From a virus: a stretch of DNA of 64,000 bases. Below, piece after piece: positions 1 to 64,000 of this stretch. The position numbers were made by a program, and so were the translations under genes. Where the stretch lies: IMG/VR virus record IMGVR_UViG_3300032285_001316, positions 29,152-93,151 of that record. The stretch is one strand, 5' to 3'. The notes under the pieces are model-generated. The model had not been told where the DNA came from, did no database searches, and saw only the letters and a list, made by a program, of their open reading frames with translations. Numbering within the stretch: the first letter of the stretch is position 1; every line of letters starts with the position of its first letter.

Positions 1-432
1 GGAGACCCCCGTACAACTCCTGGTGGTCAGGGTAAGGACTACGCGTACTTCACTCGCACCGAGGTTCGCCGCAAGGAGTACATCGAGACTGGCCCCGCAG
101 GTAACAAGACGCGCGTAGGACAGACGATTGCCCTGAAGACCCTGAAGAACAAGACTGCTCCCCCTTCGCGTACTGCGTTCGTAGACTTCTATTTTGCTCC
201 TTTGGGAATCTACGACGCAGGTGACTTTGACACCGCAAAGGAAATTGCTGCAATGGCAATTGTTCTAGGTGTTGTAGACCGCAAGGGTGGCTGGATCTAC
301 TACGGAGAGCGCAAGTGGCAGGGTGTAGAAAACCTGACCAGCTCTATTCGTGAAGAGGTAGACCTGTTTGACGAGCTTCGCGAAAAGGTGCTGAGCACCA
401 CGGACACTCCTACACCAGAAATGGTTGACTAG
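1..432 (+). CDS. recA: RecA/UvsX-like recombinase, C-terminal part (5' truncated by window)
   Basis: Frame 1 from base 1 reads GDPRTTPGGQGKDYAYFTRTEVRR...KNKTAPP...GGWIYYGERKWQG, matching the RecA motifs GNPETTTGG, KNKVAPP and GAWYSY. Confidence 0.9.
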   Translation, partial: GDPRTTPGGQGKDYAYFTRTEVRRKEYIETGPAGNKTRVGQTIALKTLKNKTAPPSRTAFVDFYFAPLGIYDAGDFDTAKEIAAMAIVLGVVDRKGGWIYYGERKWQGVENLTSSIREEVDLFDELREKVLSTTDTPTPEMVD

Positions 433-434
433 GC

Positions 435-752
435 GTGAAGAGCGAAGGCCAGAAGCAGTCCCAGAAGCATGAAAAGCGTATAGCTAAAACGGTAGGAGGG
501 CGACCCACCGCTGCTTCTGGGGCCTTCTGGTCCAACAAGGGAGACGTTCGTGCAGACGGTCTCCTTATTGAGCACAAGTGGACTGGTAAAAAAACCAAGA
601 CCATTAGCTCAGCAGAGCTGAAGAAGATCAGCATGGAGGCGTTCATGGACGGTCGCCTCCCTATTTTTGGTATTCATCTTGACGGTGAAGACTACGTCAT
701 TCTCGCGGAAACTGATTTCCTTGAAATTTGGAACAAACTAAACAATGATTGA
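435..752 (+). CDS. Archaeal-type (Hjc-like) PD-(D/E)xK resolvase
   Basis: HE..IA...GG....SGA....KGDV.....LIEHK motif; directly follows recA. Confidence 0.7.
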   Translation: MKSEGQKQSQKHEKRIAKTVGGRPTAASGAFWSNKGDVRADGLLIEHKWTGKKTKTISSAELKKISMEAFMDGRLPIFGIHLDGEDYVILAETDFLEIWNKLNND

Positions 753-1083
753 ATATGAGCACTGGACCGAAGACGCTAGGTGCTACGGCATCGAAGACCC
801 AGACATCTTCTTCCCACCCAGGGATAAGGTCCTTTACAAGCAGATCGCGGCAGAAGCAAAGGTGCACTGCCTAGGAGCTAACGGAAAGGACCCATGCCCT
901 GTTAGAGCACAGTGCCTGTGGTCTGCCGTTAAGGATGACGAACAGCACGGTATCTGGGGAGGCCTCAGCCATAGAGAACGCAACGCACTTGTGCGTAAGT
1001 GGTCTCGTGAGCTAAGATCAAAAATGACGCTGCAAGAGTACATCCTGCAGATAGACAAAAAAGGAGCAACTAAATGGCAGTAG
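745..1083 (+). CDS. whiB: WhiB-family Fe-S transcription factor
   Basis: C...DPDIFFP...C...CPVRAQC...GIWGGLSHRER. Confidence 0.92.
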   Translation: MIEYEHWTEDARCYGIEDPDIFFPPRDKVLYKQIAAEAKVHCLGANGKDPCPVRAQCLWSAVKDDEQHGIWGGLSHRERNALVRKWSRELRSKMTLQEYILQIDKKGATKWQ

Positions 1084-1931
1084 TGAAGTCAGACCTAAAA
1101 AAGTTTTTAGAGGCTAAGACAAAGCCTTCTCGCTTGCTTGGGGATATTGAACGTCACCTGCAGAAGCGCCCTGTAGGAGACCGCTCCACCACAGTTCTGC
1201 ACCCCTCAGAAATGATTAAGAAAGACTTCTGTCGTCGCGGCTCGTTCTTTCTACTGAGTGGTCGTACCAAGATTGCTGAGAAGCCAGGACTTCGCCTGCA
1301 GTCCATCTTTGATGAAGGACACGCTATCCACGCCAAGTGGCAACGCTGGTTCCAGGAGATGGGTGTGCTGCACGGACAGTTCCAGTGCCAGCGCTGTGAC
1401 AAGATCACGTGGGGTACTTCCCCCGAGCAGTGTGAGCACTGCGACGCTCCTTGGCAAAAGCTCACCTACGAAGAAGTAACCCTGTTTGACAATGACCTGC
1501 GCATCAAGGGTCACACGGATGGTTGGATCAAGGGCATCGGTGACGATACTCTGATTGAGATCAAGTCCATTGGTCCAGGAACAATTCGCTCTTCAGCTCC
1601 TGGGTTGTTTATGGACGCTGACGGAGATTTCATGAAGGCATGGAGCAACGTTCGCCGCCCATTCTCCGACCACATCATGCAAGGCCAAATGTATCTGGAA
1701 CTCATGAAGCGTATCGGTAACCCCATCAACGAAATTACCTTCTTGTACGAACTCAAGGCAGATCAGTCTTACAAAGAATTCAACGTCAAGGCAGACTATG
1801 AACTGGTACGTCACGTATTTGACAATGCCAAACTTATCGTGGATGCTGTAGATGCAGGCATTGCGCCTGAATGTAACAATAACCCTGGTGGCACGTGCAA
1901 GCAGTGCGCACCTTACGAGGAGGAAAATTAA
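1074..1931 (+). CDS. Cas4-like PD-(D/E)xK exonuclease
   Basis: LHPS...C, GHAIH, GHTDG...IEIKS, QGQMY, C-terminal C...CxxC. Confidence 0.8.
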
Positions 1932-2209
1932 TGCAAGAAACATCGGTAGAGGCAAAGAAGAGCCTCAAGAGCAAGAACATCGAGGAAGTTCGCAAAAACA
2001 TTCTGATGATTCTGAAGCGTAAGCCTATGGTCGACTGGGACATGATTGACGCCTACAAGGCCCGCAAGCGTGCTCCTAAGGCATCTGACTCAGGTCTCCG
2101 CACTCGTCGTTCAGAACTGGTCAAGCTTGGTCTGATTCGCGACAGCGGTAAGCGCGCGCAGCTTCGCTCAGGACGCTACTCAATCGTATGGGAAGTCGTT
2201 AAGAAGTAA
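1931..2209 (+). CDS. Small basic protein, possible winged HTH
   Basis: ATG at 1931 after AGGAGG; [20 protein letters not shown]...R..IVW pattern. Confidence 0.5.
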
Positions 2210-2664
2210 TGTCAGCAGTAAAGAAGTTCGAGGGGTGGGGCCTGACATTCCAGCGCCCCACTGGTGATCAGGTGCAGTTACCACCAGATATCACCGACAT
2301 CTCTTCTGAGAACCTTGGCCTACTGTTTACTCAGTTAACAGCGTGGACGGACTACATCGCTTCACAGGCAACCATGGCTCAGCTTGAGGAGCGTGCAGCC
2401 CTCAAGAAGAAAGAGCAAGTAGAGAACGCTCTCATGTTTAAGCGCATGGGCGCTCAGGCTAAAGGAGAGCGCGTAACTGCCATTAAGGCAGAGATTGCCG
2501 CGATGCAGGACGTTATCGATCTTGACAACGACTACGAAGAGAAGTACGCTTATCGTAAGTTGGTAGAGATGCTCTTGAGCAATCATGAGCGTGATCTATC
2601 ACTGGTTAGCCGAGAGATTACTCGACGGTCTAACGAATCACGGTTCACAAGAAAGGAATTTTAA
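2209..2664 (+). CDS. Coiled-coil hypothetical protein (possibly UvsY-like mediator)
   Basis: Helical ORF coupled to neighbours in the recombination operon; function inferred from context only. Confidence 0.4.
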   Translation: MSAVKKFEGWGLTFQRPTGDQVQLPPDITDISSENLGLLFTQLTAWTDYIASQATMAQLEERAALKKKEQVENALMFKRMGAQAKGERVTAIKAEIAAMQDVIDLDNDYEEKYAYRKLVEMLLSNHERDLSLVSREITRRSNESRFTRKEF

Positions 2665-2665
2665 A

Positions 2666-3022
2666 ATGGGTAAGATGAAGAATTTGTTCACTGAAATGAA
2701 TGAAGTTCCCGAAGACCTTTGGGATAGCTGGGAAGATTTTCAGTTTGAACAGGCAGCTGAGGCACAGTACCTTGAAGCCCTAAGCATTTTGCTATCAAAG
2801 CACCGCGACTACGGACCCAACAACATCGCTGGAAGCCCTGGTGGTCCTCTCAATGGACTACGTGTTCGCATGTGGGACAAATTGGCGCGTATCAACCACT
2901 TGATCGAGCAGGAAGTTTCTCCTAACCACGAAAGCCTTCGTGACTCATTCCTCGATCTTGCAAATTATTCCATGATTGCACTTATGGTTATTGACGGAGA
3001 GTGGCCCGATGGAGTTTCCTAA
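2666..3022 (+). CDS. DUF1599 / nucleotide-modification-associated domain (MazG-like fold)
   Basis: KHRDYG...RMWDKLARI...ESLRDSFLDLANYS signature; start moved to ATG 2666. Confidence 0.75.
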   Translation: MGKMKNLFTEMNEVPEDLWDSWEDFQFEQAAEAQYLEALSILLSKHRDYGPNNIAGSPGGPLNGLRVRMWDKLARINHLIEQEVSPNHESLRDSFLDLANYSMIALMVIDGEWPDGVS

Positions 3023-3212
3023 TCTAGCAGCCTTGCCAGAAGATCAGGTACAGCTAGTTCTTCAGGGGTACGTTGCAGGAATGATGGACGAAAAAGAATC
3101 CATCATTGCTCTCCTTAAGGACATGCAGGCAGACACCCAAGACCTGGTAGAGAAAGCTGTATACGAAAGTATCTTCGAACAACTCTCCGAGGGAGATATC
3201 AGTGGCGAGTAA
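3009..3212 (+). CDS. Hypothetical protein
   Basis: Operonic ORF overlapping neighbours. Confidence 0.5.
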   Translation: MEFPNLAALPEDQVQLVLQGYVAGMMDEKESIIALLKDMQADTQDLVEKAVYESIFEQLSEGDISGE

Positions 3213-3753
3213 GTGGGTCTATAGCCTCACTCCTAAGGAAGAAGCCGTTGCTGCCCGTGTAGGGTGGGAGCGGCAACTTCCTATGTTGGGGCAACCAGAA
3301 CGCAATCGTAATTACAGCGAAGGTGATATCTGGGAAACCTGGCAGCACATGATCTGTGCAGCATCCGAGATCGCCGCAGCCCGAATGATGGGCATGGATG
3401 ATTTCGAGCCACACGCCAACACGTTTAAGAACGTGCTGGATATCCCAGGATATGAAATTCGTTATTCCTTTACGCGGGAATGGGGAGACGCCAAGTACTC
3501 CCTCCGTTTCAAGGAAGGCGTAGACGATCCCAACCAGATCTACATTTTGATCGTAGGTGGACCAGAGCAAAAGACGCGCCGTTCTGCGGAAGACGGGTAT
3601 GTAACCCCTCCCTTCCGTGCCATAGGGTGGATGCGAGGAGCAGACATGGTACAGGAAAAGTACCGTGCACCATACGGTAAAGATAATTTCGCAGTAACTC
3701 CGATGGACCTTAACGAGATGGCAACCCTGCCCGTGGTGGAAGCCGTACAATGA
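3202..3753 (+). CDS. Hypothetical protein
   Basis: 183-aa operonic ORF, GTG start after GAGGGAG. Confidence 0.55.
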   Translation: MASKWVYSLTPKEEAVAARVGWERQLPMLGQPERNRNYSEGDIWETWQHMICAASEIAAARMMGMDDFEPHANTFKNVLDIPGYEIRYSFTREWGDAKYSLRFKEGVDDPNQIYILIVGGPEQKTRRSAEDGYVTPPFRAIGWMRGADMVQEKYRAPYGKDNFAVTPMDLNEMATLPVVEAVQ

Positions 3754-4358
3754 GTGTCAAGGAGTTCGACGGACATCTGCAAAAGAACCACAAAGTTTCA
3801 GTTGGTATTGACCAGTCGTTGACAGGGTTCGCTTTTTCAGCGGTGTCCGTCGAATCTCCCCAAGAGCATCACACGTGGGTGTTTAAGTCTCCGTACAAAG
3901 GCGTGCAGAGGTTACAAGACATTCAGGACTTTCTTTATGAGCGGTTTGAAGAACTGCGAGAGAATGACAACGAGATCCACGACATTGCCATGGAAGGCAC
4001 TGTTTTGGCATCCCAAGCTGCCCTAGTGTTGGGTGAGCTGGCAGCCACAGTAAAGCTGTTTATGTATGAGCACTTCTGGGGCCTCAACCACTACACGTCT
4101 GAACCCCCCAGACACCTACTGACTCCACTGCAGGTACCTCCGATGACACTAAAGAAGTATGCCACGGGTAAAGGAACAGCCAAGAAGCAGGAGATGCTCC
4201 TACAGATCTTTAAACGCTGGGGTATTGAGTTCAATGATGATAACGCTGCAGACGCATACGCACTCGGAAGACTTGCTGGTGGTCATGCAATCGATAAGAT
4301 CGAGCAAGAAGTTGTAGACAAAATGAATGACATTAAATACAGGGACGTCATTCAGTAA
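3750..4358 (+). CDS. ruvC: RuvC-like Holliday junction resolvase
   Basis: VGIDQSLTG, IAMEG, LKKYATGKGTAKK, DDNAADA. Confidence 0.88.
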   Translation: MSVKEFDGHLQKNHKVSVGIDQSLTGFAFSAVSVESPQEHHTWVFKSPYKGVQRLQDIQDFLYERFEELRENDNEIHDIAMEGTVLASQAALVLGELAATVKLFMYEHFWGLNHYTSEPPRHLLTPLQVPPMTLKKYATGKGTAKKQEMLLQIFKRWGIEFNDDNAADAYALGRLAGGHAIDKIEQEVVDKMNDIKYRDVIQ

Positions 4359-4420
4359 CTCCTGTATCCTTATTGTTGAGGACGGCGCACTAATTTCGAC
4401 AATTAAAGGACCACAAAATC

Positions 4421-4717
4421 GTGAGTGAAGAAGTAATTGCCCTGCCCTCAACCGAAGAACCGTTTCTCCGTGTAAGTGCAGGCTCAAACCCACAATCCGT
4501 TGCAGCAGCAATTGCACACGCAATCTACGAGAACCGAGCCGTAAAGCTCCGTGCCGTAGGAGCAGGTGCAGTTAACCAGGCAGTTAAGGCCATGGCAATC
4601 GCACGAGGCTACGTAGCCCCTCGAGGTTTAGACCTCACCTGCAAGCCAGGCTTTACCACAATTGAATCTCGTGACGGTGAGATTTCCGCAATTGTGTTTG
4701 CCATTTCAGCAGCCTAA
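4421..4717 (+). CDS. spoVS: SpoVS-family (Alba-like) protein
   Basis: LRVSAGSNPQSVAAAIA...LRAVGAGAVNQAVKAMAIARG...PGF. Confidence 0.92.
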   Translation: MSEEVIALPSTEEPFLRVSAGSNPQSVAAAIAHAIYENRAVKLRAVGAGAVNQAVKAMAIARGYVAPRGLDLTCKPGFTTIESRDGEISAIVFAISAA

Positions 4718-4754
4718 AAATAGCTTATTCTGGTAATAAGCGAAGGAGTCATTA

Positions 4755-5186
4755 ATGGCAACTCAGTACAGCGTGGGACACGGTATGCGTCGTCGTAGCG
4801 GAATCCCCTCGAACCCTCTGGAAGCAGCAGGAACAAGCATGGCACGTAGTCACCAGACCTCAGAAGAGGCCCACGAGGCAGCCTCGGCAGCAGGCAGCCA
4901 CCGTATTGCTATCGGTAGCGACGTATACGGCACCACCGCCGTTCCCGCTATTGCTGGTACTCCCGTTCCCCGTAAGAACACTCAGGCAGCTGACCCCACC
5001 GCTGGTGGCAAGGCAAACCGTAGGAACATCGAGAACATCGGCGCTACTTACCGCGTACAGCCTAAGTCGACTTTCGTACAGCTGGACCCTTCGGCTGGCC
5101 CCACAATGGCTAACGCCCGTATCGTTCCCTCGGTTCAGGGTCGCGAAAACCCTAACTTCGAAAGCGGCATCCAGGCCTCTTACTAA
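4755..5186 (+). CDS. Hypothetical low-complexity protein
   Basis: AAGGAG RBS; first gene of a tightly coupled operon. Confidence 0.6.
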   Translation: MATQYSVGHGMRRRSGIPSNPLEAAGTSMARSHQTSEEAHEAASAAGSHRIAIGSDVYGTTAVPAIAGTPVPRKNTQAADPTAGGKANRRNIENIGATYRVQPKSTFVQLDPSAGPTMANARIVPSVQGRENPNFESGIQASY

Positions 5187-5196
5187 GGAGTAGGGT

Positions 5197-5400
5197 ATGA
5201 ACCCTAACCTTTCTAACACGGCATTCCAGGACACTGGCATTCCGAGTGCAAACGCGCCTCACGCGCGTGTTCTTCCTATTGCCAAGGGACAGGGAGGCGG
5301 AATGCGTACTACGCAAGAAGCCTCGGTAGCCTCAATGTGGATGAACCCCGTAGATAGCCCACGCCCTGGCGGACTTTACATGGGATCGGTGGCACAGTAA
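5197..5400 (+). CDS. Hypothetical protein
   Basis: AAGGAG RBS; coupled ORF. Confidence 0.55.
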   Translation: MNPNLSNTAFQDTGIPSANAPHARVLPIAKGQGGGMRTTQEASVASMWMNPVDSPRPGGLYMGSVAQ

Positions 5401-5672
5401 TGGAAACTCCACGCGATGTAGCTGCTCCCCAACACAGCGCCTTACCACAACGTTCTTATGCAGAGGTTTTGGGAGGCGCTAATACTGCTTCCTCGCACGT
5501 TACAAGCCTCGCTCAGTTTAAACAGCGTGGTGCACGTCCCCTCTCCTTGATGAAGGAGACTGCCACATCGTCACCTCTAATCTGGCAGTCAAAGGATGTT
5601 AACGCTGGAGAAGGCCACATCGCTGGTTTGAACAAGACCAACCGAGGAACCGCACTAGAGACTGGTTTCTAA
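5400..5672 (+). CDS. Hypothetical protein
   Basis: TAATG coupling. Confidence 0.55.
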   Translation: METPRDVAAPQHSALPQRSYAEVLGGANTASSHVTSLAQFKQRGARPLSLMKETATSSPLIWQSKDVNAGEGHIAGLNKTNRGTALETGF

Positions 5673-5674
5673 TT

Positions 5675-6208
5675 ATGGCTGGTGCAGTAAACAACTTTTC
5701 TCCTCAGCAGAACTGGCAGTCCATTGGTGGTAATGGACTAAACGGGTACAACAACCAGGGCGGATATGGTGGCCCCGTAGCTCGTGGTGATCTAGATGCC
5801 ATTCGTATCGGTACTGGCCGTGTTCCCCAGGCGGAATACCCCGATGGCTACCTCGGTACGATCCGTTCACGTCGCGATGACCGCATCCTGGACTCCATTA
5901 AGAGTCGCGTAAATCAAAAAGCATATCAACGCGGTGTTCACAAGGGTGAGCGTGTTGAGCCTTCGGCATACTACTGGACCCCAGACTTTAATGATCAGTC
6001 TGGTCTGCAGCGTCAAATGAAGGCCAAGCAGGTTGAGATCAATGGTGTAACCGTATGGAAGTCACCCCGATACACCCAGGATGTTCGCCTGGTTCCTGCA
6101 CCACACCTTGTTAATGACGGTAAGTCCAACATGGTTTCCGATTCTCCTGGAACCATTAATGTGCAGCGATCCAACCAGCTGAACTACCTGAAGCCAAAGT
6201 GGGCCTAA
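5675..6208 (+). CDS. Hypothetical protein (AEYPDGYLGT...YQRGVHKGER)
   Basis: Coupled 177-aa ORF. Confidence 0.6.
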   Translation: MAGAVNNFSPQQNWQSIGGNGLNGYNNQGGYGGPVARGDLDAIRIGTGRVPQAEYPDGYLGTIRSRRDDRILDSIKSRVNQKAYQRGVHKGERVEPSAYYWTPDFNDQSGLQRQMKAKQVEINGVTVWKSPRYTQDVRLVPAPHLVNDGKSNMVSDSPGTINVQRSNQLNYLKPKWA

Positions 6209-6209
6209 T

Positions 6210-6572
6210 ATGAGCCAGTTTGACGGACGTTATGATTACACTAAGCCCTGGAACAACCAAGGGCCTATTACCCCTGGAGGAAACACTCGGTGGACCTACA
6301 ACGGTCCCTGGTCCTCCAACGAAGAGCGCCTAACACAGCAGGCCCTCGCCGTAGCGTTGATTCCTGGCGCTGAATTACAGGAATTGGTGCGCCCGAACCT
6401 TCCCCAAATCCAATTGTTCCCACCTCGATTTGGGTATGGCCCCCGTCCTCAACCAGAGATTGATGACGTTGTAAGTATCGACAGAAACTACGTGGAGCCT
6501 CGCGTTTCCTGGTATTCTGGAGGAGTTGGCTCCTACAGCGGTAGCAGCCGAAATGACTTAGGAGCAAACTAG
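6210..6572 (+). CDS. Hypothetical protein
   Basis: Coupled ORF. Confidence 0.6.
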   Translation: MSQFDGRYDYTKPWNNQGPITPGGNTRWTYNGPWSSNEERLTQQALAVALIPGAELQELVRPNLPQIQLFPPRFGYGPRPQPEIDDVVSIDRNYVEPRVSWYSGGVGSYSGSSRNDLGAN

Positions 6573-6576
6573 TCCA

Positions 6577-8076
6577 ATGGGTATTGAGCACTTTAACGCA
6601 GGGGCCGAAGCAGCACGCGGCAACGAAGCGCCTACACGCGACGCATCTGTAGCCCGAGATGAACGTGGAAACAGGCAAGTAGTTGACCCAGAAACAGGGA
6701 TCATTGCTCCCCGCAACCCTAACGCACCAGAAAACCAGGGCCTGCGGATGACTCCTGCTGGAAAGACCCCCGCATTTAAGGGAACAGGTAGGGGCCGCGC
6801 CACAATATCTGGAGGACGTGCATCGTCGGTTCCCACACGTCCTGCATTGCCCCACCCAGAATTTATTGATGAAGAGGGTAACCGCCGTGCATCAAACGCA
6901 CAGCACCAGGCTGAAAACGACGCCGTTCGTTCACAGGTATCTTCCTCTCAGGCAGAGTGGGACTCCAAGTACGCTCCAAAAAACGCTGCAGGAACTTCTA
7001 CCCCAAAGCAGGTAGGTCCATCACACCCCACAACCGACCGTAGAGAACTCTACAATGCAATGAATGAAGGCGGAGGACGTGAGCTAAAGAGCAGTAAAAA
7101 GCTCCTACAAGAAGCAAATGAGCACGCCAGCGTACTCCAGGGCCACATTACTCAGCTTATGGCAACACACGGAGATCATCCCGTAGTAGGTCCGCACATC
7201 CAGCGAGCACAGCGGTCACTTGTGGCGGCACAAAAAATCATGTCAGACAGCAGTCCTGCACGAAAAGACGGCGCAAACTCTATGTCGTATGGTCGTTACG
7301 CCAATACCGAGACGATGCAAAAGGCTCGACCAGCAGTCGCAGATATTCTTAAGCACGTTCTTGATGCGCACGATCACCTAACTCATAGCGATGTAACATC
7401 CGCAGGAGTATCTGCCCCCAGCGTTCCTCGCGTAGCATTAGAGCAAAACCACGCCATCGCAGAGGTGCAAGCGCGACACCCCAAGCTAAACTTCAAGCAA
7501 AGAGGTAAGGCTCCCAAGATTGTTGACTGGGGTCCCGTAGGTAAAGTCGACATGACCACTACTCATGGGCAAAACCTTGCGGCAGCCGCACGTGAGCAGC
7601 ACGAAGCCAAGACTCCTGGAGTCGACGTTAATGTTTCTGGTGAGCTGGGCGCTCCACAAGGAACTGCGCGCGTTCGTAAACGTTTTGAGAAAATGCCTGT
7701 TTCTGAAAGCACAAAAATAAATCGAAGCGGTGCCGCTCAGCAGCCTCGTCGTCGTCCAGCAAAGGCAGCCAGGGCAACCTCGTCAGCAAATATAGACGCT
7801 CCCAAAGCTAACGTTGAAACTAGAGCATTTACTACAAAAGATAGTAAAAAAGTAAAGGCTGATCAGGACCAGCCTACGCGTAAGCCACTACCGCAGGTAG
7901 AGGACGGTAAAACGTACGCTCCAGACCAGATTTACACACAACTTCGTATGCCTAAGGAAAACCCTGTAGCAGCTGGGCGTGTTGCAGAACGCAAGGCAAA
8001 GCGTAAGCCAGCCCAGACTCCTGAAATTAAGTCTGCACTGAAAAACATTGACAAGAAGCTTCGCGGCGGTAAGTAA
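6577..8076 (+). CDS. Large Ala/Pro/Arg/His-rich, probably disordered protein with N-terminal EHFNAG motif
   Basis: 499-aa ORF; biased composition. Confidence 0.65.
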   Translation: MGIEHFNAGAEAARGNEAPTRDASVARDERGNRQVVDPETGIIAPRNPNAPENQGLRMTPAGKTPAFKGTGRGRATISGGRASSVPTRPALPHPEFIDEEGNRRASNAQHQAENDAVRSQVSSSQAEWDSKYAPKNAAGTSTPKQVGPSHPTTDRRELYNAMNEGGGRELKSSKKLLQEANEHASVLQGHITQLMATHGDHPVVGPHIQRAQRSLVAAQKIMSDSSPARKDGANSMSYGRYANTETMQKARPAVADILKHVLDAHDHLTHSDVTSAGVSAPSVPRVALEQNHAIAEVQARHPKLNFKQRGKAPKIVDWGPVGKVDMTTTHGQNLAAAAREQHEAKTPGVDVNVSGELGAPQGTARVRKRFEKMPVSESTKINRSGAAQQPRRRPAKAARATSSANIDAPKANVETRAFTTKDSKKVKADQDQPTRKPLPQVEDGKTYAPDQIYTQLRMPKENPVAAGRVAERKAKRKPAQTPEIKSALKNIDKKLRGGK

Positions 8077-9044
8077 TGGCCAAGTTTAGGGTCGGTAAAA
8101 GCGGAAAGGCCACCACGGTTTCTGGTCAGGCCGCTGTTAGTGATGTAACTAACAAACGAGAGGCGCAGGAAACCGAGCTGAAAGCTAGAGACAACGCGTA
8201 TTCCACCCTAAACGCAGCAAAGCCAAACCTAAAGTCACTGGGTTTTGTGGGCCGTGATGCAGCTAATCCTCAAGGTGGTATGGCATCGCAGTTGACCAAG
8301 CAAATTGGTAAGGCAAGTTCCATCAGCAACAACCCCATGCACGGTCTCGCCATGACACGTATTGGCGATGAGCTAATGACGCGTATTGGTCACGCCGTTG
8401 CAGGTAGTGAGTCGGACGCAGAAGCCCTGGCAACCAGCCACGCACACATTGACAACGCTCGCGCAGATATTGCTGCTCATCAGGCAGCTCACGGAGCAGG
8501 AAACACCAAGGCAGCCCTTGGCTACCTGCACAGGGCGGGGATGCACCTGTCTAGTGCAGTAAACTCAATGCCTGAAGGATCCAAGGAAATCCTCAAGGAC
8601 TCCTGGACTCCTGCACAAAAGACACCGTGGCGAGTTCCCACAACAGAAAAAGACATAACTGGTTCTGGGTCTGTAAAGCAAGAAGCAGCTGATTTTGTTT
8701 CCTTGGCAAATGCCCACAGAGACATCAACAACATTGTTGGCGCATACCACGATCATGTTAAGGACATGACTGGTAGCCTGCCAGAAGGCATGGAGCGTCC
8801 CAAAAAGGTATCGAATACCACCAATCTAGACCTCAGTCGACCAGTAATTGCCACTCCTTTGCGTTCATACGTACATGAGTCAAAGCACCGTGATATTGCC
8901 GCCAAGGGCATGGAAGACGCAATGAAAGAGCGCATTCAGCAGATGGCGGAGGATGCCGTTGCATCCGCATCAGAACTGGGTGGGTCCTCCTCTGCAAAAC
9001 TTGGAGAGCATTTTAACGCTGGCGCAAAACACGGGAGGTCATAG
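8076..9044 (+). CDS. Ala/His-rich protein with C-terminal EHFNAG motif
   Basis: 322-aa coupled ORF. Confidence 0.65.
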   Translation: MAKFRVGKSGKATTVSGQAAVSDVTNKREAQETELKARDNAYSTLNAAKPNLKSLGFVGRDAANPQGGMASQLTKQIGKASSISNNPMHGLAMTRIGDELMTRIGHAVAGSESDAEALATSHAHIDNARADIAAHQAAHGAGNTKAALGYLHRAGMHLSSAVNSMPEGSKEILKDSWTPAQKTPWRVPTTEKDITGSGSVKQEAADFVSLANAHRDINNIVGAYHDHVKDMTGSLPEGMERPKKVSNTTNLDLSRPVIATPLRSYVHESKHRDIAAKGMEDAMKERIQQMAEDAVASASELGGSSSAKLGEHFNAGAKHGRS

Positions 9045-9244
9045 TGTTTGATGGAGATGGTGCAGATACCCTAGAGCTGCAAGCCTGGAAGATCGCACAA
9101 AATCAAATTGAGTACCGTGGGTCAGCCCCCTGTCCTACATGCGGTGTAATCATGAACCCAGTGGAGTTTATGTACAGCAAGGGCCTGTGTGCACCTTGTT
9201 ATGAAAACCGCATGGCAGGACGAGTAAAGCGAAAGCTCGCATAA
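9044..9244 (+). CDS. Small Zn-ribbon protein
   Basis: CPTC...CAPC. Confidence 0.6.
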   Translation: MFDGDGADTLELQAWKIAQNQIEYRGSAPCPTCGVIMNPVEFMYSKGLCAPCYENRMAGRVKRKLA

Positions 9245-9582
9245 TGGCCGAGATAGAGGCTGCATACGACATTCACCAGCGTGCACGTCACCTCGCGACG
9301 TTTAGTCAAGATCCCAAAGTAGTCCGTTATGCTAACCTCGCAGCAGACCACGCTGAAAAGGCTAATGGAGCCCACAACACGGGAGACACCGTTGGTGCTA
9401 GCGCTCACTTAGGTGAGGCAGCAAAGTATTTGCAGTCCGCCGCTACCCTTCATACTGGTAAAATGAACCGTGGAGATGTCGCATCCCCAGAGATTTTGGA
9501 CGTGGCGCACCTCGGTAAAGCACAAGAGCTGCACCAGAACTACGTAGACGAAATTAACAAAGGAAAGAACGATGGCCGTTAA
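9244..9582 (+). CDS. Ala/His-rich helical protein sharing a segment with 8076..9044
   Basis: AHxxG[ND]TxxAxxxLxxAxxxLxSA present in both. Confidence 0.6.
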   Translation: MAEIEAAYDIHQRARHLATFSQDPKVVRYANLAADHAEKANGAHNTGDTVGASAHLGEAAKYLQSAATLHTGKMNRGDVASPEILDVAHLGKAQELHQNYVDEINKGKNDGR

Positions 9583-9784
9583 CACAAGCCGTTCAATGAA
9601 CGAAAGCCTTGCTGAAGGAGCAACCGACGGTAAGTACCGTAAGGCGCGCCCAGATACTGAGGTCCTCGACATCGCAGGTCACGAAAAGACCATGGACAAC
9701 CGTCAGACACTGCACCCATTTGCAGGTTACGGTTTCTCCACATCTGAAGCTCCTGCAGAAGCACGCGTAAACCCAGGCAAGTAA
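9572..9784 (+). CDS. Hypothetical protein
   Basis: AAAGGA RBS; coupled ORF. Confidence 0.6.
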   Translation: MAVNTSRSMNESLAEGATDGKYRKARPDTEVLDIAGHEKTMDNRQTLHPFAGYGFSTSEAPAEARVNPGK

Positions 9785-9936
9785 TGTCTGCCCCAATGCC
9801 GCAGCCTCCTAAACCTGGGTTGCCAGTAAAAAACGCAACGCAGTTTCCCGTATCATCCCCCTCACAGGCCATGGGAGCTGCCAAACAGCGGTTACTTTCG
9901 CACATTCGCACAACCGCCGCGTTGAAAAAACTGTAG
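9784..9936 (+). CDS. Small hypothetical protein MSAPMPQPPKPG... (not in ORF track)
   Basis: TAATG coupling; 50 aa; contains NATQF. Confidence 0.5.
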   Translation: MSAPMPQPPKPGLPVKNATQFPVSSPSQAMGAAKQRLLSHIRTTAALKKL

Positions 9937-9978
9937 GAACATAGTAGACTAATCCGTAACACTAATTAGGAGCATTAC

Positions 9979-10548
9979 ATGTCGAAGTTGGTCGACCCAA
10001 CGGGTAAGCCACTCATCGGATCCAAAGAGATCGATGGACCAGTTATCCGTTTGCTGCGTTGTTTTGTATGCGAATCGTGGGAAGAGCTGCCCGATTATGA
10101 GGGCCCATCCAACAAGGATTACCTGTTGGAGATTACCCTAGAGAAGCACGTGTTTCCATCGGGGGACCCACACGTAGGAAAGCTGTTCAAAGTACCCGTT
10201 AAGACGTGGGCAAACGCCGAACAGCGCAAAGCAGTCCTAGACAATTTGGGTTCAGGGTCACGTGGTCTGGATGATCTGGACCCAGAGAAGTCGTTTTACG
10301 ACACCAAGATGACGTTTGCCGCAGATGCAATGACGTGTTGGAAGCAGCACAACAGCCCCAAGCAGGATTGCAGCGATTACCAAAAGGATTCCAAGCGCCT
10401 GTTGCCTAACACGGCAAAGGAGCGTGCAGACCTAAACCTGCCCAAGCCAGAGCATCTGGATGGCCCAAAGATTTATACATGCAATTTCTGTCCCGTTCAC
10501 TCAATGGTCCTGCAGCGCAAACGTGCGTTTCTGGGCATGTACGATTAA
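9979..10548 (+). CDS. Hypothetical Cys/His (Zn-binding) protein
   Basis: CFVC, C..H...C, CNFCPVH; AGGAG RBS. Confidence 0.6.
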   Translation: MSKLVDPTGKPLIGSKEIDGPVIRLLRCFVCESWEELPDYEGPSNKDYLLEITLEKHVFPSGDPHVGKLFKVPVKTWANAEQRKAVLDNLGSGSRGLDDLDPEKSFYDTKMTFAADAMTCWKQHNSPKQDCSDYQKDSKRLLPNTAKERADLNLPKPEHLDGPKIYTCNFCPVHSMVLQRKRAFLGMYD

Positions 10549-10562
10549 TAAGGAAAAACACA

Positions 10563-10868
10563 ATGGAAGACAACAAGGTAGTAGAGACGGTTTACACCGT
10601 TACCATTTTCACCGATGGCACATTTTCGGCAGCACTAGAGCAGCCCGAAGCACCCGTCGAGGTTCAGCGTACCGCAACAGTGTACGATGTCCTGAGCATT
10701 TCGCAGGCACTGGCAAAGGAAATTGAGCACTCACAGCTGACCGACCGCATCATCATGTCGCTGGTTCAGGTACTGCAGGCAATGGCCCCCCAGACACCCG
10801 CAGAGACCGTAAAGGACGCCCTAAAGGAGCGCGGTATTGACCCAGAAAGCACCGCAGCAGCCAACTAA
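10563..10868 (+). CDS. Hypothetical protein
   Basis: AAGGA RBS before ATG 10563. Confidence 0.55.
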   Translation: MEDNKVVETVYTVTIFTDGTFSAALEQPEAPVEVQRTATVYDVLSISQALAKEIEHSQLTDRIIMSLVQVLQAMAPQTPAETVKDALKERGIDPESTAAAN

Positions 10869-10877
10869 ACTGGGTAT

Positions 10878-11762
10878 ATGAGTTATTTTGGCGAAGAACC
10901 CACGAGTTATTTCAGTGCACCCGCAAACACACTAGATCCAAAACTGTTTGAGGGACGCACACTGCGTTCGTGGGCACGCCAAGGAATCCTGTCATTACTG
11001 ATGGATTTCCTAAACCTGCACTACCGTCACCCAGAGCTGTGGGCACAGCCCTGGTTGGCGGGGTCAGGTGTCTCATACCAATGGAGCGCCGCCAGAGAGC
11101 CAGGAGACCTGGATTGTTTGGTAGGCGTTGATTTCGTTCAGTTCCGTAAGGCAAACCCAGAGTTTGCAGGATTGCTGGACAAAGAAATCGCCGCAATGCT
11201 AAACGAAGAGTTCCACGAAAACCTTCAGTTGCAGACAAGTAACTGGAACGGTTACGAGCTGACGTTTTATGTTAATCCTTCAGCCACAGACATCAGGGCA
11301 ATTAAGCCATACGCAGCGTACAACCTGAAGCACGATGACTGGACAGTAAGCCCAGACCCAAATGCACACCCAGTAGAAAACGCTGAATGGGACCGCATCG
11401 TTCAGAGTGACGCAGAAGCAGCCAATCAGTTCCACACGCAGTTTACAGGAGCATTACAGGACATTCAGGGGTCTAGGAACAGCCCCATGCAGCGTAATGC
11501 GGAAAATAAGCTGACAATGATTGCCGCCAGTGCCAATGCGTTGTACAACATGATTCATGAGAATCGTTCAATGGCGTTTTCCGCAACAGGTGAGGGGTAC
11601 AACGATTTCCACAACTACCGTTGGCAGGCAGGAAAGCGTTACGGAACCATCCAAAAGCTGCGTGGTATCCGCGAATACATGAAGAATAACCTGTCCTACG
11701 GCGTAGAGATGCCTGATGCGGACACAATGATTCGTCGTGCAGCGACGTATAGGAACATTTAG
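10878..11762 (+). CDS. Pol-beta superfamily nucleotidyltransferase
   Basis: hGS..x..DLD motif (LAGSGVSYQWSAAREPGDLDCLV) plus downstream YELTFY. Confidence 0.72.
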   Translation: MSYFGEEPTSYFSAPANTLDPKLFEGRTLRSWARQGILSLLMDFLNLHYRHPELWAQPWLAGSGVSYQWSAAREPGDLDCLVGVDFVQFRKANPEFAGLLDKEIAAMLNEEFHENLQLQTSNWNGYELTFYVNPSATDIRAIKPYAAYNLKHDDWTVSPDPNAHPVENAEWDRIVQSDAEAANQFHTQFTGALQDIQGSRNSPMQRNAENKLTMIAASANALYNMIHENRSMAFSATGEGYNDFHNYRWQAGKRYGTIQKLRGIREYMKNNLSYGVEMPDADTMIRRAATYRNI

Positions 11763-11872
11763 TGTCCATTACCGACTACTGTCATTGGTGCGGACACGAA
11801 TTACTGAAGGGTATCTGCACCGAGGATTATTGCAAGTGTGATTGCAATGGAGCTGACGACGAGGATTATTAA
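11762..11872 (+). CDS. 36-aa Cys-rich peptide MSITDYCHWCGHELLKGICTEDYCKCDC... (not in ORF track)
   Basis: GTG overlapping upstream TAG; fills the gap exactly. Confidence 0.45.
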   Translation: MSITDYCHWCGHELLKGICTEDYCKCDCNGADDEDY

Positions 11873-11874
11873 TA

Positions 11875-12363
11875 GTGCATGTACTGGTGGATTTAGATGG
11901 TGTACTGCGAGGCGGTGACAAAGATCAACCGATTTCGCAAGGAATTATTATGGTTGGATCGCTGAGTGCGTGGAACCAAATCACGCTGATGTCGCCGTTA
12001 AACGCGAAGCAGACACAACAGTGGTTGGATGTAAATAAGATTGTTGAGTTCGACCGTATTATCGACAGTTCAGTAGGACTGGTTGATGAGTCGTTGGCAG
12101 AACGTCAGATTAGGTTTGCACGTTCCGTTGGTCCTGTAGACCTGTTTATTACCAACAGCCCCACGAGCTGGGCATTTGCGTTCAATCAGGGAATTGCATG
12201 CGTGATGTTTGGAGTCCCCTCCTACACACGCCCAGAGTTTAGGCCAGATGCGCCCCGCAGAGTACGCGCATGGAGCGATATTGAGCAGGCCATTGAGGAG
12301 CAAAATGCGTTAAGGACGCAAGATGCCCGCCTGACACGAACAGAGGGGCTGATGTTCGAGTGA
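11875..12363 (+). CDS. HAD-superfamily protein
   Basis: N-terminal VLVDLDGVL (motif I DxDG); later motifs degenerate. Confidence 0.6.
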   Translation: MHVLVDLDGVLRGGDKDQPISQGIIMVGSLSAWNQITLMSPLNAKQTQQWLDVNKIVEFDRIIDSSVGLVDESLAERQIRFARSVGPVDLFITNSPTSWAFAFNQGIACVMFGVPSYTRPEFRPDAPRRVRAWSDIEQAIEEQNALRTQDARLTRTEGLMFE

Positions 12364-13847
12364 CCGACGTTATATTTGGTGGCGTAGAGATTCCGTCAAA
12401 CCGCACATTACTAGAAGCCAGTGGAGTAACCAATGTGTTGCTGAATTATTGGGGACTTAGACGAAGAGGATTACCCAAGACAAAACCATACCTCATTGGG
12501 GAGCATTTTTACCCAGAGATGAAGGTATGGGTTGATAGTGGAGCAACACAGGCAGACAAAGCAAACCTGTCAGCACGTGAGCTGGAAGAATACGCAGCAG
12601 ATTACGAAGAGTTCATTGCCCTGAATTATGACCGCATTGAGGGGTTCACAGAGTTTGATTCCCAAGTACTGGGGTTGCCAGCCATCGTGCAGAACCGTGC
12701 AGTATATGAAAACGACCCAAAACTGTGGGTTGTCTGGCACGAAGGGTACAACGTAGCGTTATTGGAGCAGTGGGCCCAGGAATGGCAGAACATCGCCATT
12801 CCAGGCAGCGCAATCGACACGGTTACAACACTGGCCGCCATAGTCCGTAGGATTAAAGGAGCGTACGACGTACAGTTCCATGGATTGGCCGCAGCAAAAC
12901 CAGATAACCTGAGATCAATACCGTTTGATACGGTGAGCACATTGTCGTGGTTGTCGCCAATGCGGCGAGGAGAGACAATCGTGTGGGACGGAAGTAAATT
13001 GGTCCGTTACCCAAAAAAAATGAAAGCCCAGGCACGATTGAGGTACAAAACAGTCGTGGAGAAAGCTGGGCTAGATTTCAGAAAGTTCGTCGACGATGAC
13101 ACAAAAGAAGCCACAAAAGTCGCAATTTGGTCCTACATACAGTTAGAGAAGTCCATGTTAAACAACCAAAAGGGCCCAAAAAAGCCCGTAGTATCTGATA
13201 ATAGTGATGACACCCTATACACAGGTTTGATGGAAACTGGTATAGGGGGTTCTAATAACAGTGTGTCCGAAATGCGGAAACCTGAAACCACAGAAATCAT
13301 CCAAAGAGACCCTCAAGAGATAGTTTCCATGCCTGTTTTTGGGTATGAAATGAAGACAGTTGTCGAGACAGAAGACGGTCGCGATATCCTGAAGGATGTC
13401 CCAGTTGTGCAGAGCAATTCGGGCAGTTTACGACAGTGCGATACGTGTTTTGTATCCTCAAATTGCCCCGCATTCAAGCCGTCAAATACGTGTGCGTTTA
13501 GTTTGCCAGTAGAGGTAAAGACAAAGGACCAATTAAAGGCGTTGTTGACCACGATCGTTGAAATGCAGGGCCAAAGAGTGGCATTCATGCGTTTTCAGGA
13601 AGAGCTAAACGGTGGATACGCTGACCCAAATGTGTCACAGGAAATCGATCGTTTGTTCAAGTTGGTGGGTAACATGAAGGACCTAGAGACCAACAAAGAG
13701 TTCGTTCAGATTACTGCCTCAAGGGAGACATCTGGAGGAGTCCTTAGTGCCATTTTTGGTGATAAAGCATCCGCTCTAAAGGAGATGCAGAAGCCCCTGG
13801 ACGAGGAGCAAACCACCATCATCATTAACAACAGCCTAGAGAAGTAG
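12360..13847 (+). CDS. TGT/DpdA-like TIM-barrel protein fused to a Cys4 and helical C-terminal domain
   Basis: VWVDSGA, VVWH, FHGL, PFDTVSTLSW; C-terminal CDTC...C...C. Confidence 0.6.
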   Translation: MTDVIFGGVEIPSNRTLLEASGVTNVLLNYWGLRRRGLPKTKPYLIGEHFYPEMKVWVDSGATQADKANLSARELEEYAADYEEFIALNYDRIEGFTEFDSQVLGLPAIVQNRAVYENDPKLWVVWHEGYNVALLEQWAQEWQNIAIPGSAIDTVTTLAAIVRRIKGAYDVQFHGLAAAKPDNLRSIPFDTVSTLSWLSPMRRGETIVWDGSKLVRYPKKMKAQARLRYKTVVEKAGLDFRKFVDDDTKEATKVAIWSYIQLEKSMLNNQKGPKKPVVSDNSDDTLYTGLMETGIGGSNNSVSEMRKPETTEIIQRDPQEIVSMPVFGYEMKTVVETEDGRDILKDVPVVQSNSGSLRQCDTCFVSSNCPAFKPSNTCAFSLPVEVKTKDQLKALLTTIVEMQGQRVAFMRFQEELNGGYADPNVSQEIDRLFKLVGNMKDLETNKEFVQITASRETSGGVLSAIFGDKASALKEMQKPLDEEQTTIIINNSLEK

Positions 13848-13912
13848 TATCTGATAGGAGCACGCGTGTAGGCATGGAACGTGTGTCCCCCGCAAATCGC
13901 GCCCAACACAAA

Positions 13913-13946
13913 CAAATGCCCCCCACCATAAAGTGAGGGGCATTTG
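13913..13946. terminator. Hairpin terminator between convergent gene blocks
   Basis: CAAATGCCCC...GGGGCATTTG inverted repeat at the +/- junction. Confidence 0.7.
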
Positions 13947-13955
13947 CTATTGGTG

Positions 13956-14231
13956 CTAGTGCGTATAGTTAATTGGCTCGAGAGGTATGTGGAACTCTCG
14001 GCGGTAATCTGCTCGCTCTGGAGCGGTCGCTCCACCCCAGATACCGTCGCGCTCATGACGTATTCCATGATCGAAACAGTTGAGCTTCTCAGAACATCCC
14101 GCACATATCTGCTTGGCTAGGACTACGCTCTCAATGTGAGAGTCGCTTCCATTAGGAAAGAAGATATCGGGAGTGTCTACTTTGGTACATGCTGCTTGGT
14201 CGTAATCGATGTTGATGCTGTATTGCGTCAT
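13956..14231 (-). CDS. whiB: WhiB-family transcription factor
   Basis: AC...PDIFFP...CAGC....C...GIWGGATAPER. Confidence 0.9.
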   Translation of the reverse strand: MTQYSINIDYDQAACTKVDTPDIFFPNGSDSHIESVVLAKQICAGCSEKLNCFDHGIRHERDGIWGGATAPERADYRREFHIPLEPINYTH

Positions 14232-14461
14232 CGCTTCTTCCTTGTCTGCTTGTGCTTGATCTCGATAAAGCCATTCATGCGTAGATCCTTTCTGATCTTC
14301 ATCACTACGCGCCAGTCACTAGGTGAGCTGGAAGAGTAGAACAACCCTCCATTAGGATTGGTCCACTTGAGGTGAGAGTTTTTAGTGATGGTCACTAGCC
14401 ACCCTTGCCTCTCGGCATCCTTGATTAGTTCGTTGACATCTTTGTTAGTTGTGAGTCCCAC
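14228..14461 (-). CDS. HicA-like (dsRBD-fold) RNase
   Basis: LIKDAERQGW.....SHLKW..P.G...SSSPSD; GTG start after AAAAGGAG. Confidence 0.65.
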   Translation of the reverse strand: MGLTTNKDVNELIKDAERQGWLVTITKNSHLKWTNPNGGLFYSSSSPSDWRVVMKIRKDLRMNGFIEIKHKQTRKKR

Positions 14462-14709
14462 AGATTCTCCTTTTGTTGTTCCCAATCAAACATTACCTCA
14501 TACGTCTGACGTATAAGCTCACTGGTCGGCATACCAAGAGCAGAGGCAATAACCTCAACCATTTCTGATGAGGCGTCTTTCTGTCCACGTTCAACTTCGC
14601 TTAGATAGCTTAATGCGATGAACGCCTTCTTGCATACATCTCGCAAACCAAGCCCTTGCTTTAGTCGTTCGGTCCGCATGACATACCCAAGTGCTGTTTT
14701 AAATAACAT
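14425..14709 (-). CDS. ClgR-like XRE helix-turn-helix regulator
   Basis: LG..MR..R..QG..LRDV......LSYLSEVERGQKDASSE closely matches the actinobacterial ClgR family. Confidence 0.8.
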   Translation of the reverse strand: MLFKTALGYVMRTERLKQGLGLRDVCKKAFIALSYLSEVERGQKDASSEMVEVIASALGMPTSELIRQTYEVMFDWEQQKENLWDSQLTKMSTN

Positions 14710-14711
14710 TG

Positions 14712-14993
14712 TTACCGTCCTTCGTACTGCCACATGACTGCGTTGCACAGTGAGTGCACTGCGCCCTCAGTCATGCCTGTATCGTGATTGTGCTGTAGGT
14801 GTACGGGGTACTTAAGGAACTGAGGAGGAAATAAGTTCCAATTGACTTCCTTGTTACGTACTTCCTCTGAAGGAGACCAGTTAAGCGCTTTGCCACAGTA
14901 GTAGCACTTACCTTCTTGTAGCTTGACGTACTCTTCACGTACTTCCTTGCGTTCAAGTGTGGTTAGCTCCTCATAGTTAACAGGTAGTTCCAT
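14712..14993 (-). CDS. Small HNH/Endonuclease VII-like protein
   Basis: QEGKCYYC...HLQHNHDTG...VHSLCN. Confidence 0.65.
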   Translation of the reverse strand: MELPVNYEELTTLERKEVREEYVKLQEGKCYYCGKALNWSPSEEVRNKEVNWNLFPPQFLKYPVHLQHNHDTGMTEGAVHSLCNAVMWQYEGR

Positions 14994-15004
14994 TGTTTGC
15001 TCCT

Positions 15005-15478
15005 TTACACAGGCCAGATATATTCGTAGTCAGTTGGTTGGTAGCCTGGATCTTCAGCCCAACCGAACTGTGAGTACCACTCGTAGTCCTTAACAAGTAG
15101 CGCCTTGCGGTGAGTACTTGCGATGCTCTCGTAGTCAGGACCAGTCATCCACAGTGGGGCAACGTCTACAAAGGTATCGTGAGACGCCTGAATAGTTGCT
15201 GTTGCCTTTTCACCGATGGTTGACTTGAAGCCACGTCGCTTCCACTCCTCCACCATCGTGACGATGTAGTTGTAAAGGACGAGCTCGTGACCGCGCCACA
15301 TCTTAGCTGCGGGATGGTTGTACCAGCCCTTGGGTTCACGGTGATTACCTTGTGGGTCAAGCTTGAGGTTGGTCATAAGTATCTGCCAGCCCTCAAGTGC
15401 TTGCTTGTTAAGGCGTTTGTTGTCTAGTACTTTAGCGATGTCCGCGAAGGAACTCGTCAAAGGAACGAACGTCTGCAT
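15005..15478 (-). CDS. Pyrimidine-dimer DNA glycosylase family (MSMEG_6728-like)
   Basis: MQTF.P...LD.KRL.KQ.LE..QI...GW..HPA..MWRG...H...L..KD...Y...Y.WP. Confidence 0.8.
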   Translation of the reverse strand: MQTFVPLTSSFADIAKVLDNKRLNKQALEGWQILMTNLKLDPQGNHREPKGWYNHPAAKMWRGHELVLYNYIVTMVEEWKRRGFKSTIGEKATATIQASHDTFVDVAPLWMTGPDYESIASTHRKALLVKDYEWYSQFGWAEDPGYQPTDYEYIWPV

Positions 15479-15717
15479 ATTTTCTCACTTCCCTTTCTTC
15501 CAATAGTCCACGTACACTGACGCAGATTCCAAATACACAAAAGGACATAAGCCCGATGCTTACTGCGGTAAAGATGTCCTCAATCATTAATCGTCTCCAA
15601 ACATCTCAAAAGACTTCTCTTGATAGTCGTCATACATCTCGTCACAGTAACAGGGCGAGAATCCGCAGGTAGAACAAGGCTCGTCCTGTTCCTCTTCCTC
15701 AATCATTGTTTTCTCCT

Positions 15718-15909
15718 TTATTCGTGGCTAATGCCGTGTTCTTGATCGATCTCAGTGTGGATGTCCCGCCTCAATCGGGGCAAGATCCATTTTTTAAATA
15801 CTACGTTGTACAGCAGGGCAATAACAATACCGTCAAAGATAACTGTCCAAAATAGTTCAGCGATGATGTGATTGGGGTCAGTGGCTATGTCCCACCATGT
15901 CTCAGTCAT
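15718..15909 (-). CDS. Small membrane protein
   Basis: One hydrophobic segment. Confidence 0.55.
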   Translation of the reverse strand: MTETWWDIATDPNHIIAELFWTVIFDGIVIALLYNVVFKKWILPRLRRDIHTEIDQEHGISHE

Positions 15910-16046
15910 CTAAGTACTCCTTTAGGCACACTACACATATTGGCGTGTAGTCCCCTTTATTGGAGAACATGACTGGGATATCGGGATGTCTCTCACACAT
16001 CCCCATATCCTCGTCTAGCCAGTTGTAATTTGTTTGTGTTGGACGT

Positions 16047-16430
16047 TTACGCAGCCCCTTGATAGAACCGCGTAATGTCTCCCACACGTCGTGCACGCGC
16101 GACATCTGCATCCTCCTCTTTCTTAGTAAGGACCTTCTTACGTTTCTCCATGGCACGGATGTGCTCTGGGATTATTGACTTGTCTCGTTCCATGATTCGG
16201 CGCTCATATTGTGTTGCGCCTCCCCAAATACCAAACTCCTCTTCGTTGGTAAGTGCGTAGTCTAAACACTGTTGCAGGATGTCACAGCGAGCACACACGT
16301 CGATTGCTTTAAGCATCTTGTGTGTCTTCTCACTTCCAGCACTAAACACTTCAGGAAAGAATATGTCTGGGTCAGTGTTTTGACAGTTAGCCTCATCGGC
16401 ATTGGGTACGTAGTTGATGAGGTTGAACAT
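16047..16430 (-). CDS. whiB: WhiB-family transcription factor
   Basis: ANC...DPDIFFPE...CARC....C...GIWGGATQYER. Confidence 0.92.
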   Translation of the reverse strand: MFNLINYVPNADEANCQNTDPDIFFPEVFSAGSEKTHKMLKAIDVCARCDILQQCLDYALTNEEEFGIWGGATQYERRIMERDKSIIPEHIRAMEKRKKVLTKKEEDADVARARRVGDITRFYQGAA

Positions 16431-16867
16431 TGCATCCTCCTTAGGACTTCATCATGAGTGACTGCAGGTGTCGGTATGCTTCATAGTTACCTTGCGTCCA
16501 TTCATCCATGTCCTCTCCATCAAAGCCCCACATCTCCATGTCATCTTCGATGGCGCGTACACGATCGCAGATGTACTTGAAGATGTCCTCGTTACTCATG
16601 AGTGCCACTAGTTATCTTCTCCTATGATGTCGTGCTCAAGAGCGAACGGCTCGAGAGTGTTATAGTCATCGCCCAGCGTCATGTTGAGCGATATAAGGAT
16701 GTTACCGTCAGCCTGTGACATTGCCACAGCCTCGGGAGCAAACGCGAGAACGTGCTCCATGATGTCGCTTAGTGTTGCCTTACTCATCTGTTTCTCCTTT
16801 TATCTCATCTATCGCTCTCCACCAGTTGAAGTGCGCGATTGTTCCTGAAGGCATATTACCGAAGATT

Positions 16868-17059
16868 TCAGTCACGATTTCCATCGCTCGTTTTCTTTCG
16901 TCTTGTCGTGCCTTTGCTATTGCTTGCTCCTTGTTCAGTGCCATTTACTTTCTCCTTATGACAATCACACGGACACACTAGGGGTGCGTTGTTCCATTCG
17001 AACTCGTTGATACATTCGCTATGCTGGCTGGTTAGACACCACCCGAACTTCAGACTCAT
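16868..17059 (-). CDS. Small Cys/His-rich protein
   Basis: WC...H..C...CPCDCH. Confidence 0.5.
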   Translation of the reverse strand: MSLKFGWCLTSQHSECINEFEWNNAPLVCPCDCHKEKVNGTEQGASNSKGTTRRKKTSDGNRD

Positions 17060-17801
17060 CTTCCTCCTTTGTTCCTGCGTTACGATACTCCTCTGCGTAC
17101 TCTACGTCCTTGATTTCAGCAGCCTCGGGAAGGTCATACCCAGACTCGGCTGCCTTAGCTGCCTCAAGAGCATCAACCTCAGTGCGCGCTTGTACATAGT
17201 ACTTGGTTACTACCTCAACTACATAAACGCTTTTGGTTTTGCCTGGGCAGTCATCGAACCAGTCGTCAGGGTCACTAGAGTTGGCGCACCAACACCCGTC
17301 TTCATCGTCACGTTTGACATAGTCTGCGTGAGATGATGGGCTGTCCCACTCCTCCATAGAGGTAAGGATGTTAGCCTTCATCGTGTACTCTGCGCCGTAC
17401 TGTTGCTCCTCTTCCCACCAGACATCGAACTCAAGAGCAGGATACTTAGCAGACATAGCTTCAATTACAGGCAGAGGGTGACTCCACGCTGTCTCAAAAG
17501 AGATGTACACGCTTGTAGGATCAACGGAGACCTCTGCGTTACAGGCATCCCATTTCGTATTCCAGTGGGCGTTGTTCCAGTCATACCAGACACCTCCTTT
17601 AGTTTCGCCAAAGGAGCTACCCTCTACAGGAGTTCCAAGGTATTCTTCCTTTGTTAGGTCAGGCGTTACAAAGGAGTGGAATGAGAATGGGGATGGTTCA
17701 TTACCAGCAAGCTTAGGGGTGTCCTCAATGTGTTCTAGGAACGCTATGCGGTCATCCTCTGGCCCAGTAATGCTAATGCGGTTGTATACCCAGTTAGGCA
17801 T
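17019..17801 (-). CDS. DUF1281 / YubB ferredoxin-like (Api92-like) protein
   Basis: MPNW..N...WYDWN..HWNTKWD...FETAWS.P. Confidence 0.75.
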   Translation of the reverse strand: MPNWVYNRISITGPEDDRIAFLEHIEDTPKLAGNEPSPFSFHSFVTPDLTKEEYLGTPVEGSSFGETKGGVWYDWNNAHWNTKWDACNAEVSVDPTSVYISFETAWSHPLPVIEAMSAKYPALEFDVWWEEEQQYGAEYTMKANILTSMEEWDSPSSHADYVKRDDEDGCWCANSSDPDDWFDDCPGKTKSVYVVEVVTKYYVQARTEVDALEAAKAAESGYDLPEAAEIKDVEYAEEYRNAGTKEEDESEVRVVSNQPA

Positions 17802-17829
17802 GATTATTCCTTTCGTTTGTTTGTGTTGG

Positions 17830-19779
17830 CTACACGCCAGCGTTGATTAGGTTGCGCTTGATGCCAAGGTTGACGATGCCACGACCAAGTGCGAACAGGT
17901 CATTGGTATCAGTGATGTGTACGGCTACCTCGCATCCGTGAGTATCTACGGGAGTATCATCATTGTGATACGTTTCTCGTGGGTCAGATACAAAGGCTAG
18001 TGCGGTAAGCACACCAGCACGACGGAACTCTTTGAGTAGCTTGTCACTTGCTTCGCTGTCACTCCATACACCATCAGTGATAGTGATACAGAGCTTGATA
18101 GCACGCTTAGACTCAGCAAGAACATTCTTGGCATACTTGAGCGTTTGTAGTGGCTCAGTACCACCACGACACCAAGACATGCGTACGTTAGTACTTACTC
18201 GCTCCTCAGAGGAGTAAAGGACAAACGGACGGTGGTCATAGGCAAGGACTGTAGTACTTGCGTTAGCACGATCAAGGGCACGCTTCATAGCCCACATGGA
18301 CTCGAACGCTCCCTTGGCCATACCCTGCATAGACCCAGAGATATCTAGCAGGATGACTGCCTCGATGTCTACGGCATCCTCACGCCCGATATCCCACTCA
18401 TCGAAGCACTCGTCAAGGTCAGTGCCTGTAACGTAGCGTTGGATGTTGAGACGCCCGTGCTCAGTACGGCGTAGCCAACCTGGGTCAAACTCTGCTCGCA
18501 ATCGCTCTAACTCGGTAGCAAAGGACTTGGAAGCCTGTGCTATTTCCTTAGGAACAACCTCGTCAAAGGTATCGAGACGTGATGGCTTGCCAGCATTGGT
18601 AGACGTAAGCTCAGCGTCTGCGTTGTACTGCTTGATTGTCTGGGCAATCTCACGCGCCTTAGACTGCTTGACCGTGTTGATGATGTCCTTGGCAATATCT
18701 GACAGGGACTTGTCACCAGTAGCAGAGCCACTGCCCATGGAGTCAGGCGTACCATCTTGAGCGCCCTCGTTGCCGTTGGTATCTGCGGATGTTGCGTTAT
18801 CCTGCTCGATAGCATCAGCCACACGTTCGCTAACCTTCTGCTGTTCTGCCTTGGACATGGGCTTAGACTTGGAAGCCTTCCACTCACCAGTAGCACGGTG
18901 GTCATGACCTGATGGGTCACTTACACGCTTCCACCCACTGTTGTTGTTCCAACTGTTGTTGTTCCAGTAGTCCGTAGACGTGCTAGGCAACTGGGTGATT
19001 AGTGCGTCGTACTTTTGGATAATGTCTAGCGCAACTGCGTAGTTCTTAGGGTCAGCAAGGTTGAGCACAATGTACTGGTCAATCAAGCTACCAATTTCCT
19101 GTACGTGCTGAGGCTGTTCGTACAAGTCAGCTACCTGCTTACGCAATTCCTTAGGCAAGTACTTGCGCCCATGGAGTAAAGGAAACGCTACATTCCATTG
19201 CTCAGGCTCATCCATGATGAACTTAGCGACTGCCGCCTTGAGCCAGTCAGCTACATTACCGAAACGCTTAGTCATATACATCTCGATACGCTGGTCTTCT
19301 AGAGCATTGAACGCCCGCCATAGACCCTGCTTCTGTACATCCTTGGCAAGGTTGCTACCAGCACGTGGGGTAAGGAGGATGTGGGCAATCTCGTGAAGGC
19401 TAAGCCCCTTGATGTTGAGCACGGTGTCGGGGCTGGTGAGATCCTGTAACGAGTTCTCGTGAAACCAGATGTTATCGGAGTCTGACCATGCGGGAGCGTC
19501 AGGCGTGCCCTGAGCCATCTTGCCCCCCATGTCTACACGGATGGGGCGCAAGGTAAGAGTGCTAGCGAACTTAGACACAACTTGTAGCATACGTACACGT
19601 CTAGCAGTGTCGGGGTCTAGCAGGTCGGTGTTGTAGAACTTAGGCGTGGAAATGTTTGTGTTGGTAGCATCCTCGCCTACTTGGATGTTGTCGATAGCGT
19701 CTACCATGTTCTGCACGTGCTTGTCCTTGGAGGACTGTATCGCAGACAGGATTGACTGTAGTGCGTCATCAGGGTTCAT
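17830..19779 (-). CDS. vWA-domain protein with N-terminal HExxH metallopeptidase-like domain
   Basis: HEIAH, NALEDQRIE, MIDAS DISGSM...GGT...ITDG. Confidence 0.85.
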   Translation of the reverse strand: MNPDDALQSILSAIQSSKDKHVQNMVDAIDNIQVGEDATNTNISTPKFYNTDLLDPDTARRVRMLQVVSKFASTLTLRPIRVDMGGKMAQGTPDAPAWSDSDNIWFHENSLQDLTSPDTVLNIKGLSLHEIAHILLTPRAGSNLAKDVQKQGLWRAFNALEDQRIEMYMTKRFGNVADWLKAAVAKFIMDEPEQWNVAFPLLHGRKYLPKELRKQVADLYEQPQHVQEIGSLIDQYIVLNLADPKNYAVALDIIQKYDALITQLPSTSTDYWNNNSWNNNSGWKRVSDPSGHDHRATGEWKASKSKPMSKAEQQKVSERVADAIEQDNATSADTNGNEGAQDGTPDSMGSGSATGDKSLSDIAKDIINTVKQSKAREIAQTIKQYNADAELTSTNAGKPSRLDTFDEVVPKEIAQASKSFATELERLRAEFDPGWLRRTEHGRLNIQRYVTGTDLDECFDEWDIGREDAVDIEAVILLDISGSMQGMAKGAFESMWAMKRALDRANASTTVLAYDHRPFVLYSSEERVSTNVRMSWCRGGTEPLQTLKYAKNVLAESKRAIKLCITITDGVWSDSEASDKLLKEFRRAGVLTALAFVSDPRETYHNDDTPVDTHGCEVAVHITDTNDLFALGRGIVNLGIKRNLINAGV

Positions 19780-19826
19780 TGTTTGCTCCTTTGTTTGTAG
19801 GAGGGGGGCTTGCGCCCCCCACCTGG

Positions 19827-21248
19827 TTAGTTAGTGGAGTACTTACCGATGCTAACGCCAAGCTCGTTGGCGATAGTAGGCGCTTCAGCATCAAAGCGCA
19901 TCTTGATAGCGTCACGCTCACCGTCCATCTTGGGGTAGTTGGACAGGAGAGAGTTGACCGCGAACTCAAAGTTCAGGCTCGTAGCATGAGACACAAAGTT
20001 CTTGAGGATACGAGTGGACATTGGTACAGAGAACTCATCGTTCATCTCGGATGCTTCACGGATATTGCTAGCAAATCCTAGGAGCGTGAAGGATGGGATG
20101 AAGTTACTCTCGATGTTGGTATCGTAGGTGAACTCCAACTTAGTACCGAAGCGGTCAATCAGCGCGGCATCTTGACGGCTAGTACCTGTGTACCCAATGC
20201 CTGTGTTCTGGTCGGCAATGAATAGCACGTCGGGGTGTACCTTGATGACCTCATTGAGTGGGTCGATACGCAACTCGCGCTCTTCCAAGAGGCTAAGGAA
20301 CAACGGAGCAGCCTTAGGAGTCATACGCGTCAACTCGTTGATGAGGATAACACTAGGCTGTTGGATTGCCGTAGCCAGTTGGCTGTACTTCCAGCGGGTA
20401 GTGTTACCTACGCCTGTCGGTACGAACCTACCCTGTGTAACTGTCTGGTCAATCTGCTGGGTACATTCGATGGTTACGAATGGCAAGCCCTTGATTGCCG
20501 CGTAGTTACGGGCACTCGATGTCTTACCTGTACCAGCATCACCAGTAAGCAAGACATTGTCTTGCTTGCTACGTGCGTTGTCGTATATCTGCTCCTCAGT
20601 AAGTCCAAAGAACTTACGTGTGAAGTAGGGCTTGACATCTGGCACGGTAAGCACTGCGCCATTCTCTGCGGTGCTGGCAACGATTGTGCTGTAATCCATG
20701 TCTGGCTCACTTTCTGTTGTCGGAGGCAATCCCACGGTGGGAAGCTCGTAGATAGGCTCACTCAAAGGTTGCGAAGCAACCCCCGCGTAAGCGGGCTCTA
20801 GTACTACTGGCTGTTCTACGGGAACAGGAACAACCTGAATGCTAGGGCTTACTACCACTGGGGTAGCAACAAGATACTTAGCAAGTACTGCTGGGTTAGC
20901 GATCGCGGCATCCATCACTTCGTCATAGACTTCGTGGAATGGGCGACCACTTACCGTATCCATATCCTTTACTGTGCGTACAAGCTTCTGTACTAGCACG
21001 GTAGGGGTGATTGGGAACTGAAGCATCTGGTAATCGGCTGGGGTAAGGGCTACTGACATAGGCACGCCTACGCTATCACCTACGAAGCTCAGCACATCTC
21101 CACCAGATAGCTCTCGCCAAGCACCTGCCGTACCCCTAAGCCCCTTACCATCACGGGTGAACCTACGGATATTGCCGTCTTGTAGAGGCACAATAACTAC
21201 CTGCTGAATACCTGTTGGGGTATCTTGCTGAAGGATAGTCGCGAACAT
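19827..21248 (-). CDS. MoxR/CbbQ-type AAA+ ATPase
   Basis: GDAGTGKT Walker A, ILINE Walker B variant, DAALIDRF, STR sensor. Confidence 0.85.
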   Translation of the reverse strand: MFATILQQDTPTGIQQVVIVPLQDGNIRRFTRDGKGLRGTAGAWRELSGGDVLSFVGDSVGVPMSVALTPADYQMLQFPITPTVLVQKLVRTVKDMDTVSGRPFHEVYDEVMDAAIANPAVLAKYLVATPVVVSPSIQVVPVPVEQPVVLEPAYAGVASQPLSEPIYELPTVGLPPTTESEPDMDYSTIVASTAENGAVLTVPDVKPYFTRKFFGLTEEQIYDNARSKQDNVLLTGDAGTGKTSSARNYAAIKGLPFVTIECTQQIDQTVTQGRFVPTGVGNTTRWKYSQLATAIQQPSVILINELTRMTPKAAPLFLSLLEERELRIDPLNEVIKVHPDVLFIADQNTGIGYTGTSRQDAALIDRFGTKLEFTYDTNIESNFIPSFTLLGFASNIREASEMNDEFSVPMSTRILKNFVSHATSLNFEFAVNSLLSNYPKMDGERDAIKMRFDAEAPTIANELGVSIGKYSTN

Positions 21249-21535
21249 TACTTATCTCCTTTGTTGTTTAGAACAATGCGCTTGTATTGGACATTGTCTG
21301 TGTGGTTGTTTACGTACTCGCTATCAAACTCGATGCGACTACTGGGTAGGTCATTGTCTAACAACCTATCCTCTAAGTACCTGACTAGGTCAAGCACTGC
21401 GTAGGGGTCATTACTTGTGTCGAAGTACAGGGCATCTAGTACCGTGTACAACTCTCGTGCCGTAAACACTACGTCTACGGTTGTGCTGTCGATGGGGTCT
21501 AGAGTCTCTACAACCTCATCATCTATCTCTAACAT
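21248..21535 (-). CDS. Acidic hypothetical protein directly downstream of the hammerhead
   Basis: AAAAGGAG RBS. Confidence 0.6.
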   Translation of the reverse strand: MLEIDDEVVETLDPIDSTTVDVVFTARELYTVLDALYFDTSNDPYAVLDLVRYLEDRLLDNDLPSSRIEFDSEYVNNHTDNVQYKRIVLNNKGDK

Positions 21536-21547
21536 GGGCTCTCCTTT

Positions 21548-21616
21548 TGACTCATCAGGCTAGGCTCTTACCTAGCGACGTGTAGCCCCCACACACAAGG
21601 GCTACACGTTTCGTCA
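21548..21616 (-). ncRNA. Hammerhead ribozyme, type II
   Basis: Minus strand: UGAC-GAAAC-GUGUAGCCC(loop)GGGCUACAC-GUC^-GCUAGG(UAAGAG)CCUAGC-CUGAUGA-GUCA. Complete core and three stems; predicted cut between 21577 and 21576. Confidence 0.93.
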
Positions 21617-21631
21617 TCTCCGAAGAGGGGC

Positions 21632-21799
21632 TCAGATAATCTCTGTGCGTGTCTCGCAGTAATCTACGCAACTAGGGCAGTCAGGGTCACCACAAGGGCA
21701 AGGCTCACCGTCTAGGTATGCGTACATCTTTGCGAGTGCTTCATCCTCACTGTCTGCTGTGACAGTGTAGGACTCTCCTGTGAGGATTGTGTACTCCAT
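21632..21799 (-). CDS. 55-aa Cys-rich protein MEYTILTGESY...CPCGDPDCPSC (not in ORF track)
   Basis: AAGGAG RBS; coupled. Confidence 0.55.
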   Translation of the reverse strand: MEYTILTGESYTVTADSEDEALAKMYAYLDGEPCPCGDPDCPSCVDYCETRTEII

Positions 21800-21957
21800 T
21801 ACTTACTCCTTAGGTTGAGTAGTACTAGGGCTAGTGCGCTCCCTAGGGCTACGGCTATGCTGACGGAATTGTTTGTGTTGGCAAGGCTTGCGCCTAGTGC
21901 GCTTGTCACGCCTAGCAGGGCGCACATTGTCGCGCCTAGCTTGAGATACCTAATCAC
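21799..21957 (-). CDS. 52-aa membrane peptide (not in ORF track)
   Basis: GTG start after GGAG; two hydrophobic stretches. Confidence 0.45.
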   Translation of the reverse strand: MIRYLKLGATMCALLGVTSALGASLANTNNSVSIAVALGSALALVLLNLRSK

Positions 21958-22205
21958 TTTGCGCTCCAATCAACTTGGTAGTACAAGTCCATGTGTAACT
22001 TGTACTCGTACTCTGACTCTTCTTGTGAGTTTGAGTAGGCGTCGTTGATTAGCTCCCAACCGTAATTGGCAGACTCATCTTTGACGTAGGTCTGTACTGC
22101 GTACCATGAGTCACCGTCGCTCTGGTCTACCAAGATAGTCAGGTAGTAATCATCGCTGTACTCGTGTAGTACATTCTCTGTTTCTTCCCAAGTGACTAGG
22201 GACAT
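21954..22205 (-). CDS. Acidic hypothetical protein
   Basis: AAAGGAG RBS before ATG 22205. Confidence 0.55.
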   Translation of the reverse strand: MSLVTWEETENVLHEYSDDYYLTILVDQSDGDSWYAVQTYVKDESANYGWELINDAYSNSQEESEYEYKLHMDLYYQVDWSAK

Positions 22206-22445
22206 TGCTTGCTCCTTTGTTATGTGTGTGAGAGTAGGCAGTTTAGACACTTGCCTAGGTGCTTCCTTTGATCCAAGGGCGGTCACTTTAACGGCTCGTG
22301 CTACGGACGCTCGTCATGATTGCCTAACGCGGTCATAAATCGCGACTATTTCAAAGGTCTACTATGAGCCAAGACATCATCACTAGCCCTTGCGGGGGGA
22401 CTATAGTCTCGTCACTGCGCGCCCTCAGGCATAGTTACCTCTTAC

Positions 22446-22613
22446 CTATCGAGAATTACATCTCTCTAGGAAGTTCTTGACGGCTTCACTCTTGGTGAAG
22501 TCGAAGTACTGGCAGTGCTCTAGGTAGGCGTGGATACCATCCACTACTACGGCTGAACACTCCCAAGCACCTTGAGAGGTACGTCTTACGGATACGTCAC
22601 TCTTGGTAACCAT
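22446..22613 (-). CDS. 55-aa hypothetical protein (not in ORF track)
   Basis: TAATG coupling to the upstream ORF. Confidence 0.45.
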   Translation of the reverse strand: MVTKSDVSVRRTSQGAWECSAVVVDGIHAYLEHCQYFDFTKSEAVKNFLERCNSR

Positions 22614-22822
22614 TAGTCCGTGTACCCTTCTACGAGCGTGCCATCTTCGGCAAGACTATCTGCGTAGTCTGCTTCTCCTACACGGTAGGCGATAGGGTCG
22701 CACAACCTAAGAATTGCGGAAGGCGAAAAGCTTACGTACCCCATCTTGTAGATTGGGTAAACCTCATCGAGCATCTCTTCGTAAAGCTCAATGAACTTCT
22801 CGTGTGTGATTGTTGTTGCCAT
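22613..22822 (-). CDS. Hypothetical phage protein (LDE.Y...S..L...DPIAY)
   Basis: AAGGAG RBS. Confidence 0.6.
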   Translation of the reverse strand: MATTITHEKFIELYEEMLDEVYPIYKMGYVSFSPSAILRLCDPIAYRVGEADYADSLAEDGTLVEGYTD

Positions 22823-22832
22823 GAGTATCTCC

Positions 22833-23174
22833 TTAGTTCTTGTGTGTGATTAGTGTTAGTACTTCTTCGAGCTTAGAGTCGGATAGACCTAGGTCATCTC
22901 CCTCATCATCTACGCCCCCAACTAGGATGGCGTCGCCCATGATGATGTCTGTCGCCCCAAAGCGCGTTCTAAAGAGCAACGTCGCTAAGAGGTTGAGAGG
23001 TAAGCCGTCGAGCTTTCCCTCTTCGTTGACGTACATAGTGAGGTCATCATCTAGGCTAACGGCTTCGATGTATCCTCCTACGGCGTCGCTAATGACTCTG
23101 TATGAGCCCTCAGGTGCGTCTAGGTCGACTGTCTGTATGCTCTTAGAGGCTCTGACAATAAGTGCTTTGCGCAT
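22833..23174 (-). CDS. DUF3846-domain protein
   Basis: VGGYIEAV...VNEEGKL.GLP.N..AT...I.GD. Confidence 0.85.
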   Translation of the reverse strand: MRKALIVRASKSIQTVDLDAPEGSYRVISDAVGGYIEAVSLDDDLTMYVNEEGKLDGLPLNLLATLLFRTRFGATDIIMGDAILVGGVDDEGDDLGLSDSKLEEVLTLITHKN

Positions 23175-23434
23175 TAGAGGCTCCTCTCTATGTATTCTGA
23201 TTGTGCTTTGACTAGACGCTTTAGGGCGCTAATCGTGTCGTGCATTTTCTCTACGCGATGCTCATAGGCGTTGACTGTTGCCTCTAGGTCTCGCTCTAGG
23301 TCTTTCTCCACACTAGAAAGGTTCTCTACTGTGAACTGATGCTCTAGCAAGTACCTTTCGTAATTGCTAATGTCTTGCGCTTTGTCTGCGAATAGAAGCT
23401 CATACTCCCACTCCGCTAATGGCTCTTTGCTCAT
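23174..23434 (-). CDS. Coiled-coil hypothetical protein
   Basis: AAAGGAG RBS. Confidence 0.55.
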   Translation of the reverse strand: MSKEPLAEWEYELLFADKAQDISNYERYLLEHQFTVENLSSVEKDLERDLEATVNAYEHRVEKMHDTISALKRLVKAQSEYIERSL

Positions 23435-23750
23435 CTTGCTTTGCTCCTTTACTCTAGGGCTACCCTAAGGACGCCCAAGCTTGTGGGGGTTCTAGGGGGC
23501 GAGAGCCCCCTAAGTCTCTTTCGAGAGGCTTTGTGTGTTATCTAGAGAGATAAAGACTTATAGAGAGAGACACACATACGTCTATACACGCTCTCCCTAT
23601 AAGCCCTCACCTGTTACATATGACATACCCTAAGAGAGTTTCTCTATCGTGGGGATTCTGTCTTATGCCTGACTTATGTACATACCATGCCTAAGAGTGA
23701 CTCTCACCCTTGTTAGCCTATGGCGATGTGCTTCCTAAGCCTAGAAACAC

Positions 23751-23780
23751 AAAAAGCCCTACAGGCTTACCTGTAAGGCT
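23751..23780 (-). terminator. Intrinsic terminator
   Basis: Minus strand AGCCTTACAGG-TAAG-CCTGTAGGGCT-TTTT. Confidence 0.75.
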
Positions 23781-23876
23781 CTCTCTGATGCTAGTACCTG
23801 ATACGAGTAAGGGGGGCTAGTCTGCGACCTGGCGGTACACTCGCTTAGCCCCCCTCTCTCTTAGAGCAGTAGCCTA

Positions 23877-24236
23877 TTAGGCGTTGATCAGCTCTACAAT
23901 GTCTTCCCAGCCTGCGTTGAGACCGAGACCCTTGATGATGCTAAGGCATTCGGTGCTTACCGCGTAGGCAAAGGAGTCTTTCCGTGCCTGCTCACTCTCG
24001 TAGGCAGACTTAGGCATACCCTTGAAAGCCTGGTATGCCTGGGCAATCTGAGGGATAGTGAAGAAACCGCCAAGGCTAGTTACCTCGTATTCGCGCGAGA
24101 GAACCTCAGCACGCTTAGCGCGCTTGAAGTCAAGCACGAATGGGCGGAACTGGGGCATACCCTCTAGCACGCGTAGTTGTGCGGGCGTAGCGGTTTCGAG
24201 GTTGAGTGCGTCGGCGGTAATAACTGAAGTAGACAT
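23877..24236 (-). CDS. Hypothetical protein, first gene of the leftward block
   Basis: AGAAAGGGGG RBS; flanked by structured non-coding DNA. Confidence 0.6.
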   Translation of the reverse strand: MSTSVITADALNLETATPAQLRVLEGMPQFRPFVLDFKRAKRAEVLSREYEVTSLGGFFTIPQIAQAYQAFKGMPKSAYESEQARKDSFAYAVSTECLSIIKGLGLNAGWEDIVELINA

Positions 24237-24637
24237 ATGTCTACCCCCTTTCTTATGTGTGTGTTTAGTTGGGGCGAATACCCCTTAGAGCCTAGGTGCG
24301 AGACATAAGCCCTAAGGGGAACAGGGTGCGCACGCGCCTTAGAGACACGCACGCGCCCTGCCCGTGTAAACACACGGAAAGATTACCTAGCCCCGTTAGC
24401 GCGTCTCTCACACGCGCCTAGGGGCGTTGCCGTATTAGGGCGGAAACCACAGTTGCCGAAGCCCCTGCGTCTAAGACAAACCTAGCCCAAGACCTGCCAA
24501 AGTAACCGCACGCTTAGCCAGTAAGCACCAGGTGAGAAACACGGTTGAGGCCCTCTCAATCTAGGCAGTAGCCTAAATCGGCCACAGTAGCTCAATTAAC
24601 AGATAGATCGCCCCTACCGATGTGGCAGACTTGATAT

Positions 24638-24769
24638 ATGGACGAGTTTGACGAGATCATCGAAGTGTCATTTACTGACCGCGAAATCGCCACGCTCAAC
24701 ATGCGCGCCCTCACCTTTGAGGAGTGGAAGGCCATGGTAGAGGGCAACGGGATCGAATTCGAACCCTAA
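24638..24769 (+). CDS. 43-aa acidic leaderless peptide MDEFDEIIEV... (not in ORF track)
   Basis: TGGCAGACT -10-like element 6 nt before ATG; flanked by AGATCGCCCCT direct repeats. Confidence 0.45.
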   Translation: MDEFDEIIEVSFTDREIATLNMRALTFEEWKAMVEGNGIEFEP

Positions 24770-24936
24770 GATCGCCCCTGCTATAAACGCTGTGTAGTTA
24801 TCAAGCTGCTAGTACTAATCTAGTCAAAGTGGCTACCTGAGTCAAATTAGCGGCGCGCGTATAAGCAGGGGCGTTTTAAGGGTAAAAATTGTGTCACAAT
24901 GGGATGAACATCCCCCCAGGCGAATAGGAAACCGTC

Positions 24937-25050
24937 ATGGCAGCAAAGAAGTCTCGTGGAGACCGTAACGACAACCGTCCCAGTGGCAAGGCGTCAAAGA
25001 AGACCCCTAAGGTATTTGACCCCATTAAGCGTCGTCTCGTAACGAAGTAA
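24937..25050 (+). CDS. 37-aa basic peptide MAAKKSRG... (not in ORF track)
   Basis: TAGGA RBS; Lys/Arg-rich. Confidence 0.5.
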   Translation: MAAKKSRGDRNDNRPSGKASKKTPKVFDPIKRRLVTK

Positions 25051-25062
25051 GGGCTCTCGGTA

Positions 25063-25404
25063 ATGACAACCCCAGAAAATACCCCCAAAAGCTCGTGGAC
25101 ACCAGCAGAGTGCGCGCACTGTGGCTATGAGGTAGTACCTGCAGAAGTAGGTCACGAGATCCACGGTAGTCACTGGGAAGAACCTTCCCCAAATGGTTGG
25201 GTACACAACCCCGCCACGGTAGGCAAGCACTGGACAGAGAATTACGACACCAAGACTCACGCAGCCATGCCTTACGACGGACGTACAGTAGAGCAGGAGC
25301 ACGCTGGGGCTGAGGAGTTCCAACGTCAACTGGACGCGACGCACACAAAAGCGGCCTTCGAACAGATCATGAAGAACAATAACCTAGGGCGACAGTTCGA
25401 CTAA
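25063..25404 (+). CDS. His-rich hypothetical protein ending NNLGRQFD
   Basis: CAHC...H...H pattern. Confidence 0.55.
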   Translation: MTTPENTPKSSWTPAECAHCGYEVVPAEVGHEIHGSHWEEPSPNGWVHNPATVGKHWTENYDTKTHAAMPYDGRTVEQEHAGAEEFQRQLDATHTKAAFEQIMKNNNLGRQFD

Positions 25405-25757
25405 TGAGCCAAAGAGAAGCCTTTGAGAACGGTAAAGAACACTTTACCTATCAGTTCCACCAGGCACCAACGTACGCAGGTACGCACGAAGTAACTGCCC
25501 ACGACACCAAGGGCAAGAAGGTTGGCTCCCTCACATGGAACGCCAACGAGATCGAGAACATCGACGTAGCTAAAAAGCATCAGGGCAAGGGTATAGCCGA
25601 GAGTATGCTCGTCCATGCTAGGCGTCAAGCAAATGACGAAAAAGCCCCTGTGCCCTCACACAGCCTCACTCGCACCCGTGCAGGACATGCATTTGCTAAA
25701 AAAACTGGCGGCGCAGGAAGCGCCATTCCAGATAAGTACATCACGTTCCTAGACTAG
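25404..25757 (+). CDS. GNAT-family acetyltransferase
   Basis: IENIDV...HQGKGIA acetyl-CoA motif A; T..G..F. Confidence 0.8.
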   Translation: MSQREAFENGKEHFTYQFHQAPTYAGTHEVTAHDTKGKKVGSLTWNANEIENIDVAKKHQGKGIAESMLVHARRQANDEKAPVPSHSLTRTRAGHAFAKKTGGAGSAIPDKYITFLD

Positions 25758-25801
25758 GTTTCTGGCACACTAGTTAATGGGGAGCTGACTAGTGGAGTGA
25801 C

Positions 25802-26038
25802 ATGTCACGCATTCTTGATATCTTCTTGCGTATCTTAGCGGTGTTCAGCATTTCGGCCCTTTCTGTAGTTGGAGCTGGTGCGGTCGTGCATGTGGACCCC
25901 CTCCAAACGATCTTGATGGCAGGCATTCTTGGTGTAGCCAATGTTCTAGAAGAACTAGCTCGTAAGTATGTTAATGACGGTCGTTTAAGTGATGACGAGA
26001 TCAACGAGACGTTTAAAAAGGCTAGCGAGGCCGATTAA
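25802..26038 (+). CDS. Small two-TM membrane protein (holin-like candidate)
   Basis: Two hydrophobic helices followed by DGRLSDDEIN tail. Confidence 0.5.
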   Translation: MSRILDIFLRILAVFSISALSVVGAGAVVHVDPLQTILMAGILGVANVLEELARKYVNDGRLSDDEINETFKKASEAD

Positions 26039-26075
26039 CCATAAAACGAGGGTTCTTCCTGGCACACTTGAATCT

Positions 26076-26561
26076 ATGAACAGAAACGAGCACTTTGCTG
26101 CGGGAACTGATGACGGTCGGTCGCATGAGGTCCCATACTGGCATTGGGATCCTAACGGGGGCTCTGAGGTACGGCACTCTACCTTAGGTAAAACCGTTAC
26201 AGACGAAGATCGCTGGGTGTTTCAAAACGGTCAGTGCCATGCGTTGGCGGAGCATCTCCATAAGTCCGAAGGGCACCCTATTTACTCGGTGTCAGAGCAC
26301 GGCATGTCTGGCAAGCGAGAGGTCACACACTTTGTTAACGCACACAAAGATGACCCCAACCTTATTCACGATGCTGATGGTTGGCAAAATATTCAAGATT
26401 TTCATGAAAAGTGGGATCCAAGTGGGAACAACCGCGTAATTCTGCGTAAAGTCAGTTTGAAGGCTATGCAGCAACGTACTGAAAATAACCCAGACTGGCT
26501 AGCCCCACACCACGAGGGTGCAGCGGCGTTTTACTCCCGTAGCAACAAGGGAAATCGTTAA
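26076..26561 (+). CDS. Putative Cys-His-Asp (papain/transglutaminase-like) enzyme with N-terminal EHFAAG motif
   Basis: NGQCHALA...THFVN...IHDADG; leaderless ATG 26076. Confidence 0.5.
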   Translation: MNRNEHFAAGTDDGRSHEVPYWHWDPNGGSEVRHSTLGKTVTDEDRWVFQNGQCHALAEHLHKSEGHPIYSVSEHGMSGKREVTHFVNAHKDDPNLIHDADGWQNIQDFHEKWDPSGNNRVILRKVSLKAMQQRTENNPDWLAPHHEGAAAFYSRSNKGNR

Positions 26562-26597
26562 CCCTTAACACACTGGTTATTCTGGCACAATTGTTCT

Positions 26598-26741
26598 ATG
26601 AGTGATAACTGGCGTAAGGCCCTAGAGCAGAAGGCCAAAGAAGCTGAGGCGGCGGATAAGCGTCCCCTGGCTACGGTTACTCCTATTACCCAGGCTCCAA
26701 GTGTTCGTTCAAAGATGCAGGCTGAGTCAAGTAAGCACTAA
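26598..26741 (+). CDS. 47-aa leaderless peptide MSDNWRKALEQ... (not in ORF track)
   Basis: TGGCACAAT 6 nt before ATG. Confidence 0.5.
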   Translation: MSDNWRKALEQKAKEAEAADKRPLATVTPITQAPSVRSKMQAESSKH

Positions 26742-26792
26742 AACAGCTTTGCTTACTAGCACAATTAATTAACAAGCTTTAAAGGAGCCCTC

Positions 26793-27032
26793 ATGGCTAA
26801 GAATCTCAAAGACTTTGGTAATAAGGTAGCTACAGCTGCTGGCTGGGCAACAGTCCCTGCCATTGTTACCGCTCAAGCATTGGGTGCAGGCACTAACGTA
26901 GCTGCAAACTTGGGCGCTGCTGGCTTGGCTGCAGGTATCGGTGCTGGAGCTGCAGTAGTTGGCCAACGTCGTCAGGTTGTTCGCAACCGTAAGGCCCACG
27001 CAATGGACGCATTTAACAGCGCACGCAAGTAG
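26793..27032 (+). CDS. Ala/Gly-rich small protein
   Basis: AAAGGAG RBS. Confidence 0.55.
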   Translation: MAKNLKDFGNKVATAAGWATVPAIVTAQALGAGTNVAANLGAAGLAAGIGAGAAVVGQRRQVVRNRKAHAMDAFNSARK

Positions 27033-27213
27033 CAGGGGCCTTCTTAGGTTAAAAAATGATGCGAAACCGCTATATCCTTAAGGGAGCCAACTACCTGGCA
27101 GCTGAGGCATATGCTGAAGAGCAGGGCTGGGAAGCCACCGAATGGATCTATTTTGGCGCTACAACCGCCGAATTGATCATTATTGATCTCGAAGACAAGG
27201 ATGTGAACTGGTA

Positions 27214-27411
27214 ATGCGCGACAATCACGAAGCACGTACCAATCTGTACGAAACAGCCAAGAAAATCGGTCTAGGCAACAGCATCGAAGACCCTCAGACA
27301 GGCACACACTGGGTAGACCTCTCTGGCTTGACCCCCGAACAGGTGTACCAGCACCCTCTTTTTGGCTCTGAAAAGCCTTGGGAACGCGAAGAACGAGAAA
27401 AAGGCAAGTAA
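27214..27411 (+). CDS. Hypothetical protein
   Basis: TAATG-coupled to a 52-aa ORF at 27056..27214. Confidence 0.5.
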   Translation: MRDNHEARTNLYETAKKIGLGNSIEDPQTGTHWVDLSGLTPEQVYQHPLFGSEKPWEREEREKGK

Positions 27412-27618
27412 ATGGCATCTATCTCTGACTCAATTGCCCTTATTGGCCTCATTTTGGGCTTTTCATTCCTCTACATCGTCAAATATGACAGTCTGAACCC
27501 CAAAACTAAGCGTTTTATGTGGGTTCTTGGCCTTCTTATCCTTCTCTATGTTGTTTTTACTTACGCTGACGACTTCGTTATCGACGTAAAGAACTTCATT
27601 GCCGCGATCAACGCGTAA
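27412..27618 (+). CDS. Two-TM membrane protein
   Basis: Two hydrophobic helices. Confidence 0.55.
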   Translation: MASISDSIALIGLILGFSFLYIVKYDSLNPKTKRFMWVLGLLILLYVVFTYADDFVIDVKNFIAAINA

Positions 27619-27663
27619 AAAAATAGGTCGCGTCGGGAAAAAACGGGTAGGAAAGATAAAAGT

Positions 27664-27915
27664 ATGGGCCAGAGCAAGCGTGGGCGCACCTTTAAAACGG
27701 GTGAAGCCAAAAAAAGCTACTATGAGCGCCTAGAGCACTACAATGCTACTGGGACATGGCCTAAGGCTAAAAGTGCTCTTAGCGGGGCACAGAAGGCTCC
27801 TGAGGCACATTCTGAGGTGCATCCAGAAGAACAAGCGCCTGCAGCTGCTCCTCACCCCACTCTTTTTGATCTAGACATCCCTACCCCACCTTCTAGGGGC
27901 ACGTTCGACCACTAG
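27664..27915 (+). CDS. Hypothetical protein
   Basis: 83-aa ORF. Confidence 0.5.
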   Translation: MGQSKRGRTFKTGEAKKSYYERLEHYNATGTWPKAKSALSGAQKAPEAHSEVHPEEQAPAAAPHPTLFDLDIPTPPSRGTFDH

Positions 27916-27923
27916 TAGCCTTA

Positions 27924-27951
27924 TTGACACCGTTTTTTTATGGTGTAACAT
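27924..27951 (+). promoter_or_regulatory. SigA-type promoter
   Basis: TTGACA-N16-TAACAT. Confidence 0.6.
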
Positions 27952-27957
27952 AGTTAC

Positions 27958-28004
27958 TAGCTGGGCGGCGGTTTTTCCTCCTTTCTTCCGCCGCCTAGCC
28001 TTTT
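27958..28004 (+). ncRNA. Candidate small RNA hairpin with anti-Shine-Dalgarno loop
   Basis: 12-bp stem GCUGGGCGGCGG/CCGCCGCCUAGC, loop UUUUUCCUCCUUUCUU, U-tail, upstream promoter. Confidence 0.55.
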
Positions 28005-28080
28005 CTCAGTTTTTTTAGGCAATGCCTTCTGAGGTTGTTCTCTACACTTAAAAATAGAGATTACAACCCTAGGAGATATC

Positions 28081-29244
28081 TTGACTATTTACGACTTCCC
28101 ACCCATGACATGGAGCGACTTCCTCGCTATCCCAGATGGTGAGACTGTCCACAACTACGGCGCGCAGGAATGTGTCGCTCTTGCAAACCTGTACGCAACA
28201 TCCGTACTTGGCTGCAACCTCCGCACTGTAAACATCGGTTCTGCCGAAGAGTGGTGGACCACTGACGCGATCCTCGATGCATGGGGCTTTGACCGTGTTA
28301 CCGAAAACCCACAGGTTGGTGACATCTTCATTGGTTCGTTCGGTCTGTATGACAGCCAGTTCGGTCACATCGGTGTTGTTGTCCGTGCATGGGATGGCTC
28401 GACCTTCGGAACCATGGAGCAGAACGTAGGCCGTGAGGTTGTCTCACGTCACGACCGCACCATGCGTAACATTGACGGATTCCTGCGTACCCGCAACCAG
28501 GCTGCTATTGGTGGGGGCGCTCCTACACCTGCCCCTGCAGCTAACCTCGCTCCTACACAGCGTCAGGCTGGCCCTCTCGGTGTATTCCGTCGTGCAGAGC
28601 CTAATCAGTCGTCAGAGCACCTTGACGGTGACCTCGAGGCTGGCGAAGTTGGTAACTTCGTAGGCTATGTCCACGGTGAAGACCGTGGCGGAAACGACAT
28701 CTGGTTCCAGGGTGTATCGGGCAACTACTTCTGGTCAGGTGCCTTCACAGACTCAGGAACACACGATTTGCCTGATCTGAACGCTCCTGCAGCTCCTGCA
28801 CCTGCTCCCGAGCCAGCACCAGTGGCTGACCCAGCTCCAGCAGCACCCGTTGCTGATCCAGCTCCCGTAGAGCCTGCGCTTGTAAATGTAGACCCTACTC
28901 CCCTCCCCTCCGTAACCCCCACCTCAACAACGTCTGACGTTGTTGCCCCAGTAAAGGAAGCCCCCGTGCCACTCACCGCTGAAGAAATTGCAAAGCAAAC
29001 CGCTTCGATCGAGGCTCTTCCCGAGCCAGACCTCGGTGCGATCATCCCTACCGCTAAGGGTCGCAAGGTTGCTTACGCACTGTACGCAGGTGTTTCACTT
29101 GTCGTAGCTAACACCGCAGTAGCATTCGCCGCACTCCAGACGGCATTCCCCGCATGGTTGGTAGTTGCCCTTGCCGTAGTTGGCAACCTGGCCACACCAT
29201 TCAGCGCGATTGCTATCGCCAACGCGAAGAACGCATCTAAGTAA
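28081..29244 (+). CDS. Endolysin: CHAP domain, SH3-like segment, Pro/Ala linker, C-terminal TM helices
   Basis: YGAQECVAL...VGDI...FGHIGVV...MEQN; TTG start after AGGAG. Confidence 0.82.
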   Translation: MTIYDFPPMTWSDFLAIPDGETVHNYGAQECVALANLYATSVLGCNLRTVNIGSAEEWWTTDAILDAWGFDRVTENPQVGDIFIGSFGLYDSQFGHIGVVVRAWDGSTFGTMEQNVGREVVSRHDRTMRNIDGFLRTRNQAAIGGGAPTPAPAANLAPTQRQAGPLGVFRRAEPNQSSEHLDGDLEAGEVGNFVGYVHGEDRGGNDIWFQGVSGNYFWSGAFTDSGTHDLPDLNAPAAPAPAPEPAPVADPAPAAPVADPAPVEPALVNVDPTPLPSVTPTSTTSDVVAPVKEAPVPLTAEEIAKQTASIEALPEPDLGAIIPTAKGRKVAYALYAGVSLVVANTAVAFAALQTAFPAWLVVALAVVGNLATPFSAIAIANAKNASK

Positions 29245-29258
29245 CACCCGACAAGGAA

Positions 29259-29299
29259 TTTCCCCCAGTAGCTGAAAAGTTATTGGGGGATTTTTCTTT
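29259..29299 (+). terminator. Intrinsic terminator
   Basis: TCCCCCAGTAGC...GTTATTGGGGGA followed by T-run. Confidence 0.7.
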
Positions 29300-29418
29300 G
29301 TTAGTAGAAGGGTCCTTTGCTCCTAAGTTGTAGACTGGAAATCCTTCAAGCCGCTCCTTGCCTTTCGAGATGTGGGGCGGCATTTTTCACCCCTAATTAC
29401 AAACGAAAAGAGACCGCC

Positions 29419-30396
29419 ATGGGCATTCTAGGAACGGGCATTCAAGAGGGAATTCTCCTCAAGCCAATCAAATATCAGTGGGCAATGGACCTTTATGACC
29501 AGGCGGTAGCAAATACCTGGTTCCCTAATGAAATTCAACTGGGTGAAGATATTGCAGACTTCAAAAAGATGTCTGAGGATGAGCAGCATGCCATCACCTT
29601 CCTGCTGTCATTCTTTAACCCCTCTGAGCTCATTGTAAACAAGGCCCTAGCATTTGGCGTGTACCCCTATCTAAACGCGCCAGAAGCCCATTTATACCTT
29701 GCTAAGCAGATGTGGGAGGAAGCCAACCACTGCATGAGCTTTGAGTACGTTCTGGAGACTTTCCCCGTGGATCGTGCCAAGATCTATGACCAGCACGTAT
29801 CTGTACCCTCTATCAAGGCCAAGGAGGACTTTGAGGTCAAGTTCATTAAGCGAATGACCGAGCAGACTCTCGACATCACTACTGTAGAGGGCAAGCAGGA
29901 CTTCGTACGCAACCTGGTGGCCTACTCGGTCATTATGGAAGGCATCTGGTTCTACAGCGGCTTTATGACCGCTTTGTCGTTCCGTCAGCGTAACCTACTT
30001 CGTAACTTTGCCTCGTTGATCGACTGGGTAGTGCGCGACGAAAGCCTCCACCTCAAGTTCGGCATTAATCTCATTGTGACCGTACTGGAAGAGAACCCAG
30101 AGATTGTTACTGAGGAGTTTGCCGCTGAGATCCGCAAGATGATTCTGGATGCTGTAGACATGGAAATCGCGTACAACCAGGACCAGTTCCCCAACGGTAT
30201 CCTCGGTCTAAACGCTAAGTACGTAGCTCAGTACACGCAGTACCTGGCAGATCGTCGCCTGGAAGAACTTGGGTTTGCTCCTGAGTACAACGTGGCTAAC
30301 CCAGCCCAGTGGATGGCCACAGCTAACGATACTCTGCAGCTCGTGAACTTCTTTGAGTCCACCAACACTTCGTACGAAAGTAACGGAGCAAAGTAG
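29419..30396 (+). CDS. nrdB: Ribonucleotide reductase beta subunit, class Ic (R2c) signature
   Basis: W.P.E, FFNPSE, EEANHCMSF, MEGIWFYSGF, RDESLH, NFFE...Y. Confidence 0.9.
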   Translation: MGILGTGIQEGILLKPIKYQWAMDLYDQAVANTWFPNEIQLGEDIADFKKMSEDEQHAITFLLSFFNPSELIVNKALAFGVYPYLNAPEAHLYLAKQMWEEANHCMSFEYVLETFPVDRAKIYDQHVSVPSIKAKEDFEVKFIKRMTEQTLDITTVEGKQDFVRNLVAYSVIMEGIWFYSGFMTALSFRQRNLLRNFASLIDWVVRDESLHLKFGINLIVTVLEENPEIVTEEFAAEIRKMILDAVDMEIAYNQDQFPNGILGLNAKYVAQYTQYLADRRLEELGFAPEYNVANPAQWMATANDTLQLVNFFESTNTSYESNGAK

Positions 30397-30411
30397 TCTG
30401 CTACACTAATC

Positions 30412-30566
30412 ACGAAAGCTAACACAGGCTGTTAGCCGTAGGACTCTCCTTAACGGGAGGTGCCCTAGCTGGGCCTCACGAGTGTGCCCCTCCAAAACAG
30501 TTGTATGCCATAACCCCCGCCGTTGACCTCCCTACTATCTGGGAATGCCGATGACGGGGGTTTTGT
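30412..30566 (+). ncRNA. Candidate structured ncRNA 1
   Basis: TGCTACACT extended -10, serial hairpins, terminal AACCCCCG/CGGGGGTT stem plus T-run; no ORF. Confidence 0.45.
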
Positions 30567-30581
30567 GCTAATATCTCTACT

Positions 30582-30735
30582 ACGAGACTGAGCCTCTGTT
30601 GGACAAGTTACTGCAGTAACCCCATCACGCAAATGAGCTTAGCTAGCTCCCCCAGGTATCAGGGCGGTCATATTTGAGGCGGTACCGCCGCACACCCCCA
30701 TCACTAAGCGCTCTACAGTTGGTGGGGGTTTTGTG
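30582..30735 (+). ncRNA. Candidate structured ncRNA 2
   Basis: TGCTAATAT extended -10, hairpins GTTAC/GTAAC, GAGCT/AGCTC, GGCGG/CCGCC, terminal ACCCCCATCA/TGGTGGGGGT stem plus T-run. Confidence 0.45.
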
Positions 30736-30743
30736 TTTACAAA

Positions 30744-30772
30744 AAGCCCCCCAGTAGTTAGCTGGGGGGCTT
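30744..30772. terminator. Bidirectional terminator
   Basis: AAGCCCCCCAG...CTGGGGGGCTT. Confidence 0.75.
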
Positions 30773-30785
30773 CTTATTGGCTGTC

Positions 30786-31295
30786 TTAAGACAGCCGAAT
30801 GATCACTGCATAGTGGGATGGGGAACCATCTGTTGATGTCTCAACAGTGCGTCCTTCAAACCCCCCCTGAACAGCAACACCATTGCCAGCGTAAATGGCC
30901 ACATGGCCCCAACGCATCATGATGTCTCCTGGCTTGGCATCAGCCGCTGTTACTCGTGTACCGTATCCCCCGAAGTCCATAGGACCGAGGTCTCCAACGC
31001 TAAAGCCGATAGATCGTAGGGATTTCTCAACTAGAGCGGTGCAGTCTTGACGTACACCGAGTTGTGATCGTGCAGCGGCAAGTAGCGCCAACCCAGCATC
31101 ATAAGCTGGGGCTGCGGGTGCGGGAGCAATAACTACTTCAGGTACAACAGTTTCCTGTGTAACTGGAGCGTTGCTCGCTTCGATGATTTCTTCTCCGTGA
31201 GCAGGAGCCGCATTTGCGAGCGTAGCTGCTACTAGAAGAACGGAAGCCACCAAACTAGTGGTGGCTACTTTTGTTACTGTGATTAGCTTCTGCAC
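30786..31295 (-). CDS. Secreted NlpC/P60 peptidoglycan endopeptidase
   Basis: Signal peptide; QDCT...PGDI...GHVAIYAGNG. Confidence 0.85.
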   Translation of the reverse strand: MQKLITVTKVATTSLVASVLLVAATLANAAPAHGEEIIEASNAPVTQETVVPEVVIAPAPAAPAYDAGLALLAAARSQLGVRQDCTALVEKSLRSIGFSVGDLGPMDFGGYGTRVTAADAKPGDIMMRWGHVAIYAGNGVAVQGGFEGRTVETSTDGSPSHYAVIIRLS

Positions 31296-31403
31296 CTGGG
31301 TTCACGTCCTTTCAGCCCGTGGGTATTTCCCGTGGCTTGTTCTAGTGACTTGCGTGTGAAGTTGTCTGAATAGACTAGCACACGTTTTGGTGCTGTTAAC
31401 CTG

Positions 31404-31775
31404 CTAGCAACCTCCCACCCCAACAATGGGACATATCCACTGAGGGTTAACTGTGCTTGTAGGTGTGGGTGTTGGCGTGGGTACAGGGGTTGCACTTGGG
31501 AGGGGGACTTGTGTGGGAGAAGGGGTCGGAGTAGGCGTTGCGACTATAGCGGGAGCCTGAGGAACTACTGGGGGCGCGGGAGCTACAGGAGCTACCTGTG
31601 CTGGTGCTGCGGGAATCAGGGGTTGTCCTACAGGGGCACTGACAACTGTTATGTTTAGGGATTTTATGAGGCTCTCCATTGAACTCATTCCCAAAGGGTA
31701 CGCCCAGCTTATTACCCATAGAAAAAAGGGTATAAATAAGACGCTAAGTAAAAAGTTAAGTAATAACTTAATCAT
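31404..31775 (-). CDS. Membrane-anchored Pro/Thr-rich protein
   Basis: N-terminal TM helix and PTPTP repeats. Confidence 0.5.
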   Translation of the reverse strand: MIKLLLNFLLSVLFIPFFLWVISWAYPLGMSSMESLIKSLNITVVSAPVGQPLIPAAPAQVAPVAPAPPVVPQAPAIVATPTPTPSPTQVPLPSATPVPTPTPTPTSTVNPQWICPIVGVGGC

Positions 31776-31827
31776 GTTGAACACAGTACCCCTGTGTGTT
31801 AGAGTAGTCAAGCCCCCAGAGGGCAAT

Positions 31828-31904
31828 GCCCCCTTAACTCAGTTGGTCAGAGTGCGATACTTGTAATATCGAAGTCAGGCGTTCGAACCGCCTAGGGGGC
31901 CCCA
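31828..31904 (+). tRNA. tRNA-Thr(UGU) with encoded CCA
   Basis: GCCCCCT/AGGGGGC acceptor stem, D arm, CGATA-CTTGTAA-TATCG anticodon arm, TTCGAAC T loop. Confidence 0.93.
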
Positions 31905-31940
31905 TTTGTCCACATTAATGCTAGCTGCTATACTTTTTAC

Positions 31941-32399
31941 ATGAAACTTTGTCATGTATGTAAAGAAGGCCCAGTAGTTAATTCTGGAAAGTGTCGCCCA
32001 TGCTACAACGCCTACATGCTTACGTACACTACTGCACGATATCACCGTCGCCGCAAGGAAGCAATTGAAAAGCTGGGCGGAGCGTGTGTTGTTTGCGGTG
32101 CTGTTGACGGGCTAGAGTTTGACCACAAAGACTCTAAAGATAAGGCTTTGGAAATCAGTAAGGTTCTGACTCACTCTTGGGCAAAGATCGACACGGAACT
32201 GTCTAAGTGCCAGCTACTATGCAATAGCTGCCACGTAGAAAAGAGTTTCCGAGAAGGAGACATTGAGTCTGTAGAGCATGGCGGTGGAAAAACAGGTAAA
32301 CGAAATTGTCGTTGCGAACTTTGCAAGCCACTAAAGAACGCTTACATGCGAGAACTTAAAAATAAACGACGCACAGCCCTAGAACTACAGAAAGAGTAA
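31941..32399 (+). CDS. HNH endonuclease
   Basis: CVVC...LEFDH...CQLLC..CH. Confidence 0.85.
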   Translation: MKLCHVCKEGPVVNSGKCRPCYNAYMLTYTTARYHRRRKEAIEKLGGACVVCGAVDGLEFDHKDSKDKALEISKVLTHSWAKIDTELSKCQLLCNSCHVEKSFREGDIESVEHGGGKTGKRNCRCELCKPLKNAYMRELKNKRRTALELQKE

Positions 32400-32401
32400 A
32401 A

Positions 32402-32710
32402 ATGATCAAGCACATCACGCAAGATGAATACGCAGAGGCTACAGGCAGCGGTCTGAAGCTTGTTAAGTTCTGGGCACCATGGTGCACGTCCTGTGTAGCT
32501 ATTGAGCCTGTCCTTCAGCAGGTACAGGAACAGATCCCCAGCGTAGACGTTCTTAAGATTAACGTAGAGGATGCCGTGGAGTTCTGCATGGGTCTGGGCG
32601 TCTCTGGGCTTCCTGCTTTGCACCTTTACAAGGATGGCGAAGTAGTTTGGAAAGAAAAGGGCGCTAAGCCTTTCGGCTATTTGGTAGAGAAGATCTCACC
32701 GTTCGTCTAA
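32402..32710 (+). CDS. Thioredoxin
   Basis: KFWAPWCTSC and GLP cis-Pro motif. Confidence 0.88.
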   Translation: MIKHITQDEYAEATGSGLKLVKFWAPWCTSCVAIEPVLQQVQEQIPSVDVLKINVEDAVEFCMGLGVSGLPALHLYKDGEVVWKEKGAKPFGYLVEKISPFV

Positions 32711-32757
32711 AACGGTTTAGGGGGTTGGCGAGTACGTCAGCCCCCTATACTTTTTAG

Positions 32758-33231
32758 ATGAGTAGAAACAACGAGTTCGAGACACAGCGTGCGCTACACA
32801 AGCGCAACGACACTGTCGTATTCGATCTCGACGGCACTATTGCCGATACCATGACTTACGAAAAGCACCACAAGGCTAAAAAGGGCAAGAACGAAGACTT
32901 TGCCAAGGAAGCTCTTGATGTAGGTGTCAATGACGACATCCTAAAAAAAATGAAAAAGGCCGCTGATCAGGGAAAAAACGTTGTTATCCTGACTGCTCGC
33001 TCTGCTCACTACCGCGATGAAACCAAGAAGTGGCTTCATGAGAACGGTGTTCCTCACGACGCTTTGGTTATGCGTCCTACCGATAACACAGACAAAGACG
33101 CCAAAGTAAAGCGCAATTTGCTTGAGGAAAACATCCTTCCAGAGTTCGATGTCAAGAAAGCATACGACGATAGGGCAAAAAATCGTCGAATGTTTGAGAA
33201 ACTTGGTATTAACGCTAAAGGAGTAAAGTAA
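32758..33231 (+). CDS. HAD phosphatase (PNKP 3'-phosphatase-like)
   Basis: FDLDGT, LTAR, LVMRP...D..VK, YDDR. Confidence 0.85.
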   Translation: MSRNNEFETQRALHKRNDTVVFDLDGTIADTMTYEKHHKAKKGKNEDFAKEALDVGVNDDILKKMKKAADQGKNVVILTARSAHYRDETKKWLHENGVPHDALVMRPTDNTDKDAKVKRNLLEENILPEFDVKKAYDDRAKNRRMFEKLGINAKGVK

Positions 33232-33413
33232 TGTGCGCAGGTTGTGGTAGCAGCGGTCAGTTCACTGACAATAATGGCGCACAGTCTGACACAGGCTCAG
33301 TAGCGGAAAACTCTAAGTACACTGGCGCTAGTTCTACTGACGAGAAGTTTGAGGGACAACACCCTGGCAGCGAGGCTAACCCCCGCATTGGAAATGTAGG
33401 TTGGGGTAACTAG
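33231..33413 (+). CDS. Small hypothetical protein
   Basis: Coupled ORF. Confidence 0.5.
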   Translation: MCAGCGSSGQFTDNNGAQSDTGSVAENSKYTGASSTDEKFEGQHPGSEANPRIGNVGWGN

Positions 33414-33736
33414 TGAAGCAGCAGAGAAAGCTTAAAGATCAAACTACTGGCATGTTTGCTGGTCCTCGCGGATCTATCGGGCAGTACGACACCGAGAACG
33501 CAGCAGAAACATCGGGAACCACATACGGTGGTCAGGGCCTAGGTTGGTTCTGGCAAGGATATCCAGCAGTAATCGGTGGACTTACTGAGTACGACCCTCG
33601 GGCTTTACAGCCAGGGTCTAACCTCAATGCAGCTCAGTTTAACTCGGACACACTAGCTAAACGGGCTGGTTACGATGACAACGTTTCTACTGGCGCTAGC
33701 GTGGGCGGCACAGCCCCGTACATGGGAGCAATCTAA
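33413..33736 (+). CDS. Gly-rich hypothetical protein (LNAAQF)
   Basis: Coupled ORF. Confidence 0.55.
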   Translation: MKQQRKLKDQTTGMFAGPRGSIGQYDTENAAETSGTTYGGQGLGWFWQGYPAVIGGLTEYDPRALQPGSNLNAAQFNSDTLAKRAGYDDNVSTGASVGGTAPYMGAI

Positions 33737-33984
33737 TGGCATTTGCAGCACTTATTCCCGAGTTGCTTGCTGGCGGAGAGGCCGCTGGAGCAGGCGCAGG
33801 ACTCTTCGGTGGTAGAGTGGCCGCTGGTGGACTTTTCGGATCCACCGAAGCCGAGGCAGCAGGAAACATTGCCTCTATGGCCCCTAGTGGACGACGTGTA
33901 AACGGAAACGTAAGTTCACAGCAGCAGTCAATTGCTTCTCCTGTGTACCACCCAGAAACTACGGCTGAGGAAATCCACGGATGA
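33736..33984 (+). CDS. Gly/Ala-rich hypothetical protein
   Basis: Coupled ORF. Confidence 0.5.
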   Translation: MAFAALIPELLAGGEAAGAGAGLFGGRVAAGGLFGSTEAEAAGNIASMAPSGRRVNGNVSSQQQSIASPVYHPETTAEEIHG

Positions 33985-34172
33985 TCCCCCGTAAACCACT
34001 GCGACCCAACAACAGTCGCAAGTCTTTGAAGCAGCTCTTTAACTCAGCAGCTGCCCCTGCACCATTTGTGAAGTCTATTGAAGAACCATCTATCGCAACA
34101 TACGCTGGACCAGGCCGTCAAAACGGCGAGGGCTTTGGGGGCGGCAACCGAGTAACGAGGCGTCAGCGATGA
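33981..34172 (+). CDS. Small basic hypothetical protein
   Basis: ATGA overlap. Confidence 0.5.
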   Translation: MIPRKPLRPNNSRKSLKQLFNSAAAPAPFVKSIEEPSIATYAGPGRQNGEGFGGGNRVTRRQR

Positions 34173-34540
34173 CCATTCAAGACGTTCTCTATTGGGCTGC
34201 TGCCATTATCGCGATTGGCGGTGCGGGTACAGTGGTGTGGAAAATTACTAAGCCCCTGGTTGTTCAGACCAAGAAACTACTTCACTCTCTCGACAAGTTT
34301 ACTGAAGACTGGTTTGGCACAGAGGCGGGACCTGGTAGGGACGCTGTTCCAGGAGTAATGGCTCGACTCAACAACATTGACGGTGAACTCAAGCACAACG
34401 GCGGGTCTACAATGAAAGATGCGGTTAAGCGCATTGAGGAACGCCTGACTACTATCGACGGTAGACTTGAAGAAGGAAACGCTCGTTTTGACGAGTTTGA
34501 CAAGCGCCTTACAGAAGTTGAAAAAGGATCACAATCATAA
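34169..34540 (+). CDS. Membrane protein with TM and coiled coil (NGGS-MKD type)
   Basis: N-terminal TM; HNGGSTMKDAV motif common in actinophage lysis-associated membrane proteins. Confidence 0.65.
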   Translation: MTIQDVLYWAAAIIAIGGAGTVVWKITKPLVVQTKKLLHSLDKFTEDWFGTEAGPGRDAVPGVMARLNNIDGELKHNGGSTMKDAVKRIEERLTTIDGRLEEGNARFDEFDKRLTEVEKGSQS

Positions 34541-35166
34541 TGCCTGAAACAATGCAGTTTGGTTTGCCTATGGGGGAGTCAAAGGGTGGGCTAACAAACG
34601 CGATTAAGAATGCGATTGAAGCCAAAAAGAAAGCGGTGCTGAGTGGCCGTGCGCGGCTCGATGCGCAGATCAAAGAGCAGAACGCCAAGAGGGAAGCTGG
34701 TGGAGCAGAACAGATCGACGCGTCTACTGGGGCATCTTCTCACCCCGAAGACGCATACTCAGACTGGCTTCAGAAGCGTGACATCAAGAATAACGCACAG
34801 TTTGCAAAGCAACAAGAGCAGCAGCACTTGAACCTTCAGGCTGAAAAAATTGCTCGTGATAGAGGGTTCACTGAAGGACATCTGCAAGAGCTTGGATTTA
34901 AACCACATGAGTGGGGCAAGCTCGTGGATTTCTCTGATCGTGAGAATGCCAATATTGCTCGCGCTGCCTGGAGAAAACAATTAAAAGCGCGAGTTGCCGC
35001 ACCCACTTCTCCCAAAGCAGCAATGACTACGCCAGCGTCAAACGCTAGGCCCGTAAAACCTATACAAACTGTAAAGCCCGTGAATCTTCCTGAAGGACGG
35101 TTAAAGCAAAACACTGCACCAGGTGGAGGCCTGAACCCAAAGCAGTTTAAGGGCAAGATTCTTTAG
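34540..35166 (+). CDS. Hypothetical protein ending LNPKQFKGKIL
   Basis: Coupled ORF. Confidence 0.55.
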   Translation: MPETMQFGLPMGESKGGLTNAIKNAIEAKKKAVLSGRARLDAQIKEQNAKREAGGAEQIDASTGASSHPEDAYSDWLQKRDIKNNAQFAKQQEQQHLNLQAEKIARDRGFTEGHLQELGFKPHEWGKLVDFSDRENANIARAAWRKQLKARVAAPTSPKAAMTTPASNARPVKPIQTVKPVNLPEGRLKQNTAPGGGLNPKQFKGKIL

Positions 35167-35225
35167 TCCTGCTAAATATCTTAAAATAGGGCAGACTTTT
35201 TATAGAAACTTTAAGGAGTACCCCT

Positions 35226-35513
35226 ATGACTACATGTGCAAACTGCGGCTCAGTCGCTGAGTACAACTATCTCGGCACCAAGTACTGCAACACCCATCTT
35301 CCTCGTTTTCTCCGCAACAGAGATGGATCCATCTCGGCTGTAAAGCTTGCTGCTATTGAAATCCCCGAGATTAAGCCGCCTGTTGTTGAGGCACCTATAG
35401 TTGAAGAGGCTCCCGTTGAGGAAGCACCAAAACCATCCCCAAAGAAGCGCACTAAGGAAACGGATGAGACCGTAATCGAAGACGCTCCTGAGGAGGCTCC
35501 CGAGGGGGAGTAA
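35226..35513 (+). CDS. Zn-finger protein with acidic tail
   Basis: CANC...YC..H. Confidence 0.55.
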   Translation: MTTCANCGSVAEYNYLGTKYCNTHLPRFLRNRDGSISAVKLAAIEIPEIKPPVVEAPIVEEAPVEEAPKPSPKKRTKETDETVIEDAPEEAPEGE

Positions 35514-35753
35514 ATGCCTGTAATTAGAAAGTTTGCTGTACAAGGCCACGCAGTTCCTTCTGGCCCATATGGCGCACACGGACCCTTTCCACCTGAGATC
35601 TTCCAAAGTTCTCCTGTGGTATACGACGAAGAACACGGTGACTCTTTACATGAAGCTCTGGACAATGTTCGGATGTTCCGCTGTAAGGATTGTTATGAGA
35701 TTCTTTATGCAGACGAGCTTGATGAGCACATTTGCGAAGAGGATCTTTACTAG
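35514..35753 (+). CDS. Small Zn-finger protein
   Basis: CKDC...HIC. Confidence 0.55.
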   Translation: MPVIRKFAVQGHAVPSGPYGAHGPFPPEIFQSSPVVYDEEHGDSLHEALDNVRMFRCKDCYEILYADELDEHICEEDLY

Positions 35754-35810
35754 ATTTCCCGTTAGCGCAGCGGGGAAGTAAAACCCATCTCTAGAGAAAG
35801 ATAAAACATC

Positions 35811-36479
35811 ATGGCAACAAACCAAAACGGGCACCTGCTCGATTCACGTGGTAATGTCGTAGTTGACTTTGTGTGGGGTAACCTCCCCATTCAGCCAAAC
35901 GACGTTCGCCGCGACAACGGTGGTTCAAACCTTGACTACACCAAGGACAACCACGTAATCGTAGAAACCGCCTACAACGGCTACCCCCTCTATACCCCCA
36001 ACGATGACGGTGCCATCATCAGCGGAACTGCTTACGTTGTTGTTCCTAACGTGCTTGGCCAGCTGACTGCTGACGCTGTTGACACACTGACGGACTCCGA
36101 GTTCACCATCACTACCGCATCCGCAGCTACTAACGCTGCTGTACAACCTACTCGCGTAAACGTTACTGCTACAACTGCAGCTACAGTATACGTAGCAAGT
36201 GGTACGGGCGCATACCCAGTAGGTACAAAGGTAACCATCGCAAGTGGTACTGGAATTCCAACCGCAGTCGTTGGTACCTGGACTGTAACTGGCGGTAACG
36301 GAACCAACATTGTTATCTCGGGAACTGGCTGGACAGTTGCTGACTCTGGCTCGATTACTCCAGGCACCAAGCTCTCGGGTGCAGCTGGAACCATCAAGAC
36401 CCAGTCTATTGCTGCGGGTACTGACAGCGTTGCTGTTGGTGCTGCAATCACCGTCACCCCTTGGGCTGCAGCTTCCTAA
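35811..36479 (+). CDS. Probable virion structural/decoration protein with split PASTA-like motif
   Basis: VVPNVLG...A...L / GTIKTQS.AAG...GAAITV; Thr/Gly-rich. Confidence 0.55.
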   Translation: MATNQNGHLLDSRGNVVVDFVWGNLPIQPNDVRRDNGGSNLDYTKDNHVIVETAYNGYPLYTPNDDGAIISGTAYVVVPNVLGQLTADAVDTLTDSEFTITTASAATNAAVQPTRVNVTATTAATVYVASGTGAYPVGTKVTIASGTGIPTAVVGTWTVTGGNGTNIVISGTGWTVADSGSITPGTKLSGAAGTIKTQSIAAGTDSVAVGAAITVTPWAAAS

Positions 36480-36489
36480 GCTATAGCTA

Positions 36490-37458
36490 ATGGCTAACAC
36501 GACGCCCCCAGGAAATGGTGGTAGAACAGCTACATTTAGTGGAGCTGCCTACACATCTGCTTCTGGGGGCGTTCGTGGTGGTTTACCAATAACTCAAGAC
36601 ACTGCAAACGCTGTTAGCTCTAGTGGGCTTATTGGTGGGGACTACTTTATGGGTACCCCAGACTGGCAAGCGGGGTTAGCCGCACCAGGTAGTCGTGGCA
36701 CATTTTTTGACGATCAAAGCGCTGTCTCTGCCTTTCGTACTGAAGAGTCAGACCTAGACGCACTCAATGCAGCTATGGCGGCTCAAGGACTGGCCCCGAA
36801 TGAGTACGCAGAGTACTACTACGAACCAAAGAGTGCAGTAATCTCGAACTTTGTTGCAGCACCTCAAAAAGCCTCAGGTCTTACTGACATCCCTACATCC
36901 ACAACTAATTACGCCCGTCCTCGTACAGTAGCTGCTGGTTGGGCGTCTGTAAAGGACGATGAGGGAAACATCATAAACCACGAAATGGGAACTCTCACCG
37001 TGGTATTCCGTGACGGAACGCTGTGGAACTACTACGATGTTCCTCGTTCCGTATGGATCAAGTTCCACGACGCGATTTCTAAAGGACGCTCATTCCTTAA
37101 CCCACCAAACCGCAGCAACCCAAAGCCAGGTACGCTCCTCGCATACCCCAATGGCCCTGCCGACGTATCTCAGATCGATGAGAGTATTCGTCAAGCAATT
37201 TACCTAGCTGCTCGTACCAAGCAAATTTATTACAGGAATCCTAAGTCTGGACCTGCCCACTATCAGTACGTTTACCGCAAGCAAGCCGATGGCAGCATGA
37301 AGCGCACTAGAATTAAGACCTATGGTGCTGCTCAAGGGCCTTATACTGGCAATACTAATCCTGCCACTAACAGGAAAATAGCCCAGGCGGCAGCAGCAAA
37401 AGCCGCAAAAGCGTCTAAACCCACGCCACGGAATACTTCAGCTCAACGTAAGAAATAG
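36490..37458 (+). CDS. KTSC-like domain protein
   Basis: LTVVFRDGTLWNYYDVP..VW..F..A.SKG. Confidence 0.65.
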   Translation: MANTTPPGNGGRTATFSGAAYTSASGGVRGGLPITQDTANAVSSSGLIGGDYFMGTPDWQAGLAAPGSRGTFFDDQSAVSAFRTEESDLDALNAAMAAQGLAPNEYAEYYYEPKSAVISNFVAAPQKASGLTDIPTSTTNYARPRTVAAGWASVKDDEGNIINHEMGTLTVVFRDGTLWNYYDVPRSVWIKFHDAISKGRSFLNPPNRSNPKPGTLLAYPNGPADVSQIDESIRQAIYLAARTKQIYYRNPKSGPAHYQYVYRKQADGSMKRTRIKTYGAAQGPYTGNTNPATNRKIAQAAAAKAAKASKPTPRNTSAQRKK

Positions 37459-37462
37459 GGAT

Positions 37463-37783
37463 ATGCCCAAGGTTCACAACATCGGAAAAAACAGGTTCAC
37501 ACAACTCATAGATTTCCCTGTAAAATGGGAGGGCAAGTTGGCAGTACGAGGCTGGACTCAAGAGATTGAGGAACCCTTCCGTACTGCCGCACCACTTATA
37601 GTAAGACTCCCTTTCCATAAAGCGTTAGTCTTTGGGAAGTGGACTGGAACACAATCGGATGAAGAAGCCGCGCTTAACAACGCGATGCAAGGACGGGTAT
37701 TAGCAGATGAAGATTTTGAAGAAGGATGGACCCCCCCAGCAGTCCAAGCTGGAGAAGCGGATCTCTGGGATATCTACTCCTGA
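37463..37783 (+). CDS. Hypothetical protein
   Basis: Operonic ORF. Confidence 0.55.
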   Translation: MPKVHNIGKNRFTQLIDFPVKWEGKLAVRGWTQEIEEPFRTAAPLIVRLPFHKALVFGKWTGTQSDEEAALNNAMQGRVLADEDFEEGWTPPAVQAGEADLWDIYS

Positions 37784-37934
37784 GCTAGTCATGTGGGCTG
37801 AGAACTCCTTGGCCGTAATTGGCAAGGGCGTATACCACCACCAGCGTGATGGTATGGACGGGCTTAACGATGCTGAGCTGGGTGCTGAGGCGCTGCTAGC
37901 TATCGTTAAGGAACTAAAGAAGAGAATGTACTGA
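37707..37934 (+). CDS. Hypothetical protein upstream of terminase
   Basis: TGATG coupling to terminase. Confidence 0.5.
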   Translation: MKILKKDGPPQQSKLEKRISGISTPELVMWAENSLAVIGKGVYHHQRDGMDGLNDAELGAEALLAIVKELKKRMY

Positions 37935-39553
37935 TGTCTGAGTACGAAGAGATCTTCGAAAATGAGGATGAAGAAGTCGAATACAAATTCGAAGAGATTA
38001 CTCCTGAGCTTTTTGAGAATGACGAAGACGAAGATGTAGACGCTATTGACGACGACCCCGATGTAGATGAGCTAACTCAGGGGTTTGTTGACCGTCTTGT
38101 AGATAAGATGATGTCCTTTATGGACGTTCTTGTAGGACACCCACTCCACCCATACCAGGCTCCTTTGGCCCGTAGGATCATGGAGTCCGTAATCATCGGT
38201 GATGGTAAAGAAATCACCGCCCTGGCCTCACGTCAGTCTGGCAAGTCCGAGACGATCGCTAATACCGTCTCTACCCTCATGGTTCTACTGCCTAGGTTGG
38301 CGAAGATGTACCCTGATCTCCTGGGGAAGTTTAAGGACGGCATTTGGGTTGGCTTGTTTGCTCCTACAGAAGGGCAGGCAGAAACCCTCTTTGGTCGTAC
38401 CGTAAACAGGCTTACATCTCCTAGAGCATTGGAGATCCTTGGGGATCCAGAGATCGATGACGCTGCTGCCAAAATTGGTGGCGTAACAAAGATGATTCGT
38501 CTTAAGAACTCTGGCTCTACCATCACCATGATGACGGCTAACCCACGCGCCAAGATTGAATCAAAGACCTTCCACCTGATCGTTATCGATGAGTGTCAGG
38601 AAGCAGACGACTTTGTGGTTAACAAGTCGATCGCCCCCATGATGGCGTACTACGCGGGAACCATGGTAAAGACGGGCACACCAACTACTAAGAAGAACGA
38701 CTTCTACAAGTCCATTCAACTAAACAAACGCGTTCAAACTGGACGCGGAAAGAAGCAAAGCCACTTCCAGTGGGACTGGCGGGATGTCGCCAAGGTTAAC
38801 TCAGACTACGCCAAGTTCATTAAAAAAGAAATGCTTCGTATTGGAGAGGATTCCGATGAGTTCCAGATGTCGTACAACTGCAAATGGCTTCTTGAACGAG
38901 GAATGTTCGTTACGTCTAATACCATGGATGAGCTTGGTGACACTTCTCAAGAACTCGTCAAAGTCTGGCATAAGACCCCTGTGGTGGTCGGAATCGACCC
39001 TGCTCGAAAGATGGACTCCACAGTTGTCACGGTTGTCTGGGTCGACTGGGATCGACCAGACGCTTTCGGATACTTTGACCACCGTGTGCTCAACTGGCTT
39101 GAGCTACAGGGAGATGATTGGGAGGAGCAGTATTTTCAGATTGTTAACTTCCTTTCTAACTACGATGTTCTTGCTATCGGTGTGGACGCGAATGGTGTGG
39201 GCGATGCTGTGGCACAGCGACTCAAGCTTCTCATGGGTCGTTCGGAAGTCATTTCGCTTACTTCCAGCCCTACTGAGCAATCGAAGCGTTTCAAGCATCT
39301 TCAAGCCCTAATTCAGCGTCAGGCCCTGTCTTTCCCTGCACATGCTAAGACTCGTCGCCTGCGTGTATGGAAGCGTTTCTACCAGCAAATGATTGATGCT
39401 GAAGTGCAGTACAAGGGGCCTAATTTCATGGTTGCTGCCCCAGATGAGGCGTACGCTCACGATGACTTCGTCGACTCCTTGGCCATTGCGTGTTCTTTGA
39501 CACAAGAGCTGGTCATGCCTGAGGTGGAAGTCTCGACTTCTAGCTTCTACTAG
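37934..39553 (+). CDS. Terminase large subunit
   Basis: SRQSGKS Walker A, LIVIDE Walker B, GIDPA and HDDFVDS nuclease motifs. Confidence 0.92.
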   Translation: MSEYEEIFENEDEEVEYKFEEITPELFENDEDEDVDAIDDDPDVDELTQGFVDRLVDKMMSFMDVLVGHPLHPYQAPLARRIMESVIIGDGKEITALASRQSGKSETIANTVSTLMVLLPRLAKMYPDLLGKFKDGIWVGLFAPTEGQAETLFGRTVNRLTSPRALEILGDPEIDDAAAKIGGVTKMIRLKNSGSTITMMTANPRAKIESKTFHLIVIDECQEADDFVVNKSIAPMMAYYAGTMVKTGTPTTKKNDFYKSIQLNKRVQTGRGKKQSHFQWDWRDVAKVNSDYAKFIKKEMLRIGEDSDEFQMSYNCKWLLERGMFVTSNTMDELGDTSQELVKVWHKTPVVVGIDPARKMDSTVVTVVWVDWDRPDAFGYFDHRVLNWLELQGDDWEEQYFQIVNFLSNYDVLAIGVDANGVGDAVAQRLKLLMGRSEVISLTSSPTEQSKRFKHLQALIQRQALSFPAHAKTRRLRVWKRFYQQMIDAEVQYKGPNFMVAAPDEAYAHDDFVDSLAIACSLTQELVMPEVEVSTSSFY

Positions 39554-39648
39554 AAATTTCGAGTTAGTAGTGCAAAAGCGCTAAAACTACGTCAGACTTT
39601 TAAGTGGAAATAGTCGACTTTTCCATTCCATTTATTAAGGAGTTCCTT

Positions 39649-40044
39649 ATGGGTATTGCACCTGCACCCCAGTTCCCAGAGCGTGGCCCACAGGCTTACG
39701 AAGTTAAGGGAGCTGGAAACGCTGAGCGTCGTGGCCCCCTGCGTTTCGAAGAGGGCATCGCAACCGACACTGACGTCCCCACCGACTTCCAGAAGGGTAT
39801 CCAGAGCGGATTCGCTGCTGCACCTGGTCGTCCAAACCGTAACGCACCTGTTTGGCAGAAGCCTGCAGCTGAGACCCTCTCAGAGCGTGCACACGTTGGT
39901 TCGGCATCCTGGATTGAGGCCCCAACATTCCTTGGTGAGTTTGCTCACGGTTCGTTCTCGCAGAACGCCGAGCAGACTGTTGAGACCAAGGTTGTTTCGG
40001 GCGGTCGCGCACAGCGTCTCAACCCAACAGTCGTAAACGACTAA
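39649..40044 (+). CDS. Hypothetical protein between terminase and portal
   Basis: AAGGAG RBS; strong codon bias. Confidence 0.65.
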   Translation: MGIAPAPQFPERGPQAYEVKGAGNAERRGPLRFEEGIATDTDVPTDFQKGIQSGFAAAPGRPNRNAPVWQKPAAETLSERAHVGSASWIEAPTFLGEFAHGSFSQNAEQTVETKVVSGGRAQRLNPTVVND

Positions 40045-40116
40045 TAACTGTTTAGCAACCTGTCCCCATCCTCAAATAGTAGGGTGGGGATAGGTGCAGA
40101 CAGTTGAGGAGAACTA

Positions 40117-40365
40117 ATGGCAGACGTACCTGTTAACGAGAAGCTCTACGCTATGGTCGTAGGGCAGGCTAAGGCCAAGTACCGTGTCTACCCTTCTCCT
40201 GGTGCCTCTCACTGGGTACACCGCCGCTATCTAGAGCTGGGCGGTAAGTTTGAGAGCTCCATCGACAAGACTCGTCGAGAAGAAATGATGGAACACGCCA
40301 AAGAGCGTGCCGAAGAACACCGCCGTGGTAGAGACCACGATAAAAAGCATGAGGATAAGAAGTAA
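40117..40365 (+). CDS. Small basic protein (YPS..AS.WV...Y...GG)
   Basis: GAGGAG RBS. Confidence 0.6.
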   Translation: MADVPVNEKLYAMVVGQAKAKYRVYPSPGASHWVHRRYLELGGKFESSIDKTRREEMMEHAKERAEEHRRGRDHDKKHEDKK

Positions 40366-42089
40366 TGTCATTTGTAGACTTCTCTCCCCCCAGCTATAGG
40401 GCATCATCGTCCGACCTTACAATCAGCATCTCCCCTCTGGGTCTTGTAGAACTTGCTGATGAAGAGTTTGAGGTCCACGGTCCTCGCCTTAACCGCTACT
40501 CGCTCAACTGGGCTATGTACCTTGGTCACCACTGGGGTTACCGCCGCGAGCAGGGCGAGATGCAGATCTCGGTTAACTACTACCGTGCTTTCATTGACTA
40601 CCTGAACCGTTTTACCTTTGGTAACGGCGTGCACTTCCGTAGTCCTAAGTTTACTGAGGCTATCGTTCCTGACCGTCTTGCCCGTGTCTGGGAAGTAGAT
40701 AACGATAAGCAACGCGTTCTTATGGAGATGGCTCAGACGGGGTCCATTACTGGTGACGCTTTTATTAAGGTGGCTTACGAAGAGGCGTGGGAAGACACCA
40801 TTGGCCGTGTACACCCAGGCCGTGTTCGCATCCTTCCTCTGAACCCTGCGTTCTGCTTCCCTGAGTTCCACCCCCACGATCGTGGTCGTCTGCTCCGTTT
40901 CAAGCAGAAGTACCGCTTCTGGGGCACCAGCCTCGAGGGTACTCGTCAGGTATTCACCTACACCGAGATTCTTACCGATGACATCATCGAAGAGTACATC
41001 AACGATGAGCTGATTGACTCTCGCCCCAACCCACTGGGCATGATTCCCGTCGTGCACATCCCCAACATTCCAGTATCTGGTTCTCCTTGGGGCCTGTCGG
41101 ATGCACACGACATCATTACGATCAACCGTTCCTACAACGAGATCTCCACAGACATCGCGGACATCATCAACTACCACGCCGCTCCTGTTACCGTTATTGT
41201 CGGTGCTAAGGCTTCTAACCTCGAAAAGGGTGCTAAGAAGGTCTGGGGTGGTCTGCCTAAGGACGCTCAGGTATTTAACCTTGAGGGTGGTGGATCAGGT
41301 ATCCAGGGTGCTCTGCAGTACCTGGAGACGCTGAAGCGTTCCATGCACGAGCTGATGAACATCCCCGAGTCCGCTCTGGGACAGGCTCAGCCAATTTCTA
41401 ACACCTCTGGTGTAGCTCTTGCCATTCAGTTCCAGCCCCTGATGAACCGTTGGACACAGAAGTCCGCTCAGTACGGTAAGGGTCTAGAACAGGTCAACGA
41501 GCTGATCATGCTGACGCTGGCCACCAAGGAACCTGAAACTTTGGTTTACAACTCCGATGTCGATAGTGCACTGGTTGAAGGGCAGGCTACTCAGCTTGAC
41601 CCCAATGACCCAATCACATACTTGACATTTACACACTTCCCCCCTCCCCTCCCGCTCGACAAGATCGTTCTTCTTAACGAACTGCAGCAGAAGATGGCAA
41701 TGGGCCTTGAGTCCAAGGAGGGGGCGCTCCGTGCACTCGGTGAGGAATTCCCGAATGAGAAGCTTGAAGAAATTCGCGCTGAACTTCGTGATGAAGCTGA
41801 GGCTGAAGGCGCGCTGAACCTGCTGCGCGTTCAGGTACAGAAGCAAATTATGGATATGACTGGCATGATGGCTGGGCCTGACGGTACCGCTACTCCTGTC
41901 GACCCGATGATGATGGGTGATGGGGATGTTCTGGGTGATGGCGTTGTTGGACCGCCTGATGGAGTATCTCCTGCAGATGCCGCAGTGGCACAGGAGAACC
42001 AGGCTGCGGAAGCGCAGATCCGAGAAACTTTGGTAACTCAAGCATATGGAGAAAACCCTCCAGCAAAGCGAACAGTTGACAAAGACTAA
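40365..42089 (+). CDS. Portal protein (SPP1 gp6-like)
   Basis: Position and size; NPLGMIPVVH.PN...WG.SD, SGVAL motifs. Confidence 0.88.
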   Translation: MSFVDFSPPSYRASSSDLTISISPLGLVELADEEFEVHGPRLNRYSLNWAMYLGHHWGYRREQGEMQISVNYYRAFIDYLNRFTFGNGVHFRSPKFTEAIVPDRLARVWEVDNDKQRVLMEMAQTGSITGDAFIKVAYEEAWEDTIGRVHPGRVRILPLNPAFCFPEFHPHDRGRLLRFKQKYRFWGTSLEGTRQVFTYTEILTDDIIEEYINDELIDSRPNPLGMIPVVHIPNIPVSGSPWGLSDAHDIITINRSYNEISTDIADIINYHAAPVTVIVGAKASNLEKGAKKVWGGLPKDAQVFNLEGGGSGIQGALQYLETLKRSMHELMNIPESALGQAQPISNTSGVALAIQFQPLMNRWTQKSAQYGKGLEQVNELIMLTLATKEPETLVYNSDVDSALVEGQATQLDPNDPITYLTFTHFPPPLPLDKIVLLNELQQKMAMGLESKEGALRALGEEFPNEKLEEIRAELRDEAEAEGALNLLRVQVQKQIMDMTGMMAGPDGTATPVDPMMMGDGDVLGDGVVGPPDGVSPADAAVAQENQAAEAQIRETLVTQAYGENPPAKRTVDKD

Positions 42090-42226
42090 GTTTTAATTAC
42101 ATGTAATCATATAATTAAAGCTCGTTGCCTAAAATCTACGGGTTTTAGCAACACACAGGTAAGGTCATGTGGCACGCCCTTTGGGCAAATCGGAAAACGA
42201 CCAAGAGAATGAAAAGAGAATAGGTT

Positions 42227-43012
42227 ATGCCTAAACAGGAAAACAATCCAGAAGTTGCAGATGCAACAACAGACGCTCCCGCTATGGACGCTTTTAACGA
42301 AGCAGCCGCAGAGGTAGCAACAGCTGGTCCTGCTTTCACCGCTGAGGATATTTCAAAGGCGCGTGCACAGGAGAAGGCAAAGCTCTACCCTCAGGTAGAG
42401 AAACTGCAGGAGGAACTCGCAATCCTCAAGAAGGAGCGCGAGGAGCGCGAAGCCGTCGAGGCAGAACGCCGTGCAAAGCGTGCAGAACGCGAAGCACAGC
42501 GTGAAGCTGAGAAGAAGGCCCAGCAGGAAGACGAGATGTCTTTTAAGAAGCTCCTCAAAACAAAGGAAGAGGAGTTCCAGGCTCAGCTTGAGCAGGAACG
42601 CCTCGAACGCGAAAAGGCTTTCGCTCTTCTTGAGCGTGAGCGCGAGTTCCAGGAACTGCAGCAGTATCGTTCACAGCGGCTCGAAGCAGAACGAGACAAC
42701 ATCATCCCCGAGCTGATTGACCTGATCTCAGGCAACACTAAGGATGAGATCGAGCAGTCCATTGCGGGCCTTAAGGAACGCAGTGGTCGTATCTTCGAAT
42801 CTGTAGCAGCAGCATCGCAGCAGACTCGTAAGGAAATGCAGGGTGCGCGAATCACGTCCCCTGCGTCTGGACCCCTCGACAACGACTCGGAGCAGCGATC
42901 ATACTCACCAAACGACATTTCTAACATGTCTCTGGCTGATTATGCGAAGAACCGTGCCAAGTTGCTTGGCAACACAGGTAATAACCGTGCTGGACAGGGA
43001 TTGTTCGGGTAA
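42227..43012 (+). CDS. Capsid scaffolding protein
   Basis: Charged coiled coil between portal and capsid; C-terminal I..MS..DY...R. Confidence 0.8.
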   Translation: MPKQENNPEVADATTDAPAMDAFNEAAAEVATAGPAFTAEDISKARAQEKAKLYPQVEKLQEELAILKKEREEREAVEAERRAKRAEREAQREAEKKAQQEDEMSFKKLLKTKEEEFQAQLEQERLEREKAFALLEREREFQELQQYRSQRLEAERDNIIPELIDLISGNTKDEIEQSIAGLKERSGRIFESVAAASQQTRKEMQGARITSPASGPLDNDSEQRSYSPNDISNMSLADYAKNRAKLLGNTGNNRAGQGLFG

Positions 43013-43049
43013 TTTAACCAACCTAACATAACCACCGAAAGGTAATATA

Positions 43050-44186
43050 ATGGCTTCAGCTATTACTGGTTCGTCGCAGCTCGCTGCTGCACCTACCGCA
43101 TACTCAGGTTCGAACAGCCAGCTCTCGCAGGCTATTCAGACCATCTGGTCGAAGGAAATCCTCTTCCAGGCTATGCCCATCCTCCGCTTCGAGCAGTTCG
43201 CTGTTAAGAAGACCGAGCTTGGTGTTTCGCCTGGTCTGCGTGTTAACTTCCTCCGTTACAAGAACTTCGCAGTGGACCCCGCTCCACTGACCGAAGGTGT
43301 CCGTATGACCACCAACGCACTGACCGCTGAGCAGATTGCTATCACCGTTGCAGAGCACGGCTACGCCGTTGCTGTTTCGGAGCTGCTGCTCAACTCGTCA
43401 TTTGACGACATCATGGCATCCGCTTCGCGTCTGCTCGGTCGTCACATGGCTCAGTACCTGGACCTGCAGGCACGTAACACTCTGTCGGCTGCTACTTCAG
43501 CAACCTTCGGTTACGACCGCCACAGCATCTCTGGTGGTGCTTTCACCAACTACGACGAGGGTACTGTTGGTACCTCGATCGCAGATCTGGACGGCTACCA
43601 CAAGCTCACCACTGGTGCGATCAAGGACTCCGCGCTGGTTCTGGCTGGCAAGAACATCCCTCGCATTGGTGAGACCTACGTTCAGTTCATCCACCCCAAG
43701 CAGTCTCGTGACCTTCGTTCGAACCCTGAGTTCATTGAAGTCACCAAGTACGCTGCTCCTGGTAACTTCATGCTCGGTGAAATCGGTCGTCTGTACGATG
43801 TCGTATTCATCGAAACCACTCAGGTTAAGAAGCTTGCTGCTAGCCAGTCAGGTTACACCACCTCTTCACTCGTAGGTGCTCCCGCGAACCAGAGCTCAAT
43901 CTCTGACGTTCTCGCTAACACCAACCCTGGTGAGGGTGGAAACCCAGTTTCAGCAGACTACACCGCTGAAAAGGGTTACCTCACTTCTGCAACAGGCAAC
44001 TCTGCAGATGTTTACGAGTCGATCATGATTGGTGACAACGCCTTCGGTCACGCTATCTCGCTCCCCGTTGAGCTCCGTGATGGTGGCGTTCTCGACTTCG
44101 GTCGTGAGCACGCTCTGGCATGGTACTCCATCTGGGGTCTCGGTATCATCACCGACCAGGCTATCAATAAAGTCTACACCAACTGA
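43050..44186 (+). CDS. Major capsid protein (N4-gp56-like)
   Basis: LTEG, EHG, FIHP....DL, GEIGRL..V.F; strongest codon bias; position. Confidence 0.9.
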   Translation: MASAITGSSQLAAAPTAYSGSNSQLSQAIQTIWSKEILFQAMPILRFEQFAVKKTELGVSPGLRVNFLRYKNFAVDPAPLTEGVRMTTNALTAEQIAITVAEHGYAVAVSELLLNSSFDDIMASASRLLGRHMAQYLDLQARNTLSAATSATFGYDRHSISGGAFTNYDEGTVGTSIADLDGYHKLTTGAIKDSALVLAGKNIPRIGETYVQFIHPKQSRDLRSNPEFIEVTKYAAPGNFMLGEIGRLYDVVFIETTQVKKLAASQSGYTTSSLVGAPANQSSISDVLANTNPGEGGNPVSADYTAEKGYLTSATGNSADVYESIMIGDNAFGHAISLPVELRDGGVLDFGREHALAWYSIWGLGIITDQAINKVYTN

Positions 44187-44277
44187 CCCAATTACTTACT
44201 GAGAAGTAAGTAATAACTATAAACTCCCAATCTGTGGTACAGTAGTAATACTGGAAACACAGATTGGGAGTTTTAGT

Positions 44278-45012
44278 ATGTGCACTATAGAAAACTGCGA
44301 AAAAGAGACACATTCAAAGGGGCTGTGCCAAGCGCACTACCGACAAGAATTGCGGCGTGCCCGAGGCCTTAAAAAACCAGGGCCAAAGCCAGACCCCACT
44401 AAATTCCGTTCACGGCATAACCCCGACAACCCCTCTCGTTCTCGTGAGCCTAAGGGGCGCTCTCTCAAAGAAGAGTGTGTCTGGGGGCACGCATACGCCG
44501 AGCACGGGACTGTTCGAGGAGACGGGAAGCGCATCTGTAAAGAGTGCCAGCGTATTCGCACAGAAAAGTATCGCAATAAAGTTTCTCCAGACCGTAAACG
44601 CTGGGAGAGCAAAGAAGTACGTCTAGCCTCTAAGGAAAAGCGCAAGGCGGATAAAGAATACCGACAGACGCACTGCAAACGTGGGCATGAATACACCGAA
44701 GAAAATACAATTTATTATGAGAAGTTTCGTCATTGCCGTAGCTGTAGCCGCATTCGTCAACTAGAACGCAACTACGGCGTTACTGAGCAACACGTAGAGG
44801 AGATGCTTTCTAACCAAGAGAGTTCTTGCGCGATTTGTAAAGTGCCATTTGAGGGAACCCCTCGCGTAGATCACGACCATGAAACAGGGGACGTGCGCGG
44901 TCTTCTATGCCATTCCTGCAATACTCTCTTAGGGCACGCTAAAGATAGCGTCGAAACGCTTAAATCAGCTATTGAATACCTTGAGAAGTTTAGCGACAAA
45001 ACTGCAGAGTAA
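44278..45012 (+). CDS. Free-standing Endonuclease VII-type homing endonuclease with repeated Zn modules
   Basis: CAIC...VDHDHETG.VRGLLC..CN..LG; C..GH...C..C modules. Confidence 0.85.
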   Translation: MCTIENCEKETHSKGLCQAHYRQELRRARGLKKPGPKPDPTKFRSRHNPDNPSRSREPKGRSLKEECVWGHAYAEHGTVRGDGKRICKECQRIRTEKYRNKVSPDRKRWESKEVRLASKEKRKADKEYRQTHCKRGHEYTEENTIYYEKFRHCRSCSRIRQLERNYGVTEQHVEEMLSNQESSCAICKVPFEGTPRVDHDHETGDVRGLLCHSCNTLLGHAKDSVETLKSAIEYLEKFSDKTAE

Positions 45013-45079
45013 TACGTAAAACTTAATAAGTAACTGTGTTTTCAACACAAACAAAATCAAACAAGGAAGATAAACTATC

Positions 45080-45460
45080 GTGGCAACTAAACCAACTAGT
45101 CCTATGGACGCAACAGGACGCGCAGCTGAAGAAGCTGCTAAGCGTAACGCAAAAGAACTCGCAGACCGCAAAGAGGAACTCTCTATTGCTCGAGCTGCTG
45201 AGGAAGAGCTTCTTGAGAACGCGGTCTTTGACCCCAAGAAGCCAGATGCCCCTATTCTGATCGACGAGATCGAAGAGGTTGGCGTATCTCTCAAGAATGA
45301 AAAGGTGGTTATTCGTACCCACCAGGACATTGAGGACATGACGTACGGTGTAATCAACGGCACTCCGCAGAGCTACACCTTTAAGGCTGGGGTTAAGTAC
45401 TCGGTTCCTAAGGACCTGGCACTTTACCTCCAGGGCCTTGGCTATCTCTGGATCGCCTAA
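45080..45460 (+). CDS. Head-associated hypothetical protein
   Basis: GTG start; follows capsid. Confidence 0.6.
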   Translation: MATKPTSPMDATGRAAEEAAKRNAKELADRKEELSIARAAEEELLENAVFDPKKPDAPILIDEIEEVGVSLKNEKVVIRTHQDIEDMTYGVINGTPQSYTFKAGVKYSVPKDLALYLQGLGYLWIA

Positions 45461-45474
45461 TCCCTAACTAAACT

Positions 45475-45522
45475 GTCCGTCTCGCTGGTCATCTGCCCTC
45501 CTCACCAGCGAGGCGGACTTTT
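45475..45522 (+). terminator. Terminator hairpin with C-rich anti-SD-like loop
   Basis: 15-bp stem GTCCGTCTCGCTGGT/ACCAGCGAGGCGGAC, loop CATCTGCCCTCCTC, T-run. Confidence 0.7.
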
Positions 45523-45580
45523 GCTATGTAATCGCCCCAGTTATAGGCGAAAATTAATAGATAGAATCTTCGGAGGATTT

Positions 45581-46663
45581 ATGGCCACGCTTGATAGCCT
45601 CATCAATAGAGTGCGCGTTGAACTCGGTGATCTGGGTAAGTCCTTCGTTACTCAGTTTGTAGCCGATGGTAGCACCAACCGCTTCAAGCTCCACTACTCT
45701 CCTCTTGATGGCAATGGCATTATGGTATTCAAGAATGGTGTGGATATCTCCAACGAGTGCTCTGTAGAGGAATCTACTGGTGTTTTGGTAACGGACACTC
45801 TTCCTGCAGATGGTGATGAGTTCACCGTTAGCGGAACCTACTACCGCTACTTCACCGCATCTGAAATGGGGATGCTGGTAAACGACGCTCTGGTGCAGCA
45901 CACAGGCCGTACCACAGACTCCGTAGGACGCCAGATAACGGTGGCTAACCTACCCGTCATTGAGGAATATCCCGTAGCTATTTACGCCGTCACACTGGCC
46001 CTCTACACGCTTGCTACAGACTCCGCATTTGACATTGACATCCAGGCTCCAGATGGTGTGACTATTCCCCGTGCTGAGCGTTACCGTCAGCTCATGGAAA
46101 TGGTACAGACACGTCGTGAGCAGTACCGTGAACTGTGCACCTACCTGGGTGTCGGTATGTACAAGATTGACGTACTCAGCCTTCGCCGTGTTTCTAAGGC
46201 TACAGGCCGTTACGTTCCTGAGTACAAGCCACAGGAAGTCGACGACCGCTCCTACCCACAGCGGGTACACATTCCAGAGCCTACGTATGGCGACCAGCCT
46301 GCAGAGTGGCCCACCAACGGTGGCGAGTTTACCGCTTATCAGGGGCGCGCGTTTAGTGCTGACGTTGCCTTTAGTGGAACGTTTGACTCAAGTACAAGCT
46401 TTATCGCTCGTTTGCTAAACCAGCGAGGCAGCGTTGTCCATGTTATGGACTTTGATCTTTCAGTAACTGATGATGGATCAGGTAACTACGTGGCGACATT
46501 AAGCCTGACTCCAGACCAAACGCTCTTGTTGGCCAACCGTACATACTGGTCGATTGAACTTGTTGATCCCAACAACACTGACCCTAATAGTGGAACGTAC
46601 TTGCCTAATGAGATCAGGGGAGGCAACTTCTTCACGGTTCGTGCAAGTGAGGTAGTTCTTTAA
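45581..46663 (+). CDS. Head-to-tail adaptor-like protein
   Basis: LI.RVR.ELGD N-terminus; position after capsid. Confidence 0.6.
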
Positions 46664-49245
46664 TGGCTATTAACCCTGATGCCCCCAAATATCCTGAAAC
46701 AGACACTGACCTCCTTCAGAACGGTTCTCAGGCAGAACTTCATCCCCCAATTCCTCCTTATAGCAGCCCCGATTACCAGGTTCCTAATGATCAGGTTCAG
46801 CCTGAGGTAGACATCGACCTGCTTCCTGGAGTTCCAGGGCAAAGAGGTGCGACTGGTCCTACAGGTCCCGCAGGTCCCGCAGGTGTATCCACCGCTAGTG
46901 CCCCCATCTCTGTAGACTCTAGCCACAACATCACTATTAACCAGAGTGGGTTTAACCACCTTGGTAATCTGCAGTACTTGCAGATGGATGTAAGTCAGAA
47001 TTACCGTTCGCAGGCCCCAGGTCAGCTTGCGTGGAATGATAACGACGGTACTCTTGAGTTCCAGATGAAGGATGGCGATGCAAACCTTCAGATCGGCCAA
47101 GAACTCAACACCCGTGTCCGTAATGGCACAAGCTCTGTCATTCCTAACGGAACAGCTGTATTTGTTCAGGGGTCAGATAATGACCACATGGTAGTAGCCC
47201 CCATCATTGCTGGGGATCAGGATTCGTCGGATGCCTTCCTTGGCGTTATGACTCAGGACCTCGCAGTAAACGGCGTTGGATACTGTACGACATACGGCAT
47301 CATCCACAACCTGAATACTTCAGCACTGCATGAGGGAAGTCTGATCTACACGGATCCAACGACAAACGGTGCGTTGACGACCAATCTTCCTACCTGGCCA
47401 TACTACGGAATAATCGTCGGTGTGTGTTTGTTCCAGGACTCCACTGCTGGGCAAATCTTTGTGCAGTCAAAATACCTGCCGTCACTGGATGAGGTCCAGA
47501 GCGTTTCTCTAACAAACGTCCAGGATAACGACCGCTTGGCGTTTGATGCGCTGACTCAAAGCTGGATAAACAAGCCTGCAGACTCAGGTCCTACTGGTCC
47601 TCGGGGTGCGACTGGCCCCACAGGTCCTCAGGGTCCCACTGGAGCACGCGGTTCTGATGGCTACGTAGGTGCGGATGGAGCTACAGGGCCGACTGGTCCT
47701 CGTGGTTCAAACGGAGCTACTGGACCCACTGGACCTCAGGGTGTCCAGGGAAATCAAGGTATTCAGGGAAACCAGGGTATTCAGGGACCGACTGGACCAA
47801 CAGGCCCTCAGGGACCCACTGGTCCTACAGGGGCACAGGGTGTCCAGGGTGTGCAGGGTGTTACAGGTCCCACTGGCCCGATTGGTGCGACTGGTCCTCA
47901 AGGAACTCAGGGTGCACAAGGTATTCAAGGACAGCAGGGTATCCAAGGTCCTACTGGACCTACTGGACCCACTGGAGCAACTGGAGCTGTTGGCCCAACT
48001 GGGCCCACAGGTGCGCAAGGTATTCAGGGAATTCAAGGACCTACTGGTCCCACAGGTGCTCAGGGAGTACAGGGTCCGACTGGTCCGACGGGTGCTCAGG
48101 GCATTCAGGGCGTAACTGGTCCAACGGGAGCTACAGGAGCAGTAGGAGCTACGGGTCCCACTGGTCCGACAGGCGCTCAAGGTATTCAAGGTATTCAGGG
48201 CGTCACGGGTCCAACAGGTGCCACAGGTGCAACAGGCCCCACTGGACCCACTGGTGCAGTTGGCTCTACTGGACCCCAGGGTGTCCAGGGTATTCAGGGT
48301 AACGTCGGCCCAACAGGTCCTACTGGGGCAACTGGAGCTACAGGACCTACAGGACCTACTGGTCCAACGGGTGCTCAAGGTATCCAAGGTGCCACTGGTC
48401 CGACAGGTGCGCAGGGAATCCAGGGTGTTACAGGACTTACTGGGTCTACTGGCCCTCAAGGACCTACAGGTTCACAGGGACCAACTGGCTCAACGGGTCC
48501 TACAGGCCCTACGGGTGCGCAAGCCGAGATTACACATTCAGATTCAGCTCCTGGGTCTCCTTATAATGGTCAGCTTTGGTTTGACACAGCAAACAACCGA
48601 TTGTTCATTTGGTACGTTGACGTTGACTCTGCTCAGTGGGTAGAAGTTTCTGCAGGTTACGCTAACAACTTAGAAGCAACTACGGACATTACTCCTGCTG
48701 CTGACAACACTTACGCTTTGGGAAATTCGTCTTATCGTTGGAAAGATATTTATCTAGGTCCTGGTACTTTATATATTACCGACCAGACTCTGCGCACTGA
48801 TGCTGCCATTACCGTAAACAATGGAGTGTTCAACATCGGTGGTGTTGTTCAAGCACAACTACCGCACCTTGCAGTCACTGACCTTACTTTTTCAGACGGC
48901 ACCGTTCAGACTACCGCAGGGAATGGGACTATAAGAACTGCTACGCCTGGTAACTCCGTAAGAATAGACATGTCCGTTGATAGTATCGTCCACATTCACG
49001 TTACCTCGGGAACTCTTACAGTTACTTTATCTAACCTTACTGCGGGTAGAACTTGTGAGTTATTGGTCATGTACGGAAACACTTCTGGGGCACAGGTTTT
49101 GCACGGAATAACTGGGGCTTATCAATCCAGCAACTCATCAAATGGTCAGTCTTTTTTCTTGCCAACTAAACAGTTCAGTTCTTACAGGTATTACTGTGTA
49201 GACGGTACTCTTGCAAATACCTTCGTAGTAGGGCAGATCATCTAA
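46663..49245 (+). CDS. Collagen-like fibre protein
   Basis: About 100 G-X-Y triplets (GPT/GAT/GIQ) flanked by globular domains. Confidence 0.85.
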
Positions 49246-51638
49246 TGGCAGTCAACTTTCCTAACAGCCCAACAGTGGGCCAGAAATTCACGGTAAATAA
49301 TGTTACGCGTGAATGGAATGGTACTGCTTGGATTTCCATTGCCTCAGTAATCCAAGGACCTACTGGACCGCAAGGACCTCAGGGTACATCCATCAACCTC
49401 AAGGGAACTAAGGCAACCGTTGGCGACCTTCCTTCATTGGGAAACATAGTTAACGACGCATGGATTGTTACCGCTGATGGTGACCTTTACGTGTGGAGCG
49501 GTACAGCTTGGGTTAATGTCGGCCAGATTGTTGGTCCTCAAGGCCCTACTGGACCAGAGGGCCCTACTGGCCCTGTTGGCCCTACAGGTAGCGCAGGCAT
49601 TACGGGTGATACTGGTCCAACGGGAGCTACAGGAGCAGTAGGAGCTACGGGTCCCACTGGTCCGACAGGCGCTACAGGCCCCCAGGGAGCTACAGGACCG
49701 ACTGGTACACAAGGAATCGAAGGACCGACAGGACCGCAGGGTATCCAGGGAATTCAGGGTGTGACTGGTCCTACAGGTCCTCAGGGAATCCAGGGTGTTA
49801 CAGGACCCACGGGACCCCAGGGTGTCCAGGGTATTCAGGGTACTCAGGGTATCCAAGGTGTTACTGGACCCACTGGACCTCAGGGGATTACAGGCCCCAC
49901 GGGACCCCAAGGTATTCAGGGCGTAATAGGACCAACTGGACCGACTGGACCACAAGGTATTCAGGGTATTCAGGGTGTGACTGGACCCACAGGTCCTACT
50001 GGGGCTACTGGTCTTACTGGAGACACTGGCCCTACTGGACCTATGGGCCCGACAGGACCTACAGGTGCTCAAGGTACTCAAGGTGTGCAGGGCGTAACAG
50101 GCCCGACAGGCGCTCAAGGTATCCAAGGTACCCAAGGTGTGACTGGCCCTATTGGAGCGCAAGGTCCCACTGGACCCACTGGTGCTCAGGGACCTCAGGG
50201 TGCTCAAGGTAACATTGGACCCACTGGCCCCACTGGTGCTACTGGCCTCACAGGTGATACAGGTCCAACAGGACCCCAGGGTGTTCAAGGTGTTCAAGGG
50301 CCGACAGGTCCTACAGGAGCAACTGGTGCCCAAGGAGCTACTGGTCCTACAGGACCACAAGGTAACCAGGGTATCCAGGGTATTCAAGGTATCCAGGGCG
50401 TAACTGGCCCTACGGGACCAACGGGCGCTACTGGTGCCACAGGTATTCAGGGTCCGACAGGCCCCACAGGCGCGACTGGTGCTGCATCAACTGTTACTGG
50501 TCCGACAGGTCCAACAGGTGCCACTGGTTCGACGGGTGCCACTGGCCCTACTGGTCCGACAGGCCCCACTGGTCCACAGGGTATTCCTGGTAACAACGGA
50601 TCCACAGGAGCAACTGGTCCTACAGGACCCACTGGTCCGACAGGTGCTGCATCTACGGTTACTGGTCCTACTGGTCCGCAAGGTACTCAAGGCCCAACAG
50701 GTCCGACTGGTCCTACAGGCCCAAGTGCAAACATCTCTGCGACCAACACAGTTACTCAAGGACGTCTGAGCGGAGATGTCTCAGTAACCCCCAATGCAGA
50801 CCTAGTTGTCCCGTTTATTTCTGATTTTGATCCGAATAGTTGGTGGAATGCCAGCACCAAGAAGTTCACCCCAACAATTGCTGGATACTACAGCATGACT
50901 ATGCAGGTGTGGTGGACGGTTGCTGCAGTAACCAACAACCAGACCAATATCCAGATTCGCAAGAATAGTAACACCATTGCGATCAGTCAGATTCCAACCA
51001 CTACTAGCCAAGCAACGTATCAAAATACCACTAAGTTGGTGTACCTGAATGGTACGACAGACTACGTAGATTTTACAGCTTACACAGGTAATAGTTCTTC
51101 TCAGACTCTTCAGTGGGGTGGAAACTCCAACGGTCAGGGAACATTCTTCTCCGCCGCTCTGATGACTACGGGTATCGGTCCTACAGGTCCTACAGGTTCT
51201 ACGGGTGCGACAGGTAACACAGGTGCAACTGGCCCCACAGGACCTACAGGTCCCACGGGTGCGACAGGAGCAGCATCAACTGTCACAGGACCTACAGGTC
51301 CCACGGGTGCGACAGGAACCACGGGTGCCACAGGACCCACTGGCCCTAGCGGTGTCATTTCTGTTTCATCTCCCATTACAAACTCAGGCACATCCACATC
51401 CGCTACTATCGGCATTACCGTAGGATCTACTGGCGGAGTTCAAGCGTGGAACATCAATCTTGATAACATCGCTGCAGTAGCTGGAACTGGCTTCCTGAAG
51501 AAAACGGGAACCAGTACCTGGGGCCTGGACTCAAATACTTACATTACATCTCCCTCAACCCCATCTACTTATGACATCCTGAGCTATAATGGAACAACAT
51601 GGGTAACCACATCATCACTCGACGGAGGATCGGCTTAA
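49245..51638 (+). CDS. Collagen-like fibre protein with internal C1q/BclA-like domain
   Basis: Long GPT/GIQ tracts; FTPTIAGYY...[11 protein letters not shown] beta domain. Confidence 0.85.
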
Positions 51639-51639
51639 T

Positions 51640-52920
51640 ATGGCTAGAAAAGCCCTAATCCAGCTGCGTAGAGATACAGCAGCGAACTGGACTTCCGTCA
51701 ACCCCACCCTGGCAGCTGGTGAAATTGGTTTTGAGACGGATACAAGCAGGTTCAAGATTGGTACAGGCTCTGCTGCCTGGACAGCACTAAACTACAGTTC
51801 TAGCGGGGTAAGTGTTGGTGCTACGCCCCCCTCTACGCCTACTAATGGTAGTCCTTGGTTTAACACCAACGACGGTACGCTTTACATTTATTACACTGAC
51901 GCTAACTCTTCTCAGTGGGTTCAGATAAAGGCTAATTCTGCTCTGCAGTCGTCTATTCTTTCTCGCCTTGGCGCTTTGGAATCTCAGGCTATTGCTTTTG
52001 GATATCTCAGCCCCAACTACATTATTAATGGTGCTTTTGATTTTAATCAACGCGCTTTTACCAGCGCTACTACTAACGCCTCATGGGGGTTTGATAGGTG
52101 GCGTCTAGAAACTGATGGAACAGGTGCGACCTATTCTTCTCAGTCATTTACCCCAGGAACGGCCCCATTGGCAGCTGTTGAAGGTACGTCTTTTGCGCGC
52201 CTTGTAACTACTGGTCAATCTATTACTGGAACATACACTATTCTTCGCCAGCCAATTGAAGATGTACATACCCTGACTGGTCAAACAGTCACCGTTTCTT
52301 TCTGGGCCAAGTCTGCTTCGGGAACACCCAAGATTGCTGTTGAGTTTTATCAAAACTTTGGTACTGGAGGATCTTCAGCAGTATCGACCCCTTTTGGTGC
52401 AATTACCTTGACTGGTGGCACCGCATGGACTCGCTACTCAGTTACGGGTACCGTTCCAACTATTCTTGGAAAAACTTTTGGTGCTGGAAACTGTCTTGAG
52501 CTTTTGCTTTGGGTATCTGGTGGCAGCACTTTCGCTACAAGAAACTCCTCTATCGGTATCCAGTCGAACACGTTTGACGTTTGGGGTGTTCAGGTTGAGC
52601 AGGGTTCTGTTGCTACTGGCTTCCGTCGTAACGCTAACTCGTTACAGGGTGAACTAGCCGCATGCCAACGGTATTACCAAACGGGAAGAATCAGTTACGA
52701 CCAAGGATATGTTCCAGTCAACTCGGCGTGCGGGATGAACGTTGTATTTCCCGTTCCAATGCGGGCAACCCCGACGGATACTTACTCTTTTAGCGGAAGC
52801 AACTCTAGGCAAGGGGCTAACCGATTCTTGACAAATACTTCGTTGGGGCGTTATTGCCTTTCAAACAGTACGGCGGCTCTTACCGCTTATGAGGACTACA
52901 CAATGACTGCGGAACTTTAG
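51640..52920 (+). CDS. Fibre protein: Mtd N-terminal domain, CBM-like domain, ELAACQRYY...AEL tip
   Basis: IQLRRDTAANW...LAAGEIGFETDT; NYIINGAFD; CQRYY. Confidence 0.78.
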   Translation: MARKALIQLRRDTAANWTSVNPTLAAGEIGFETDTSRFKIGTGSAAWTALNYSSSGVSVGATPPSTPTNGSPWFNTNDGTLYIYYTDANSSQWVQIKANSALQSSILSRLGALESQAIAFGYLSPNYIINGAFDFNQRAFTSATTNASWGFDRWRLETDGTGATYSSQSFTPGTAPLAAVEGTSFARLVTTGQSITGTYTILRQPIEDVHTLTGQTVTVSFWAKSASGTPKIAVEFYQNFGTGGSSAVSTPFGAITLTGGTAWTRYSVTGTVPTILGKTFGAGNCLELLLWVSGGSTFATRNSSIGIQSNTFDVWGVQVEQGSVATGFRRNANSLQGELAACQRYYQTGRISYDQGYVPVNSACGMNVVFPVPMRATPTDTYSFSGSNSRQGANRFLTNTSLGRYCLSNSTAALTAYEDYTMTAEL

Positions 52921-52929
52921 GAGGTAAGC

Positions 52930-53043
52930 ATGGCTACTGTATCGCCTACGGGCATTTATTATCGGGCTGCTGGTGGTCTTACAGCATTTAGACCTTATGT
53001 TCTTCAAACTAGTGGTTATATTGGGATTAGTGCGGAGCTATAA
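52930..53043 (+). pseudogene. 37-aa relic of a fibre C-terminus (...RPYVLQTSGYIGISAEL)
   Basis: Matches the C-termini GAYLGFSAEL and SGYIGFSAEL of neighbouring paralogues. Confidence 0.6.
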
Positions 53044-53189
53044 TGAAATACGAAACTATTACTATTGAATCTATTGGTAAATCTCAGGATTACATTATCA
53101 TTGATAAAGGTAATGATGAGTTTGAATCGTTCCCTGTAGATGAAACTAATCCTCGCTACATTCAATTTGTTGAGGAGAATAAGAAGTAA
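53043..53189 (+). CDS. Small fibre-associated protein (SFP...NP.Y), not in ORF track
   Basis: TAATG coupling; paralogous to 54403..54609. Confidence 0.55.
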   Translation: MKYETITIESIGKSQDYIIIDKGNDEFESFPVDETNPRYIQFVEENKK

Positions 53190-54403
53190 TGGCTGCTTTA
53201 GACTTCCCATCTCCCGCGACTAACGGGCAAACGTACTCTAACTGGATCTATGACTCCAGTATTCCTGGATGGACTGCACAACCTGCATCGGTATCTGGTG
53301 CAACTGCTTCTGCAACTGCGCCTTCTTCCCCTAATGCTGGTGATCTCTGGTACAGCACCAATGAGGGTCTCCTGTACGTCTATTACAATGATGGTACTTC
53401 TTCTCAGTGGGTAGAAGTAAAGGCCAACTCCTATCTTGGCTCTACTCTTTCGGCTAGAACTGACGCTCTTGAAAATGGTTGGAAGAACTATCTGCTCAAT
53501 GGAGCTTTTGATATTTGGCAGCGCGGAACTTCTCAATCTACATCTGGGTATGGCTCTGCTGACAGGTGGTACGGCTTAGCGTACGGAACAACTACCCTTT
53601 CTCAAGAAACGTCTGATTTACCCACAGGTGTTAGGTATGGGATGAAGTGGGTAACCGCAGCGGCTTCCAGTTTTGTGCAAATTCATCAGCCCCTTGAAAC
53701 AGCCATGGTCATTCCTTTGCGTGGTCAAACAGTAACTTTTTCGTACTATGCAAAGGTAGCAGGTGGTTTTACAGGGAATCTAACCGCTGAAGTTCTGTAC
53801 AGCAATGCCACTACAGATGCCTCATACTCTGGAAATACAACAGCGGTAACAGTTACGGGAACTCCCTCGGCCCCAACATCTTGGGCTCGTCTCACCTTTA
53901 CTTTTACTGTTCCTTCAGATGCGCTAAGCCTTCGGGTTGGAGTTGTTCCTACGGCTGCACAGGCTTCTGGTGCAACAGTTAGGTTAGCAAATGTACAGTT
54001 GGAGGTGGGCGGTGCAGCTACTCCATTCCGCCGTGCTCACCCATCTATCCAGGCAGAACTTGCAGCATGCCAACGTTATTACTGGCGGCAGTACTCAACA
54101 CAAGCTTATTCAACGCTAACTACTTACGGAACAGCTCAGTCATCTACCGTAATTATGGCGGACTCAGTATTCCCTGTTCCTATGCGTGTTGCCCCAACTA
54201 GCGTAGACTTTTCATCGCTCCTTGGGTATGACGGGTTTGCTACTACTATCCCCGTACAGTCGGTGTCGCTTAACTTTTATAACAACTTTTCTGCTGGTGT
54301 CGCGTTTACCGTTAACTCCGCTGGTTTAACACAGGCGCGACCACACGTCATCATTTCAAATAACACAACGGGTGCATACCTTGGATTTAGTGCGGAGCTG
54401 TAA
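53189..54403 (+). CDS. Fibre/receptor-binding paralogue
   Basis: LDFP module, NGAFDIWQRG, ELAACQRYY...SAEL. Confidence 0.75.
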   Translation: MAALDFPSPATNGQTYSNWIYDSSIPGWTAQPASVSGATASATAPSSPNAGDLWYSTNEGLLYVYYNDGTSSQWVEVKANSYLGSTLSARTDALENGWKNYLLNGAFDIWQRGTSQSTSGYGSADRWYGLAYGTTTLSQETSDLPTGVRYGMKWVTAAASSFVQIHQPLETAMVIPLRGQTVTFSYYAKVAGGFTGNLTAEVLYSNATTDASYSGNTTAVTVTGTPSAPTSWARLTFTFTVPSDALSLRVGVVPTAAQASGATVRLANVQLEVGGAATPFRRAHPSIQAELAACQRYYWRQYSTQAYSTLTTYGTAQSSTVIMADSVFPVPMRVAPTSVDFSSLLGYDGFATTIPVQSVSLNFYNNFSAGVAFTVNSAGLTQARPHVIISNNTTGAYLGFSAEL

Positions 54404-54609
54404 TGAAGTACATGATTGTTAAAACAGACTTTATGGGAACGCCTACGTTTTCTATCATGACGACTGAAGACGAAGTAGCAATGACGAGTTTTCCAGCCGT
54501 AGTGGGAAATCCTCACTATGACCTACTCCTTACTCAAGCAGGGCTTACTGATGAGCAGATGCTTGCCACTACTCCTGGCGTATGGAACGATCTTAAGGTG
54601 GTGGCTTAA
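54403..54609 (+). CDS. Small fibre-associated (chaperone-like) protein
   Basis: SFP...NPHY. Confidence 0.55.
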   Translation: MKYMIVKTDFMGTPTFSIMTTEDEVAMTSFPAVVGNPHYDLLLTQAGLTDEQMLATTPGVWNDLKVVA

Positions 54610-55766
54610 TGGCTCTTGATTTTCCTTCGTCCCCAACTAATGGGCAGCAGTATGGCGTCTACACGTATGATAGTACGCTAGGTGCTTGGCGTTCTCGCTC
54701 TACATCCTCTGCGGCTACCTACGTCTCTGATACTGCTCCTGCCGCAGCTAATAATGGTGATCTTTGGTGGAATAGCACCGACGGTACATTCTACGTTAGC
54801 TATAACGACGGCAACTCTACCCAGTGGGTAGAGGGTCGTGCTCCCATTACTGCCAATGGATACACCTCCCCTAACTACATCATCAACGGCGGGTTCGATG
54901 TCTGGCAGCGCGGCACAAGTGGAACCTACGCAAGCGGTTCCTACTCTGGTGCTGACCGTTGGGTATGCGGGTCGTCGTCTACAACTATCTCGAAGGATGC
55001 TGATGCTCCGACGGGCTTGCTTCAGTCACTGAAGATTGTCGCTGCCTCAGCCAACTCCATCTACCAGCGCATTGAGGCTGCAAACTCGACGGCCCTTGCT
55101 GGCAAGACTGTGACGCTCAGCTTCTACTACAAGCGCACGTCGGGAACTGGAAACGTAGATGCTCGCTTCTACTATCCCTCTGCTGCTGACAACTTCGGAA
55201 CGGTTACGCAGATTGGCTCAACATCTGTCATCTCTTCGTCCCCTGCATCGTCGTGGACTCGCTACTCGGTGAGTGTGGCGCTTCCACCAAACGTGGTGAA
55301 CGGACTTCAGGTCCTCATCAACAACGATGGCAATACCACTTCGTACATCGCTGGTGTGCAGCTGGAGGAGGGTACGGCTGCTACGGTTTTCCGTCGTAAC
55401 GCTAACTCGATACAGGGTGAACTAGCCGCATGCCAAAGGTATTATTGGCGCTCTTTGCCTCCAACCTCGAACTATCAACAACTTGCTATGGGATTTGTGA
55501 CTTCGGGAACAAGTGTTGACCTTTACGTTAGTACGCCAGTCCCCCTACGCATACCGCCAACATCTATCGACTACGTTGCCGCTAACTTGCAAGTTCTTGA
55601 TACTGGGTTTGCTGGGAGTCTTACAAGCCTCGCGGTGACATCTTCTTCTGGCGTAACACCAGTTGTTATTACTGCAACTGGAAGCGGGTATACAACCACC
55701 CGTCCTGCTTGGCTTCGTGTTGGCCCGAACACTTCGGGCTATATCGGTTTTAGTGCGGAACTGTAA
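54609..55766 (+). CDS. Fibre/receptor-binding paralogue
   Basis: LDFP module, NGGFDVWQRG, ELAACQRYY...SAEL. Confidence 0.75.
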   Translation: MALDFPSSPTNGQQYGVYTYDSTLGAWRSRSTSSAATYVSDTAPAAANNGDLWWNSTDGTFYVSYNDGNSTQWVEGRAPITANGYTSPNYIINGGFDVWQRGTSGTYASGSYSGADRWVCGSSSTTISKDADAPTGLLQSLKIVAASANSIYQRIEAANSTALAGKTVTLSFYYKRTSGTGNVDARFYYPSAADNFGTVTQIGSTSVISSSPASSWTRYSVSVALPPNVVNGLQVLINNDGNTTSYIAGVQLEEGTAATVFRRNANSIQGELAACQRYYWRSLPPTSNYQQLAMGFVTSGTSVDLYVSTPVPLRIPPTSIDYVAANLQVLDTGFAGSLTSLAVTSSSGVTPVVITATGSGYTTTRPAWLRVGPNTSGYIGFSAEL

Positions 55767-55779
55767 GGAATAACTAATT

Positions 55780-56475
55780 ATGGGACTTGATTTTCCAGCA
55801 TCACCAAATAATGGTGATACATACAATAACTATTACTATGACTCTAGTATTGGAGCTTGGCGATCCAATGGCTCTACTACTGCTCTAGGTACTAGAGTAA
55901 CCGCCCTTGAAGTAGCTGGTACTACTACTAATAGGAGTGGGCTAGTGCCTGTTACTCCAACAAGCGTTGTTGTTGGTTCTGGATCGGCAACTGTCACCGC
56001 TAATGGTTTGATTACGCTCTCATCTGTTAGTTCAATAAGCCTGAATTCGGTATTCACATCTACCTATCAGGATTACTTTATCAAAGTGGATCTGAACTTC
56101 TCTACCAATACTGCCCCTAACGTCAGACTAAGAGCTGCAGGAACTGACACAACAAGTGGTTACTGGTCTGGTCGCCTTTATCAAATCGATGGAACAATTG
56201 GTGGGCAGAACAACTCCACCAATGCTACCTGGGGTCTCACGGCTACAGCAGTGCAAAAGTACTACGGAAACATGACCATGTATAAACCCTTTGCTATAAA
56301 CAACACGTACTCGCACCACTCTATTTTTGCTATCACGGGAGCATCTGATGCCACTGTGATTGCTGAACAGCAAGCAACGCAGGCATATTTGTCAACGACT
56401 TCATTTGACGGTTTTACACTATACGGAAGCGCAGGGACAGTCTCTGGGACCCTTCAGGTTTACGGCTATAATTAA
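55780..56475 (+). CDS. Fibre-related protein
   Basis: LDFP module and beta-rich C-terminus (FDGFT...G...VYGYN). Confidence 0.7.
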   Translation: MGLDFPASPNNGDTYNNYYYDSSIGAWRSNGSTTALGTRVTALEVAGTTTNRSGLVPVTPTSVVVGSGSATVTANGLITLSSVSSISLNSVFTSTYQDYFIKVDLNFSTNTAPNVRLRAAGTDTTSGYWSGRLYQIDGTIGGQNNSTNATWGLTATAVQKYYGNMTMYKPFAINNTYSHHSIFAITGASDATVIAEQQATQAYLSTTSFDGFTLYGSAGTVSGTLQVYGYN

Positions 56476-56498
56476 TTACTAGGATTAAGGACTAGATC

Positions 56499-56711
56499 AT
56501 GGAAGATATTACCCCCGCAGACTCAGCAGTACCCGTCTATCTTGTACCGCTGAGCGAGGAAGAACTCGCAGAACGCGAGCAGTGGGCTAAAGATGAAGCG
56601 GCGCAAGCTGCTGCAGAAGAAGCCAAGATTGCTGCTAAAGAAACAGCGAAAGCTAAACTTGCTGCTCTTGGCCTTACAGAGGTTGAGGTTGCAGCCATTC
56701 TAGGACTGTAG
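56499..56711 (+). CDS. Small fibre-associated protein
   Basis: AKAKLAALGLT..E..A.LG motif. Confidence 0.55.
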   Translation: MEDITPADSAVPVYLVPLSEEELAEREQWAKDEAAQAAAEEAKIAAKETAKAKLAALGLTEVEVAAILGL

Positions 56712-56756
56712 CCAAGTTATACTTGTAACTAAGCTTATTTATTAAAGAGGTTATTC

Positions 56757-57227
56757 ATGCCTAAGATCCAAGTTAGACGCGGTACTGCTGCGCAGTGGAC
56801 GACTGCTAACCCCACACTTTCTGCTGGTGAGTTTGGGTATGAGACTGACACCAAGAAGTTTAAGATTGGTGACGGTTCTACTGTATGGGGATCTTTGAGC
56901 TACGCTCAGTCTGGCGCACTTACTGCTACGCCTTACTCGCTGACTATTTCCAACGCGTTCTCAAACTCGGGAACGTTCAATGGTTCTAGCGCAATTACGC
57001 TTGATCTTCCATCAACCATTGCTCGTAATGCTCAAACTGCCACTGCTCTGCAGACTGGCCGTACAATTAACGGCACAACGTTTGACGGCTCTGCTGCGGT
57101 AATTGTAGGTGGCGCTATCTACGGTCAGACGGCCAGTTCTGGCGCTACATTTAGGAATATCTACGTAAGCCCTTCGGCCTCTGCTCCTACATCCCCACAA
57201 CCTGGAGATGTTTGGATCGCCTGGTAA
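56757..57227 (+). CDS. Mtd N-terminal domain fibre protein
   Basis: IQVRRGTAAQW...GEFGYETDT.KFKIGDG. Confidence 0.75.
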   Translation: MPKIQVRRGTAAQWTTANPTLSAGEFGYETDTKKFKIGDGSTVWGSLSYAQSGALTATPYSLTISNAFSNSGTFNGSSAITLDLPSTIARNAQTATALQTGRTINGTTFDGSAAVIVGGAIYGQTASSGATFRNIYVSPSASAPTSPQPGDVWIAW

Positions 57228-57237
57228 GGCGTAGATA

Positions 57238-58530
57238 ATGGCTCAGTGGGATTCAGGTAATCTATCTACTACGGGATACGGTTACTTTTATATTAGGCTT
57301 TACGCCACAGAAAACCCTAACCAGGGTGGAAATTACTCCACGGTTAGTTGGTCGTTATACCTTTATGGAAATAACAACAGCTTTCACGCAAACTATCCAC
57401 ACATTTCTAGCTACTACGTAAACATCGGTGGCTATGAATATGGGGATAGTGTTACGTATGATTTTGCAGGTGCAGGTGGAGCTGTCTACTTGGGCGGAAC
57501 AACTACGGGAGCGATATCCCACAACGCCGATGGTTCCAAATCTATTTCAGTGTATGCGTCATTTAGCGGTGCTGATGGGTACCCTCTTGGTGATGGAAAT
57601 ACTGGTTGGCAAGGCATGGGCCTTACAGACTTCCCCATGCCCCCATACGCTACATCAACACCCACCTATACTCCCCGTGTAAGTGGAAATAACTCAGTCA
57701 CAATATCTACAGGTGGAAGCACTTACTCTGGAGATCCAGGAATTGACTACTACCGTTATCACATCCTTAATAGGAACACCAATACATGGTCTACTGTAGA
57801 CACAGGCTCGCCGTATACCTTTGCAGGAGATTACTCGGCAGATTACTACGTCTACACTACGGCCCATAACTCAGCTGGTTTTGGGCCAGACTCTAGTGGT
57901 ACAGAGGTTTACGCTGCGCCGTACATTAGCTCTGTAACTCTTCCTTCGGGAACAGTTGGTAAGACATATTCGGGATCAATTATAGGCACCAAGGTTGACT
58001 CATACTCTATTTCTTCTGGAAGTCTGCCAGCTGGATTGTCTATTTCTGGATCAAGTATTGTGGGTACCCCAACCATTCCTGGAGTGTATACTTTCACACT
58101 TCGTGGTACTAGAACTGGGGTTGGAACGTATGACTTTGCGTCTCAAACAGTGCAGGTATTTGCTGGTGGTCCGTGGGTATACCTGTCTTCTCCCTGGACA
58201 TCAAAGACGGTTACGGCTGCAACCACAACTGGTGGTGCAACCACAGTTACCACTAGTGCTGCACACAACATTAGTGAGCTTAATCAGCCAATCACTTTGA
58301 GTGGGTTCAGTGGCGCACAGGCATTCCTCAACGGAAACTGGGTCGTATCTTCTTGGACGAGTAATACCCTAACTTTTACTACGGGAGCCTCCAATCAAAG
58401 CGCTACTGGGTTGAGTGGAACTGTGGCTACTTCCTGGAAGCGAACCTCTATTTCCGCTTACCCTGGTGGAGTCAAAACACAGGGATACACTAGAGTTTGG
58501 AACGGCTCAAGTTGGGTCAATACCGCATAA
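57238..58530 (+). CDS. Minor tail protein with DUF859-like and Ig-like domains
   Basis: N.STVSW.L, HNADGSK, SGSLPAGLSI...GTPT..G.YTF. Confidence 0.7.
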   Translation: MAQWDSGNLSTTGYGYFYIRLYATENPNQGGNYSTVSWSLYLYGNNNSFHANYPHISSYYVNIGGYEYGDSVTYDFAGAGGAVYLGGTTTGAISHNADGSKSISVYASFSGADGYPLGDGNTGWQGMGLTDFPMPPYATSTPTYTPRVSGNNSVTISTGGSTYSGDPGIDYYRYHILNRNTNTWSTVDTGSPYTFAGDYSADYYVYTTAHNSAGFGPDSSGTEVYAAPYISSVTLPSGTVGKTYSGSIIGTKVDSYSISSGSLPAGLSISGSSIVGTPTIPGVYTFTLRGTRTGVGTYDFASQTVQVFAGGPWVYLSSPWTSKTVTAATTTGGATTVTTSAAHNISELNQPITLSGFSGAQAFLNGNWVVSSWTSNTLTFTTGASNQSATGLSGTVATSWKRTSISAYPGGVKTQGYTRVWNGSSWVNTA

Positions 58531-58542
58531 CTAAGGCGAGCA

Positions 58543-59589
58543 ATGAAAATCGGAGTATATACAATTGCCCTCAATGAAGAGCAATTCGTAAAAACGTGGT
58601 ATGAATCGGCAAAAGAAGCAGACTACCTACTGATTGCAGACACTGGCTCTACAGACAACACTGTAGCCCTAGCTGAATCTCTCGGCATTAATGTCATTCT
58701 TGTTTCCATAAAGCCTTGGCGGTTTGATGATGCTCGCAATGCGTCTCTTGCCGCACTCCCAGATGATCTGGATTATTGCATTGCTTTAGATATGGATGAG
58801 GTCCTTCTTCCTGGTTGGAGGAAAGATCTTAAAGGAATGTTGGAACAAAGTATTACTAGACCGCGTTATCAGTACACCTGGTCATGGAAAAGTGATGGAT
58901 CTCCTGGACTCCAATACGGCGGGGACAAGATCCATGCACGTCACGGCTATCGCTGGAGACATCCTGTTCACGAGGTGTTAGTTACTGATCGTACTGCTGA
59001 AATTCAGGGATGGTGTGGCCTTGAGATTCATCATCATCCAGATAACTCAAAGCCTCGTAGTCAGTATCACCCTTTGCTTAAAGTAGCGGTGGACGAGGAT
59101 CCCCACGATGATCGTAATGCCTATTATTACGCCCGTGAACTTTATTTTGCTGGAATGTATCACGAAGCTGCTGCAGAATTTCGTCGTCATTTAAGCCTTC
59201 CTAAAGCGGTTTGGAAGCCTGAGCGAGCTGCGTCAATGAGGTATCTTGCTAAGGTAGACCCCGAAAACGCAAGTAAGTGGCTTCTTGCAGCTATCTTAGA
59301 AGACCCCACTCGACGTGAAGCCCTTGTGGAAAATGCACTTCTTGCATACTCCAATTCAAATTGGGCGGAATGTTATGAGTCTGCCAGGGAAGCTCTTGCT
59401 ATTACTGAAAAGCCTCTTGATTATTTGTGTGAGGAATTTGCTTGGGGAGCAACCCCATATGACCTAGCCGCCTTATCGGCGTACCATCTTGGCCATAAAG
59501 GCGAGGCTATTGCATACGGCAAAGAGGCCCTAGCTCTAGAACCAGACAACGAACGTTTGCAGCGGAACCTCTCCTTTTATCGGTCATAA
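58543..59589 (+). CDS. GT2 glycosyltransferase with TPR domain
   Basis: IALNEE, ADTGSTD, F..ARN..L, LDMDE, VHE, TPR helices. Confidence 0.88.
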   Translation: MKIGVYTIALNEEQFVKTWYESAKEADYLLIADTGSTDNTVALAESLGINVILVSIKPWRFDDARNASLAALPDDLDYCIALDMDEVLLPGWRKDLKGMLEQSITRPRYQYTWSWKSDGSPGLQYGGDKIHARHGYRWRHPVHEVLVTDRTAEIQGWCGLEIHHHPDNSKPRSQYHPLLKVAVDEDPHDDRNAYYYARELYFAGMYHEAAAEFRRHLSLPKAVWKPERAASMRYLAKVDPENASKWLLAAILEDPTRREALVENALLAYSNSNWAECYESAREALAITEKPLDYLCEEFAWGATPYDLAALSAYHLGHKGEAIAYGKEALALEPDNERLQRNLSFYRS

Positions 59590-59614
59590 TAGATAGATAT
59601 AGGAAAGGTACCCC

Positions 59615-60178
59615 ATGCGCGGAACTAAGCTACAGGGCAGATTTAACATGGACTATGAGTCCAAGTCCATGTACGAGGGCATCGCAGAAGACCTGGGCGG
59701 TACTGTTGGCCAAGAAGTGCAGTGGTTCCGTTGGCAAGAATACTTCCTAGAGCAGAACTACACGGATATTGTTGACGATGTCTATGATGTTTCCAGCTCT
59801 GTTCCTGGCAAGGGTAAGCGCTGGATGCTTCCATTCAATATGCCTACTGTTATGGCTCAAGTTATTCGTGGTACCAACGTTATGAACGAACGTGGTTTCT
59901 ATGTTTCAGATACGCTCCGTCTTGTTATGAATGTTGGTGATGTACAACGTATGTTGCCAGGGCTTATCACAGACTCTAATGCCCACATTAAAGATCGCGT
60001 GATATACCGTGGTGAAGTCTACGTGCCTACACGTGTTCTTCCTCGTGGTTCCTTTGGATATCGATGGGCTGTAGTCACAGTTGACTTTAACCAAGTTAAT
60101 CCTGAAGAACTTGTCAATGATCCACAGTTCCAGAAGTATGCTCTGGGCCCAGTTAACGAGCCTCGAGATGCCGTTTAA
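59615..60178 (+). CDS. Head closure/stopper-like protein
   Basis: Position; KDRV.Y.G..Y beta pattern. Confidence 0.5.
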   Translation: MRGTKLQGRFNMDYESKSMYEGIAEDLGGTVGQEVQWFRWQEYFLEQNYTDIVDDVYDVSSSVPGKGKRWMLPFNMPTVMAQVIRGTNVMNERGFYVSDTLRLVMNVGDVQRMLPGLITDSNAHIKDRVIYRGEVYVPTRVLPRGSFGYRWAVVTVDFNQVNPEELVNDPQFQKYALGPVNEPRDAV

Positions 60179-60293
60179 GTCACAGGCGCAGCGCGCATTT
60201 ATGTATGCCACTAAGCCAGAAATGGCTAAAGAGTGGGAAAAAGAAACTCCTAAAAAGAAACTTCCTAAGAAGGTAAAGAAAAATGGCAAGTGA
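60168..60293 (+). CDS. Small Lys-rich protein MPFKSQAQ...
   Basis: Coupled ORF. Confidence 0.55.
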   Translation: MPFKSQAQRAFMYATKPEMAKEWEKETPKKKLPKKVKKNGK

Positions 60294-60624
60294 AGCATGG
60301 CAACGTAAAGAAGGCCAGAACGCCAGGGGTGGTCTAAATGAAAAGGGCCGCAAGTCTTACGAGGCTGCACACCCTGGATCTGACCTAAAGCCTCCCGTTA
60401 AGCACGAGGCTAAGACCACCGAACAGAAGAAGCGTCAGGGTTCCTTCCTGGTTCGCATGGGTTCTTCCGACGGTCCTTTATATAAAGACGGTGAAAAGAC
60501 GCGTCTTAAGCTAAGCTTGGAGGCCTGGGGCCACTACGGTGACAAATCATCGGCTGTAGCTAAGGGACACCGACTGCTTTCCCAGGTACAGAATGCTAAG
60601 GAACATGGCAATGGCGGAAGTTAA
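60283..60624 (+). CDS. Basic phage protein (AWQRKEG.N..GGLN.KGR)
   Basis: Recurrent phage motif; function unknown. Confidence 0.6.
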   Translation: MASEAWQRKEGQNARGGLNEKGRKSYEAAHPGSDLKPPVKHEAKTTEQKKRQGSFLVRMGSSDGPLYKDGEKTRLKLSLEAWGHYGDKSSAVAKGHRLLSQVQNAKEHGNGGS

Positions 60625-60832
60625 AGCTGGTGGTGAAAACCACAGAGTTTATAAAAAAACCGACAACCGAGGTAAGGGTAATGTCGGGGATATTATTGTT
60701 GATCACACTGACCGCAAGGGCGGCCCCTGGGATGTAATCAATCTTACTCAAATGGGCGGCACAAAAACAATCGCTGAGGGAATAAAGGCCACTAAGGACT
60801 GGCACAAGATTGACCAGAGGGATAAGAAGTAA
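60611..60832 (+). CDS. Hypothetical protein
   Basis: Coupled ORF. Confidence 0.55.
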   Translation: MAEVKAGGENHRVYKKTDNRGKGNVGDIIVDHTDRKGGPWDVINLTQMGGTKTIAEGIKATKDWHKIDQRDKK

Positions 60833-60990
60833 TGGCTAAAGAAGTCTGGGACAAGAAAAACCCTAAGAAGAGCCACAAAGACCTGACGACTAAGCAGGAA
60901 TCAGCAGCTAAAGCACGAGCAAAAACTGCTGGTAGGCCGTACCCTAACCTCGTAGATAATATGGCCGTTGCTAGAAAGAAGAAGAAGTAA
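60832..60990 (+). CDS. 52-aa Lys-rich protein (AGRPYPNLVDNM), not in ORF track
   Basis: TAATG coupling at both ends. Confidence 0.6.
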   Translation: MAKEVWDKKNPKKSHKDLTTKQESAAKARAKTAGRPYPNLVDNMAVARKKKK

Positions 60991-61283
60991 TGGCTGAAGT
61001 TAAGGTGGGGACTCGCAAGAAGTTTGGCCCATACAAGGGTTCTGCTCAGAACGGTGGGCGTGAAATCTACGTATGGAAGGTCAAGACGGCTACTGGCTGG
61101 AAGACTGAGTCCAAGAACAAGGCACGTGAGGACTACGAGCAGAAGTCTGGTCGTAAGCTTCCTAAGGGAACTGACGTAGATCACAAAAACAACAAGCACT
61201 CGGATGACCGTGCGTCTAACCTTCGTCCACTTAAGCACGGAGCAAATACAGCTAAAGAAAACAAACGGAGAGCAGGTAAGTAA
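60990..61283 (+). CDS. Small HNH-motif protein
   Basis: DVDHKNN...D...SNL......N. Confidence 0.65.
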   Translation: MAEVKVGTRKKFGPYKGSAQNGGREIYVWKVKTATGWKTESKNKAREDYEQKSGRKLPKGTDVDHKNNKHSDDRASNLRPLKHGANTAKENKRRAGK

Positions 61284-61429
61284 TGGTAGCTAAGCGTAAG
61301 CCCGATCCCCTGGAGCACCTCAAGAAGCCCACACGTATTGCGCATCCCGAAAAGGCGCGTGATCAGAAGATCATTGAGCGCAAGAATAAGGGCCGAGAAG
61401 TATCTAAGGCAAAACGAGGAGTAAAGTAA
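61283..61429 (+). CDS. 48-aa basic protein (not in ORF track)
   Basis: TAATG coupling. Confidence 0.5.
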   Translation: MVAKRKPDPLEHLKKPTRIAHPEKARDQKIIERKNKGREVSKAKRGVK

Positions 61430-61474
61430 TGTGTAACGGAAACTGCACCTGCGGAAAGCAAAAGGAACAAAACA

Positions 61475-61696
61475 ATGGCAACTAAGTCTTACGAAAAAGG
61501 CAAATACACTGAGTCTAAGGACAAAGTAAAAGACGCGGCAATGACAAAGAATCTTACCCCAGAGCAGAAGAAGCGCTTTGAGGCCGAAGACAAGAAGCAC
61601 GCGGCTAAGAAGAAGCCCAAGACCATGCAAGAAGACAAGAAGATCGACGCAAAGATTATCAAAAAGATTGTTAAGACTACTCCCAAAAAGAAGTAG
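61475..61696 (+). CDS. Very Lys-rich small protein
   Basis: AAAGGA RBS; about one third Lys. Confidence 0.6.
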   Translation: MATKSYEKGKYTESKDKVKDAAMTKNLTPEQKKRFEAEDKKHAAKKKPKTMQEDKKIDAKIIKKIVKTTPKKK

Positions 61697-61712
61697 CTCC
61701 AAAACAAACATT

Positions 61713-61740
61713 AAGGCCCTTGCTTAGCAGGGGCCTTTTT
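61713..61740 (+). terminator. Intrinsic terminator
   Basis: AAGGCCCTTGC-TTA-GCAGGGGCCTT-TTT. Confidence 0.75.
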
Positions 61741-61755
61741 GCTACGCTAACTGCT

Positions 61756-62121
61756 ATGGCAAAGGAACGTCACCTCCTTACGGAGATCGATGAAGATACG
61801 CTTATTGCGTTTTGTGAGGTTTGTGACACCCTTGTCAAAATCATATCTACAGGTAAGTACAAGGCTAATGGTGACATCTACTGGCGGTGTAAAAACGCAC
61901 ATCGTCGTGCCACACTAGACAAGAGTGCCCCTTGGCGCAAGCACAAGAAGTCTTACTGCGAAGAGTGTGGGTTTATTGCGTTAGTTCCGTCTCAACTACA
62001 TGTTGATCACATTGACGGTGACAAACAAAACAACGACATCAGTAACTACCAAACGCTGTGCGCTAACTGCCATGCCTACAAGACTCACCGCAATGCGGAC
62101 TGGATGTCCAAGAAAGTTTAG
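61756..62121 (+). CDS. HNH endonuclease
   Basis: CEEC...LHVDHIDG...NN...N.QTLCANCH; leaderless after TGCTACGCT. Confidence 0.85.
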   Translation: MAKERHLLTEIDEDTLIAFCEVCDTLVKIISTGKYKANGDIYWRCKNAHRRATLDKSAPWRKHKKSYCEECGFIALVPSQLHVDHIDGDKQNNDISNYQTLCANCHAYKTHRNADWMSKKV

Positions 62122-62221
62122 CCAATCATCGGCTAGCTAAATCCCGTATCCTTAATACGTGGGACTCCATGCGGACCCCATCTACATTTATGTAGTCTGC
62201 GCCTGTAAAAGGGATTTTGCG

Positions 62222-62431
62222 ATGTCTTCTCCAAAATTTACGCCCTGGTGGAAGAAAGTCAATGACTATCTTTCATTCGAAGAGCGGAAAGAGTTCGTCC
62301 AAGGAGCGAATGGTCTTCGACCAAACCTTCCAACAGATGTTCTCATGGGTTTGCTCAGCTCAGGCTATGTAAACAACAAATTCGAGAAGCCGCAATCCTA
62401 CACAGGCAAGAGCAGTGAAAAAGATATTTAG
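62222..62431 (+). CDS. Hypothetical protein
   Basis: AAGGGA RBS. Confidence 0.5.
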   Translation: MSSPKFTPWWKKVNDYLSFEERKEFVQGANGLRPNLPTDVLMGLLSSGYVNNKFEKPQSYTGKSSEKDI

Positions 62432-62726
62432 CGAAGCTTTTGAAAAAGCATCTAAGCGAGTAGCTGCTGACATGTCCAAGCAGCTAACGCGTAATGCTGT
62501 TCGTGATGGCTGGCACCCTGACGTAGCTGCTGGCCTTACCGTGTCTTACTCTGATGGCACGTTCAGTTCGAGCCATGCTCCTGAGCACTCTACCGCAGTA
62601 TTTGACATGGAATACGGTACAGAGACAACTGCGCCTAAAGCAACAATTAGGAAAATGCAGAACAGCACAAAAGAGATCTCAGATCGATTTTCCGTCCTTT
62701 ACGAAAAGATCTTGGTGAAATTATGA
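62415..62726 (+). CDS. Neck/tail-completion-like protein
   Basis: EYGT motif; position. Confidence 0.5.
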   Translation: MKKIFSEAFEKASKRVAADMSKQLTRNAVRDGWHPDVAAGLTVSYSDGTFSSSHAPEHSTAVFDMEYGTETTAPKATIRKMQNSTKEISDRFSVLYEKILVKL

Positions 62727-63391
62727 GCCAGTTTCTAATTAATGAAGATAAGGCACTCAGGGAGAAACTCCAGGGCATTACTGTGCACGATCAGGCTGCG
62801 GACGGAGCTATGACCCCTCGTAAAGTGGGGGTGTTCTTTGGACAGCCTGATCAGGAGCTTAGGGCGCAGAACTACCCCTATATCACCATTGACATGGTTG
62901 ATATTCAGCGTGATACCCAGCGAGAGATGCGCGGCATTACTAATGCTGAATACCTCAAACCCAATAATTTTGGAATCGATGGAGCAACAGAGTTCTCCGT
63001 AGACCTACCAATTCCAGTAAACATTGACTATCAAATTACAACCTATTCACGACACCCTCGACACGATCGTGAGATCTTGTCGCAGATGCTAACAAGCAGA
63101 CTCCAAAGATTTGGGTATCTAGAAATCGTAGAGAACACCGTGACCAGTGGGAACACTGAAACTGTCACGTCTACTTTCCGACGTATGGATCTCATTAATG
63201 TTGCAAAACGCGACAGTAACAGCGAGCAAGCAAAACGCTTATTCGTAAATGCATTTTCTGTTCGAGTATCTTCGGAAGTCGTACAGTCTGCATACCGAGC
63301 AATTTACAAGGTACTCGAAGTTCACGTCGATATGCCTTCAGGTGGTCGAGAAAACCACTTTGATGGTATTGGCGAGTTCGTAATCCCGTAA
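62723..63391 (+). CDS. Tail terminator-like protein
   Basis: YPYITI, P.PVNIDYQI; immediately upstream of sheath. Confidence 0.55.
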   Translation: MSQFLINEDKALREKLQGITVHDQAADGAMTPRKVGVFFGQPDQELRAQNYPYITIDMVDIQRDTQREMRGITNAEYLKPNNFGIDGATEFSVDLPIPVNIDYQITTYSRHPRHDREILSQMLTSRLQRFGYLEIVENTVTSGNTETVTSTFRRMDLINVAKRDSNSEQAKRLFVNAFSVRVSSEVVQSAYRAIYKVLEVHVDMPSGGRENHFDGIGEFVIP

Positions 63392-63441
63392 CACTATTCG
63401 TAACCCCCTGAAATAATCACCCCCTAGTTAGGAGACTATCC

Positions 63442-64000
63442 ATGACGACTTATAATCGTCCAGGAGTTTATGTGAATGAACTCCCGCTGGCAGCTGCACC
63501 AATTAACGGTGCTCTTGCTGCTACTGCGGCTGGTGCCGTTATCGGTGCCTTCCCCCAGGGTCCTGACAACGTTACACTCGTCACATCGTGGTACGACTTC
63601 GTAAAGAAGTTTGGTGGCTACAGCAAGTCCTACCCTGCGACTTTTGCTGTTGGCTCGTTCTTTAAGAACGGTGGCACAGAGCTGTACGTTAAGCGGATCC
63701 TTCCTGCAGCTGCAAAGAAGGTAGCTAAGGTAACCATTCCTTCGGCTCCCATTTCTGCTTCTGCAACCGTTTCAAAGGTATCGCTAACAAGCAACGTGGC
63801 AACTATCACCACGTCCGCTCCTCACGGCATTACTGCATCTGACCAGGTTGTTACTATTGCTGGTCTGACAAGTGGTAACACCGTATTCAACGGTACGTGG
63901 ACCATCTCGGGTCACACTACCACCACGGTTAGTTTTGCGCTGACACACACCAACATTACCGAAGCAAATGTTACGGGTACCATGACTTACTCGTACAGCC
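63442..64000 (+). CDS. Tail sheath protein, N-terminal part (runs off window)
   Basis: MTTYNRPGVYVNE...G...QGP...LVTSW.DF.KKFGG...FFKNGG..LYVKRI. Confidence 0.9.
   Translation, partial: MTTYNRPGVYVNELPLAAAPINGALAATAAGAVIGAFPQGPDNVTLVTSWYDFVKKFGGYSKSYPATFAVGSFFKNGGTELYVKRILPAAAKKVAKVTIPSAPISASATVSKVSLTSNVATITTSAPHGITASDQVVTIAGLTSGNTVFNGTWTISGHTTTTVSFALTHTNITEANVTGTMTYSYS

Follow-up and report, generated by a model that had tools for sequence, protein, structure and literature searches.

Between two minus-strand reading frames of a phage genome lies a spacer of 96 nt, and the question that it raises is whether this short stretch encodes an active ribozyme that severs the message passing through it. 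The window analysed herein, which is 64,000 nt in length, comprises bases 29152-93151 of a 93,151-bp IMG/VR viral record that has direct terminal repeats and is rated complete. The original prediction, made from the letters of this window, found a full type II hammerhead in the spacer, on its minus (coding) strand, and proposed that its self-cleavage splits a polycistronic transcript immediately ahead of a ribosome-binding site.

Reading of the minus strand confirms that positions 21616..21548 constitute a genuine type II hammerhead by motif, fold, conservation and placement (Table 1). Its elements run in the order UGAC-GAAA-stem III-GUC-stem I-CUGAUGA-GUCA, which is that of the type II permutation, with loops closing stems I and III, and both the 5′ and 3′ ends sitting in stem II. 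The invariant hammerhead positions are all present, namely C3 U4 G5 A6 N7 G8 A9, G12 A13 A14, the A15.1:U16.1 pair and H17, with A15.1:U16.1 being the first pair of stem III (A21609:U21578). Every core base, as well as the three helices in type II order, was thus found where it had been predicted, and the coordinates, the limits of stems I–III and the cleavage position, which sets the 5′ end of the downstream product at 21576, are likewise all correct. Within the 10-nt loop of stem III, the minimum free energy (MFE) structure adds 2 further pairs, giving this helix a total of 11–13 bp. The element fills the spacer between the upstream stop codon (21634..21632) and the Shine–Dalgarno (SD) sequence and ATG of the next gene, with 15 nt separating the upstream TGA from the ribozyme, and 12 nt separating the end of the ribozyme from the ATG. 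Directly 3′ of the GUCA of stem II is AAAGGAGAGCCC, which is followed by the ATG at 21535, such that the ribozyme does indeed abut the ribosome-binding site of the 95-aa gene. A leader of approximately 40 nt had been expected after cleavage; its predicted length is 41 nt, the first 18 nt of which form the stem I hairpin.

Table 1. Positions of the ribozyme elements, and of the genes and other features considered alongside them, within the 64,000-nt window
Feature	Position	Strand	Detail or basis
5′ flank	21617..21631	(-)	contains CUCUUC 21627..21622
Stem II, 5′ strand UGAC	21616..21613	(-)	helix left open, the mark of the type II permutation
Core G12 A13 A14	21612..21610	(-)	sequence
Stem III hairpin	21609..21578	(-)	21609..21599 pairs 21588..21578; 11 bp, 10-nt loop
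C17, last base of GUC	21577	(-)	predicted cut 3′ of this base (21577/21576)
Stem I hairpin GCUAGG/CCUAGC	21576..21559	(-)	21576..21571 pairs 21564..21559
Loop I UAAGAG, 6 nt	21570..21565	(-)	sequence
Core CUGAUGA (C3 U4 G5 A6 U7 G8 A9)	21558..21552	(-)	sequence
Stem II, 3′ strand GUCA	21551..21548	(-)	sequence
Shine–Dalgarno AAGGAG	21546..21541	(-)	5 nt ahead of ATG at 21535
Upstream 55-aa ORF	21632..21799	(-)	TGA 21634..21632; weak PHROG matches alone, coding status insecure
95-aa ORF, first gene after the ribozyme	21248..21535	(-)	real gene; 7 database homologues, 59-77% identity (53-75% when aligned)
AAA_5 (MoxR/CobS-like) ATPase	19827..21248	(-)	PF07728 5.3e-21; phrog_249 1.7e-30
649-aa protein, putative vWA	17830..19779	(-)	VWA_2 E = 0.0058, 17.7 bits, under Pfam cut-off
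DUF3846 protein	22833..23174	(-)	Pfam 2e-21; among small ORFs upstream of the ribozyme
Gene-free gap	23435..23750		roughly 300 nt, downstream of the terminator-like hairpin
Terminator-like hairpin	23784..23751	(-)	strong; 15 pairs then T-run; ~2.1 kb upstream of the ribozyme
WhiB-like transcription regulator	16047..16430	(-)	phrog_472 1.6e-20; points to actinobacterial host
tRNA gene, single	31828..31901	(+)	Rfam tRNA 60.5 bits

Structural prediction for the 96-nt spacer returns the three-way junction itself as the MFE structure (-41.3 kcal/mol, z = -4.49), a stability that is matched by 0 of 200 shuffled sequences. When both strands of the window are scanned with a type II descriptor, this site is the only one recovered. 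With the window shuffled 300 times (first-order Markov), the same descriptor returns 0.03 hits per shuffled window when the stem thresholds are loose, and none in any of the 300 when the observed stem lengths are required. Chance fails to account for the motif.

Recognition of the site by the Rfam type II model, which had been put forward as a check on the prediction, did not follow, as the element falls under the gathering threshold of RF02276 (37 bits) and is not matched. At gathering scores no Rfam hammerhead family matches the site, nor does any within the 361 nt around it at E-values up to 10; on 101 nt, the best match from the clan is a truncated Hammerhead_3 (12.6 bits, E = 3). RF02276 does recognise canonical type II copies in other contigs (L007, L021, L012 and L014; 34–46 bits). 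A covariance model (R2), for which the training set was 28 other type II hammerheads from outside the lineage of the window, scores the element at 68.6 bits (E about 4e-20), its sole significant match in the window, the training rows having been gathered with our own patterns and aligned with a model built from the window's lineage (R1). Several of the R2 training sequences are RF02276-positive, and the two homologues described below score 66 and 63 bits. Given the R2 score, together with the RF02276 matches to canonical copies, the Rfam miss reflects a limit of that model and not of the motif; its use as evidence against the motif was dropped once R2 had scored the site. With regard to copy number, R1 recovers the element only once when run over the complete 93-kb genome, and the genome to which the closest homologue belongs likewise yields a single copy. 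The clustering illustrated by Perreault 2011 (Fig. 3), where neighbouring ribozymes flank one gene or a short block of genes, is not seen here, the present genome having a single copy.

To assess conservation, viral contigs were scanned by pattern and on the basis of protein sequence, and metagenome and genome contigs by pattern. Using the AAA protein encoded downstream as a query, four related viral contigs were retrieved, of which the closest alone (L003, 64 % identity) harbours the ribozyme, at L003:1915-1983; a further homologue, L018:1067-1134, was returned by the metagenome pattern scan. These two are the only true homologues from the searches, making for a lineage of three members with the window included. 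All three display the same arrangement, in which a stop codon is followed by 7–17 nt, the ribozyme, 11–18 nt with an SD, and an ATG. Between them there is no difference in the core or in stems I and II, whereas stem III shows two compensatory pairs (G:C to A:U, and U:A to G:C) plus one C:G to U:G change, and 62 of 62 pair cells across the three members are paired. Covariation in related phages, which had been put forward as a further check, is accordingly present in stem III in the form of the two compensatory pairs, and is absent from stems I and II, which are invariant; confined in this way, it is equalled by 46 of 500 shuffles. In a wider family alignment of 38 rows, which was itself fitted to the model, 19 of the 21 pairs covary, a level that none of 500 shuffles reaches. 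The ribozyme is 94 % and 77 % identical in nucleotide sequence to its two homologues, whilst for the 95-aa gene the corresponding values are 70 % and 61 %, and the adjacent 60-nt flanks are approximately 50–57 % identical among the three phages. Judged on these identities, the ribozyme is better conserved than the flanking genes, and the conserved island coincides with it.

Outside of this lineage, the locus of L005 possesses the AAA gene and no ribozyme, and a scan with R1 of the genomes behind L002 and L004, and of phages Cantare (Brevibacterium) and Hanem (Gordonia), yields no hammerhead. Since these more distant carriers of the AAA gene lack the ribozyme, the element is lineage-specific and dispensable for the AAA module. 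The genome of L004 contains, at L028:1501-1552 (-), which is equivalent to G003:C1:83403-83454, a long hairpin and a CCUAGG/CCUAGG hairpin ahead of a ribosome-binding site and ATG. This partial R1 match resembles stems III and I, and was rejected as a hammerhead because it is without GAAA, GUC and CUGAUGA; judging by its sequence, it may be the remnant of a hammerhead, or else two hairpins that have no relation to one and occupy a comparable position.

Consideration of the gene neighbourhood reveals that the ribozyme delimits, on the 5′ side, a gene module that has been conserved, (81 aa)-(122 aa)-95 aa-AAA_5-vWA-like, and that the genes upstream of it differ among the three phages, wholly so in L003. 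For the 95-aa protein, no family was found in Pfam or PHROG. The original prediction had this gene leading into an AAA–vWA pair, of which the AAA_5 assignment is upheld and the vWA match is weak, falling under the cut-off; the 649-aa partner gene is also kept beside the ATPase gene in L022. Upstream, along with the small ORFs that include a DUF3846 protein, there is a terminator-like hairpin on the same strand, and no other such hairpin occurs on the minus strand from there to the ribozyme, which suggests that the ribozyme lies some 2 kb into a transcription unit. The gene-free gap that adjoins this hairpin may hold the promoter of that unit. A sigma-70 promoter scan gives 7 sites, as against 10.5 expected.

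The position of the element directly ahead of a gene start is shared by most hammerheads of its kind. A comparison set of 34 type II hammerheads was gathered by core and stem patterns, and not by context, and 31 of these have an SD and the start of an ORF (≥40 aa) within 9–64 nt on their 3′ side (median 23); the three exceptions are located near contig ends or ahead of short ORFs. In every collected case the ribozyme is on the same strand as the genes, and the 12-nt spacing to the ATG in the window is among the shortest of the set. On the 5′ side of the element, the CUCUUC motif has three possible pairings, these being a CUC-UUCG-GAG mini-hairpin (21627..21618), the SD GGAGAG and loop I, none of which is backed by comparison among the homologues. 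A mini-hairpin abutting stem II is formed by CUC-UUCG-GAG in the window and by UCUC-CUAA-GAGA in L018, and is missing from L003; in both cases where it occurs, its 3′ half (GGAGA or GAGA, respectively) is SD-like.

The tertiary contact that would support rapid cleavage is a further consideration. In type II hammerheads the described pseudoknot joins loop I to the 3′ tail, at the nucleotides that directly follow stem II (Perreault 2011, PMC3088659), and it confers fast cleavage at physiological Mg2+ (PMC3088659), whilst around 60 % of natural hammerheads have no pseudoknot and rely on other contacts (PMC3088659). Amongst the 34 collected, 18 have a long loop I that pairs with the 3′ tail over 4–6 bp, at an offset of 0–1. 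In the window, no loop I/3′-tail pseudoknot of at least 4 bp can be drawn, as the tail is purine-rich (AAAGGAG) and no more than 2 nt of it are complementary to UAAGAG; with this canonical pseudoknot missing, the rate of cleavage in vivo is uncertain. The element instead belongs to the 16 members without a 3′-tail pseudoknot, and these have features in common. Thus, loop I is ≤7 nt in 16 of 16, compared with 4 of 18 in the pseudoknot class, its first base is U in 13 of 16 compared with 4 of 18, and an A is found immediately 5′ of stem II in 13 of 16 compared with 3 of 18 (Fisher p = 4e-4), all of these counts being drawn from phylogenetically non-independent copies collected with our own patterns. 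From these sequence features, it is probable that the subgroup uses a classical loop-type contact, in which the first U of loop I would meet the unpaired A residues next to stem II at its open end.

With the motif, fold, conservation, strand and placement of the element established by observation, we infer, by way of established hammerhead chemistry and of what is generally known of mRNA decay in bacteria, its transcription, its cleavage and the resulting effects on stability and translation. The three-way junction would fold whilst the spacer is being transcribed, and the RNA would then cleave itself after C17. The upstream product would terminate in a 2′,3′-cyclic phosphate one nucleotide past the G+C-rich stem III hairpin of 11–13 bp, and the downstream product would start at G21576 with a 5′-OH lying flush in the stem I hairpin. 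This hairpin would be succeeded by 23 unpaired nucleotides bearing the SD and start codon for the 95-aa gene, with the AAA_5 and vWA-like genes behind; the predicted mean P(unpaired) of the leader is 0.51 in the window precursor and 0.74 in the 3′ product, in which the SD is for the most part unpaired. 3′ exonucleases would act poorly on a cyclic phosphate that lies just beyond a long hairpin rich in G+C, as would 5′-end-dependent RNase E or J on a 5′-OH flush in a hairpin. Both products being capped by hairpins, their decay, and translation of the downstream part, would be independent of the upstream part of the transcript. We consider it likely, within the terms of this model, that an active type II hammerhead between the stop codon and the ribosome-binding site cuts the polycistronic phage mRNA into two hairpin-capped pieces that decay and are translated independently. 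Such uncoupling is a standing hypothesis of the literature and is no new inference; a transcript-processing role for phage hammerheads was stated as a hypothesis in 2011 (PMC3088659), and was still called unproven in the literature of 2019.

Several other readings of the same element bear comparison with this one. Cleavage could serve to unmask the ribosome-binding site, in that CUCUUC would pair with the SD GGAGAG (21544..21539) so as to extend stem II, until cleavage allowed the 5′ fragment to leave and set the SD free; translation of the downstream module would then need the ribozyme. The MFE structure of the window does contain this CUCUUC/GGAGAG pairing, with the SD bases at P(unpaired) 0.04–0.17 in the precursor, and the version in L003 is stronger, consisting of ACCUCU/AGAGGU plus UCUUU/AAAGA, with a mean leader accessibility that rises from 0.26 to 0.71. 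However, the 5′ flank is no more complementary to the 3′ tail than shuffled flanks are (p = 0.41, 0.77 and 0.53 for the three homologues), and the MFE structure of L018 has a local hairpin in place of the SD pairing and does not form stem II. Moreover, CUCUUC in the window is able to form a stable hairpin with a UUCG tetraloop, and this hairpin would be the first to arise during transcription; after cleavage, 4 + 6 bp would still hold the fragments together. As a model, this is an unlikely one. The same flank was also central to the pseudoknot of the original prediction, where CUCUU, placed directly 5′ of stem II, was to pair with AAGAG of loop I as an activating tertiary contact. The complement does exist (21627..21623), although it lies 6 nt away from stem II and not next to it. 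It is a perfect 5-bp match, for which shuffled flanks give p = 0.07, and 4-bp matches can be drawn in L018 (CAUC/GAUG, p = 0.77) and L003 (UUUG/UAAA, p = 0.88); these latter are at chance level, the distance from the 5′-flank partner to stem II varies (6, 10 and 1 nt in the three phages), and in type II hammerheads it is with the 3′ tail that the pseudoknot has been documented. As no consistent 5′-flank partner of loop I is found across the pseudoknot-less hammerheads compared either, this contact is very unlikely, and the pseudoknot as originally drawn is not upheld.

The element might also be conserved and yet be a slow or inactive cutter, its hairpins being retained as barriers to RNases and exonucleases, or as a U-tract-independent pause site or terminator before the ribosome-binding site. 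The missing canonical pseudoknot would fit with this, as would the hairpin pair at L028:1501-1552 (-), which occupies such a slot without a catalytic core. Against it, the core bases are identical in three phages in spite of flanks that are only about 50–57 % identical, which would be unexpected if the hairpins alone mattered, and the roughly 60 % of natural hammerheads that lack a pseudoknot make use of other contacts (PMC3088659); an idle ribozyme of this kind is quite improbable. Finally, one may ask if this is an RNA element at all, or if it is a chance resemblance or a DNA-level element, such as a recombination or protein-binding site. The location at a synteny breakpoint among the three phages, within a region rich in CTAG palindromes, two of which fall within stem I, would be in keeping with the latter. 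Nevertheless, the shuffled windows (0.03 hits at loose and 0 at strict settings) and the R2 score of 68.6 bits speak against chance, whilst the compensatory changes keep RNA pairing intact and the strand agrees with that of the genes in every case, leaving these explanations scarcely credible. The splitting of the message by an active hammerhead thus continues to be the preferred reading.

In comparison to described systems, the element is closest to the type II hammerheads of RF02276 (PMC3088659), whose core and permutation are the same, which likewise lie between genes of phage operons, and for which the cutting of long phage transcripts has also been proposed as a role. It differs from them in having no loop I/3′-tail pseudoknot, a short loop I of 6 nt and an unusually long stem III (11–13 bp), in being single-copy, and in falling below every Rfam hammerhead threshold. 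In haloviruses HF1/HF2, an early helicase gene is preceded, at a distance of 13 nt, by a hammerhead, and the 5′ end of a transcript has been mapped there to no more than three nucleotides from where cleavage occurs (PMC3088659). The closeness to the start codon is much the same in both instances (13 nt there and 12 nt here); unlike the present element, whose core is the consensus and which is known from sequence, that of HF1/HF2 is a core-variant ribozyme (HHphage) in an archaeal virus. In Desulfovibrio vulgaris, type II hammerheads near hypothetical or phage-like genes cleave in vivo, with both fragments having been captured by cyPhyRNA-seq, and they also cleave during in vitro transcription (PMC8782182). 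These too are type II elements with phage-like neighbours, but are from a different host and lineage to those of the window.

The proposed mode of action also has an engineered counterpart, to which there is no evolutionary relation: the window ribozyme would work in the manner of RiboJ. Insulators of the RiboJ type are engineered from a satellite-RNA hammerhead of another permutation, with the hammerhead plus a hairpin set before a ribosome-binding site. Self-cleavage of RiboJ removes the upstream context, and leaves a leader that starts with a defined hairpin ahead of the SD. It is possible, if doubtful, that phage type II hammerheads comprise two designs, one of them being an undescribed pseudoknot-less class defined by a short (≤7 nt), U-first loop I, by unpaired A residues to either side of stem II at its open end and, in most members, by an SD 9–18 nt away, with a U/A contact taking the place of the pseudoknot. 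Were this to be the case, the ribozymes of both designs would be joined to the SD of the next gene and act as natural RiboJ-like insulators, providing a defined, hairpin-capped leader for each cassette.

As for its wider significance, type II hammerheads in phage operons, including those directly before start codons, were described in 2011 (PMC3088659). The present element is real but ordinary, given that phage elements of this kind have been known since that time. What it adds is a well-supported natural hammerhead that Rfam misses, and annotation pipelines based on Rfam thresholds will miss the pseudoknot-less subgroup. It additionally offers a convenient test case for the splitting of mRNA, in which a lone ribozyme occupies a defined place after a stop codon and ahead of an SD, and the genes downstream form a conserved module.

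Other hammerheads came to light during the searches. Contigs L012, L013, L030 and L031 were set aside as members of the lineage, because the stem I that they share with the window had been imposed by the search pattern. Type II hammerheads are nonetheless present at L030:3821-3879 (-) and L031:7341-7404 (-), in contigs that are binned as Dehalococcoidia MAGs, with stem I GCUAGG/CCUAGC and U-first, A-rich loops; their stems II and III differ from those of the window, and each is positioned 9–20 nt ahead of an SD and ATG. One contig of 66.7 kb among these MAG contigs may be a phage that was binned into the MAG. Hammerhead arrays are present in L007, L008, L012 and L013. That of L007 (IMGVR_UViG_3300025889_000748; L007:3609-8565) holds around a dozen type II hammerheads over 5 kb on one strand, and the same array is found in L011. 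Most of its members possess a loop I/3′-tail pseudoknot of 4–6 bp, and behind each ribozyme there is a small ORF, preceded by a ribosome-binding site GAAGGAGGAC that is nearly the same throughout, making this a textbook case of clustering.

With respect to the source genome, neither blastn of the ribozyme region nor tblastn with the 95-aa protein gives a match in cultured phages. The phage itself is uncultivated, approximately 93 kb in size, and probably an actinobacteriophage, an assignment made from two weak sequence pointers, these being the WhiB-like regulator encoded in the same minus-strand block and the nearest cultured relatives of the AAA protein, which are about 30 % identical and occur in roughly 90-kb phages of Brevibacterium and Gordonia. 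The window also bears, on its opposite strand, a single tRNA gene, which is its sole Rfam match at gathering score.

Follow-up and report, generated by a model that had tools for sequence, protein, structure and literature searches.

A promoter-driven hairpin with a loop matching the 16S rRNA 3' tail is conserved among relatives of an environmental phage

Upstream of the CHAP endolysin gene of an environmental phage, a promoter-like sequence is followed at once by a G+C-rich hairpin (hairpin B) and a U-rich tract, which raises the question whether this locus is an ordinary terminator or encodes a small RNA whose loop imitates the end of 16S rRNA. The window, i.e., the whole stretch of DNA that was analyzed, spans 64,000 nt (bases 29152-93151 of a complete IMG/VR phage genome of 93,151 bp with terminal repeats of 123 bp and a G+C content of ∼50%). 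Its portal protein shares 58% identity with the portals of Streptomyces phage BRock and relatives, and related portals (77-89% identity) could be identified on at least 599 environmental contigs. Because the portal resembles those of the BRock group and these environmental portals, the host of the phage is likely an actinobacterium. Searches of cultured-phage DNA with the hairpin region, and with a tRNA-like element found beside it in relatives, gave no match. The 83-aa protein encoded upstream of the hairpin has a single homolog. The features discussed are collected in Table 1.

Table 1. Positions of the features discussed (window numbering unless a contig is named)
Feature	Position	Strand	Remarks
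-35 hexamer TTGACA	27924..27929	+	intergenic
-10 hexamer TAACAT	27946..27951	+	16-nt spacer from -35
Hairpin B, 5' arm	27960..27971	+	pairs with 27988-27999
Hairpin B, open loop	27972..27987	+	16 nt, UUUUUCCUCCUUUCUU
Hairpin B, 3' arm	27988..27999	+	homology with L315 stops exactly at 27999
U-rich tail	28000..28016	+	specific to this phage; 5 U in first 8 nt, then a 7-U run
ORF of 83 aa	27664-27915		family not recognised; upstream neighbour of hairpin B
Predicted leader stem	28025-28078	+	predicted to sequester the endolysin SD (28070-28076); small hairpin 28040-28061 at its core
CHAP endolysin gene	28081-29244		downstream neighbour of hairpin B
Ribonucleotide reductase small subunit gene			after the CHAP endolysin gene
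Structured region without ORF	30462-30518		behind the reductase gene; 88% identical to L315:3664-3720
tRNA-Thr	31828-31901		ARAGORN: 31828-31904
Top predicted pairing partner of the loop	24244..24254	-	SD of gene 23877-24236(-); 11 contiguous pairs, one G-U
tRNA-like element in relatives	L112:3416-3495; L315:3173-3254; L161:8512-8591	(-) in L161	further copies in L424-L439
Hairpin A	G000:C1:25526-25571		3.6 kb upstream of the window; 15-bp stem, 16-nt loop UUUUCCCCCCAUUUUU
Hairpin C	45475-45518		15-bp stem, 14-nt loop ending GCCCUCCUC, U-tail; terminator
Hairpin D in relatives	e.g. L057:4122-4152; L079:13792-13830		loop UACUCCUUCUU

An earlier note on this DNA had described a TTGACA-N16-TAACAT promoter, a 12-bp GC-rich hairpin with a 16-nt loop and a U-tail, and every detail matches the sequence. 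The promoter scores 10/12 and is the top match within the 12 kb scanned; in the whole genome, sites scoring at least 10/12 comprise this intergenic one and four inside ORFs. Transcription would likely start at A27959 or G27960. The stem begins 8 nt past the -10 hexamer. The stem consists of 12 bp, with 10 G-C pairs and one G-U. A folding energy of -25.7 kcal/mol (z = -4.2) was obtained for the 71-nt stretch. For a 50-nt RNA starting at A27959, z was -7.2, the hairpin accounted for 97% of the ensemble, and the whole loop was unpaired. The U-rich tail (28000-28016) is probably an intrinsic termination tract.

The 16S rRNA tail used for comparison reads ACCUCCUUUCU, the host's own tail being deduced from its likely phylum. 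Loop positions 27977-27986 read CCTCCTTTCT, which is exactly how 16S rRNA of the Gram-positive type ends (10 nt). The tail ACCUCCUUUCU agrees with data on mycobacterial 16S rRNA, which carries CCUCCU and ends 11 nt past the cut between C and ACCU (PMC12274833). In the window, CCTCCTTTCT occurs exactly once, at 27977-27986, and with at most one mismatch 4 times versus 4.8 expected. The word itself is therefore not enriched, and the unusual feature is its position.

Homologs were searched by three routes, none of which depended on the stem of hairpin B. A hairpin scan combined with a promoter-plus-loop pattern identified L112/L113, a 79-kb contig, the same promoter-plus-loop pattern in metagenomes identified L315, among the matches listed, and a T-arm anchor on the neighbouring tRNA-like element, which is unrelated to the hairpin, identified L427. 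Including this phage, at least four sequences carry true homologs of the unit (L315, L112/L113 and L427 being the others). L315 is a syntenic close relative in which the promoter-hairpin unit is 85% identical and homology covers 27909-27999, ending at the 3' foot of the hairpin. All four homologs have TTGACA, a 16-nt spacer and TAnnnT, and the hairpin follows after 6-8 nt. The -35 hexamer and the spacer length are identical in L315, L112, L427, L161, L426, L425, L432, and L436, and the -10 hexamer of relatives reads TAATAT, TAAACT or TAGTAT at the same spacing. Conservation of the -35 hexamer is not explained by coding, because it is intergenic both here and in L315.

The loop is identical to that of hairpin B at 16/16 positions in L315 and at 14/14 in L112, where the sole difference is the lack of two 5' U residues, and the L427 loop has one extra C, one U-to-C change and no last U. 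All four retain the complete 10-nt 16S-tail word. In the promoter spacer, by contrast, 4/16 positions differ in L315 and 11/16 in L112. Across the four homologs all 48 pair cells of the stem are paired (100%), and 4 of the 12 pairs show compensatory double changes, a covariation score that was equalled by 0/500 shuffles; slid controls were 35-60% paired. Since the loop stays constant while the stem covaries and the spacer diverges, hairpin B is a selected RNA structure, and its loop is selected as well. Loop conservation with stem covariation in related phages, which the earlier note had named as a check, was thus observed. A covariance model (R1) built from two sequences found in 39 related records only the known copies and one unrelated pyrimidine-loop terminator. 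A stem-anchored pattern (GCTGGG, gap, loop) matched only L112 and L113, the remaining matches being reverse strands of ordinary SD-plus-start sites.

The surroundings of the unit differ between this phage and its relatives, a context that had been overlooked before: in relatives, promoter and hairpin head a tRNA-like/tRNA operon. The U-tail is missing in all three homologs (L315, L112, and L427); instead, the hairpin of relatives is followed by 5 nt (AUCUA or GUCUA) and then by an 80-nt tRNA-like element, behind which lie tRNA-Trp in L315 and a terminator in L112. With the U-tract and endolysin found here, the unit is thus kept through three different downstream arrangements, which argues that it is a module. 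In all 15 distinct copies of the tRNA-like element, G3.U70 and A73 are kept, the acceptor stem covaries and the T-arm is standard. G3.U70 together with A73 makes up the identity set for alanine that tRNA-Ala and tmRNA carry. The copies also keep a GGUGUCGAUUG stretch reminiscent of the D-loop analogue of tmRNA, their stem is capped by a 3-bp mini-hairpin in place of an anticodon arm, and the versions in L441 and L444 end in CUCCACCA. Neither ARAGORN nor Rfam called the element, which resembles a tmRNA that retains only the tRNA-like domain. Because identity set, acceptor stem and T-arm are kept, the elements are plausible substrates of RNase P, which processes pre-tmRNA and the phage C4 antisense RNA (PMC11143913). 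In relatives, RNase P cleavage at the element would free the hairpin with a 5-nt tail.

The tRNA-like element, even its T-loop word, is absent from the genome of this phage. The structured region at 30462-30518 matches a stretch that in L315 lies downstream of the tRNA cluster, and because of this match the endolysin-reductase block looks inserted into an ancestral non-coding RNA cluster. Judged by this comparison, the block replaces the tRNA-like/tRNA cluster of the relatives. Eight related loci show no synteny around the endolysin gene and yielded no homolog of the hairpin element. An Rfam scan of the whole window at gathering level identified only tRNA-Thr, and at 21541-21630 it gave no hammerhead. 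The 152-nt endolysin leader folds at -47.3 kcal/mol (z = -5.3) with hairpin B intact and with the leader stem of Table 1 independent of the loop. As this predicted local stem would already bury the endolysin SD, a cis role of the loop at the endolysin gene is not required.

Since the loop is a single-stranded copy of the 16S 3' tail, it is able to base-pair with SD regions. Among 144 translation-start regions, the SD of gene 23877-24236(-) ranked first (-16.0 kcal/mol), and the 11-nt pairing with one G-U that had been proposed before this gene is real. The gene itself is absent from G027 and G045, relatives that keep the hairpin. It is therefore unlikely to be a selected target, and the earlier naming of it as a specific target was rejected. 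The energy of loop pairing correlates with that of 16S-tail pairing across start regions (r = 0.77). Because pairing tracks SD strength, the RNA would hit every strong SD, including those of the phage itself. The loop finds its best partners in the leftward operon, whose SDs are extended, and the core match of the loop to an ordinary SD is only 5-7 bp. The statement that the loop can pair with AAAGGAG ribosome-binding sites of many early genes fits at least seven minus-strand sites between 15 and 24 kb, which have an SD of the A(A/C)AAAGGAG type with a start codon close behind. The leftward operon (15700-24260, minus strand) differs by this extended SD from most rightward genes. No specific conserved target of the loop was found in these comparisons, and the pattern of pairing, as predicted, fits a general SD competitor rather than a specific switch.

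It is tentatively proposed that hairpin B may well be a stable RNA that mimics the 16S tail and pairs with SD regions, like the 6C or CcsR sRNAs. Of the mechanisms considered, SD pairing is the most economical. Promoter, fold, open loop, conservation with covariation, and complementarity are established directly. A strong host-type promoter would make an RNA that starts at the foot of the 12-bp G+C-rich hairpin, and in this phage some of the transcripts would stop at hairpin and U-tract, yielding a stable RNA of ∼47-57 nt. We infer that such a discrete RNA is made, is abundant and pairs with SDs in vivo. Its single-stranded loop, which repeats the 16S 3' tail, would pair best with SDs of the extended AAGAAAGGAGG type and compete with 30S subunits for SD regions, and translation initiation on messages with a strong SD, from the host or the phage, would be reduced in trans. 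On read-through transcripts the loop may also act in cis. As in a trans-acting sRNA, the element is served by a promoter of its own, its 3' end is set by the U-tract here and by the RNase P site of the tRNA-like element in relatives, both ends being predicted, and a conserved single-stranded seed lies inside a covarying structure. With regard to a conserved complementary target, the top phage target is not conserved, and generic SD complementarity is conserved trivially. Of the trans-acting, SD-blocking sRNA suggested in the earlier note, the conserved promoter-driven RNA element thus stands; the roles in host shut-off or in an early-to-late switch draw no support from these data, and the specific target is weakened, as the named gene is not conserved and the pairing tracks SD strength.

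In bacteria, it is established that sRNAs can block ribosome-binding sites by means of C-rich loops. To our knowledge, such RNAs have hardly been described in phages and not at all in phages of Actinobacteria, and neither Actinobacteria nor mycobacteriophages are mentioned in a review of phage sRNAs from 2025 (PMC12197685). At gathering level, no Rfam family matched hairpin B. The nearest families below threshold were the anti-SD-loop sRNAs CcsR1/cuckoo (RF02791; 18.1 bits and E = 0.03, with a gathering threshold of 65.3) and the AbcR-type ar15 (RF02345; 18.6 bits, with a threshold of 40), neither of which was reached, and 6C RNA (RF01066) gave no match to hairpin B at E up to 10. Readings as a CRISPR-repeat mimic, a retron or a riboswitch found no support in Rfam.

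By analogy, the 6C sRNA is the nearest functional counterpart within the phylum of the likely host, with no homology to hairpin B. In Actinobacteria, its C-rich loops bind a G-rich ribosome-binding site without a chaperone, neither Hfq nor ProQ being involved (PMC6486639). In contrast to hairpin B, which is a single hairpin with a CCUCCUUUCU loop and at most two adjacent C, 6C is chromosomal and has at least two hairpins with runs of at least six C. CcsR1-4/cuckoo (alpha-r14) are alphaproteobacterial RNAs whose several stem-loops are reported to display an anti-SD motif of the CCUCCUCCC type (PMC4615179); compared with these, hairpin B comes from another phylum, is single and has CCUCCU but not CCUCCUCCC. 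CcsR1 and ar15 are thus regarded as analogues and not as relatives. Among phages, the closest precedent, again by analogy, is the c4 antisense RNA of P1 and P7, a phage sRNA that likewise masks a ribosome-binding region with bases displayed in a loop (PMC12197685). RNase P acts on the c4 precursor (PMC11143913), and the same is proposed here for the hairpin transcript of relatives. Unlike the loop of hairpin B, which is a generic SD complement, c4 hits one message (ant/icd) via two matched segments. Judged against these systems, hairpin B is a new, phage-borne version of the anti-SD-loop sRNA theme.

The loop theme is wider than the four homologs. The same loop core occurs in L161 and L426 and in three unrelated viral or metagenome contigs of 58-67% GC (L155, L176, and L401), of which L401 also has the full 10-nt tail word. 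These three carry a TTGACA-type promoter and, 7-13 nt past the -10, a G+C-rich stem of 9-10 bp; a terminator hairpin lies 12 to ∼110 nt beyond the loop hairpin in L155 and L401, and in L176 an mRNA start lies ∼60 nt beyond it, placing the hairpin in a 5' UTR. Among 75 matches of the same pattern in bacterial genomes, only three had enclosing stems of at least 9 bp, one of these being A/U-only and one enclosing a 24-nt loop. Within the phage genome, the intergenic long-loop hairpins richest in G-C pairs (10 each) are A, B and C, all with C/U-rich loops of 14-16 nt. The loop 9-mer of hairpin C is kept in 28 of 30 unique homologs with 24 different 5' arms. Hairpin C, a terminator behind the capsid-proximal genes, follows the 126-aa gene that lies downstream of the gene for the major head protein. 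In hairpin D of relatives, the loop is conserved, the stem covaries and a U-tail is lacking. It lies 12-25 nt upstream of an UUAGGAGAA SD (AGGAG), and the gene next upstream of the one it precedes ends in KVYTN and is presumably the major head protein gene. Hairpin D may be a cis-acting anti-SD element. In the window, hairpin D is absent before the 126-aa gene, and an HNH/endonuclease VII gene (44278-45012) follows the major head gene. Hairpins C and D both show CUCCU or CCUCC in their loops. For these two and for L176, the icaR mRNA of Staphylococcus aureus is relevant, in which a 3'-UTR anti-SD reportedly acts in cis (PMC3868564). From the icaR element, hairpin B differs in having its own promoter and in being placed before non-coding genes in relatives.

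If the loop does compete for SD sites, this would be a very simple viral means of biasing translation that needs no chaperone. A large, environmentally abundant phage lineage keeps this minimal, one-hairpin copy of the ribosome's docking tail, and the loop theme recurs at two other conserved sites near the capsid genes. The tRNA-like processing handle would be a compact route to defined small RNAs.

The 16S-tail mimic has to be weighed against a generic 5' leader hairpin of a stable-RNA operon, protecting the RNA from 5'-end-dependent RNases or aiding its processing. According to this explanation the loop sequence is secondary and the hairpin was left over here when the tRNA-like gene was replaced. 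Indeed, every lineage with a conserved promoter and leader before the tRNA-like element has a hairpin 6-13 nt past the -10, elements inside a tRNA array have none, and the homology with L315 stops at the hairpin's 3' foot. The loops vary among these lineages: at the same +1 position L425 has a UUCG tetraloop, L424 and L436 have a conserved purine-rich 10-nt loop on a covarying stem, L430 has a long leader hairpin, and in L161 and L426 the tRNA-like element is preceded by a pair of leader hairpins whose loops are C/U-rich. As sister lineages carry other loops, the anti-SD loop is dispensable for a general leader-hairpin role, and part of the constraint may act on the 5' hairpin as such. On these alignments, the hairpin at +1 is a general feature and the anti-SD loop a lineage-specific elaboration. 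However, a protective hairpin needs no open loop of 14-16 nt. This loop stays unchanged within the lineage despite divergence of the promoter spacer and the stem, it turns up again in unrelated phages, and this phage retained promoter and hairpin without the tRNA-like gene. A generic leader is considered unlikely.

The position 80 nt upstream of the CHAP endolysin gene suggests a second explanation, in which the terminator-like hairpin is an attenuator or leader of the endolysin operon that halts most transcripts until an antiterminator acts. This would resemble lambda PR'-tR', where a constitutive promoter and a close terminator before a lysis gene yield a short transcript, the 6S RNA. No convincing promoter could be found between hairpin and endolysin gene, and L006, which has no portal and belongs to a different phage (G001), also has a promoter and a long-loop hairpin before an endolysin gene. 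The likeness to lambda is limited, however: inspection of the first transcribed bases (27959-27975) revealed no -10-like pause word, no antiterminator or Q-like gene was noticed, the unit of relatives precedes tRNA-like genes rather than a lysin and has no U-tail, and the conserved loop, which has no lambda counterpart, is left unexplained. An attenuator is therefore rather unlikely.

Third, the loop could be an abundant copy of the 16S tail that soaks up a tail-recognizing factor, such as a MazF-type toxin that cuts the anti-SD and is set free upon infection. Identity does run past CCUCC to the full 10-nt tail word (window, L315, L112, L427, and L401), the loop contains the words at which MazF-mt6 (UUCCU) and MazF-mt3 (UCCUU) cleave, and relatives co-transcribe the hairpin with the Ala-type tRNA-like element, another mimic of the translation apparatus. 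In mycobacteria, another paralog, MazF-mt11, removes the anti-SD tail (PMC12274833). The loop lacks the CACCU word required by MazF-mt11, and a decoy for this toxin was ruled out. Against a decoy in general, the extra bases are equally well accounted for by an extended SD complement, and the idea, being purely inferential, appears rather improbable. A broader version, quite improbable in our view, would make the hairpin one half of a toolkit of translation-apparatus mimics that, under one strong promoter, reprograms or protects host translation: the 16S-tail loop would be a decoy for MazF-mt3/MazF-mt6-type toxins or for all strong SD sites, joined in relatives to the 80-nt alanine-type tRNA-like RNA.

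A protein-binding antitermination hairpin of the nut or put kind, heading an untranslated operon, would explain why the element is promoter-proximal with a conserved loop and a covarying stem, and the tRNA-like operon of relatives is untranslated and would be exposed to Rho. Yet leader loops vary between sister lineages, neither a boxA-like element nor a candidate protein is present, and the CUCCU theme also appears in hairpins C and D, at sites where antitermination would serve no purpose, which makes this explanation very unlikely.

That hairpin B is just the intrinsic terminator of the upstream operon (25063-27915) and the promoter a chance match, as its G+C-rich stem and U-rich tail 45 nt past a stop codon and the location of hairpins A and C right after stop codons would allow, is barely credible and is already contradicted by the comparative sequence data: Rho-independent terminators have short, unconstrained loops (3-8 nt; this genome has tetraloop terminators elsewhere) and no promoter before the hairpin, whereas here a 16-nt conserved loop follows, 8 nt downstream, a TTGACA-N16-TAnnnT promoter that lies between stop codon and hairpin and is conserved in sequence, spacing and distance, and the stem is shared without the U-tract by L315, L112, and L427. 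The earlier view of a promoter-driven element that is not merely a terminator therefore holds.

A minus-strand reading, in which an SD in the loop would feed a small ORF, was rejected, the nearest ATG being 25 nt away and, by inspection, absent in L315. Two further hairpins were observed near SDs. Hairpin A, with a 6C-like loop, is located between a stop codon (13 nt upstream) and the next SD (12 nt downstream). In L291, a Bacilli MAG, a consensus promoter (reverse complement, 267 onward) precedes a 14-bp hairpin whose loop reads UUCUUCCUCCUUUCAUU, and a gene's strong SD comes 14 nt behind the hairpin; this is the same architecture in a bacterial 5' UTR.
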